NCBI GenBank assembly: GCA_051657945.1
Contig: JBOFLQ010000213.1
Location: 1-40,000, forward strand
Source: Xenococcaceae cyanobacterium
GTDB lineage: Bacteria > Cyanobacteriota > Cyanobacteriia > Cyanobacteriales > Xenococcaceae
Direction: 5' to 3'
DNA length: 40,000 nt
Shown one piece after another: positions 1 through 40,000 of this stretch; the stretch's first letter is position 1, and every line of letters starts with the position of its first letter. Position numbers and translations under genes: made by a program. The notes beneath the pieces were generated by a model. It worked only from the letters and a program-made list of their open reading frames with translations. It was not told the origin of the DNA and did no database searches.

Positions 1-375
1 GCATCAAATGTTGACTCTATTGCAGAATCTAAGTTTGAAATTCATTACGTGCCAAGAGCAATTTATAAAGACGATCTTGTTGTTGGTTTTCTAATGTATT
101 GTCCTGAAATTGAAACAGATGAAAAAGATTTATATTGGCTTTTTCGATTTATGGTTGATGTTGACGATCGAAGAAAAGGTATTGGTAGAACTGCGTTACA
201 ATTAGCGATCGATGAAATAGCAAAAAATTATTGTCGTAAGCTTAACATCGTCTATTCACTCAAAAATGTTATTGCTGCAAAACTTTATGCAAGCTTTGAT
301 TTCAAACAAATCCATCTAGCTGAAGATGGAGATATCATCGCACAAAAAACAATTAATGAGGCAATTTATGTCTGA
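1..375 (+). CDS. GNAT-family N-acetyltransferase (5' end outside window)
   Basis: The frame is open from base 1, so the ORF-track start at 49 is an internal GTG. 'RRKGIGRTAL' fits the GNAT acetyl-CoA-binding loop (Q/R-x-x-G-x-G/A). Confidence 0.7.
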   Translation, partial: ASNVDSIAESKFEIHYVPRAIYKDDLVVGFLMYCPEIETDEKDLYWLFRFMVDVDDRRKGIGRTALQLAIDEIAKNYCRKLNIVYSLKNVIAAKLYASFDFKQIHLAEDGDIIAQKTINEAIYV

Positions 376-838
376 AGAAATTTGGAGCAAACCAGAAATA
401 GTCACATGGACTCAAATAATTTTGGATAGCTATCATAAACTAATTGGGAAAGAATTAATCGAGCGAAAAACTAGCGCGATCGAACGATCGAGAACTCTCT
501 ATTTTGCTCCCTTTGTCGTAGTTTCTCACGGTACTCAAACAAATCCAATCTTTAATTACGGCAATCAAACCGCGCTCAATTTATGGGAAGTGAGTTGGGA
601 TGTTTTTACCAAAACACCTTCGAGACAGCCAGTCGAACCGATGGAAAGAGAAGAAAGAGAGCGAATGTTGATGCAGGTAAATACTCAAGGTTTTATCGAC
701 AACTATCGAGGAATACGCATTTCCAATACGGGAAGACGTTTTTCCATTGAGAATACAGTTGTTTGGAATTTAATCGATGCTAAAGGCGATCGTTGCGGAC
801 AAGCTGCTACTTTTTCTGAGTGGGATTATCTATCTTAA
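368..838 (+). CDS. MEKHLA-domain (PAS-like) protein
   Basis: The ATG at 368 overlaps the upstream stop (ATGTCTGA), which suggests translational coupling. 'NPIFNYGNQTALNLWE...TPSRQPVEPMEREER...GQAATFSEW' matches my recollection of the cyanobacterial MEKHLA family. The longer ORF-track start at 326 lies inside the GNAT gene. Confidence 0.65.
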   Translation: MSEEIWSKPEIVTWTQIILDSYHKLIGKELIERKTSAIERSRTLYFAPFVVVSHGTQTNPIFNYGNQTALNLWEVSWDVFTKTPSRQPVEPMEREERERMLMQVNTQGFIDNYRGIRISNTGRRFSIENTVVWNLIDAKGDRCGQAATFSEWDYLS

Positions 839-903
839 GTTTGAGTAAATTGCCTCAATTTTGCGCCTTGATAGTTATATGTATCAAATTTTTTACTCGC
901 TAA

Positions 904-1737
904 GTGAAACAAGAAAATCGCATTTACACTCCAGGTTGGTCGCTAGAAAAAAGAGATCCCAAATTGATAAAATCATTAATGCCAATTTGGGAGTGGTTTT
1001 ATCGTTACTATTTTCAAGTTCAAACTGATGGTTGGCATCATATCCCTACCGACGGAAAAGTTTTGTTAGTCGGTTCACACAACGGTGGCATTCCTGCCCC
1101 CGATATGGTTATGATGATGTACGATTGGTTCGCTCGCTTTGGTGCTGAAAAACCCGTATATGGTTTGATGCATCCCAGTGCTTGGAAGGTAAACCCGATC
1201 GTAGCCAAAGCCGCTGAAAAAGTAGGTGCAATTGTCGCTCGTCCGCAAATGGCGATCGCTGCTTTGGAAAAAGGTGCTAGCGTCCTCGTCTATCCTGGTG
1301 GTGCTAAAGACATGTTTCGCCCCTATCGAGAACGCGATCGCATTAATTTCGCAGGAAATAAAGGTTTTATCAAATTAGCCTTGCGTATGGAAGTGCCGAT
1401 CGTCCCTCTAATTTCGATTGGCGCTCACGATACCCTAGTAATTTTAGACGATTTTTATCCCTTTATGAAAACGCTGCATCAATGGGGATTACCTTGGTTA
1501 TACGGTGTCGATCCAGAAGTATTTCCCATTTATTTTGGTTTACCTTGGGGTTTGGCATTTGGGCCTTTACCCAATATACCTTTACCAGTAAAAATTCGTA
1601 CTCGCGTCTGCCAGCCAATTCTATTCGATCGCTACGGAAAGGAAGCAGCACGCGATCGCGCTTATGTAGATGCTTGTTACGATCTGGTAGTCAAGCAAAT
1701 GCAACAGGAATTAAACTTACTCGCACAAAAAACCTGA
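904..1737 (+). CDS. LPLAT-superfamily acyltransferase (PlsC/DAGAT-like)
   Basis: 277-aa ORF with a GTG start. It has 'LLVGSHNGGIPAPD' and 'VYPGGAKD' acyltransferase-type blocks. The substrate cannot be inferred from the sequence. Confidence 0.7.
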   Translation: MKQENRIYTPGWSLEKRDPKLIKSLMPIWEWFYRYYFQVQTDGWHHIPTDGKVLLVGSHNGGIPAPDMVMMMYDWFARFGAEKPVYGLMHPSAWKVNPIVAKAAEKVGAIVARPQMAIAALEKGASVLVYPGGAKDMFRPYRERDRINFAGNKGFIKLALRMEVPIVPLISIGAHDTLVILDDFYPFMKTLHQWGLPWLYGVDPEVFPIYFGLPWGLAFGPLPNIPLPVKIRTRVCQPILFDRYGKEAARDRAYVDACYDLVVKQMQQELNLLAQKT

Positions 1738-1984
1738 GATGTTACTCTCAGGCAAAAAGGCTATGGTAAGAAAGACTAACTATATACAAAGCAGACTAAT
1801 TGTTTGGGAAAAATATCTAGCTGGAATTTACTAGCTAGGTAGTTGGGAATGCGATCGTACTTATTTAGGAACAGTGGGCGATCGCTTTCGATTTGATTAA
1901 TTACAATTTATCAGTGCATTGTGACAACAATGTGTCAGGGTTGTGTTAATTCGTTGAACTTATAGTTAGTTGGATAGCCAAAAG

Positions 1985-2827
1985 CTAATCATGAAACGGA
2001 ATACTCAACAAAGGAATTAGAACAAATAACATCCAACTCCAATTCCACCAATTTAAACTAAGATCGACTTCAGTATCTTCTAATAAAGCATCAATTCTTT
2101 CTTCTAGACGATGACGGGGAATGGCATCGCTAAAAGTAGCACAGAGAACTTGCGAAGATTGTAAGGGTGCTTTGGCGACTGTCAGTAAAGATTCTGCTAG
2201 CAATAAAAAGTCTACCTGTTGTGCGGCTAGGCGATCGGCACGAATTTCTCTTAGCAATAACAACTCTTGCCATAAATTATTGCTATTAGGTAACCAACTA
2301 GTCAAAGATCGCAACCAACCCAACCAAAAAAACCAAAACGTATCTCGATAAAAATAATGTGCTTGTTCGTGCGCCAAAATTGCTTCTAAATGTTCTCGAT
2401 CGACGCTATTTAATAATCCTCTACTGACAACTAATTGCGATCGCCAGAAACCGATTTGAGCGCTATAGGGAAAGTCGATTTCCATTACTCTAGCTTGTTT
2501 GTCCAAAACTAACTCTTGAGAATAAGAATTTACCTGTCTAACCGCAGCGTATCCTCGATCGGCTAGTTTGAGTAAAAGTATAAAAGCGATCGCTAAAAAA
2601 CTAATTGCTACGGTATAACTCGCCCAACTCGCTCGAACGCCCATCATTTGCCCCCCAAAACCCATATTAATCACGGCGATCGCACTGCTCGACAGCAGCA
2701 GGGGAGGAAACATCAAAGAAAAAAGCGCTCTTTGCCAGCGTTCTTTCCAAGTGCCTGTAGATGGGACAATTGTCAATCTCACACACCAAGCTAACATTAC
2801 AGAAGACAAAATTATGATTAGATGCAT
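1985..2827 (-). CDS. M56-family BlaR1-like membrane metalloprotease (PetP-like), no sensor domain
   Basis: HExxH zinc motif 'AHEQAHYFYRD' with several hydrophobic segments. The start overlaps the stop of the upstream BlaI-type gene by 1 nt (TAATG). Confidence 0.8.
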   Translation of the reverse strand: MHLIIILSSVMLAWCVRLTIVPSTGTWKERWQRALFSLMFPPLLLSSSAIAVINMGFGGQMMGVRASWASYTVAISFLAIAFILLLKLADRGYAAVRQVNSYSQELVLDKQARVMEIDFPYSAQIGFWRSQLVVSRGLLNSVDREHLEAILAHEQAHYFYRDTFWFFWLGWLRSLTSWLPNSNNLWQELLLLREIRADRLAAQQVDFLLLAESLLTVAKAPLQSSQVLCATFSDAIPRHRLEERIDALLEDTEVDLSLNWWNWSWMLFVLIPLLSIPFHD

Positions 2828-3249
2828 TATTTTTTCTCCTTGCGCTGACGACGAATAGCATCGATACGATTCGCGATCGCTTCGATTTGTTCTAAACTAG
2901 CTGTATCTAGACTATCGGCAAAAGAAGCGACCACATCGGGGTTACTAACCGACAAAAATCGGTTTAATCGTTCGTAAGATTCAATCGCGCGCGCCTCTTC
3001 TAGAGAAATTAACGGTTGCCAACAAAAAGCTCGTCCTTGCTTGCTGCAACTAAGCCAACCCTTTTTAGTCAAACGATTTAGTACAGTCGTCACCGAAGCG
3101 TAAGCTAATTCTCGGTCTGGATCTGCCAAAATACGATCGTGGATATCTTTGACAGTAGCAAAACCGAGTTTCCAAACGATACTTAAAATTTCTGTTTCCA
3201 ATGGGCCAAGAGAAAGTTGTTTCGGACGGTATTCAGGCAAAGGAGCCAT
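2827..3249 (-). CDS. BlaI/MecI/CopY-family winged-helix repressor (PetR-like)
   Basis: 'LGPLETEILSIVWKLGFATVKDIHDRI...ELAYASVTTVLNRLTKKGWL' is the typical BlaI/CopY N-terminal DNA-binding domain. The gene is coupled to the M56 protease gene downstream. Confidence 0.85.
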   Translation of the reverse strand: MAPLPEYRPKQLSLGPLETEILSIVWKLGFATVKDIHDRILADPDRELAYASVTTVLNRLTKKGWLSCSKQGRAFCWQPLISLEEARAIESYERLNRFLSVSNPDVVASFADSLDTASLEQIEAIANRIDAIRRQRKEKK

Positions 3250-3349
3250 AACTTAATTAACGATCGATATAACTGCACAGTAATAATTAAAAACTTATCA
3301 TCTACATCTGAACTGATAGAATTTTTCAGTAAACATTTATTAATTAATT

Positions 3350-3637
3350 ATGTCTACCGAACAAACTACTGGTGCTGATGCCATAGATGTGGCGATCGCC
3401 AAAGGAATAGATTTTGACGGTTCGCCCATTCCTACTGAAAAATTAGAACTATATAACAAAGTTATGGCGCTAGAAGCAAACCGACAGCGCAGCGGCGTAT
3501 CCAACACCATGCGATCGCGTATCATTCGTATCGGTGCCAAACATATTCCTCAAGACGAATTAAATCAAATGCTTGCTCATGCCGATTTTGCTCCTCTTAA
3601 AGACAAAGAAATTGCTTTCTTTTACGGTGGTAAATAA
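3350..3637 (+). CDS. Hypothetical soluble protein (95 aa)
   Basis: Clean ATG ORF, divergent from the BlaI-type gene and followed by a strong intrinsic terminator. I do not recognise the family. Confidence 0.6.
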   Translation: MSTEQTTGADAIDVAIAKGIDFDGSPIPTEKLELYNKVMALEANRQRSGVSNTMRSRIIRIGAKHIPQDELNQMLAHADFAPLKDKEIAFFYGGK

Positions 3638-3662
3638 AAAAGTAAGAAATATTTTATCGTAG

Positions 3663-3685
3663 GATGGGCTTGCCCATCTTTTTTT
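3663..3685 (+). terminator. Rho-independent terminator
   Basis: Hairpin 'gatgggc-tt-gcccatc' followed by T7, 26 nt after the stop at 3637. Confidence 0.7.
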
Positions 3686-3719
3686 ATAAGCTGTAGTTTT
3701 TGCCTCTTTTTTAATCCTA

Positions 3720-4748
3720 ATGTCTTCCAAACATAAATATTTACCAGAAGAAATAATTAAACCGGCAACTTTACGCAGTATTTTAGTATCTATCTTTGGT
3801 ACTTCATTAATTTTGATACTTGCTAATTTTGCTGCTAAATATTATTTAAAAATCTTTCCTCAAAATGAAGGTTATTGGCTGATCGATCGAAAATGGGAGA
3901 TGCTAAATAACTTACAGAAACCTGTAGATTGGTTAATTCTTGGCGATTCTAGTTGCAATCAAGGAGTAGTTACTAATGTTTGGCAAGAAAAATTACAAGC
4001 AAGTGCCATCAATCTTTGTACATTTGGAGATACTTTAGCTTTAAATGATGCTTTAATGTTAGCCAAATATATTGAAAAACATGGAGCGCCAAAAAATATT
4101 TTAATTATCCACGTTTATGATATTTGGAATCGCAAAATAAATTGGAATGTCACGGCACAAATTCCCATAAGTATGCAGGAGCTTCAGGAACTGCAACCAC
4201 AATTAAGTCCTAATTTTGAAGAAAGCAAGACAGTTTTTATCGATCGCTATTTGCCACTTTATTCACAAAATGAAAGCTTAAAAAACATCCTCAAAAACCC
4301 TAACAAACTCGGCAAAGCCAATATCGGAAACTTACAAGAGGGAGGATTTATGAGTGAAAACAAAACTAATCCTGGAGAAGTAGAAGCAGATTATAAAAGA
4401 CACATTAATTATGTTAAAAAAGAAAATTTTTATTTATCTTTTGCCAATCAAGAATCTTTAAAATCGATCTTTGCTTTGGCAGAACAACATAATTTCAATG
4501 TTTATCTAACCAACAGTCCAATTTATGAAGGATTGAATAAAAACAAAGACTTTTTAGCTTATTACCAACAAGTAAAAAATACATTTCAAGAATTTGATAA
4601 GCGTAGCGATAAAGTACACTATATTCAAGAATTAATTACTTTTCCCAAAGAACAGATGCAAAATGCCGATCATTTAGTCGAATCATCAGCTAAAGTTTAT
4701 ACTAAAAAATTGGCAGAAAAAATTAAGAGAATAGAGAGTAGGGAATAG
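3720..4748 (+). CDS. Hypothetical membrane-anchored protein with a GDS(L)-like motif
   Basis: 342-aa ORF with an N-terminal TM segment ('LRSILVSIFGTSLILILANFAA'). 'WLILGDSSCNQG' resembles block I of SGNH/GDSL hydrolases. Function is uncertain. Confidence 0.6.
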   Translation: MSSKHKYLPEEIIKPATLRSILVSIFGTSLILILANFAAKYYLKIFPQNEGYWLIDRKWEMLNNLQKPVDWLILGDSSCNQGVVTNVWQEKLQASAINLCTFGDTLALNDALMLAKYIEKHGAPKNILIIHVYDIWNRKINWNVTAQIPISMQELQELQPQLSPNFEESKTVFIDRYLPLYSQNESLKNILKNPNKLGKANIGNLQEGGFMSENKTNPGEVEADYKRHINYVKKENFYLSFANQESLKSIFALAEQHNFNVYLTNSPIYEGLNKNKDFLAYYQQVKNTFQEFDKRSDKVHYIQELITFPKEQMQNADHLVESSAKVYTKKLAEKIKRIESRE

Positions 4749-4905
4749 GGAACAGGGAACACTTCGGCAAGTGGAACAGTGAGCAGTTCGACAGGCTCAC
4801 TGTTTCACCTGTCGAACTGCTCAGTGCATCGCAGGGAATAGGGAACAGGGAACAAGTAGCAAGTAGCAAGTAGCAATGAAATGAACAATGAACCATGAAC
4901 CATGA
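4741..4905. repeat. STRR-type composite repeat enclosing a 19-bp-stem hairpin
   Basis: The 21-mer 'gggaatagggaacagggaaca' occurs at 4741 and again at 4834. Between the copies is an inverted repeat, 4777-4795 / 4808-4826, with 18 of 19 positions paired. It is followed by (aagtagc)x3 and (atgaacM)x4-5 heptamers. It lies between convergent genes and could act as a bidirectional terminator. Confidence 0.85.
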
Positions 4906-4909
4906 ACAA

Positions 4910-5818
4910 TTACGTTAATAAAGGCAAAAACAAAGTCACAAAATAATAAACTAAAGGAGCGGTAAAAACATAACTGTCGGTACGGTCTAAAATTCCGCCG
5001 TGTCCTGGAATTAATTGTCCCGAATCTTTAACTCCTGCATCTCTTTTCATCATTGATTCGGTTAAATCGCCTAAAAGACTGGTAACTCCGATTAAAATTC
5101 CTAACAGTAAACCACTCAAATACCAACTAGGAAAATCAAAATACCAAGCCCCTAATTCGGCAATTAAAATACTACCAACCACTCCAAAAATCGCACCTTC
5201 GACAGTTTTTTTCGGACTGATTTCTGATAGACGAGTACGACCGAAAATTTTGCCCATAGTATAAGCCGCAATATCTGCCGCACAAATACAAGCGATCGCC
5301 AAAAAAGTAATATTTAATGCTTGAGGAAAATGTTTGAGATCTAGCAAAGATTCTGGCCAATATCCATTTAAAGGTAAATTACTAATGCTAATAGTGTTGG
5401 GTAAATTAACTCGCAAACGCACCCAATAAGTAGGCAAATAACCGATATAAAATAAACCTAAAACTGAGGTAGAAATATCGGCGATCGTCGCCATTTTTGG
5501 CTGAAACAACAAATAAAAACAAATAACCGTCCCTGCCAGCGCAAACATAGCATCGGTAAGGTTAGACGCGATCGTTGCCACTAGCAACAATAATTGAGAA
5601 AGTACCAAAGTAGTCTTTGCAGCAGGTTCGATTCCTTTAGCACGAACCAAGAAAAAATACTCTAGTTGCCCTAAAAAAATGAGAATTCCTACGCCGAGGG
5701 TAAAATACCATCCACCCAAAATAATCATTCCCAAAGCAATAAAAATCGCTACTATAGCACTGACTATACGAGACAAAGGCATATTAAAAGTTTTTTTAGA
5801 AGCAAAGGCATTAGACAC
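4910..5818 (-). CDS. cdsA: Phosphatidate cytidylyltransferase (CDP-diglyceride synthase)
   Basis: CdsA signature 'SMMKRDAGVKDSGQLIPGHGGILDRTDSY' in a polytopic membrane protein. Confidence 0.9.
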   Translation of the reverse strand: MSNAFASKKTFNMPLSRIVSAIVAIFIALGMIILGGWYFTLGVGILIFLGQLEYFFLVRAKGIEPAAKTTLVLSQLLLLVATIASNLTDAMFALAGTVICFYLLFQPKMATIADISTSVLGLFYIGYLPTYWVRLRVNLPNTISISNLPLNGYWPESLLDLKHFPQALNITFLAIACICAADIAAYTMGKIFGRTRLSEISPKKTVEGAIFGVVGSILIAELGAWYFDFPSWYLSGLLLGILIGVTSLLGDLTESMMKRDAGVKDSGQLIPGHGGILDRTDSYVFTAPLVYYFVTLFLPLLT

Positions 5819-5936
5819 GAGCGGATATGGGTTAAGAAAGTCTTATCAAAGATTAACAAATTCTTGTATCATGTTTGGCAATCCAGTCAGAAAAACGATA
5901 TTTTTTAACCTTAATGTACAAAATGATTTTTCTATG

Positions 5937-6533
5937 TTAATCAGATAATTTTTCTCCACAAAGAATAAAAATAGGATCGACTGCGGCAAAAGTTTGATGA
6001 ATACCTCTTGTTTCCAAACGATTAACAGCAGATTGAACTACTTCAATATTACGAGCTTGAAGTTCGGCTAAAATTTTAGAAATGGTATAAAGATTTTCTA
6101 AATTACTTGCAGTAGCTACCAATCTTCCTTGAGGTTGTAAATATTTCCAGGTTTCTTGAAGAATTTTTTCGATCGGTCTTCCGCCTTCAATACAAACTCG
6201 GTTTGGTTTTAGTGGCATTTCTTTGAGGCATTCTGGGGCGCTAGCTTCGACAACTTGAACGTTATCAACTTCAAAAAGAGAACAATTGCGGCGAATTAAG
6301 CTAGCTACTTCTTCATCTCTTTCTACCGCCAGAATTTTGCCCTGCGGACAAAGTAATCCTATTTCTACAGGAATTGTTCCCGTTCCCGCACCAATATCCC
6401 ACAAAACCGAATCCGATCGCATTCTGAGGGCAGAAATTAATAATAAACGTACTTCTCTTTTGCTTAAATAAATTCCAGGTAACTGTTCGAATAAATTATC
6501 TGGAATTCCAGGTGTTTTAAATGGCCAAAGCAT
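5937..6533 (-). CDS. cbiT: Precorrin-6Y C5,15-methyltransferase (decarboxylating), CbiT subunit
   Basis: SAM-binding 'VLWDIGAGTGTIPVEIG' and overall CbiT-like sequence. I chose the ATG at 6533 ('MLWPFKTPGIPD'), because the ORF-track extension to 6641 is translated from STRR repeats. Confidence 0.8.
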   Translation of the reverse strand: MLWPFKTPGIPDNLFEQLPGIYLSKREVRLLLISALRMRSDSVLWDIGAGTGTIPVEIGLLCPQGKILAVERDEEVASLIRRNCSLFEVDNVQVVEASAPECLKEMPLKPNRVCIEGGRPIEKILQETWKYLQPQGRLVATASNLENLYTISKILAELQARNIEVVQSAVNRLETRGIHQTFAAVDPIFILCGEKLSD

Positions 6534-6551
6534 GATTTTGTTGTTAGTAAT

Positions 6552-6667
6552 AGGGCATCGGGCATCGGGCATCGGGCAGAAGATAAGTAGCAAGTAGCAA
6601 GTTACTTTTAAATGCGTGACTTTTTCCCTGCGCCCCTGCACCTCTGCACCTCTGCACCTCTGCTCCC
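6552..6667. repeat. STRR-type tandem repeats
   Basis: (gggcatc)x3, (aagtagc)x2 and (cacctctg)x3 fill the spacer between cbiT and the decarboxylase gene. Confidence 0.85.
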
Positions 6668-8161
6668 CTACTGCCTACTCCCCGATATAACCTTTAATGT
6701 TTTTAAACTAGGATCGCTACAACCTGTAATCCTACCCCCTAAAGCAAGAACTTGTTTCAAATAGTCGATCGCGTCTTGGGAAATTACCTCTCCTGGCATC
6801 AATACAGGAATTCCTGGTGGATAGGGACAAATTAGTTCGGCACTAATGCGATCGCTCGCTCGAATGATGGCGATCGTTTCGGTTGGGGCAAAGTATGCTT
6901 CGCGAGGGGTGATTGAAGCGATCGAGGTAGGGGCAGTGCCACGGCGAGCGCTAATCTGAGGCATCCTCGAAAGATTCCGCACTTTTTGTGTCTGCCTCAT
7001 TGCTAGAGAAGAAAAAGCTCGAACTAATCGATCGATATCTTCTAAAGTGTTGCCCAAACTAATGATAAAAGTTAAATGTTTGAGTAAGGGTAATTCTGCG
7101 GTAACTCCAAGTTGTTCGTGTAAAATTGCATCTGCTTCGTAACCGCTTAAACCGAGTTGAGAAACATCAACTGTTAATCTGGTGCGATCGAGATTCTTAA
7201 AACCTGGTGTTGTTTGTTGGGGCAATTCCAAAACAGATAAACCTTGAATTTTAGAGAGTCTAATTCTTGCTTCTTCTGCTAAGTGTAAAGTCTTTGCCAT
7301 CAATTCTTCACCTTGCAGTGCCATTTGTTGTCTGGCAGCATCTAAAGAAGCTAAAAGTATGTAACTAGGGCTGGTAGACTGTACTAATTGCAAAGCTTTG
7401 CTAATGTTTTCACCATTGATGCAATCGCCCTTGATGTGCAACATTGATGCTTGCGTCATCGCACTCAAAACTTTATGAGTCGATTGCACGACCAGATCGG
7501 CACCAGCAGCAAGGGCATCCATGGGAAGATTTTTATGAAAGTGAAAATGAGCGCCATGTGCTTCATCGACTAACAGGGGAATATTGTATTGATGAGTGAG
7601 TTCGGCGATCGCCTCAATATCGCCACACACGCCCTGATAGGTAGGATATAACAAGATCGCTGCTTTGGCATCGGGATGCTGCTTGAGGGCGGTCTTAACT
7701 GCCTCTGGAGTGACGCTGTAAGCTAAGTCAGCCTCTCGATCGTATTCGGGATTGATAAATATTGGCATCGCACCAGAAAGAATTAAACCCGCGATCGCAG
7801 AAGTATGAATGTTGCGCGGTAAAATAATTTTTTCGTTACTTTTACAAGTTGCCAAAATTGCTGCAATAATACCGCAGGTAGAACCGTTGACTAAAAACCA
7901 AGTACGATCTGCACCGAATGCTTTTGCTGCTAATTGCTGCGCCGACTCGATCGCCGCTTCTGGTGCGAATAAATTATCTAATTCGGGTAATTCTGGTAGA
8001 TCGGCTTTAAACACCAATTCACCCAATAAATTAACTAGATTTGGCGAAATTCCCCGTCCTCGTTTATGTCCTGGTGCATAGAAAGCTGTATCAGAGCGAT
8101 CGACCAATTCTTTTAAAGTGTCTATCAAAGGTGTGTTTGCTTGTGAATCGTTATCGCTCAT
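6668..8161 (-). CDS. PLP-dependent Orn/Lys/Arg decarboxylase family protein
   Basis: 'FYAPGHKRG', 'FLVNGSTCG' and the PLP-lysine block 'VQSTHKVLSAMTQASMLH' are typical of the major domain of this family. Substrate is not determinable by eye. Confidence 0.85.
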   Translation of the reverse strand: MSDNDSQANTPLIDTLKELVDRSDTAFYAPGHKRGRGISPNLVNLLGELVFKADLPELPELDNLFAPEAAIESAQQLAAKAFGADRTWFLVNGSTCGIIAAILATCKSNEKIILPRNIHTSAIAGLILSGAMPIFINPEYDREADLAYSVTPEAVKTALKQHPDAKAAILLYPTYQGVCGDIEAIAELTHQYNIPLLVDEAHGAHFHFHKNLPMDALAAGADLVVQSTHKVLSAMTQASMLHIKGDCINGENISKALQLVQSTSPSYILLASLDAARQQMALQGEELMAKTLHLAEEARIRLSKIQGLSVLELPQQTTPGFKNLDRTRLTVDVSQLGLSGYEADAILHEQLGVTAELPLLKHLTFIISLGNTLEDIDRLVRAFSSLAMRQTQKVRNLSRMPQISARRGTAPTSIASITPREAYFAPTETIAIIRASDRISAELICPYPPGIPVLMPGEVISQDAIDYLKQVLALGGRITGCSDPSLKTLKVISGSRQ

Positions 8162-8566
8162 CTGTAAATCTAAATCGTAGTCGTAGAGACTGCGAGTTTT
8201 TACGTAAGTAGTAAATTAAATTATTAGTTAAAAGCGATCGCGTCGAGTCATTTTATTTACGAAAAATCTTGTCAGCCTCACCAAATTTTTAAAGCGAATC
8301 TCAGTAATCATCGAAAAAATTTTATTTTAAAACAAATACAGGAAGATTTAGAAGTTAAGTTTATTTAAACTTCAAATACTTCTATTTTTCCATGAATTTT
8401 AAGTTAAGTCATTCGGTTTTGCTTTCGATTTTACGTATAATTTCGTATATTTCTTATTAAAGATAAATACACGCAACTAACTTAAATATATTTGGTGAAA
8501 TTTAACAGTGATAATTAATGACATCGGCTTAAAAAAAAAATTCTCGTCATCGATGACGACCCTGGT

Positions 8567-9244
8567 TTGCAAAATTTGATCTGTCGTTTTTTTGGATATA
8601 ACGACTATAAAACAATGTCAGCGGCAGATGGCAAAAGCGCTCGAAAAGTTTTTAGAGAATTTCAACCAGATTTGGTAATTATTGATGTTAATTTACCTGA
8701 CGATAGTGGTTTTAATCTTTGTCAGGAAATCAGACAAACTGGTATATTCGTTCTGATGCTAAGTTCGATGACAGATGTTAATTACATCCTTGAAGGCTTC
8801 GAGCGCGGTGCAGATGACTATATTACCAAACCATTTAACTTACAAATCTTAAAAGCCAAAATTGACGCTTTATTTAGGAGACACATTTCAACTGCTCCTC
8901 CCGCAGCGCCGCCAAGCAAACCATTAGTAGTCGAACGCCTGATTATTGACTTTGCCAAACGTGAAGTCACTTTAGACGATCGACTCGTTGCTTTGACTGC
9001 ACTAGAGTTTGACATACTCTACTTTTTGGCAAGCAATCCCAATCGAGTTTGGGATAGATCGGCTTTAATTCTAGCTATTTGGCATCGCGAAGATTATCGA
9101 GGAGACGATCGCAAAGTAGACATTCATGTCGGTCGCATTCGCAAAAAAATTGACGATATTGACGGCAAATCGATCAAAACCATTTGGGGTAGAGGATACA
9201 TGTTTGAGGTGTCTAATCTCGATCGAGTACAATTGGCAAACTGA
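8567..9244 (+). CDS. OmpR/PhoB-type response regulator (N-terminus interrupted at an A10 tract)
   Basis: Receiver domain ('PDLVIIDVNLPDDSGF', 'ADDYITKPF') plus a winged-helix output domain ('IWGRGYMF'). The in-frame upstream codons 8531-8566 encode 'KKKILVIDDDPG' (the acidic pocket) but contain no canonical start codon. See the finding for 8508-8570. Confidence 0.85.
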   Translation: MQNLICRFFGYNDYKTMSAADGKSARKVFREFQPDLVIIDVNLPDDSGFNLCQEIRQTGIFVLMLSSMTDVNYILEGFERGADDYITKPFNLQILKAKIDALFRRHISTAPPAAPPSKPLVVERLIIDFAKREVTLDDRLVALTALEFDILYFLASNPNRVWDRSALILAIWHREDYRGDDRKVDIHVGRIRKKIDDIDGKSIKTIWGRGYMFEVSNLDRVQLAN

Positions 9245-9278
9245 GTTTTTTATAATAAAACGATAAGCCAAGATTGTT

Positions 9279-10370
9279 ATGTTAAGAGCCGGAATTGTTG
9301 GATTGCCCAATGTCGGTAAATCTACATTGTTTAACGCCCTAGTTGCTAACGCCAAAGCTGAAGCTGCTAACTTTCCCTTCTGTACGATCGAACCGAACGT
9401 CGGTGTCGTTTCTGTCCCCGACGAACGTTTGGACGTACTCGCCAAAATCTCGCAATCCGAGAAAATTGTACCGACCAGAATCGAATTTGTCGATATTGCT
9501 GGTTTGGTTAAAGGTGCGAGTAAGGGAGAAGGTTTGGGCAATCAATTTCTCGCCAACATCCGAGAAGTTGACGCGATCGTTCACGTCGTGCGTTGCTTTG
9601 ACAATGACGATATCATTCACGTTTCTGGTTCGATCGATCCGCTTCGAGATATCGAAATAATTAATTTAGAGCTAGCTTTAGCCGATCTCGCTCAAATCGA
9701 ACGCCGTATCGATCGCACTCGCAAACAAGCACGCGCCAATAAAGAAGCACAAGCGGAAATGGTAGTGCTAGAAAAATTAGCTGCCGTTTTAAACGAAGGC
9801 AAATCGGCACGTCAAGTAAGTCTGACCGAAGAAGAGCAAGAAGTAATTAAAAATCTGGGTTTATTAACCAATAAACCCGTAACTTATGCCGCCAACGTTT
9901 CTGAAGACGATTTAGCCAGCGGTAATCAATGGGTAGAACAAGTCAAACAATTTGCTAGCCAATCCGATTCTAAAGTAGTAATAGTTTCTGCCCAAGTAGA
10001 ATCGGAATTAGTGGAATTATCAGAAGAAGAAAAACTAGATTTTCTTGACTCTCTAGGTGTAAAAGAAGGAGGGTTAAAATCTTTAATTAGAGCGACCTAC
10101 GAATTATTGGGTTTGCGTACCTACTTGACTACAGGGCCTCAAGAAACTCGCGCTTGGACGATCTTGAATGGCATGAAAGCACCACAAGCAGCAGGTGTCA
10201 TTCATACAGATTTCGAACGCGGTTTTATTCGAGCAGAAACAGTTGCCTATAAAGATTTGGTTGCTACCGGTTCGATGACAGCAGCTAAGGAAAAAGGACT
10301 GGTGCGATCGGAAGGAAAAGAATACATCGTGCAGGAAGGAGATGTGCTTTTGTTCAGGTTTAACGTTTAG
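9279..10370 (+). CDS. ychF: Redox-regulated ATPase YchF
   Basis: 'GIVGLPNVGKSTLFNAL' P-loop, 363 aa, and a C-terminal TGS-like end 'EYIVQEGDVLLFRFNV'. Confidence 0.92.
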   Translation: MLRAGIVGLPNVGKSTLFNALVANAKAEAANFPFCTIEPNVGVVSVPDERLDVLAKISQSEKIVPTRIEFVDIAGLVKGASKGEGLGNQFLANIREVDAIVHVVRCFDNDDIIHVSGSIDPLRDIEIINLELALADLAQIERRIDRTRKQARANKEAQAEMVVLEKLAAVLNEGKSARQVSLTEEEQEVIKNLGLLTNKPVTYAANVSEDDLASGNQWVEQVKQFASQSDSKVVIVSAQVESELVELSEEEKLDFLDSLGVKEGGLKSLIRATYELLGLRTYLTTGPQETRAWTILNGMKAPQAAGVIHTDFERGFIRAETVAYKDLVATGSMTAAKEKGLVRSEGKEYIVQEGDVLLFRFNV

Positions 10371-10586
10371 ATCGAGGAAACAACGACGTTTTTTAATTTG
10401 AGGGTGAATTAGCTTTTAAACCCTAATTCATCATCCTCATCCCATAATTCGTAATTTATAGCTCCTATTTGTAATTTTTTTTCACTACCAAAAATAGGAA
10501 GGTAAAGAATATATTGCGAGCAAAGCATCGTGCTTTGATTCAGAGGTAATGTTTAAGTAATTCCACTGAATTAAGCACGATAGCTT

Positions 10587-11069
10587 ATGGTTCTTCACAC
10601 ATTTTCTAACGTTGGTTATACAGATCGAGCCAGACTTCGACGCAAATTTCCTCCCAAATATTGTAAAAGTCAGGGAAATTTAGAAATATCGATCGCGGGT
10701 TTAAAATTTCAAAGCTCGAATCAAGCAGTATGCATCAATCGTATTAATCGAATCGCTCTCAGAAAACCACCCAAACTATGGATATTTGCCGTGCAGTACG
10801 GATCTTTATTGGCGATCGGCTTTTCGATCGCCAAAAGACTGATGGGAAATGAGGTGACTCCGATCGATCTCTTTTTTAATGGGCTGAGCGGCGCTTTATT
10901 TGGGTTTTTTTGGTGGTTGTTATATTTCAAACAATTTTACTGGATTGTCATTGATTATCCAGAATCTGGAGCGAGTCATCGAGCTTATTTCTGGGTGAGA
11001 GGGGATTTTGGTATTGGTAAAACCAGAAAGTTGTTTGCCACGATCAGACAAACTTTTGTCGATGATTGA
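10587..11069 (+). CDS. Hypothetical membrane protein
   Basis: 160-aa ORF with two hydrophobic segments ('WIFAVQYGSLLAIGFSI', 'GALFGFFWWLLYF'). No family recognised, and the start is uncertain. Confidence 0.4.
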   Translation: MVLHTFSNVGYTDRARLRRKFPPKYCKSQGNLEISIAGLKFQSSNQAVCINRINRIALRKPPKLWIFAVQYGSLLAIGFSIAKRLMGNEVTPIDLFFNGLSGALFGFFWWLLYFKQFYWIVIDYPESGASHRAYFWVRGDFGIGKTRKLFATIRQTFVDD

Positions 11070-11091
11070 ATAAATACTCTTGACTTTTGAC

Positions 11092-11180
11092 AGGGGACAG
11101 GGAATAGGGAGCAGAATACTATTACTTAATTACTTGTTATTTATTACTTATTACTTATTACCTAACTCCCAGCCCCTAAC
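11092..11180. repeat. STRR-type repeats (G-rich heptamers, ATTACTT repeats, C-rich heptamers)
   Basis: 'ggggacagggaatagggagc' is followed by about 6 copies of (attactt) and then 'ctaactcccagcccctaac'. The G-rich left arm and C-rich right arm are partly complementary. Confidence 0.75.
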
Positions 11181-11369
11181 TTTTTCTAATCATATTACTC
11201 TTCTTGACACTCCCCCGAATACATTCAACTTCGCTTACGCTTCGTCGAATTAAATTCGGGGGATTCTTGGTTCACCGAGTCTCCGGTCAATAGTTACCTC
11301 ATTGAAAATAATGTATGCGATCGAAACTTTTTATCAGCAACTAAATTAAAGTTTTAAACTTAAAATTAT

Positions 11370-12017
11370 CTAATTACCAGAAACAAAAGGCAACGGTATC
11401 GATCGCAGTGCAAATACAGCACCGATGAGCAAACCAAAGATAACAAAAGAACCGAGTATGCCTATTGCGATCGCCATACCATCTTTTTCGAGAATTCCCA
11501 AACTAATTAAGACGACAACAATAGCTGGAAGAAAATTGCCAAAAGGAATTGGTAAAGTAATTACGATCGCCAGAATAAAGATAATTACACCTAATAAACG
11601 CTCGATCGCGGGAGAAATCATAAACTCCCAGCGAGGACGAATCAAGTGTTCGACTTTATTTAGATAAGGTAAGCTTTTACGAACGATTTTCTCAAAATCT
11701 TTTCGTTTGAACGAGCGATCGCCGATCCATTTAGGCAACCATGGTTTACGAAAGCCTAAAACTAACTGTCCAGAAACTAAGACTAAGGGAATACCAATAA
11801 TTGCTGAAACTCCAGCGATCGGCAGTGGTAAAGCCTCTGGTAGGGAGCAAATAAATAAAGTCCAACCAAAAGCGCGATCGCCTAATCCTAACAATAAATT
11901 TCTAAAATAAACTTTTTCTCCCTGTTGCTGTTCTAAAATATCTAACAGTAATTGTGAGGTATGAAGACCTTTATTTGAATCTTTATTTACTCTAGCTTTT
12001 GTGTTTTGATTAGTCAT
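11370..12017 (-). CDS. exoD: ExoD-family exopolysaccharide synthesis membrane protein
   Basis: 'LGDRAFGWTLFICSLPEALPLPIAGVSAIIGIPLVLVSGQLVLGFRKPWLPKW' matches my recollection of the ExoD family pattern. Confidence 0.75.
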   Translation of the reverse strand: MTNQNTKARVNKDSNKGLHTSQLLLDILEQQQGEKVYFRNLLLGLGDRAFGWTLFICSLPEALPLPIAGVSAIIGIPLVLVSGQLVLGFRKPWLPKWIGDRSFKRKDFEKIVRKSLPYLNKVEHLIRPRWEFMISPAIERLLGVIIFILAIVITLPIPFGNFLPAIVVVLISLGILEKDGMAIAIGILGSFVIFGLLIGAVFALRSIPLPFVSGN

Positions 12018-12549
12018 CTATTTTTTAAAATATTCATTATAAATTAGGCATTGTAAAATCGAAATCCGAAAATACAGTGCATGTTTTAATAAAAAAGTAT
12101 TTTTTTCTAGCTTAAATAAATTTTGAATCCTTTAGCTTGTTTTTGTAATCTACCAATCGTCTGAAAAATTTATTTCGATCGCCCGAAACAACTATCCAGT
12201 TACCGCAATAGTTATGAAGTCAAACTCACGCCCGACTCAAATCTAGATGGTTAACTTATAGTTCCTGTCTTTTGTCAATGAATTTGTTTACTGGTTACCG
12301 AATTCGAGCGCCGAAAATAACTCTTACGTTATCGTAAGAGTCAATAAAACAAACTCACGCCCGACTTTAATCTAGATGATTAATTTCTAGCTCTCACCTT
12401 TTTTCAATCAATTTGTTCAAGAGTCGTGTTCATCGATCGCCCGAAACAACTATCCAGTCATCGCAATAGTTGTTCGGTCAAACTCACGCCCGACTCAAAT
12501 CTAGATGGTTAACTTATAGTTGTTGTCTTTTTTTAATGAACTTGTTTAC

Positions 12550-13888
12550 CGAAAATTTGGGTAATTGCGCCCCGTCCTTCTAGGACGGCTTTCTTTAGAT
12601 CTATGCTAGAATAGATTACGTCAGACAAAACGACGTAACTATGTTGGTATTCGAGGCAAAACTTGAGGGATTGAAAGAGCAGTATGGCAAGCTGGATGAA
12701 GCCATTCGTACTGCTCGTTTTGTCCGTAATTCTTGCCTGAAATACTGGATGGATAACCGCTCTAGGATCGGACGATATAATTTGAGTGCATATTGTGCTG
12801 TGTTGGCGAAAGAGTTTTCTTGGGCAAACCAACTCAACTCTCAAGCTAGGCAAGCATCGGCTGAAAGAGCTTGGTCGGCAATTGCCAGATTCTTTGATAA
12901 CTGCAAAAAAAACAAACCAGGTAAGAAAGGATATCCAAGATTTAAAAAGGAACAAACTCATGGCTCTGTAGAATACAAAACTACGGGCTGGAAACTTTCT
13001 CAATGTCGTAGATACATCACTTTCACTGATGGTTTTGGCGCTGGTACTTTCCTCATGTGGGGAACTCGCGATCTGCATTTTTACCAACTCAAGCAAATTA
13101 AACGAGTCAGGGTAGTTCGTCGTGCTGATGGCTACTACACGCAGTTTTGTCTCGACCAAGAGCGATTGTCCAAACGAGAACCAACATCTAAAACTATTGG
13201 TCTTGACGTTGGACTGAGTCATTTTTATACAGATAGCGACGGGCAAACTATTGAAAACCCCCGACACCTGAGAAAGAGTGAAAAGTCCCTCAAGCGTCTT
13301 TCTCGTCGTATGTCTAAGACCCAAAAAAGGTCGAAAAACCGAGCCAAGTTTAGGAATAAACTGGCAAGAAAGCACCTCAAAGTAAGTAGACAGCGTAAAG
13401 ATTTTGCCGTGAAGTTGGCAAGATGCGTAGTCCAGTCTAACGACTTGGTAGCCTATGAGGATTTGAAGGTGCGTAATATGGTTAGAAATCGGCATCTGGC
13501 TAAATCCATATCCGATGCAGCTTGGACAACTTTTCGTACTTGGGTTGAGTATTTTGGCAAGGTTTTTGGTGTGGTCACGGTTGCTGTGCCACCTCACTAC
13601 ACCAGCCAAAATTGCTCTAGCTGTGGCAAGGTTGTCAAAAAATCTCTGAGTGTCAGGACTCATATTTGTCATCATTGTGGGCATACGCAAGATAGGGATT
13701 GGAACGCTGCGAGAAATATATTAGAGAAAGGATTAAGTACGGTGGGACACATCGGAACATACGCCTCTGGAGACATCGACCTCTGCTTGAGTGAGAAAAA
13801 TCCTTCAAGTAAGTCGGGTCGTGGAAAGAGGAAGCCTAAAGAGCAATCTTTGGAATCCCCGTCGCGCAATTCGCGGGGAGGATGTCAA
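12550..13888 (+). mobile_element. IS200/IS605-family element carrying only tnpB (IS1341-like, no tnpA)
   Basis: 1339 bp, inserted directly 3' of TTAC (12546-12549) and ending in TCAA (13885-13888), with no target duplication. The left end has a subterminal hairpin ccgtcc/ggacgg (about 12571-12587). The right end has a hairpin tccccg/cgggga (about 13856-13879). Joining the two flanks restores the 129-bp repeat phase. Confidence 0.85.
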
Positions 13889-13972
13889 TTGTTAGCGAAT
13901 TCGATCGCCGAAAATAACTCTTACGATAACGTAAGGGTCAATAAAACAAACTCATGCCCGACTCCAATCTAG
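12641..13972 (+). CDS. tnpB: TnpB RNA-guided endonuclease (RuvC + zinc finger); ORF runs past the element end
   Basis: RuvC motifs 'IGLDVGL', 'VAYEDLKV' and 'RDWNAARNI', plus the zinc finger 'CSSCG...CHHCG', are all intact. The first in-frame stop is at 13970-13972, 84 nt beyond the inferred right end. Confidence 0.9.
   Translation: MLVFEAKLEGLKEQYGKLDEAIRTARFVRNSCLKYWMDNRSRIGRYNLSAYCAVLAKEFSWANQLNSQARQASAERAWSAIARFFDNCKKNKPGKKGYPRFKKEQTHGSVEYKTTGWKLSQCRRYITFTDGFGAGTFLMWGTRDLHFYQLKQIKRVRVVRRADGYYTQFCLDQERLSKREPTSKTIGLDVGLSHFYTDSDGQTIENPRHLRKSEKSLKRLSRRMSKTQKRSKNRAKFRNKLARKHLKVSRQRKDFAVKLARCVVQSNDLVAYEDLKVRNMVRNRHLAKSISDAAWTTFRTWVEYFGKVFGVVTVAVPPHYTSQNCSSCGKVVKKSLSVRTHICHHCGHTQDRDWNAARNILEKGLSTVGHIGTYASGDIDLCLSEKNPSSKSGRGKRKPKEQSLESPSRNSRGGCQLLANSIAENNSYDNVRVNKTNSCPTPI
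13700..13904 (+). ncRNA. Putative omega/reRNA of TnpB (scaffold in the tnpB 3' end and right end; guide from the flank)
   Basis: Called by analogy with characterised TnpB systems such as ISDra2. The right-end hairpin lies at 13856-13879, and the guide would be the roughly 16 nt after TCAA ('ttgttagcgaattcga'). The 5' boundary is a guess. Confidence 0.3.
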
Positions 13973-14118
13973 ATGCTTAACTTATAGTTGTTGTCTTTTT
14001 TCAATGAACTTGTTAAAGAGTCGTGTTCGTCGATCGCCCGAAACAACCATTGAACGAGCGCAATAGTTTTTGAAGCAAACTCATCACTTACGTTGCCCAA
14101 TGCCCGCTGCCCAATCCC

Positions 14119-15435
14119 CTAATTAGTTACAATTCGACTTGGATCGCCGAGATATGGACTAACCGAACTAGTTACGGGTGTTATGACTGGCGTTAAATTC
14201 CAATGTTGCGACAACCGTTTTAGAAATAAATCTTGTTGCTTGCGAAACTGGCTGATATCATTACCGTGATTGATAATGGCAAACCAAACTTGACCCCGAT
14301 CGCGCGTGGGAATTACCCCAGCTAAAGCACTAACTGTATTGAGAGTTCCCGTTTTAATCGTCGTACCGAGGGGAATAGTTCGATTAATCATCGTTCCTAC
14401 TTTATCCCGTCCCGAAGTAGGAAATAGATCGCGAACGCCTAAAGACTGAGATCGATATTTATCTTCGATCGCCATTAACATTGCCGTCGCCGCACGAGCA
14501 GAAATGCGATTTTCTAATGCCAATCCCGAACCGTTAAGTAACTGAATTTCATTTTCTGGAACATTAGCAGCTAAAGCTGCGACAGTTGCGACTACTTGTG
14601 CGCCACCGACAGAATGAGCCAGCATTTCCGCCATCTCGTTATTGCTGTAAACATTCATCTGTTTGACAATTTCTGTCATAGATAAAGAACGATGACGCAG
14701 CAATAATTTGGCAGAATTGGAAAAATTGTTGACAACTTCTACTTTACCAGCGATCGCCACTTGCGGTTTAGCAGTTCCTGGCGGCATGACATAATATTGT
14801 CTGGTTAGTGCTGGCGACCAAAGTTGGTTATTTATTGCTTGCTTGAACGATTCGCTTGCCATTTTGGCATCAGATTTATAATTCATGTAGAAATTACCAT
14901 AGACAAGTAAATTGCCCTTTACCTGGCGAATTCCCAAACGATTGAGAGCATTCCCGATCGCGATCGCCTCTTCCCAAACAAATAAAGGATCGCCCGAGCC
15001 TTTAATTATTAAATCTCCTTGTAAAATTCCATTTTCAATTTTGGCAGTTTCGTTAGTATAAATTTGGGTTTCAAATTGATGCTTAGTTCCCCATTTATCC
15101 AACGCAGCTAATGAAGTCGCAATTTTGGTCAAAGATGCCGCCGAAGCTGGAATATTGCCTTGAAAGTTAGCTAATTCCGCCCATTGGGAGCGAATCCAAA
15201 TTCTTTGTTCTCCTGCTGCAAAACCTTTATCCGTTAAATCTTGAAGATATTGCTTGACAAATTGCTCTACGGTGGGATCGTTTTGAGTGGGAAGAGCGAA
15301 AATTGCTGTCTTATCCCATGACAAAGTTTGTAGTTGTTCTACTTTTGTGGATGCTTGTCCAAAAAAATTTAGCAACAATCCCATTAAACTAACACCAATT
15401 ACATCCAGCATTTTCTCGACTCCCCAGTCAGTCAA
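14119..15435 (-). CDS. D-alanyl-D-alanine carboxypeptidase/endopeptidase, PBP4 (S13) family
   Basis: Has the SxxK ('SLTK'), SxN ('YSNN') and KTG ('KTGT') penicillin-binding motifs. The ATG at 15411 ('MLDVIGVSLMGLLL', signal-peptide-like) is a plausible alternative to the TTG at 15435. Confidence 0.85.
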   Translation of the reverse strand: MTDWGVEKMLDVIGVSLMGLLLNFFGQASTKVEQLQTLSWDKTAIFALPTQNDPTVEQFVKQYLQDLTDKGFAAGEQRIWIRSQWAELANFQGNIPASAASLTKIATSLAALDKWGTKHQFETQIYTNETAKIENGILQGDLIIKGSGDPLFVWEEAIAIGNALNRLGIRQVKGNLLVYGNFYMNYKSDAKMASESFKQAINNQLWSPALTRQYYVMPPGTAKPQVAIAGKVEVVNNFSNSAKLLLRHRSLSMTEIVKQMNVYSNNEMAEMLAHSVGGAQVVATVAALAANVPENEIQLLNGSGLALENRISARAATAMLMAIEDKYRSQSLGVRDLFPTSGRDKVGTMINRTIPLGTTIKTGTLNTVSALAGVIPTRDRGQVWFAIINHGNDISQFRKQQDLFLKRLSQHWNLTPVITPVTSSVSPYLGDPSRIVTN

Positions 15436-15702
15436 AAAACTATTAAGTGGTTATTTTTACCAACATTTATAAATCTTTGTCGATCTAGATGTCACTAGGC
15501 ATAAGTACGAGAAGATAGATATCGCGAGTGAGAAATCCACAAAAAAACCCAGTTTTTCCAGACAATATTCAACTATGTATGTAAAATTGTTATTAATTAT
15601 TAACTAAATTTAGTTTTTAATATTTCTTTTTCTTATTGAAGATGTGGGAACTAAAGTTCCCCATCACTGATAAAATTTGTAAGGCTTCTATTAATTTCAT
15701 CA

Positions 15703-16752
15703 ATGGGATCGACTCGCGCACGAATTGCAGTAGACGCTATGGGGGGAGACTTTGCCCCCAACGAAATCATCGCTGGGGCTATTCGAGCCTCAGAAGAATT
15801 AGATGTAGACGTTTTGTTGGTAGGCGATCGCCATCAGATCGAATCATACCTCAAAAAACATCATGCCTCTAGCTCGATCGAGGTAGTTGCCGCAGAAGAT
15901 GTAATTACCATGCAAGAAGAAGCAACGGCAATTCGCAAAAAGCCGAAAGCTTCAATTAACGTGGCAATGAATTTGGTTAAGAACAAACAAGCCCAAGCCG
16001 TAGTTTCCGCAGGACATTCAGGGGCAGCAATGGCAGCAGCGCTGTTTCGTCTGGGACGCTTGCGAGGGATCGATCGCCCTGCAATTGGAGCTGTATTTCC
16101 CACCATTATTCCTGGTAAATCCGTTATCGTTCTCGATGTGGGTGCGAACATGGATAGTCGCCCCAAATATTTAGAGCAATTTGCCTTAATGGGGACGATC
16201 TACAGCCGATATGTAATGGGAATTGAAGAACCAAAAGTCGGCTTGCTCAACATTGGCGAAGAACCTTCCAAAGGTGACGAGTTGGCTGTGCGTACCCATG
16301 AATTGCTCGCAGCAAACGAACATATTCCTTTTGTGGGCAATGCTGAAGGCAGAGACGTGCTTTCTGGCAACTTTGACGTAATTGTCTGCGATGGCTTTGT
16401 CGGTAACGTCTTGCTCAAATTTGCAGAAGCCGTAGGCGAAGTAATGCTGCAAATCTTGCGAGAAGAATTGCCAAAAGGCATCAGAGGTAAGTTAGGAACG
16501 GCTTTGCTCAAACCCAACCTGAACCAAATCAAGCAAAGAATCGATCATGCCGAACACGGCGGCGCATTATTGTTTGGCGTGGATGGTGTATGTATCATCA
16601 GCCACGGCAGTTCGAGAGCGCCATCGATTTATAATGCGATTCGTCTAGCTAAAGAAGCGATCGACAATCAGGTTTCACAAAGAATTCAAACCTACAACGA
16701 TCGCATGGTCGAACAAATTAAAACAGCTAGCGAAACGGCTTCTACTAACTAG
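15703..16752 (+). CDS. plsX: Phosphate acyltransferase PlsX
   Basis: 'RIAVDAMGGDFAPNEII' N-terminus, 349 aa, directly upstream of fabH as in many bacteria. Confidence 0.92.
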   Translation: MGSTRARIAVDAMGGDFAPNEIIAGAIRASEELDVDVLLVGDRHQIESYLKKHHASSSIEVVAAEDVITMQEEATAIRKKPKASINVAMNLVKNKQAQAVVSAGHSGAAMAAALFRLGRLRGIDRPAIGAVFPTIIPGKSVIVLDVGANMDSRPKYLEQFALMGTIYSRYVMGIEEPKVGLLNIGEEPSKGDELAVRTHELLAANEHIPFVGNAEGRDVLSGNFDVIVCDGFVGNVLLKFAEAVGEVMLQILREELPKGIRGKLGTALLKPNLNQIKQRIDHAEHGGALLFGVDGVCIISHGSSRAPSIYNAIRLAKEAIDNQVSQRIQTYNDRMVEQIKTASETASTN

Positions 16753-16784
16753 ATAGCCGGGTGTCGGGAATTAAAGGGAGAAAA

Positions 16785-17786
16785 ATGAGCAAAGAAACAG
16801 GAAAGGGAATAGCTATTATCGGTTGCGGATCTGCCACACCCGACGCAATTTTGAGCAATGAAGCACTTTCTAAAATAGTTGAGACGAACGACGAATGGAT
16901 TAGTACGAGGACGGGCATGAAAAACCGTCATCTATCATCCCCATCCGAGTCTTTAAGTCAATTAGCAGCTAAAGCTGCTCGAAGTGCGATCGCCATGGCA
17001 GGAATTACAGCAGCCGATCTTGACTTAATTATTTTAGCTACTTCCACTCCTGACGACCTTTTTGGTAGTGCCGCTTGCGTTCAAAATCTCATCGGTGCTT
17101 CCCACGCTGTTGCCTTTGACTTGACTGCGGCTTGTTCTGGGTTTATTTTTGGTTTGGTTAATGCCGCTCAATTCATTCGCACGGGAGTTTATCAAAACGT
17201 TTTAGTAATTGGCGCAGATGTTCTTTCTCGTTGGGTAGATTGGAGCGATCGCACCACTTGCGTTTTGTTTGGCGATGGTGCTGGTGCGGTGGTTTGTCAG
17301 GCGACAGATTCAGGCGATCGTTTGTTGGGTTTTGAAATGCGTAGCGATGGTACGCAACATGGTTGTCTCAATCTTGCTTATCAGGGACAACAAAAAAATT
17401 TAGTCGCAGATATTAGCGTTTCTGCTGGTGGCTATCAACCGATTACCATGAACGGACGCGAAGTGTATCGTTTTGCCGTTGAAAAAGTGCCAGAAGTCAT
17501 TGAAAAAGCAATGTTTCGTGCCGATCTTAGTGTCGATCGAATCGATTGGTTGTTGCTACATCAAGCCAACCAACGTATCTTAGATGCAGTTGCCAAGCGC
17601 TTGAAAATCTCTTCAGAAAAAGTACTTAGCAATCTGGCTTGTTACGGAAATACTTCAGCAGCATCAATCCCCCTCGCTCTCGACGAAGCCGTCAGACAGG
17701 GTAAAGTCAAGCCGGGAGATGTAATTGCTGCGTCTGGTTTTGGTGCTGGATTGACTTGGGGCGCAGCTATTTTTCAATGGGGCTAG
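16785..17786 (+). CDS. fabH: 3-oxoacyl-ACP synthase III
   Basis: Catalytic triad context 'AACSGF', 'HQANQRIL' and 'GNTSAASIP'. The ATG at 16785 is preceded by 'aagggag'. The ORF-track GTG at 16761 is less likely. Confidence 0.92.
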   Translation: MSKETGKGIAIIGCGSATPDAILSNEALSKIVETNDEWISTRTGMKNRHLSSPSESLSQLAAKAARSAIAMAGITAADLDLIILATSTPDDLFGSAACVQNLIGASHAVAFDLTAACSGFIFGLVNAAQFIRTGVYQNVLVIGADVLSRWVDWSDRTTCVLFGDGAGAVVCQATDSGDRLLGFEMRSDGTQHGCLNLAYQGQQKNLVADISVSAGGYQPITMNGREVYRFAVEKVPEVIEKAMFRADLSVDRIDWLLLHQANQRILDAVAKRLKISSEKVLSNLACYGNTSAASIPLALDEAVRQGKVKPGDVIAASGFGAGLTWGAAIFQWG

Positions 17787-18000
17787 AGGCAAGGCTATTT
17801 CATTGGTTTTATAAGCTTAGCGATCGACCTCGACTTGTACGATTATTTAGTTTTTCATAAATTTTTGATAAAATCGACCTTTTTTTAAAAAAGCAGTTAT
17901 TCATTTAAGTTTAAAAAAAATATTGTTACGGCTCTTCTTTCCAAAGATGTAATTTAAGATCGCCAGTTCTAAATGCAAAAACTTGTAGCTAAAACAAGGG

Positions 18001-18022
18001 ATATCATTCATAAGAATGATAT
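18001..18022. promoter_or_regulatory. Perfect 9-4-9 palindrome, candidate operator
   Basis: 'atatcattc ataa gaatgatat' lies about 120 nt upstream of the hemerythrin-domain gene. The arms contain the AATGAT half-site found in Fur boxes, but in everted orientation. Confidence 0.3.
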
Positions 18023-18140
18023 TGATAAAGCTCAACCAAAAGGATGATGGAGCGAGACGATCGCTTGTGTCAACTTAGTAATTGGAAATTAAATACTTGA
18101 CCAACTCCACATTTACTGTGGAAATGAGGAGAATACTAAA

Positions 18141-19187
18141 ATGGTATCTATTACTGACGCAAAACGTACTGCAATTGCTCAAAAGCTTGCAGATATGAAA
18201 GCAATACAAAATTTAATTATTAGCAACGAAGAAATCTTACTTCAAGAATGCGAAGATAATGAAGTTCGCAAACGCCTTCAAGATTTCATCGAAGATGACA
18301 AAAAAAATCTAGGAATTATTGATACCGTTACAACTCAATACGGTATTCAAGCAGAACCAAAAGACACAGTTATCGAACTGATTGAAAAAACCAAACAAAT
18401 GATGGGCAGCGATAAGCTGACAACTTACGAAAAAGTTACTCAGCACGAACTACTCAAACACGGACAATTTATGTCTGGTATCGTCGTTCACAAAGCAGCC
18501 CAAATAGTCGGTGCAGACATCGAAGCCGCGATCGCGCCTTTAAATACAGTTAACTTCGAAAACCGCGCTCATCAAGAGCAACTCAAAAGCGCGATCGAAT
18601 TTTATGGCGTTCGCGAACTAACCGGTCAAGAACCAGATCAAGGTTTCTGGGGAAGAGTACAAGATGCAGTTGCTGCTGTAACTGGCGTAGTTGGTAGTGC
18701 TGTAACTCAGTCTTCCGACAAGTCTGACATGAACGTTCAAGACGTGATTCGCATGGATCACCAAAAGGTAAATGTCTTGTTTGCTGAAATTGAAGGCACT
18801 GACGATCCTCAAAAGATGCAAGAGTATTTCGGACAGCTTTATATGGATCTAAGCGTTCACTCCGAAGCTGAAGAACAAGTTGTTTATCCAAATGTACGTT
18901 CTTTCTACGGCGACGACAATACTCAAGAACTTTATGACGAGCAAGCTGAGTTTAAAGTTCTTCTTAGCGAACTTAAGTCTTTAAATCCTACTGCTCCTGA
19001 TTTTAAAGCGAAACTAGAACAGCTAAAAAATGGCGTAATGGATCACGTTCGTCAAGAAGAAAGCACCATGTTTGCTGCTATTCGCAACAACTGTTCTACC
19101 GAACAACAAGAGCAAATGGCAACACAATTTAAAGAAGCTAAAAAGCAGCTACAAACTCAAATGTCTAAAGAAACTGCTAACGCATAA
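18141..19187 (+). CDS. Ferritin-like (YciE-like) / hemerythrin HHE domain fusion protein
   Basis: The C-terminal half has H/E spacing typical of hemerythrin cation-binding domains ('DHQKV...HSEAEEQVVYP...DHVRQEE'). The N-terminal half is a helical, ferritin-like region. Assignment by recollection only. Confidence 0.65.
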   Translation: MVSITDAKRTAIAQKLADMKAIQNLIISNEEILLQECEDNEVRKRLQDFIEDDKKNLGIIDTVTTQYGIQAEPKDTVIELIEKTKQMMGSDKLTTYEKVTQHELLKHGQFMSGIVVHKAAQIVGADIEAAIAPLNTVNFENRAHQEQLKSAIEFYGVRELTGQEPDQGFWGRVQDAVAAVTGVVGSAVTQSSDKSDMNVQDVIRMDHQKVNVLFAEIEGTDDPQKMQEYFGQLYMDLSVHSEAEEQVVYPNVRSFYGDDNTQELYDEQAEFKVLLSELKSLNPTAPDFKAKLEQLKNGVMDHVRQEESTMFAAIRNNCSTEQQEQMATQFKEAKKQLQTQMSKETANA

Positions 19188-19290
19188 CCTTTAATTAATT
19201 GTTGTCTTAGCGCGGGTATCTTACCCGCGCCAATTCTGGAGAATTTTCCCATTTTCCAATCGAGAAAAAAGAGCTAAAAAAATTAAATCG

Positions 19291-19334
19291 GCGGGTAATG
19301 ATAAATCGATCGTTTTATCTACCCGTCTTTTTTC
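19291..19334 (+). terminator. Rho-independent terminator candidate
   Basis: Imperfect hairpin 'gcgggtaatgataaa...ttttatctacccgtc' followed by T6. A second perfect hairpin, gcgcgggta/tacccgcgc, lies at 19210-19230 but has no T-run. Confidence 0.5.
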
Positions 19335-19515
19335 AATGTCGCCCAGTCAGGAAAAAATCTCGTTGCAGACGCAAGTCCACGATACGAGATTAGTCAGGAG
19401 AAACCAATGTAAAAGAGACAAAATTGCCAAAAGTATGACTCAAAACAAGAAAGATATTAAAGAAGGATGAATTGCTAGTAGCTGTTTATAATTTATCCGT
19501 CCTCATTCATCTTTC

Positions 19516-19893
19516 CTACCGCGACTCAGTTCCTTGATTTGGTGCGCCTGGTTTGGTATCTTTTCCGGGAGCTTCTGGTTCGGCACCCGCTCTAGTATCT
19601 TGTCCTCCGGTTCTTTGCCCTGTCGTCCGTCCCATTGGGTCTAAAGTAGTTTGTTTGCCACCCGAACCAGTAACGGCTGCTTTTTCTCTGGGTGTTGTAG
19701 CTTTTTTAATTTCTTCTAATTCGTGGAGTGCAAAGTTGTTGGTATTTATACCAGTATAATTGATTTTGTTAAAGCGCACGATAACTGGATACAAAATACC
19801 GCTTTTATCTATAGTTGCGACCGTACCAGTATCTTGGTACCAGTAAGACTCTTTACGAAGAATTTTTACTACAGAACCACGTTCGATCGTCAT
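19516..19893 (-). CDS. psaE: Photosystem I subunit IV (PsaE) with a long C-terminal extension
   Basis: The N-terminal 65 aa '[58 protein letters not shown]' form the canonical PsaE SH3-like domain. About 60 further G/T/P/A/K-rich residues follow before the stop. Confidence 0.85.
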
Positions 19894-21014
19894 AATTACC
19901 TTTATATTTCAAATGAGGTTTGATTGTTTTGACAAAAAGCAAGATCGATCGCCCTAAACTTCAAACACGCATTTTCATTTTATAAAGTTTTTGAGCAACA
20001 CAAGAAAACTATCAAACATTTCAACAATCCAGGAAATAGACCTTAAAATCTTTTAGTTCGGTTGCGCTCGTCTTGCTTATGAATAAACAGTTAAGCAGTT
20101 ATCTTTAAAAGCAAAATCTATCCTGAGAAGTATTTGTTTAGTGCTTAGGTAGAGTTAAGTCGAGTATTATTTTTTTAAGTAATACGAACGAACAAGTTTG
20201 ATAAAATCAGGTCTAAATATGATAGATTTAAAGGCTAAAGTATTATTTAACATCTCTAAAAAACTAGTTTGTTAAAGGGATGGGATCGCTACAAAATCGT
20301 TAACTTAACTAGTTTTTACACTTTTTTTGAGATATTTTAATCTCTTTTTAAAATTGGTGTTAAATTATGAGAGAAAGTAATTTAAAACAGACCTTCTAAC
20401 TCAAGCGTTATCGTTTATCTCTATAAAAAGGATGATTTTATCGCAACGAGTAGCCAATAAAATACGATTTAGTGGCAAAAAAAGTGTCTCAAGAGCAATG
20501 AAATCATGAACTATCGAGATTTACAACTAGCATTTAAGTTTGAACTTGAATCTACAGTTATTAAGCCAGATCGACAGGTCAATCATGGTTGTAATCTAAA
20601 GTGGAAGCCTGGGGACAACAAAGACGTTTTACTTGCCACAACAATTTTTCATAGAGGTATAAACCTAAGTTTTCAACCAACCGTATTAATTAGCTAACTT
20701 AATTCTGTTTGCAGCCAAAAGATTTTGGTATGGCTGTCTCCTGTTACTTAAATTGATTTGTACTACAAACTTCATAGCAGTAACAGAACTCCTTCTGTAA
20801 GATTGCAATTCGGTTTCTATGTTTTAAAAAACTAGAAATTTTTTCTGTGTTGGCAATTATTCAATTGTTCGGGTCGATCGCGACTTGAAAAACTTTAGTG
20901 TCTAGCCACAGCACTTTGCAAGTGTTATGGCGAACAGAAGCAAGCAGCAACGTTAAACGTTGGTTGAAATCGTATGTCATTACCTAATTTACTGTTGTAT
21001 TAAGGTCAAACAAA

Positions 21015-22250
21015 ATGAACCAAATTCAAGCAAAATTTGCAGCAACTGAAACAGCTTTTCATGTAGAAGGTTACGAAAAGATCGAATTCGATCTTGTCTA
21101 TGTCAATGGAGTCTTCGATATTAAAAACACCGAACTTGCCGACAGCTATCAAAAGTTGGGACGCTGTTTGATGGTAATCGATGCCAATGTCTACGAACTT
21201 TACCAAGAACAGATCGAGGCTTACTTTGACTATTACAACATCGACTTAACAGTCTTCCCGATCATCATTACCGAACCAGAAAAAAGTCTGCGTAGCATGG
21301 AAAAAATTATCGATGCTTTCGCTGATTTCGGTTTGGTACGCAAAGAACCAGTTTTGGTTGTCGGTGGCGGTTTAATTACCGATGTTACCGGATTTGCTTG
21401 CTCTACTTATCGTCGCAGTAGTAATTACATCCGTATTCCCACTACCTTGATCGGTTTGATTGATGCTAGCGTTGCCATTAAAGTTGCCGTCAATCACAAA
21501 AAACTGAAAAACCGTCTCGGTGCTTACCATGCCTCCAAGAAAGTCATTCTCGACTTTTCGTTCTTGCGAACCTTGCCTACCGCTCAAGTTCGCAACGGCA
21601 TGGCAGAATTAATTAAAATTGCCGTAGTTTCTCAAGCAGAAGTCTTTGACTTGTTAGACAAATACGGAAAAGATTTACTTGAAACTCACTTTGGCAACAT
21701 TAACGGCACGCCAGAGTTAAAAGAAGTAGCTCATAAAGTTACCTATGAGTCGATTAAAAAAATGCTGGAGTTGGAAGTTCCCAACCTGCACGAACTCGAC
21801 CTCGATCGCGTCATTGCCTACGGTCATAGTTGGAGTCCTACCCTAGAACTAGCACCTCGCGCACCAATCTATCACGGACATGCGGTTAATATCGACATGG
21901 CTTTTTCGGCAACGATCGCAGCGCGACGTGGATACATTACCACTGAAGATCGCGATCGCATCCTCGGATTAATGAGCCGTATTGGTTTGACTTTAGATCA
22001 CCCTCTTTTTGAAGACGAACTAGTGTGGAAAGCTACAAAGTCTATTAGTTTGACCAGAGATGGCAAACAAAGAGCGGCAATGCCAAGACCGATCGGATCT
22101 TGCTGTTTTGTTAATGACTTTACCCGTGAAGAATTAGAAGAAGCTCTCATCGAACACAAGCAACTCTGTCAAGCTTATCCCCGTGGTGGCGATGGCATTG
22201 AAGCTTACATGAGCGCCGAACAGCTCGAATCAGAACTAATCGGCGTTTAA
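21015..22250 (+). CDS. mysA: Demethyl-4-deoxygadusol synthase (sugar-phosphate cyclase, MAA pathway)
   Basis: Near-collinear with my recollection of Anabaena Ava_3858 ('QAKF...[13 protein letters not shown].DLVYV', '[34 protein letters not shown]', '[15 protein letters not shown]'). Confidence 0.9.
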
Positions 22251-22253
22251 AAT

Positions 22254-22282
22254 GTAGGGGCATGGCACTGTCATGCCCCTAC
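22254..22282 (+). other. Intra-operon hairpin (GTAG...CTAC family) between mysA and mysB
   Basis: 11-bp perfect stem gtaggggcatg/catgcccctac with a 7-nt loop, starting 4 nt after the mysA stop. There is no U-tract. Confidence 0.6.
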
Positions 22283-22328
22283 GAGGAATCGATTTGTAGT
22301 AAATATATAGGAGAAATGGTATAAGACT

Positions 22329-23159
22329 ATGTCTGTTGTTACTAATAAAAAAACAGCTCGACCAATAACGCCGTTAGGTATTCTTGCCGATCGCCTGCAA
22401 CAAACTCTTAAGTTAGCTGAATTGGAAGACATTTCAGTCGAGCTTAAGACATCTTTGCAACAAGCATATAATTTGGCAGCAGGTTTAGATCCCTACATAG
22501 AAGAATGTACGACTTCAGAGTCAGAAGCGCTCAAAAATTTAGCGCAAAAAACAAAAGAAGAAGACTGGAGTAAGCGTTTTAGCGACGGAGAAACGGTACG
22601 TCAGTTAGAACAAGAGATGTTATCAGGACACATCGAAGGACAAACACTAAAAATATTTGTTTCAATGATGGGTGCCAAACGCATTTTAGAAATTGGTATG
22701 TTTACTGGATATTCGGCGCTAGCGATGGCAGAAGCATTACCAGATGATGGTTGTTTGCTTGCCTGTGAAGTAGATGAATATGTAGCAGACTTTGCGAAAA
22801 AGTGCTTCGAGCGATCTCCTCATGGTAAAAAAATTGGTGTAAAAGTAGCACCTGCTTTGCAAACATTAAACGAATTAGCAGATGCAGGAGAAGTTTTTGA
22901 CTTAGTATTCATCGATGCCGATAAAAAAGAATATGTTGACTATTTCAACATTTTGCTCGATCGCCAATTATTAGCTACTAATGGTCTAATTTGCGTAGAC
23001 AATACTTTATATCAAGGTACTGTTTATCTATCAGAAGATCGACACATCCCCAATACTAAGGCGATCGACAATTTTAACCGCACCGTCGCCCAAGACGATC
23101 GCGTCGAACAAGTACTTTTACCCCTGCGAGATGGTTTGACCATTATTAGAAAGGTTTGA
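22329..23159 (+). CDS. mysB: SAM-dependent O-methyltransferase of the MAA pathway (4-deoxygadusol forming)
   Basis: Class I caffeoyl-CoA-OMT-like sequence ('ILEIGMFTGYSALAMAEAL', 'DLVFIDADKKEY'), positioned between mysA and mysC. Confidence 0.88.
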   Translation: MSVVTNKKTARPITPLGILADRLQQTLKLAELEDISVELKTSLQQAYNLAAGLDPYIEECTTSESEALKNLAQKTKEEDWSKRFSDGETVRQLEQEMLSGHIEGQTLKIFVSMMGAKRILEIGMFTGYSALAMAEALPDDGCLLACEVDEYVADFAKKCFERSPHGKKIGVKVAPALQTLNELADAGEVFDLVFIDADKKEYVDYFNILLDRQLLATNGLICVDNTLYQGTVYLSEDRHIPNTKAIDNFNRTVAQDDRVEQVLLPLRDGLTIIRKV

Positions 23160-23160
23160 G

Positions 23161-23284
23161 GTTCATTGTTCATTGTTCATTGTTCGTTGCTACTTGCTAC
23201 TTTCCAAAGCAAACCCTAACCCCTAATCCCTACTCCCTAATCCCTAATCCCTAATCCCTAACCCCTGCTCCCTATTCCCTATTC
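23161..23284. repeat. STRR composite repeat filling the mysB-mysC spacer
   Basis: (gttcatt)x3-4, (gctactt)x2, then about 10 copies of ccctaaY/ccctaYt heptamers that end 2 nt before the mysC ATG. Confidence 0.9.
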
Positions 23285-23286
23285 TT

Positions 23287-24645
23287 ATGTCCCAAATATT
23301 ATTTGTTCGAGGACAAAGTTCTGCTTTACTGCAAAACCTTGGTACGCTTGCTTTGTTGCTAATTCTTTTACCATTTAACCTGGTTGTAGTAGCAGTAGCA
23401 TCGATCGGAAATTTAATTGGTGGAGACGTTTCATCAAAAATCTCTACATCCAAAAATACTAAACGAATCTTGCTGACTGGAGGCAAGATGACTAAAGCTT
23501 TGCAATTGGCGCGATCGTTTCATGCAGCAGGACACGAAGTCTTTTTGGTAGAATCTCATAAATACTGGCTTTCGGGTCATCGTTTTTCTCGTGCTGTCAG
23601 CGGTTTTTATACCATAGCCGCACCAGAAAAAGATCCAGAAGCTTATTGTCAGGGATTATTAGATCTTGTCAAACAAAAAAATATAGATGTATTTATTCCC
23701 GTTTCGAGTCCAGTTGCCAGTTACTATGATTCTTTAGCCAAATCTCGGTTATCGCCTTACTGTGAAGTCGTGCATTTCGATGCTGAGGTTACCGAGATGT
23801 TAGATAACAAGTTTGCCTTTTGTGAAAAAGCGCGATCGCTAGGACTATCAGCACCGAAAGTTTTTTGTATTACCAATCCCCAACAAATTCTCGACTTCGA
23901 TTTCAAGGACGATGGCAGTCGCTATCTTCTTAAAAGCATTCCCTATGACTCGGTGCGTCGTTTGGATTTGACTAAGTTACCTTTTGAAGGAATGGAAGAA
24001 TATGTCAAAACTCTTCCCATCAGCGAAGCTAAACCCTGGGTAATGCAAGAATTTATTAAAGGACAAGAATATTGCACTCACAGCACCGTCCGCAATGGAA
24101 TAATTAAATTGCATTGCTGTTCTAAATCTTCACCCTTTCAAGTTAACTACGAACATGTCGATAACCCACAAATTTACAAATGGGTAAAACATTTTGTCAA
24201 AGAATTAAATCTGACAGGACAAGTATCCTTTGACTTTATTCAAACAGAAGATGGAAATGTTTATCCGATCGAATGTAATCCTCGCATTCATTCGGCAATT
24301 ACCATGTTTTACAATCATCCAGGAGTAGCGGATGCATATTTAAACGATGCTGAAAATGAAGACGAAGTCGCGATGCAACCTCTACTTGAAAGTAAACCGA
24401 CTTACTGGTTGTATCACGAACTATGGCGCTTAACTAGCGTGCGATCGCTCTCACAATTACAAGCATGGTTTGAGAAGATTAGCAGAGGTACGGACGCAAT
24501 TTTTTGTTTTGACGATCCTCTTCCATTTTTAACAGTTCATCATTGGCAAATTCCGCTGTTACTTCTGGACAATCTACGCCGACTTCAAGGTTGGATTCGG
24601 ATTGATTTTAACATCGGTAAATTGGTTGAATTGGGTGGCGATTAG
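23287..24645 (+). CDS. mysC: ATP-grasp ligase of the MAA pathway (mycosporine-glycine forming)
   Basis: Strongly resembles my recollection of Ava_3856 ('GGKMTKALQLARSFHAAGH', 'LKSIPYDSVRRLDLTKLP', 'IECNPR.HSAIT', C-terminal 'IDFNIGKLVELGGD'), including the hydrophobic N-terminal leader. Confidence 0.9.
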   Translation: MSQILFVRGQSSALLQNLGTLALLLILLPFNLVVVAVASIGNLIGGDVSSKISTSKNTKRILLTGGKMTKALQLARSFHAAGHEVFLVESHKYWLSGHRFSRAVSGFYTIAAPEKDPEAYCQGLLDLVKQKNIDVFIPVSSPVASYYDSLAKSRLSPYCEVVHFDAEVTEMLDNKFAFCEKARSLGLSAPKVFCITNPQQILDFDFKDDGSRYLLKSIPYDSVRRLDLTKLPFEGMEEYVKTLPISEAKPWVMQEFIKGQEYCTHSTVRNGIIKLHCCSKSSPFQVNYEHVDNPQIYKWVKHFVKELNLTGQVSFDFIQTEDGNVYPIECNPRIHSAITMFYNHPGVADAYLNDAENEDEVAMQPLLESKPTYWLYHELWRLTSVRSLSQLQAWFEKISRGTDAIFCFDDPLPFLTVHHWQIPLLLLDNLRRLQGWIRIDFNIGKLVELGGD

Positions 24646-24725
24646 GTTGTGTCATCTAAAAATTGCGATCGAAGAGATTTTGTTATTAGACTTTTTGCAA
24701 AAATGATGATTTTTTAAAAAGAGTC

Positions 24726-24752
24726 CACAGATGAACACAGATGAACACAGAT
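24726..24752. repeat. 10-mer tandem repeat in the loop of a hairpin
   Basis: About 2.7 copies of (cacagatgaa), flanked by the arms agtccacagat (24722-24732) and atctgatggact (24762-24773). Confidence 0.6.
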
Positions 24753-24833
24753 AAAACTTAGATCTGATGGACTTATGCAATTGGTCTATTTTTCGATCGA
24801 GTCTCTTCGATCGACAAAAACATCGGTGTTAAA

Positions 24834-25238
24834 TTAATTTTGAATTTCGACAACATATAATTCTCCCCATTCTTGGTTGTCAATGGAAATACTTTGAAAC
24901 CGAACTTTTCCTTCGATCGCAATTTCTTTTCCAACAGCAGGAAGTTTGGTTGTCGTCGTCACCCAAATTTTACCGCTACTATCTTCTAGCTGATAAGCAC
25001 CGCCATTTAAAAAAGGAACTCGACTAATTACTTTTCCTTGCAAACGCACGGTAGAATCTAGATGACCAGATGATTTTAAATTACTTATTTGAGTAGATGA
25101 AAAATTGGGCGCGATCGACGACCAATTCAAATTAGCTAGTTGGCTGCAACCAAGCAGATTGAACGAAACAATTAACAATATACTCAGGTGGAATAGTCTA
25201 ACATTAAAAGACGTAAGAGGTGCAGCTAGCAGCGACAT
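24834..25238 (-). CDS. Small lipoprotein with a probable OB-fold (BOF-like) domain
   Basis: Signal peptide with lipobox 'LLGCS'. The C-terminal 'VRLQGKVISR...YQLEDSSGKIWVTT...IEGKV' is reminiscent of bacterial OB-fold proteins. Assignment is tentative. Confidence 0.55.
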   Translation of the reverse strand: MSLLAAPLTSFNVRLFHLSILLIVSFNLLGCSQLANLNWSSIAPNFSSTQISNLKSSGHLDSTVRLQGKVISRVPFLNGGAYQLEDSSGKIWVTTTTKLPAVGKEIAIEGKVRFQSISIDNQEWGELYVVEIQN

Positions 25239-25312
25239 GTAAAACTATCCCAAATATACTTGCTTAGCAGTTATAGCTTAACCTCGGCTACACTATTTTG
25301 GCTTGTCTTGAA

Positions 25313-26194
25313 ATGCCCGTACAAACAGCTCAAATTTTAGACGGAAAAAAATTAGCGCAAAAGATTCAACAAGAATTAAAACAGCGCATTCAAAACTTGC
25401 AACCCAAAATCGGACGACCCCCAGGATTGGCAGTTTTAATGGTGGGTGACAACCCTGCTAGCGCTGTTTACGTACGCAACAAAGAATTAGCTTGTCAAAA
25501 AATTGGCATGACTTCTTTTGGAAAACATTTTCCCGCCTCAACTTCTCAACAAGAATTAGAAACAGAAATAGAACAACTCAATCAAGACGATCGAGTAGAC
25601 GGAATTCTCGTTCAATTACCTTTACCCGAACATTTAGATGCGATCGCGCTATTGCACAAAATTACTGCCGATAAAGATGCTGACGGACTTCATCCAGTCA
25701 ATCTAGGCAAATTAGTACGTTCCGAATCTGGTTTGCGTAGTTGTACCCCCGCTGGCGTAATGCGTCTTCTTGAAGAATATAAAATTGAATTGCAAGGCAA
25801 ACAAGCAGTTGTCTTGGGACGTAGTATTTTAGTTGGTAAACCCCAAGCGCTAATGTTGTTGGAAAAAGATGCCACCGTCACGATCGCCCATTCTCGAACA
25901 CAAGATTTAGCTAGCATTACTCGTAGTGCAGACATTCTCGTCGCCGCAGTTGGTAAACCAGAAATTGTTACCGCCGATCTGGTTAAACCTGGTGCAGTTA
26001 TCATTGACGTAGGAATTAATCGCGTCGAAACTGCCGACGGAAAATCTCGCTTAGTTGGAGATGTCAACTTTAATTCCGTTGCCGAAGTAGCCAGTTACAT
26101 TACCCCCGTTCCCGGTGGCATCGGTCCGATGACAGTAGCTATGTTATTACAAAATACCGTAGACAGCTATTTAAAAAAGGAATCACAAGAGTAA
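25313..26194 (+). CDS. folD: Bifunctional methylenetetrahydrofolate dehydrogenase/cyclohydrolase
   Basis: '[11 protein letters not shown]', 'GILVQLPLP' and '[15 protein letters not shown]'. The ATG at 25313 is preferred over the TTG at 25298. Confidence 0.92.
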
Positions 26195-26209
26195 GCTTGT
26201 GAGCAACTC

Positions 26210-26620
26210 CTACTCCCCTAATTGATATCGAATCAATTGCCTAACTTGTTCGATCGATAGATTTAGTTTTTGAGCGATCGCTGTTTCTAGGCGATCGAAT
26301 TGGGTGGTTGGTAATTCAAATTCTTGTTTTTGAAAGACGCTAGTAGCTTGTTTAACTCTAACTCGGGAAGAATTGGAGGCGCGATCGACTGTTACTTTAA
26401 TTGAAAAAATTCTCTCTGAAGTAGGTTGTTCGTTTTGGGTAATTTGTAATTGGCGATCGCTAAATTTAGCAAAGTATAAATCGCGATCGGCAACAAGTTT
26501 AATTACCAGCCAGAAACTCAGTCCGACAAGAGGTAAAGGCAACCAAAATTCTAATCCTAAAGAACTTAAAAAGCGAAGCCATCGAAATCTGTGCATGCAA
26601 TCGAGTAAAATTATTTCCAA
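26210..26620 (-). CDS. Hypothetical membrane-anchored protein
   Basis: 136-aa ORF with one hydrophobic segment ('LEFWLPLPLVGLSFWLVIKLV'), divergent from the response regulator gene. Start is uncertain. Confidence 0.5.
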   Translation of the reverse strand: MEIILLDCMHRFRWLRFLSSLGLEFWLPLPLVGLSFWLVIKLVADRDLYFAKFSDRQLQITQNEQPTSERIFSIKVTVDRASNSSRVRVKQATSVFQKQEFELPTTQFDRLETAIAQKLNLSIEQVRQLIRYQLGE

Positions 26621-26658
26621 TACTGGGTCTGATAATTGTCAATGTAAATTCTTAACCC

Positions 26659-27330
26659 ATGCTTATTTTACTTGTAGAAGACGATTTAGCTCAGTTAGAA
26701 CCTTTACAAGCAGCTTTGTCTCAAGTAGGTCATATTGTCGATGCGATCGCGGATAGTGAGGTAGCACAGTGGTTAATCGATGACAAAGAATACGATCTAT
26801 TAATTTTAGATTGGATGTTACCAAAAATTACTGGAATCGAACTTTGTCGCCAGTATCGCAAGCGTGGCAAAACATCGCCAGTATTGATGCTTACGGCAAA
26901 AGATACCACTGCTGACAAAGTAAGCGGTTTGGATGCTGGCGCAGATGACTATTTAGTTAAACCCATAGACGTTCTCGAATTACTAGCTAGAGTAAGAGCA
27001 TTATCGAGGCGATCGCCATTGTGGCAGGGAGAAATTCTTAACGCCGCCGATCTACAATTAGATTTAACCAGTTTTACGATCGCTAGAGGCAAAGAAACGA
27101 TTCAACTATCGGTGCGCGAATTTCAATTGATGGAATATCTCATGCGTCATCCCAATCAAATTTTATCTCGCGACCAAATTGAAAGAGCGCTTTGGAGTTG
27201 GGGAAGTGAACCAGAAAGCAACGCCGTAACCACTCTAGTTAGAAGGTTACGTCAGCGCTTGGAATCAGTCAATGCTAAAGATTGGCTAGAAACAGTTTAC
27301 GGTATGGGTTATCGTCTGAATACATATTAG
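26659..27330 (+). CDS. OmpR-family response regulator
   Basis: 'MLILLVEDD', 'YDLLILDWMLPKITG', 'ADDYLVKP' and the winged-helix end 'VYGMGYRL'. Confidence 0.92.
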   Translation: MLILLVEDDLAQLEPLQAALSQVGHIVDAIADSEVAQWLIDDKEYDLLILDWMLPKITGIELCRQYRKRGKTSPVLMLTAKDTTADKVSGLDAGADDYLVKPIDVLELLARVRALSRRSPLWQGEILNAADLQLDLTSFTIARGKETIQLSVREFQLMEYLMRHPNQILSRDQIERALWSWGSEPESNAVTTLVRRLRQRLESVNAKDWLETVYGMGYRLNTY

Positions 27331-27332
27331 AA

Positions 27333-27449
27333 AGGGCTAGGGAATAAGTAATAAGTAATAAGATACTTCTAACTTTTGATTTTCCCTAACCCCTAACCCC
27401 TAACCCCTACTCCCTAGCCCTTAGCCCCTAGCCCCTACTCCCTAACCCC
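27333..27449. repeat. STRR composite repeat between the response regulator and histidine kinase genes
   Basis: 'gggctagggaat', (aagtaat)x3, a spacer, then about 9 C-rich heptamers (ccctaac / ccctagc / ccctact), giving C3-4 tracts on the + strand. Confidence 0.9.
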
Positions 27450-27457
27450 TTTAAACA

Positions 27458-28741
27458 ATGTTCGATCGCAGCCGTCGTCGTCTTGCTTATTGGTTTACTC
27501 TGTCGATGGGGAGTATTCTAATTCTGTTTGCCTTTACTATCTATTACATTCAACTGCGAGAGAAAATTCGTACTTTTGACGAAGCACTCTATATGCAGAG
27601 TAAATATATTGCTTCCAAAACTCAGTATCAATTCAAGCAAGGAGAATGGCAAATCGAAACTGAAGATATTTCGGTTCGAGCAATTAAGGCTTTACCCCTG
27701 GGAATTGAAGTAGATATAGCTTATATCGGTTGGTATGATGCTGACGGTAAACTAGTACAATTCATAGGCAGTAAGACAAAAGAACCAGATCGATCGATAA
27801 TTGGGTATCAAACTCTCAACAGCGATCGCCCCTGTCAAACAGATAATCATCAACAATTGATTCGTCAGTTGACACTACCAATTCGTCAAAATAAAGTCTC
27901 GATCGGTTATTTACAAGTCGCTAATTCTCTTTGTGCGACGCAAAAAGATCTCGCCAAAACTCAGCTATTTTTAGCTTTAGGAATACCAATAACTCTCGGT
28001 TTAACTGGTTTAGTCGGTTGGTTTTTGGGGGGAGTGGCAATGAAGCCAACTCAACGATCTTACGAACAGTTACAACGCTTTACTGCCGATGCTTCTCACG
28101 AATTACGCGCTCCAATCGCCGCTATCTTAAGTAATGCTCAAGTCGGTTTGCTAGCACCATCTCCCGATAGTTCTCAACCGCGTCAAAGATTGGAAAATAT
28201 CGTCACCATTACTAAATCAACTAGCAGTTTAATTAGTAATTTACTGTTTTTAGCGCGTCACGAAGGACAATTAAATCCTCAAGATTTGCAAACGATCGAT
28301 CTGAGTATTTTTCTGCAACCTTTAATTGATGAATATACTGCTTTAGCAACAGAAAAAAAATTAAATTTTGTCAGTTATCTTTCTTCTCAAACATTCAAAA
28401 TTAAAGCAGATCCAGAACTTTTACAACAGGCTCTCAAAAATATTCTTACCAATGCTTACAAATATACATCTGTTGATGGAACGGTTCGTTTGACGCTTGC
28501 TATCAAAACACGTCGAGCTATTATTGGAATTGAAGATGATGGCATTGGTATTCCCGAAGCAGATTTACCCCATATTTTCGAGCGCTTTTATCGAGTAGAT
28601 ACAGCTCGATCGCGCGAGACGGGCGGTTTTGGTTTGGGTTTAGCGATCGCGCAACAGATTATTAGAGCGCATAACGGTCAAATTACTGTAGAAAGCACCC
28701 TTGGTAAGGGTACGAAGTTTGAGATTATTCTACCTTCTTGA
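27458..28741 (+). CDS. Sensor histidine kinase (two TM segments, periplasmic loop, HisKA + HATPase_c)
   Basis: H-box '[16 protein letters not shown]', N-box '[11 protein letters not shown]' and G-boxes 'EDDGIGIP' / '[10 protein letters not shown]'. Confidence 0.92.
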
Positions 28742-28779
28742 CCAAAGAATTTTCAAAATTCTTCGCTCAATTTTTTGTG

Positions 28780-28938
28780 TTAACCAGGACAATAAGATGG
28801 TTGAGTAATAGTTCTTTGACCGGTATTGGGTGTAGGATAACGAGTCAGTACGATTTGACCCTGAGCATTAACTGCTATTCCTCTTGCAGGAATAATTTGA
28901 TCAGATGATACATGTTTGCGATTGCGTAGCACGACCGT
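28780..28938 (-). pseudogene. Out-of-frame C-terminal tail of the TpsA-like gene
   Basis: A 52-codon open segment in a different frame from the main ORF encodes '...DQIIPARGIAVNAQGQIVLTRYPTPNTGQRTITQPSYCPG*'. It resembles the tail I recall after 'TGRGGLP' in cyanobacterial FHA-type proteins (A.GW..N..G.V.L ... C). Confidence 0.45.
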
Positions 28939-31525
28939 TCATGAGATCGCTCGTCTTAACTTCCTCTGCTCCTCCGCTTCTGGGCTCCTCCGCTTCTGGG
29001 CTTTCCTGCCCACCAGACACTCTAATCACCTCACTCTTAAGCGGTTCGGTTGGAGAAGGAGGCATACCGCCACGTCCTGTAATTGTAAAGCTATTGCCTT
29101 GTGCTACATTACCTGAAGCACTGCAAGTTGATGCTGCTGTTTCATCTGGAGCGATAATATTTTGAGGTGTTTGTACTTTTTCTAAAGAAAGATTTGATTC
29201 TTCATAGTCATTTCTGTCCGAATTGTTTGACTGAGAATTCTCAGAAGTAGAATTAATGTCATTTTCTCCGTTATTGCGGATTTGTTTTAGATCTTCGCTA
29301 GGTAAGAATTGTTGAATGCGATCGCGATCGAATCCATATACACTTTCAACTTTGAGCGCGATTGTTCCACCTTGTCCTTGTGCCGCAGTAGCAATAATAT
29401 CGTTATTTTGATTGGGGAAAGCAACAATAAATCCGTTAGGAGAATTAATATTAATATTCCCTCCATTAGCATTACCAGTTACCTGTGCGGAGATAGTGCC
29501 ACCGTTACGCATTGATAGGATATTAGTGAAGTTTAGATTAATGTCACCGCGAGGATCGCCAGCAGCGCCTTCTCCTAAAATACCGACACCGATTCGACCT
29601 CCATTTGTAAGATCTAAATTTCTTGTCAAAATATTTACCCCACCAGCATTTCCTTTGCCTGTCTTTTCTACTTCAGTGGCGATCGAACTAGCAACACCAT
29701 CTTTGCTTCCATCAACTCTAATGGTGTCAGAGGCATTAATGTTAACCTTTCCTGCATTTCCTTCCCCTTGGATAACAGAACCGATCTGAGCGCCATTGCT
29801 AATAGATAAGTTTTTGGTGGTAATTTCAATGCCCCCGCCATTTCCTTTCCCATTAAGACCAACTCCACTTCCAATTGAGGTTGGAACCTCATTTATCCGT
29901 CCATCAACAGTAATATTGTTAGAGGCATTAATTTTAATTACACCTCCGTTTCCACCTACTCCTATTGTTTTAAAGACACCAGCACCAATCTGACCTGCAT
30001 TAGTAACATCTAAGTTTTTAGTAGTGATATCAATTACACCAGCATTTCCTTGACCTTCACCACTTGTTCCACTAGTAATGCCACTAAAAATACCGTTGTT
30101 TTTGTTGTTGCCATCTATTCTGACAGTGTCAGAGTCTTTGATTGTGACATTTCCTGCGTTTCCTTCTCCCAAATTACTAGCACTTACCTGAGCTACATTA
30201 TTCACAGATAAATTTTTAGTCGTCAGAAAAATATCGCCAGCATTTCCGATCGCTTTGGGACGAGTTATCTTTCCAGTTACTTCGTCTTGTTTTTGGTTTC
30301 GTATGATACTTGTAATTCCGATAAAACTACCAATTCCGTCTCCTTCGACGGAAATGCGATCGCCAGCGTTAATCGTGATATTACCTCCATTTCCTTCTTT
30401 AAAATTATCGGCGCTAATTTGACCTCCATTAGTGAGAGATAAATTATTGGTAGTAATAGAAATATTGCCAGCATTTCCAATGCCGACTACGGAAGTAGCG
30501 ATCGAGCTACGATTGTCATCTTGACTTCCGTCAACAATGATTCGATCGGAAGCATTAATTCTGACTTTATTTCCATCTCCATCTGTGTTGCTCGATATTC
30601 TAGAGCCATCTTTGAGCAAAACCGAACTAGTAGCATCAACGTTAATGTTTCCTGCTTGTGCTGTTATTGAACCTAGATTTTGAGCTATTCCTGCTTCAAG
30701 AGAACTAATTCCCGACATATTTAAATTATTAGCATTAACGGCGATCGAACCGCCACCGCCAGCACTCACATTAACTGACGCGCCATTATTTAAAGTAATA
30801 TCTCCTCGTTGCACTCCTACAGGAAAGTTCAAACTACCATCGCCAGATAAACCTACTCTTCCCACGCCAGTGAGAGAACCTAATTCTATTTTTCCTCCTG
30901 GTGCGATTAGTTTACCGCGATCGAAATCGAGATTGCCGCCGACAAGTGAAATATTTTTGTTTGGTTTTACTTCCAATCCAGTTGCAGAATTATTGGCAAT
31001 TGGTTGGGGATTATCACGAAGATTTAATCCGATCGGTGCATTTATAGTTAGTAAGGGTTTTGTTTGAGTATTGGTAGCGCTAAATTCTGTTCCGTCGATA
31101 AAGGAAAGACTATCGGCAGTACTTCCCAAAAATGAACCGCCGATATCTAGTCTGGCATTCTCTCCAAAAATAATTCCTGCGGGATTGATTAAAAATAAGT
31201 TGGCGCTACCATTGGCTTTTATTAATCCATTAATATCCGATACCGAACCGCCTGTAACTCGATTGATAATATTTTCGACATCGGGAGCATTATTAAAATT
31301 CGCCGAACCGCCATCAGGTACGGAAAAGTTACCGAAACTGTGATAGAGATTATTTCCAGCGCGATTGCCTTCGTTAATTTCAAAATTGCTGTTATCTGGT
31401 GAGGCTACGTTTGTATTCGTAGTGCCATCAGCAGAAATATCTTGTGCTATGGCAGGACTAGAAGCAAATAAAGAAAAAAAAGTAAAACAACCAAGCTTAA
31501 GTAATATCGAACTAGCTTTTATCAT
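28901..31525 (-). CDS. TpsA/filamentous-haemagglutinin-type secreted beta-helix protein
   Basis: Signal peptide, then an N-terminal TPS (haemagglutination activity) domain ('NNLYHSFGNFSV', 'NIINRVTGG', 'LFLINPAGIIFG'). This is followed by about 6 copies of a roughly 60-aa 'GNAGnI.ITT.NL.vtNGaqIsa...GeGNAGnv.InA.d.i.vdG' repeat and the motif 'TGRGGMPPSP'. Confidence 0.85.
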   Translation of the reverse strand: MIKASSILLKLGCFTFFSLFASSPAIAQDISADGTTNTNVASPDNSNFEINEGNRAGNNLYHSFGNFSVPDGGSANFNNAPDVENIINRVTGGSVSDINGLIKANGSANLFLINPAGIIFGENARLDIGGSFLGSTADSLSFIDGTEFSATNTQTKPLLTINAPIGLNLRDNPQPIANNSATGLEVKPNKNISLVGGNLDFDRGKLIAPGGKIELGSLTGVGRVGLSGDGSLNFPVGVQRGDITLNNGASVNVSAGGGGSIAVNANNLNMSGISSLEAGIAQNLGSITAQAGNINVDATSSVLLKDGSRISSNTDGDGNKVRINASDRIIVDGSQDDNRSSIATSVVGIGNAGNISITTNNLSLTNGGQISADNFKEGNGGNITINAGDRISVEGDGIGSFIGITSIIRNQKQDEVTGKITRPKAIGNAGDIFLTTKNLSVNNVAQVSASNLGEGNAGNVTIKDSDTVRIDGNNKNNGIFSGITSGTSGEGQGNAGVIDITTKNLDVTNAGQIGAGVFKTIGVGGNGGVIKINASNNITVDGRINEVPTSIGSGVGLNGKGNGGGIEITTKNLSISNGAQIGSVIQGEGNAGKVNINASDTIRVDGSKDGVASSIATEVEKTGKGNAGGVNILTRNLDLTNGGRIGVGILGEGAAGDPRGDINLNFTNILSMRNGGTISAQVTGNANGGNININSPNGFIVAFPNQNNDIIATAAQGQGGTIALKVESVYGFDRDRIQQFLPSEDLKQIRNNGENDINSTSENSQSNNSDRNDYEESNLSLEKVQTPQNIIAPDETAASTCSASGNVAQGNSFTITGRGGMPPSPTEPLKSEVIRVSGGQESPEAEEPRSGGAEEVKTSDLMNGRATQSQTCII
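28968..29002. repeat. Perfect 16-nt tandem duplication (2.2 copies) inside the TpsA-like CDS
   Basis: 'gctcctccgcttctgg' at 28968-28983 and again at 28984-28999, plus 3 further matching nt. The unit length is not a multiple of 3. Confidence 0.95.
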
Positions 31526-31604
31526 CGATATAATCTTTTATTATTGAGGTTGTGCCAAGTTTAAAAAATTATACCGAGACGAGCTGTAATACATCTTGAG
31601 TTGC

Positions 31605-31892
31605 CTATTGTTTTAAGATTCTGATGTATTCATTGTTGATGCTTCGTCAAACTGACTTTTCCAGAAAAGATTTACCAATTATTGAGCGTTTTAGTGCATT
31701 GAGTGAACTGATACCAACTAGTGTCAGAAATCGACTCAGCCAGGAGTGATTCTTGACAATGTTCGCAACTTTCAAATCTTCATAGACACACATTGTTAGA
31801 GTGGACTACGCTCCAGCAAGCTTTATGCTCCAGTCTTTACGCTGCCTGAGTATTTTTAAATGAACTTTGCTCAGTCGTTTTCGGCTACGGTA
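31605..31892 (-). pseudogene. Degraded, 5'-truncated tnpB relic
   Basis: The minus strand reads 'RSRKRLSKVHLKILRQRKDWSIKLAGA*STLTMCVYEDLKVANIVKNHS', then after a frameshift 'LAESISDTSWYQF...'. This parallels 'RSKNRAKFRNKLARKHLKVSRQRKDFAVKLARCVVQSNDLVAYEDLKVRNMVRNRHLAKSISDAAWTTF' of the intact copy at 12641. It contains an in-frame stop and a frameshift, and the N-terminal half is absent. Confidence 0.8.
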
Positions 31893-31924
31893 AAATTATT
31901 CTTACAACATCGTAAGAGTTTTTT

Positions 31925-32383
31925 ATGAATTGGGTTAATACTACTCAAACCGCTATTCGTTTAGGAATTTCTAGTGCAAGAGTCAGACAATTACTTGCAG
32001 AAGGTAGGATAAAAGGAGCTTATAAAATCGGCAAATATTGGATGATTCCTTTGTTTAATGGCAAGCCATCGATTCAACTCGGTCAACGTGGGCCAAAACC
32101 CAAATGGAGTAGCGCTCGTGCTACTGCAAAAACAAAAATTTATATCAATCGTTCTAAATTAGCTCAAAATCACGATCGAGGAACTTTCCATCCAGTAATT
32201 AGTGTCAATCAACTCGATCGCAATTTATACGCTAATGAAGTCGAGATCGATGGCCCGTGTCGAATAGTGTATCAGCCCGAAAAAGAAAAGAATCCTAGAA
32301 TTTGGATTGAAACCTTTTCTCAAGTTCGAGTAATGAATTTTGAAGCCGATCGAGCCCAAAAAACTTGCCTAACTCTTAGTTGA
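31925..32383 (+). CDS. Helix-turn-helix (excisionase/MerR-like HTH_17) DNA-binding protein
   Basis: The N-terminus 'TTQTAIRLGISSARVRQLLAEGRIKGAYKIGKYWMIP' is a typical excisionase-family HTH. I do not recognise the C-terminal 100 aa. Confidence 0.65.
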   Translation: MNWVNTTQTAIRLGISSARVRQLLAEGRIKGAYKIGKYWMIPLFNGKPSIQLGQRGPKPKWSSARATAKTKIYINRSKLAQNHDRGTFHPVISVNQLDRNLYANEVEIDGPCRIVYQPEKEKNPRIWIETFSQVRVMNFEADRAQKTCLTLS

Positions 32384-32454
32384 GTAAATGCAATTTTTTA
32401 AGCTCCCGAAGTGCTACTACTCTAATGCGGATCGATCGAGACAAGTTTTATCTT

Positions 32455-32490
32455 TCACAATGAACCATGAACGATGAACGGTAAACACCG
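32455..32490. repeat. STRR heptamers (atgaacN)
   Basis: 'caatgaaccatgaacgatgaacggtaaaca' lies immediately 3' of the glgP stop. Confidence 0.6.
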
Positions 32491-32491
32491 A

Positions 32492-35026
32492 TCAAACTAA
32501 CAAACACTGTCCCGACGGACATAAATCTTCTAGTTCGATCTTGACTGGTTCGACATGCCAAATATCTTTACTGTATTCGCAAATGGCTCGATCGCTGGAA
32601 AATTTGCCCATGCGTGCGGCATTGAGAATTGACATTTGCGTCCACTTGTCGCGATCGCTATAGGCTTGACTGACTCGATCTTGACACTCAAGATAAGATT
32701 GATAGTCGGCAAACAGTAAATATTGGTCTTGATACATCAAAGAATCGATTAAAGGTTTGAATAGTTGCACGTCGCCGTGAGAGAAGAATCCAGATAAAAT
32801 AAGTTCGATCGCTTCTTGCAATTCAGGACTAGCATTGTAGTAATCGGCTGGTTTGTAACCTCTGGCTTTTAGTGCATAAACTTCGCCGGCTGTCAAACCA
32901 AACAAAAAGAAGTTATCCGCGCCTACTTCTTCACGAATTTCCACATTAGCGCCATCAAGAGTACCGATCGTCAATGCACCATTCATTGAGAATTTCATAT
33001 TGCCAGTACCAGAAGCTTCTTTGCCAGCAGTAGAAATTTGTTCGGATAAATCGGCGGCGGGATAGATGCGTTGACCGTTAGTAACGTTATAGTCGGGTAA
33101 GAAAACTACTTTGAGGCGATCGCTGACATCGGGATCTCTGTTAATCACATCGGCGACTGAATTGATAAATTTAATCATCAATTTTGCCATTATGTAGCCT
33201 GGTGCGGCTTTTCCACCAAAGATAAAAGTGCGCGGCGCAATATCGAGGTTGGGATTGTATTTGAGGCGATTATAGAGAGTAATAATGTGTAAGACATTCA
33301 AATGTTGGCGTTTGTATTCGTGAATTCTTTTGACTTGAATATCGAACATCGAATCGGGATTGACGATCGCGCCCGTAGATTGTTGAATGTGTTTGGCTAG
33401 TTCGGTTTTAGCTGCCAATTTAATTTCAAGCCATTTTTGTCTGAAAGAATTGTCAGAGGCGAAAGATTCTAATTTTTTCAGTTCGTCGAGATTGGTTATC
33501 CAGCGATCGCCGATTGTTTCTGTAATTAATTTTGCCAAACGCGGATTGGAGAGTAACATCCAACGTCGAGGAGTAACGCCGTTGGTTTTATTGTTGAATT
33601 TTTCGGGGAAGAGTTCGTAAAAATCGCGTAAAATATCTTTTTTGAGCAATTCTGTATGCAATTTCGCTACGCCGTTGATGCTGTGGCTGCCCACAGAAGC
33701 TAAGTGTGCCATTCGTACGAATTTCTCACCAGCTTCATCGATTAAAGATAGACTTCTCAGTTTGTTATTGTCGCCAGGATATTTAATACGTACCTCATCG
33801 AGAAAGCGTTGGTTGATTTCGTAGATAATTTCTAAATGCCTGGGCAAGACTTCGTTAAACAGACTCAGCGACCATTTTTCTAATGCTTCTGGCAGAAGAG
33901 TATGGTTGGTGTAGCTGAATGTTTTTTGAGTAACTTCCCATGCTTTATCCCAATCGAGATGGTGTATGTCTATTAACAAACGCATCAATTCAGCGATCGC
34001 AACGGCGGGATGAGTATCGTTGAGTTGAACGGCAAAGTTGTCATTAAAATTTTCTAACCCACTGTTTCCTGCCATCAAATGAAGGCGAATCATATCTTGC
34101 AGCGAACAAGAAACAAAAAAGTATTGTTGTTCGAGACGCAAACGTTTGCCTTGAATTTGTTCGTCGTTGGGATAAAGAATTTTGGTGATATTTTCGGAAC
34201 TTATTTTTCGATCGACTGCGCCGTAATAGTTACCGACGTTAAACGTTTGAAAATCAAACGATTCGATCGCTTCAGCCTTCCACAAGCGTAAAGTATTGGC
34301 AGTACTAACTTGATATCCGAGTATGGGGTTATCGTAGGGAATGCCCTTGATAACGCGATCGGGAACCCAACGTACGCGATAATTATTATTATCGTCTTCG
34401 TAAGCAACGGTATGACCCCCAAAACTTACTTCTACCGATTGTTCGGGACGGGCAATTTCCCACGGATAGCCATAGCGCAGCCACTTATCGGTAATTTCTA
34501 TCTGCCAACCATCGCGAATTTCTTGGTCGAAGATGCCAAATTCGTAACGAATGCCATAGCCGATCGCGGGAATTTCTAAACTGGCTAAAGAATCGAGATA
34601 ACAAGCTGCCAATCTTCCCAAACCGCCATTTCCCAAACCTGGTTCTTCTTCTTCGGCAATTAATTCCGATAAATCCAAACCAGATTCTTCGACAGCGCGG
34701 CGTACTCGTTCGTAGATACCTAAATTATGCAAATTATTGGCTAATTGTGGGCCAATTAAAAATTCTGCTGAGAGATAACTAACGACGCGAACATCTTTTT
34801 TTAGGTATGTTTGCGTTGTATTCAACCAACGATGTAGCAGGCGATCGCGCACTGTATAAGCCAGTGCCATATAATAATCATTTTTAGTAGCAACGCCAGG
34901 GAATGCACCCTGGAGGTAGAAAAGATTATCGGATAAAGCACGTCTGAGAGTTTCGATACTCAATCCCGTGCGATCGTCTTCTACCACGATTTGAGTTGCT
35001 TGTGACGTTGGCTGTATTTGTGTCAT
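32492..35026 (-). CDS. glgP: Glycogen/maltodextrin phosphorylase
   Basis: 844 aa, with the PLP-lysine block 'EASGTGNMKFSMNGALTIGTLDGANVEI' and 'GLGNGGLGRLAACYLDS'. Confidence 0.93.
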   Translation of the reverse strand: MTQIQPTSQATQIVVEDDRTGLSIETLRRALSDNLFYLQGAFPGVATKNDYYMALAYTVRDRLLHRWLNTTQTYLKKDVRVVSYLSAEFLIGPQLANNLHNLGIYERVRRAVEESGLDLSELIAEEEEPGLGNGGLGRLAACYLDSLASLEIPAIGYGIRYEFGIFDQEIRDGWQIEITDKWLRYGYPWEIARPEQSVEVSFGGHTVAYEDDNNNYRVRWVPDRVIKGIPYDNPILGYQVSTANTLRLWKAEAIESFDFQTFNVGNYYGAVDRKISSENITKILYPNDEQIQGKRLRLEQQYFFVSCSLQDMIRLHLMAGNSGLENFNDNFAVQLNDTHPAVAIAELMRLLIDIHHLDWDKAWEVTQKTFSYTNHTLLPEALEKWSLSLFNEVLPRHLEIIYEINQRFLDEVRIKYPGDNNKLRSLSLIDEAGEKFVRMAHLASVGSHSINGVAKLHTELLKKDILRDFYELFPEKFNNKTNGVTPRRWMLLSNPRLAKLITETIGDRWITNLDELKKLESFASDNSFRQKWLEIKLAAKTELAKHIQQSTGAIVNPDSMFDIQVKRIHEYKRQHLNVLHIITLYNRLKYNPNLDIAPRTFIFGGKAAPGYIMAKLMIKFINSVADVINRDPDVSDRLKVVFLPDYNVTNGQRIYPAADLSEQISTAGKEASGTGNMKFSMNGALTIGTLDGANVEIREEVGADNFFLFGLTAGEVYALKARGYKPADYYNASPELQEAIELILSGFFSHGDVQLFKPLIDSLMYQDQYLLFADYQSYLECQDRVSQAYSDRDKWTQMSILNAARMGKFSSDRAICEYSKDIWHVEPVKIELEDLCPSGQCLLV

Positions 35027-35098
35027 TGGTAATTATTCTATCTAAGGAATTGTCTCGAACCTAACTTTGACAATATCTTTCTTCTTAATTTACCGCGA

Positions 35099-35126
35099 GT
35101 AGAGACGCGACATGTCGCGTCTCTAC
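35099..35126. repeat. Perfect 28-nt palindrome (GTAG...CTAC family)
   Basis: 'gtagagacgcgaca|tgtcgcgtctctac', with 14-bp arms and no loop, in the pstB-glgP spacer. Confidence 0.9.
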
Positions 35127-35144
35127 ATATTCAATTAGATAGCG

Positions 35145-35187
35145 AAAAAGCACCAAGCCAAATATTAAAATTGGTTCGATGCTTTTT
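35145..35187 (-). terminator. Candidate bidirectional terminator downstream of pstB
   Basis: aaaaagca/tgcttttt and ccaa/ttgg pairings with A/T runs on both sides. The stem is interrupted by a 5-nt bulge. Confidence 0.4.
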
Positions 35188-35269
35188 GAAACCGAATTAC
35201 AGTCTCGATCGAGAAATAAAAAATTTGTTTTCTATTCCCTATTTCCTATTCCCTACCCCGAAAGAATAA

Positions 35270-36076
35270 TTAACCGAAACGACCGCTAACGTAATCCATA
35301 GTTGCTTCTTCTTTGGGATTTTGGAAAATAACTTCGGTACGATCGTGTTCGACTAAGTAACCTTGACGGTTTCCTTTTTCTGCGGTGTTAACGTTAAAAA
35401 ATGCCGTCCAATCTGCTACCCGCGATGCTTGTTGCATGTTGTGAGTAACGATGACGATCGTGTATTTTTCTTTTAATTGATGGATTAATTCTTCTACTTT
35501 GAGAGTGGAAATTGGGTCTAGTGCCGAACAGGGTTCGTCCATTAAAACTACATCTGGTTGCAATGCTACAGCCCTAGCGATACACAATCTTTGCTGTTGT
35601 CCACCAGATAAAGCCAAACCACTTTGTCTAAGTTTATCTTTAACTTCGTCCCAAAGCGCGGCTTGTCTGAGAGATTTTTCGACTAGTTCGTCCATATCGC
35701 CTTTGTATTTGTTAACTCTAGCACCGTAAGCGATATTGTCATAAATAGATTTGGGAAAAGGATTTGGTCTTTGAAAAACCATACCAATTCTTCTTCTCAC
35801 TTGTACGGGATCGATATCCGAACCGTAAAGATTTTGATTGTGATAATTAATTTTACCTTCAAGTTTGAAGACGGGAATCAAATCGTTGAGACGATTGTAA
35901 CAACGCAGTAGGGTGCTTTTACCGCAGCCAGAAGGGCCGATAAATGCTGTTACTTGATTCTTAGGAATATCTAGATAAATTCCTTTGAGAGCGAGAAAAT
36001 CTCCATAGTAAATGTTGACATTCTCTGCACTCAAAACGGTCTCTGTGCGGCTGGCAGTTGCTCTATCGAATACCAT
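35270..36076 (-). CDS. pstB: Phosphate ABC transporter ATP-binding protein
   Basis: Walker A 'GPSGCGKST', signature '[14 protein letters not shown]' and PstB-typical '[17 protein letters not shown]'. Confidence 0.92.
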
Positions 36077-36189
36077 CTTGTTTAATTACTCTATTTAGCG
36101 AAAGTGAGGAGTTTGGATTTAATTTATTAATTCGCCATACAATTTTACGCGAATATGGTTATTAAATACTTAAAAAGATCGTCTTTTAT

Positions 36190-36219
36190 ATTAACCAATT
36201 CTTAATCTATATTTGTTGG
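36190..36219. promoter_or_regulatory. Pho-box-like direct repeats (candidate SphR/PhoB site)
   Basis: 'ATTAACCA att CTTAATCT ata TTTGTTGG': 8-bp units at 11-bp spacing. They match the Synechocystis Pho-box unit CTTAACCT at 6/8, 7/8 and about 2/8 positions. The site lies 115-145 nt upstream of pstB. Confidence 0.3.
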
Positions 36220-36390
36220 TATGAAATCATTAATTATTGGTGCTAACAACTGTTGACGGTCTGAATTAATGCTGTTAGTTATTAACTCAGGTAATTGTTG
36301 CACAAAATCTGCATATTTTTTATTGGTTATTTGTGATTTGTTGTTTTTGCCTGCGATCGATAACAATAAGTAATCAGTAGCTCGTTACTT

Positions 36391-37941
36391 CTATTTTATG
36401 GCGATCGCTTGCAGCATTTGTAAATGTTTTTCTACAGATACCAGAGTATTAGCTGCGATCGTACCGCTAGCGGCGACTGCTGGCAAACCAATTCCAGGAA
36501 ACGTAGAATCCCCACAACAAAACAATCCTGGTAGGGGTGTGGTTGCGCCTGGAAACAATTGTTTGCCCGCTCGAATAGCTGGGCCATAAGAACCGTGATG
36601 ACGGCGTAGAAAGCATTTGTGAGTTAAAGGCGTGCCTATCAAAGTAACTTCACAACGAGAACGAATATCGGGAATAATCCGTTCTAGGGCTTGCCACATC
36701 ACTTCGGCGCGCTGTTGTTTTTGTCGGGCATATTCTTCGCTGCGGCGCTCGAGATTTTGCCAGAGATGATATGGTTCGTTACCTGGTGTATAAACGTGTA
36801 TGACATGTTTTCCAGCAGGTGCTAGAGAAGAATCTAAAACTGAAGGAATGGAAACGACAATGACATTTTGCGGCGTGCTAATACCCAGATTCCAATCATT
36901 GACGACAATATAATGACAAGCTAAATCCTCTCTAATTCCCCCCGCGTCGATGCCCAAATGCAGATGCATAAAACTATCGCATTCGGGAGTGTCTTGACGT
37001 TGTTTTCGATATCTTTGCAGTAATGAAGAATCTGGTAACAATTTAAGCGTATCCCAAACAGAAGCATTGGAAACGACTGCTTGTTTTGCTCTAATTTCTT
37101 TGCCATTAGTCAAACTTACACCGACAGCGCGATCGTTCTCGATTAAAACTTTTTCTACATGTGCATTTAACAGCAATTCACCGCCATATTTTTTTAATCC
37201 TCTTAGCAAAGCATCAACCATAGCGCCGCTACCGCCGATGGGATAATCTAATTTAACCCCAGGACGATACCAGTCAGCAAACATAAACGCTACTTCAGCG
37301 GCAATAGTAGCATCTGCTGGCAGTCCAGAAAGCAAAAAACAAAGTAGATCTAACCAATTACGAATAAAAGGATCGCGAATAACACCATCCATAATTGCAG
37401 AAAATGGTTGCGTCAGTCTAATAGAATTAAATCCATGAGGCAAAAAAGATGGTATAAACTTGCCTACCGTAAAAAAAGCACCCAAATCTAAACGTATAGC
37501 TGCTGGTGGTAAAGCGATCGCTGCTGCGGAGAGAGGTTTCATAATGCGCTGAAGTTCGCGCCATTCGTTAACAGCAGTTTGACCGCGTAATTTCGCCAAA
37601 ACATCGCAAAATTGGTCTGAACCAACTGAAGTATCTATATTTCCTTCGGGCAAACAACAACCCCAAGTATCGTAATGAACGCAAGGTATTTGTTCGTCGA
37701 TCGCGTCTAGTACATGTTTGAGTGGATTGGCAGAAGGGCTATAGGATAGACCAGAATAAAGAGAAGGGCCAGAATCAAATTTATAACCGTTGCGATCGAA
37801 ACTATGTGCCGCACCTCCAGCAATAGAGTGACTCTCGCAGACGATTACTTTGACTCCGTAGCTTGCTAGTAATGCCGCACAGCTTAACCCACCAATGCCG
37901 CTACCGATAACAACTACATCTGTTTGGATTTTTTCTGTCAT
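36391..37941 (-). CDS. Phytoene-desaturase-family FAD-dependent oxidoreductase (CrtISO/CrtH-like)
   Basis: Rossmann N-terminus 'DVVVIGSGIGGLSCAALLASYG.KV.V.ESH..AGG' and C-terminal 'CGDSTFPGIGLPAVAASG'. The exact activity is not inferable. Confidence 0.8.
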   Translation of the reverse strand: MTEKIQTDVVVIGSGIGGLSCAALLASYGVKVIVCESHSIAGGAAHSFDRNGYKFDSGPSLYSGLSYSPSANPLKHVLDAIDEQIPCVHYDTWGCCLPEGNIDTSVGSDQFCDVLAKLRGQTAVNEWRELQRIMKPLSAAAIALPPAAIRLDLGAFFTVGKFIPSFLPHGFNSIRLTQPFSAIMDGVIRDPFIRNWLDLLCFLLSGLPADATIAAEVAFMFADWYRPGVKLDYPIGGSGAMVDALLRGLKKYGGELLLNAHVEKVLIENDRAVGVSLTNGKEIRAKQAVVSNASVWDTLKLLPDSSLLQRYRKQRQDTPECDSFMHLHLGIDAGGIREDLACHYIVVNDWNLGISTPQNVIVVSIPSVLDSSLAPAGKHVIHVYTPGNEPYHLWQNLERRSEEYARQKQQRAEVMWQALERIIPDIRSRCEVTLIGTPLTHKCFLRRHHGSYGPAIRAGKQLFPGATTPLPGLFCCGDSTFPGIGLPAVAASGTIAANTLVSVEKHLQMLQAIAIK

Positions 37942-38080
37942 TTCTTCAAACGCCTTCGGAATAGGAATAGGAAGTAGGGAACAGTTCGATCGAGCTTTTG
38001 GCTGTTTTAAATTTTCCCTTGTTCCTCAAAAACTTGTTATTTTCTAAGAATATTTGGCTTTCATTCTAAAAACTCAAGAC

Positions 38081-38109
38081 AAAAAAAGAGCTGCCATGCT
38101 CTTTTTTTG
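38081..38109 (-). terminator. Rho-independent (bidirectional) terminator
   Basis: 'aaaaaaagagc tgccat gctcttttttt': the stem is flanked by A7 and T7, and it lies 35 nt downstream of the minus-strand gene ending at 38144. Confidence 0.7.
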
Positions 38110-38143
38110 CAATTATTTAAATCTTCGATCTTGTTGTTTACAA

Positions 38144-38536
38144 TTAAAAATTGAAAGCATCTAAATCTAAAGCTTTAGAACCACCTTTTTCCAACTGTTT
38201 TAAAACTTGAATTAATTGCGACCAAACTAAACCTGCAGTAAAAATAGTTAGAGGAAGAGCGATCGCAAAAGCAAATAAAGATTCTACGTTAAAAATTTCC
38301 AAACCACCTGCAAGAAAAATCCAAATTCCCAAACAAATTCCCCAAAACGGAATAACAAAACTAGTATCTTGGATTTTATCTAATTGATATTTGACTGGAT
38401 TCTTAGACCAAGCATAAACTCTTTGTCTGAGAATAGCTTCAAACGACAATCCACAAGCAATCCCGATAAACAATCCGAAAACCAATATTAAAAACGGGGG
38501 TTGCGGAATGTAATAATTTATTTGATAGTAATCCAT
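38144..38536 (-). CDS. Hypothetical integral membrane protein (130 aa)
   Basis: Three to four hydrophobic segments. It lies 39 nt downstream of the ABC1 kinase gene on the same strand. Confidence 0.55.
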   Translation of the reverse strand: MDYYQINYYIPQPPFLILVFGLFIGIACGLSFEAILRQRVYAWSKNPVKYQLDKIQDTSFVIPFWGICLGIWIFLAGGLEIFNVESLFAFAIALPLTIFTAGLVWSQLIQVLKQLEKGGSKALDLDAFNF

Positions 38537-38575
38537 GCGACTAGCAGTAAAATGAGAAATAGATATTTAATCAAT

Positions 38576-40000
38576 CTACCGCGAAATAGTAGTAACAGGA
38601 ATAATTGCTGCTACTCTTTCTGCTGAAATTTTTCGAAAAGTACTCAGGGCTAAATCGAAAATTCTCTTCGGTTTCAAGTCGTCTTCAATCAAACTCCAAA
38701 GGCGTTTAACCTCCTCGGTGTGCAATCTCTCGTCTTCGGTTAAAGCTAACAGTAACTGACGACTCAAAAATTGACCTTCTTCAGAAAAAAGAAATTGCAA
38801 ACCAAGTTGTGCAGTTGGTAAAAGATCGAATTTCTCATCCGATCGAGCGATCGCGATCATGTTTTCCAATCTTTGCCATTGGAATTTGCCATTTTTAAAT
38901 AAAACTTCCAGCAAGCGTCTTCGCATTTGCGGTGATTCGCCTGTTAACAGCCTTCTGGCAATATAAGGATAGGAAACTTCAACAATGCGGAAATTTGAGT
39001 TTAAATTGAGAGCTAAGCCTTCCTGTACGATCAACGAACGAATGATCAGGGCAAATTTAGCCGGAACGCGGAAAGGATAGTCATACATTAACTCCGAAAA
39101 TTCATCTGTGATGGTTTTAAAGTTAAAGTCGCCAACACTCTCACCGATCGCATTGCCCAATACTTGTTCTAAGGCAGGAATAATCGGTTTTATATCGGTT
39201 TTGGGAGTTAAAAAGCCGAGTTTGACAAAATCTTTAGCTAAAGCATCGTAATCGCGATTGATTAATTCGACTACTGCACTAACTAAAGTCTCTTTGGTTT
39301 CTTCTTCGAGCTGATCCATCATGCCAAAGTCGATGTATGCCATTCGCCCGTCAGGAGTGGCAAATAAGTTACCAGGATGGGGATCGGCATGGAAAAAACC
39401 AAATTCTAGTAACTGTCGCAATCCTGAAGTTACGCCAATTCTAATCAGGCGATCGAGATCTAAACCAGCAGCTTGAATTTTTTCTGTATCGTTGAGTTTA
39501 AATCCGTCAATCCACTCTAAAGTTAAAACTCGACTGTTAGTATACGACCAGTAGATGGCGGGAACTTTTACTTCGGGATCGCCAGCAAAGTTGACAGCAA
39601 ATTTTTCTGCGTTTTTTGCCTCGTTAATATAATCGATTTCTTCAAAGAGTTTATTACCAAACTCATCTACAATAAGAGTCAGATCGTGTCCCAAATTAAG
39701 CGGCAACCAAGGCGAAAACCAACTAGCAGCCCAACGCATTAAATACAGATCGAGCGATAGCAAGGGGCGCAAATTGGGGCGTTGCACTTTAACGGCAACT
39801 TCTTCACCACTATATAAAAAGGCTCGATAGACTTGACCCAAACTAGCAGCAGCGACTGGATGAGGCGAAATTTCTCGATATGCTTCATCAACACTGCATT
39901 CTAATTGCTGTTCGATGATGTTGAAAGCTGTCTCGTTATCAAACGGCGGTAATTGGTCTTGTAGCTTGATTAATTCGTTGAGGAAACTTTTGCGAATTAG
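38576..40000 (-). CDS. ABC1/UbiB-family atypical kinase (5' end outside window)
   Basis: 'AAASLGQVYRA...EEVAVKVQRP', 'FFHADPHPGNL' and 'IDFGMM'. The frame stays open upstream of the ORF-track start at 39841, through to base 40000. Confidence 0.88.
   Translation of the reverse strand, partial: LIRKSFLNELIKLQDQLPPFDNETAFNIIEQQLECSVDEAYREISPHPVAAASLGQVYRAFLYSGEEVAVKVQRPNLRPLLSLDLYLMRWAASWFSPWLPLNLGHDLTLIVDEFGNKLFEEIDYINEAKNAEKFAVNFAGDPEVKVPAIYWSYTNSRVLTLEWIDGFKLNDTEKIQAAGLDLDRLIRIGVTSGLRQLLEFGFFHADPHPGNLFATPDGRMAYIDFGMMDQLEEETKETLVSAVVELINRDYDALAKDFVKLGFLTPKTDIKPIIPALEQVLGNAIGESVGDFNFKTITDEFSELMYDYPFRVPAKFALIIRSLIVQEGLALNLNSNFRIVEVSYPYIARRLLTGESPQMRRRLLEVLFKNGKFQWQRLENMIAIARSDEKFDLLPTAQLGLQFLFSEEGQFLSRQLLLALTEDERLHTEEVKRLWSLIEDDLKPKRIFDLALSTFRKISAERVAAIIPVTTISR

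Follow-up and report, generated by a model that had tools for sequence, protein, structure and literature searches.

A tandem repeat in the spacer between two cell-envelope genes of a Xenococcaceae MAG raises the question of what such an array is: a minisatellite, a set of genes, a set of binding sites, or the product of a mobile element. The repeat itself is real and non-coding, and it is split by a mobile element that interrupts one of its units (Table 1). Its origin and function are considered here from the sequence of the window, the whole 40-kb stretch of DNA that was analysed, and from comparisons with relatives and sequence collections.

The array and the element that interrupts it

The array extends over 12175-14084 as head-to-tail units of 129 bp, four of them full and a fifth decayed. 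Tandem Repeats Finder, applied to 12175-12549, returned a period of 129 with 2.9 copies and 0% indels, a unit profile matched the five units as delimited in Table 1 (the fifth in part) with zero matches elsewhere in the window, and the register is exact once the 1339 bp at 12550-13888 are excised. These results bear out the 129-bp periodicity proposed in the first-pass annotation of this DNA, and the identities among units likewise uphold its strict alternation of two unit types. Because units of the same type are more alike (A-A', 116/129; B-B', 110/129) than units of different type (A-B, 86-93/129), the 258-bp A+B higher-order repeat is real. Constant-period, head-to-tail, non-coding units of this kind are what is expected of minisatellites/VNTRs. 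Other, independent assemblies from this population (L001, L009) reproduce both halves of the array and both junctions with the interrupting element. The array also breaks MAG assemblies at its locus.

Two of the boundaries had to be redrawn. The fifth unit had been extended to 14118, but similarity to the unit profile ends at about 14084, and 14085-14118 consists of TGCCCRA heptamer-like sequence that is present in the array-free relative as well. The type-specific tail, given as 18 nt, measures about 16 nt. Pfam matches agree with the setting that had been described, between a PBP4-type gene and exoD, both on the minus strand.

The label "non-coding, unassigned" was correct. As had been claimed, no ORF of 60 aa or more is found in the array, with the sole exception of the tnpB ORF, which reads out of the interrupting element and runs 84 nt beyond its right end into units 3 and 4. 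Array ORFs of at least 8 aa vary in phase, length and sequence from unit to unit, and none is both hydrophobic and conserved. A coding or type I toxin reading was rejected, because every one of the six frames contains stops and the units share no conserved small ORF. No tRNA or tmRNA was found.

The interrupting element sits 3' of TTAC, so that unit 3 is broken directly after this tetranucleotide; it ends in TCAA and has no target duplication. Its left-end hairpin lies at 12572-12588, and its right-end hairpin stops 10 nt before the end of the element. Immediately beyond that end, the last 12 bp of unit 3 occupy the position from which a TnpB guide would be taken.

Table 1. Coordinates of the array, its parts and its neighbours (positions in the window).
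Feature	Position	Strand	Length	Description
exoD	11370..12017	-		Pfam ExoD PF06055, E=6e-57; downstream of the array on the minus strand
Unit 1 (type A), U1	12175..12303		129 bp	Hairpin arms within 12187-12216
Unit 2 (type B), U2	12304..12432		129 bp	Perfect 9-bp inverted repeat, 12320-12328 / 12333-12341
Unit 3 (type A'), U3	12433..12549		first 117 bp	Inverted repeat, 12445-12453 / 12466-12474
IS200/IS605-family element, tnpB only	12550..13888	+	1339 bp	Pfam OrfB_IS605, Cas12f1-like_TNB
tnpB ORF	12641..13972	+	443 aa	No internal stop in the element
Unit 3, remainder	13889..13900		last 12 bp	TTGTTAGCGAAT; immediately 3' of the IS right end
Unit 4 (type B'), U4	13901..14029		129 bp	Hairpin 13917-13938 flagged terminator-like, minus strand
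Unit 5 (type A''), U5	14030..14084			Decayed partial unit: head, degenerate hairpin, start of core
Conserved core	12221..12254, 12350..12383, 12479..12512, 13947..13980		34 nt	Each with the invariant 8-bp palindrome ATCTAGAT
Promoter-like TTCATT-N16-TATAAG	12255..12282, 12513..12540, 13981..14008	-		In U1, U3 and U4
PBP4-type D-Ala-D-Ala carboxypeptidase	14119..15435	-		Pfam Peptidase_S13, E=1e-42; upstream of the array on the minus strand

Variation among units and absence from relatives

The hairpins of the two unit types had been taken for unrelated sequences. They are instead homologous variants, with a common symmetry axis (unit positions i+j=55) and five stem pairs in common, one of which is changed on both sides (A-T to C-G). 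Position and structure are indeed kept from unit to unit, but the statement that the hairpin sequence is exchanged was too strong, because the two hairpins are homologous. Pairing persists in all units: the share of pair cells that are paired is 75% for the plus strand and 85% for the minus strand, against 26-48% with slid partners. The heptamer CGCCCGA, said to occur on both sides of every hairpin, does so only in U1 and U3; it lies only 3' of the hairpin in U2, only 5' of it in U5, and on neither side in U4.

The conserved core was recovered four times at no more than three mismatches, against 0 occurrences expected. TTCATT-N16-TATAAG has three matches on the minus strand versus 0.08 expected and is absent from U2, where UAUUUU follows the hairpin on the minus strand. 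The N16 spacer had been reported correctly for A' and B' (U3 and U4), and it holds for unit A (U1) too, where N15 had been given. A generic scan of both array strands flagged no sigma-70-like promoter, and one terminator-like site was flagged in the array, the B' hairpin on the minus strand.

Variation is distributed unevenly along the unit. Only 5 of the 35 core columns are variable (p=5e-4), whereas 12 of 16 tail columns vary (p=0.002), the tail being near-random between types. This unevenness counts against a minisatellite, with gene conversion as a candidate explanation. The T-rich blocks of units 3 and 4 are nearly identical (1 difference in 33 positions), while 9-10 positions separate U2 from the other three units, and judging from this mosaic, gene conversion appears to be visible within the block. 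Length, on the other hand, does not vary: the four units have 0 indels despite at least 50 variable columns, while neighbouring intergenic DNA, compared with the closest relative (L008), shows about 4 indel events per 30 substitutions, a difference which suggests that unit length is under constraint. Strict unit length despite sequence replacement is the sole feature that each of the explanations below leaves partly unexplained.

Differences between units amount to 10-33%, which is above the divergence from the array-free relative. Thus, an array formed in place would have to be old and retained, or else it was imported. In L008, exoD is 92.4% identical at the nucleotide level and the orthologous spacer is empty; the 3' end of the PBP4 gene passes into the block upstream of exoD through about 45 nt of heptamer-like filler, in which there is no unit match (nhmmer E=3.9). 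Presence of the array therefore differs between close relatives (L008 empty; L001 and L009 with the array), as it does for minisatellites/VNTRs. In more distant relatives PBP4 is followed by different genes and the unit is lacking; it is likewise absent from exoD relatives. Three unit-derived patterns, which reach only relatives within the pattern tolerance and miss more diverged ones, gave zero matches in species-representative genomes and JGI metagenomes. Plasmid and phage collections held zero unit matches, viral contigs gave chance 17-mers only, and none of 4227 Rfam families matched at the gathering threshold, the matches being at chance level (E up to 10). Further copies, which the first-pass annotation had suggested looking for, are thus found neither in the window nor in the genome, metagenome, viral, plasmid and phage collections.

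Minisatellite, small-RNA genes or other readings

Because the unit is missing from the closest relative and from all databases searched, a lineage-specific structured minisatellite is the most likely explanation. We postulate, giving the proposal somewhat less than an even chance, that the array is such a lineage-restricted minisatellite, shaped by amplification and gene conversion and transcribed passively on the minus strand. A quasi-palindromic unit of about 129 bp would have been duplicated, its copies diverging into A and B, and the 258-bp A+B dimer would then have been amplified by unequal recombination or replication slippage. In-register gene conversion would keep the head, core and T-rich block alike between units, with the hairpin interior and 16-nt tail presumably staying type-specific despite it, and template switching in the quasi-palindrome could generate apparently compensatory hairpin changes without selection. 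The IS608-like TnpB-only element probably inserted later, 3' of the only TTAC in unit 3. Since the array lies between two minus-strand genes, passive transcription from the PBP4 gene is most likely; B-type hairpins and their U-run may end this transcript ahead of exoD as intrinsic terminators, or stabilise its 3' end, and no dedicated trans-acting product is assumed. The exact tandem structure with its two alternating types, the empty site in L008, the zero matches in the collections searched, the conversion apparent in the T-rich block, the lack of any flagged sigma-70-like promoter, the decayed terminal unit, the tolerated IS insertion, and a GC content and CGATCG density that are host-like in the array and different in the IS are all in keeping with a minisatellite, as is a whole-unit fold stability no greater than that of shuffled sequences in all but unit 2. 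The hairpin that stays paired in every unit counts against it, as do the constant unit length, the 10-33% divergence between units and the minus-strand order of elements described next.

In the main rival reading, possible if doubtful, the array instead comprises tandem genes for sibling small RNAs, read from the minus strand and regulating mRNAs in trans, like NsiR1 and other tandem sibling sRNAs. Each unit, or each A+B dimer, would then have its promoter within the T-rich block (TTCATT-N16-TATAAG, with TAAGTT as an alternative -10), a start near unit position 74, a single-stranded core seed of about 30 nt (AUCUAGAUUUGAGUCGGGCGUGAGUUUG) and a hairpin terminator, giving RNAs of about 65 nt. 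Read on the minus strand, the order of promoter-like motif, conserved segment and stem-loop is that of a small transcription unit, and the motif is in excess of expectation. Conservation tracks gene anatomy, since the predicted seed is the segment with few variable columns and the near-random tail would be intergenic spacer. Moreover, the stem-loop varies in sequence and yet stays paired, both partners having changed in three of its pairs; G-U pairing speaks for the minus strand; UAUUUU follows the B hairpins, one of them flagged as terminator-like; and the IS interrupts what would be spacer, with 4 nt between it and the -35-like hexamer downstream. A precedent exists in NsiR1, whose tandem sRNA genes each have their own promoter (PMC9045159). 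The small-RNA array that the first-pass annotation had considered thus retains its minus-strand layout and its fit to the conservation pattern, but it is weakened on other counts. TATAAG lacks the conserved final T, the -35 is weak, the generic scan flagged no promoter in the array, and U2 is without the motif altogether; A-type hairpins, with AU-rich stems, 12-nt loops and no U-run, would be poor terminators; U2 alone folds more stably than its shuffled counterparts; the searched collections hold zero homologues; and the site is empty in the closest relative. Exact conservation of spacer length is, in addition, not required of sRNA genes. It is tempting to speculate about a novel sRNA family in non-heterocystous Pleurocapsales/Xenococcaceae, with a seed of about 30 nt and two alternating terminator modules, directly upstream of an exopolysaccharide gene, but we regard this too as rather unlikely.

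Perhaps the strict 129-bp spacing serves to fix a geometry, as in centromere-like or operator arrays. The units would then be phased DNA sites for a dimeric protein, bound at the palindromes ATCTAGAT, GTTAAC and AACT-TAT-AGTT and/or at the inverted repeats. Indeed, ATCTAGAT is invariant in 4 of 4 full units and the spacing is held without indels even where sequence has been replaced; however, 129 bp is a non-integer number of helical turns, ATCTAGAT has three further occurrences in the remainder of the window, and the closest relative lacks the array. The genes on either side of the array have housekeeping roles, with partition, replication and regulator genes not adjacent. We consider such binding sites, which the first-pass annotation had also offered as a reading, improbable. 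The least probable reading is that of a non-autonomous PATE/MITE (IS200/IS605-type or rolling-circle) that inserted and was then multimerised, for which the empty site in L008, the lack of target-site duplication and terminal inverted repeats, the proximity of both array ends to same-orientation hairpins, and the TTAC 19-20 nt 5' of the U2 hairpin and TCAA after most hairpins, recalling IS608, could be cited. Yet the offsets of TTAC and TCAA are inconsistent between units, and IS608-like end geometry was rejected for the units for this reason; the units resemble nothing else in the window, the ends of the resident IS included, dispersed copies are found neither there nor in the genome, metagenome, viral, plasmid and phage collections, no HUH transposase gene lies nearby, and the L008 site holds different filler DNA with no clean excision junction. 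The IS200/IS605 derivation suggested earlier is unsupported for the resident IS, inside which the unit profile has no match, a comparison of unit ends that concerns this IS only and leaves room for a different parent IS.

Several other readings were rejected. By eye, the 3' end of PBP4 and the DNA upstream of exoD seemed to resemble the tail, head and T-rich block of the unit. When local alignments were set against dinucleotide shuffles and control regions, this apparent resemblance proved to be chance (18/500 at best versus the shuffles, with comparable controls), and an in-situ origin from the flanks was set aside. The tail is not a copy of its own unit's hairpin (U1 reached 9/500, the other units did not), and palindrome avoidance gave no signal of a foreign origin, TCTAGA, GTTAAC and CTAG not being avoided in the window. 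Integron attC core sites have the form RYYYAAC/GTTRRRY, which the hairpin arms do not fit. For CRISPR, TIGR and type III antitoxin arrays the period is far too long and the associated genes are absent; a type III toxin-antitoxin system (ToxI-like) was also discarded because the downstream gene encodes ExoD and not a toxin endoribonuclease. Target prediction by RNA duplex folding of the putative RNAs against translation-initiation regions in the window returned long non-specific duplexes and was uninformative.

Comparison with known systems

The comparison with IS608 concerns the interrupting element and not the repeat, and the hairpins of the IS are unrelated to those of the array. The end geometry of the resident IS matches that of IS608 as described (PMC3201880), including its position 3' of TTAC, a TCAA end 10 nt past the subterminal hairpin, tnpB, and the lack of target duplication; it differs in having no tnpA and a tnpB ORF without a stop inside the element.

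Like intergenic minisatellites/VNTRs and REP/BIME, the array is non-coding, carries hairpins and lies between same-orientation genes, and presence or copy number varies among close relatives; such repeats can serve to terminate transcription or to stabilise mRNA. However, REP/BIME are short elements of alternating orientation, scattered in hundreds of copies, and typical VNTR units are homogeneous, whereas the array units are diverged (10-33%, as above) and form 129-bp units at a single locus, with an A+B higher-order repeat and no length variation. If the array is only a minisatellite, it carries little weight beyond being a tidy bacterial intergenic A+B repeat in which conversion is visible and an IS608-like insertion can be dated. 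The Ibs/Sib type I toxin-antitoxin systems (PMC2887945) likewise have small-RNA-encoding tandem repeats, intergenic and about 130-140 bp long, but the array units have no conserved small hydrophobic ORF on either strand.

NsiR1 of Nostoc sp. PCC 7120 is comparable in that its peripheral copies have diverged, and the array unit can be read on the same plan, with a promoter, a roughly 60-nt RNA and a stem-loop. Each NsiR1 repeat has its own promoter with a DIF1 motif (TCCGGA), and the NsiR1 repeats lie upstream of hetF, with the first copy antisense to that gene (PMC9045159). The array is flanked by PBP4 and exoD, both encoded on the strand that would give the putative RNAs, and the 40-kb window contains no TCCGGA at all. 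Furthermore, NsiR1 is kept across many heterocystous genera, whereas the array unit is without any relative in the collections searched and its RNAs are putative ones of a Xenococcaceae MAG. The array is not NsiR1, because it has no DIF1 motif and no hetF context, and its host belongs to a family that is not known to be heterocystous. If the units do give rise to discrete RNAs, cyanobacteria would have a second tandem array of sRNA genes, independently evolved and of NsiR1-type arrangement, adjoining the cell-envelope genes PBP4 and exoD, and it would indicate that such arrays can arise and vanish within one genus.

The 129-bp array and its units

The spacer between exoD and the PBP4 gene is occupied by a head-to-tail repeat with a period of 129 bp, for which a profile made from the units found four complete copies plus a partial one, with no further match in the rest of the 40-kb window. 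The first-pass annotation had placed a non-coding array of alternating units between these two minus-strand genes, and this description holds: exact register is regained once 1339 bp (12550-13888) are taken out, stop codons close every one of the six frames, and the units have no small ORF in common. Identities of 116/129 (A-A') and 110/129 (B-B'), against 86-93/129 for A-B, confirm the 258-bp A+B higher-order repeat. The array end, formerly set at 14118, must be moved, as unit 5 similarity stops near 14084.

Coordinates of the array units and flanking genes
Feature	Position	Strand	Evidence
exoD	11370-12017	minus	Pfam ExoD, E=6e-57
Unit 1 (A), full	12175-12303		unit-profile match
Unit 2 (B), full	12304-12432		unit-profile match
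Unit 3 (A'), full	12433-12549 plus 13889-13900		unit-profile match
Unit 4 (B'), full	13901-14029		unit-profile match
Unit 5 (A''), partial	14030-14084		unit-profile match
PBP4/S13 D-Ala-D-Ala carboxypeptidase gene	14119-15435	minus	

Previously called unrelated, the A and B hairpins are homologous variants: both are symmetric about one axis (unit positions i+j=55), and they have five stem pairs in common. One common pair is altered on both sides, from A-T to C-G; the B hairpin has four added inner pairs, from substitutions within the A loop, and the A hairpin has additional outer pairs relative to B. Of the helix cells, 75% are paired when read on the plus strand and 85% on the minus, whereas slid partners give 26-48%. 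Three pairs are changed on both sides, with a covariation score that 10-18 of 500 shuffles attain; with five related sequences such evidence is only suggestive, and quasi-palindrome template switching can mimic compensatory change. Whole-unit folding is no more stable than that of shuffled sequences, U2 excepted. CGCCCGA lies on both sides of the hairpin in U1 and U3 only, not in every unit as stated earlier. TTCATT-N16-TATAAG, correctly reported for U3 and U4, also occurs in U1 with the identical N16 spacer (not N15), and is absent from U2.

Variation among the four full units (50 of 129 columns) is unevenly spread, affecting 5 of 35 columns in the core (46-80; Fisher p=5e-4), 15 of 30 in the hairpin and 12 of 16 in the tail (114-129; p=0.002). 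The 34-nt core occurs four times at <=3 mismatches, where zero occurrences are expected, and a perfect 8-bp palindrome, ATCTAGAT, stands unchanged at 12238-12245 and at the equivalent site of each other full unit, with GTTAAC and AACT-TAT-AGTT after it; three extra copies of the palindrome lie in the window beyond the units. Once hairpin and tail are excluded, grouping of the units does not follow the A and B types. In the T-rich block, a single position separates U4 from U3, while 9-10 positions separate U2 from each of the remaining three, a mosaic that shows apparent gene conversion between units.

The interrupting insertion sequence

The element at 12550-13888 carries one gene, with OrfB_IS605 and Cas12f1-like TNB domains, and tnpA is absent from it. 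It is inserted 3' of TTAC and terminates in TCAA; its right-end subterminal hairpin stops 10 nt short and its left-end hairpin begins 22 nt inward, which is the end geometry described for IS608 (PMC3201880). The tnpB ORF (12641-13972, plus strand) has no stop within the element and extends 84 nt (28 codons) into the array, so that the C-terminus of the protein is set by the insertion site. The predicted TnpB guide source, directly 3' of the right end (13888), is TTGTTAGCGAATTCGA, which has 2 mismatches in 16 positions to the corresponding unbroken site in unit 1 (TTTAC followed by TGGTTACCGAATTCGA). CGATCG occurs 170 times in the window, 166 of them outside the array and the element and four in the array, and neither CGATCG nor a HIP1 site is found within 12550-13888; the element thus looks recently acquired and the array native. 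Sites matching GCGATCGC number 45 in the window.

Distribution of the array

Two other assemblies of the source population reproduce the array. L001 matches window 9587-13073 at 100% identity, and L009 has no mismatch over 3.4 kb outside the insertion sequence and, in the array, a single SNP, at 14023 within the unit 4 tail. Within the insertion sequence (13001-13544), 69 positions differ in L009 (3661-4560, corresponding to window 12990-13888), probably through chimeric assembly with another copy or gene conversion between copies.

In L008, the closest relative, no unit match was found, and the locus is an empty site: ~45 nt of TGCCCRA heptamer-like filler link the PBP4 3' end (94.4% identical to 14093-14181) to a block upstream of exoD that shares 96.6% identity with 12110-12167. 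That 58-nt block, which abuts the array ~100-150 nt upstream of exoD, is more conserved than the exoD coding sequence (92.4% nucleotide identity) or promoter-proximal DNA (~84%), and is a candidate for a conserved leader or regulatory element belonging to that gene. TGCCCRA-like heptamers also lie at 14093-14118, right after the PBP4 stop codon, and at ~55-134 in array-less L008, where the tract is longer; the unit's GCCCGA motif resembles them, without demonstrable significant homology. More distant relatives have different genes beside PBP4 or exoD, and the unit was not found in them.

Three patterns from separate parts of the unit gave zero matches in 185,579 species-representative genomes and in JGI metagenome contigs, BLASTN against plasmids and phages gave none, and viral contigs yielded chance 17-mers only. 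At the gathering threshold, the array matched none of the Rfam families. Elsewhere between genes, short arrays of 7-bp period (4729-4910, 6553-6669, 23161-23281 and 27343-27450; motifs such as CCCTAAT, CCCTAAC and GGGCATC) resemble cyanobacterial STRR repeats, and an 874-aa ORF (28901-31525, minus) with diverged internal repeats of ~84 nt spaced ~190-430 nt (family D3) is probably a repeat-domain protein.

Possible origins and roles

Unit-to-unit divergence (10-33%) is above that from L008, so that either the array is old and has been retained, or an unsampled donor supplied it. Our first-ranked reading, tentatively held, is a lineage-restricted structured minisatellite that would have been amplified, with recombination and gene conversion keeping it in register, and would be passively transcribed, B hairpins perhaps serving as terminators. 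No indels separate the units, against ~4 indel events per 30 substitutions between neighbouring intergenic DNA and L008; this strict unit length, despite a replaced tail and hairpin interior, is not fully explained by any of the readings considered. A phased protein-binding array, ranked third, seems improbable, and an amplified mobile element, ranked fourth, slightly more so; the unit resembles neither the resident insertion sequence nor the flanks, and the earlier suggestion of an IS200/IS605 derivation failed, for the resident element, on a defining feature. Type I toxin and type III antitoxin readings were rejected on the same kind of ground.

Ranked second, and somewhat less likely than the minisatellite, is a tandem array of sibling sRNA genes. 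Read on the minus strand, the units run from a promoter-like motif through a conserved 30-nt segment to a stem-loop, with UAUUUU after it in B units, and the most variable segment would be the intergenic spacer; this order is consistent with a small-RNA gene and recalls the layout of NsiR1 (PMC9045159). However, the -10-like hexamer is without the conserved final T, a generic scan flagged no promoter in the array, U2 has no such motif, A-type hairpins are poor terminators, and the array is an orphan, absent from the nearest relative and tolerant of insertion. As for membership of NsiR1, to which the array was likened at first pass, the DIF1 motif is absent, and neither the genomic context nor the host type, a Xenococcaceae cyanobacterium, agrees.
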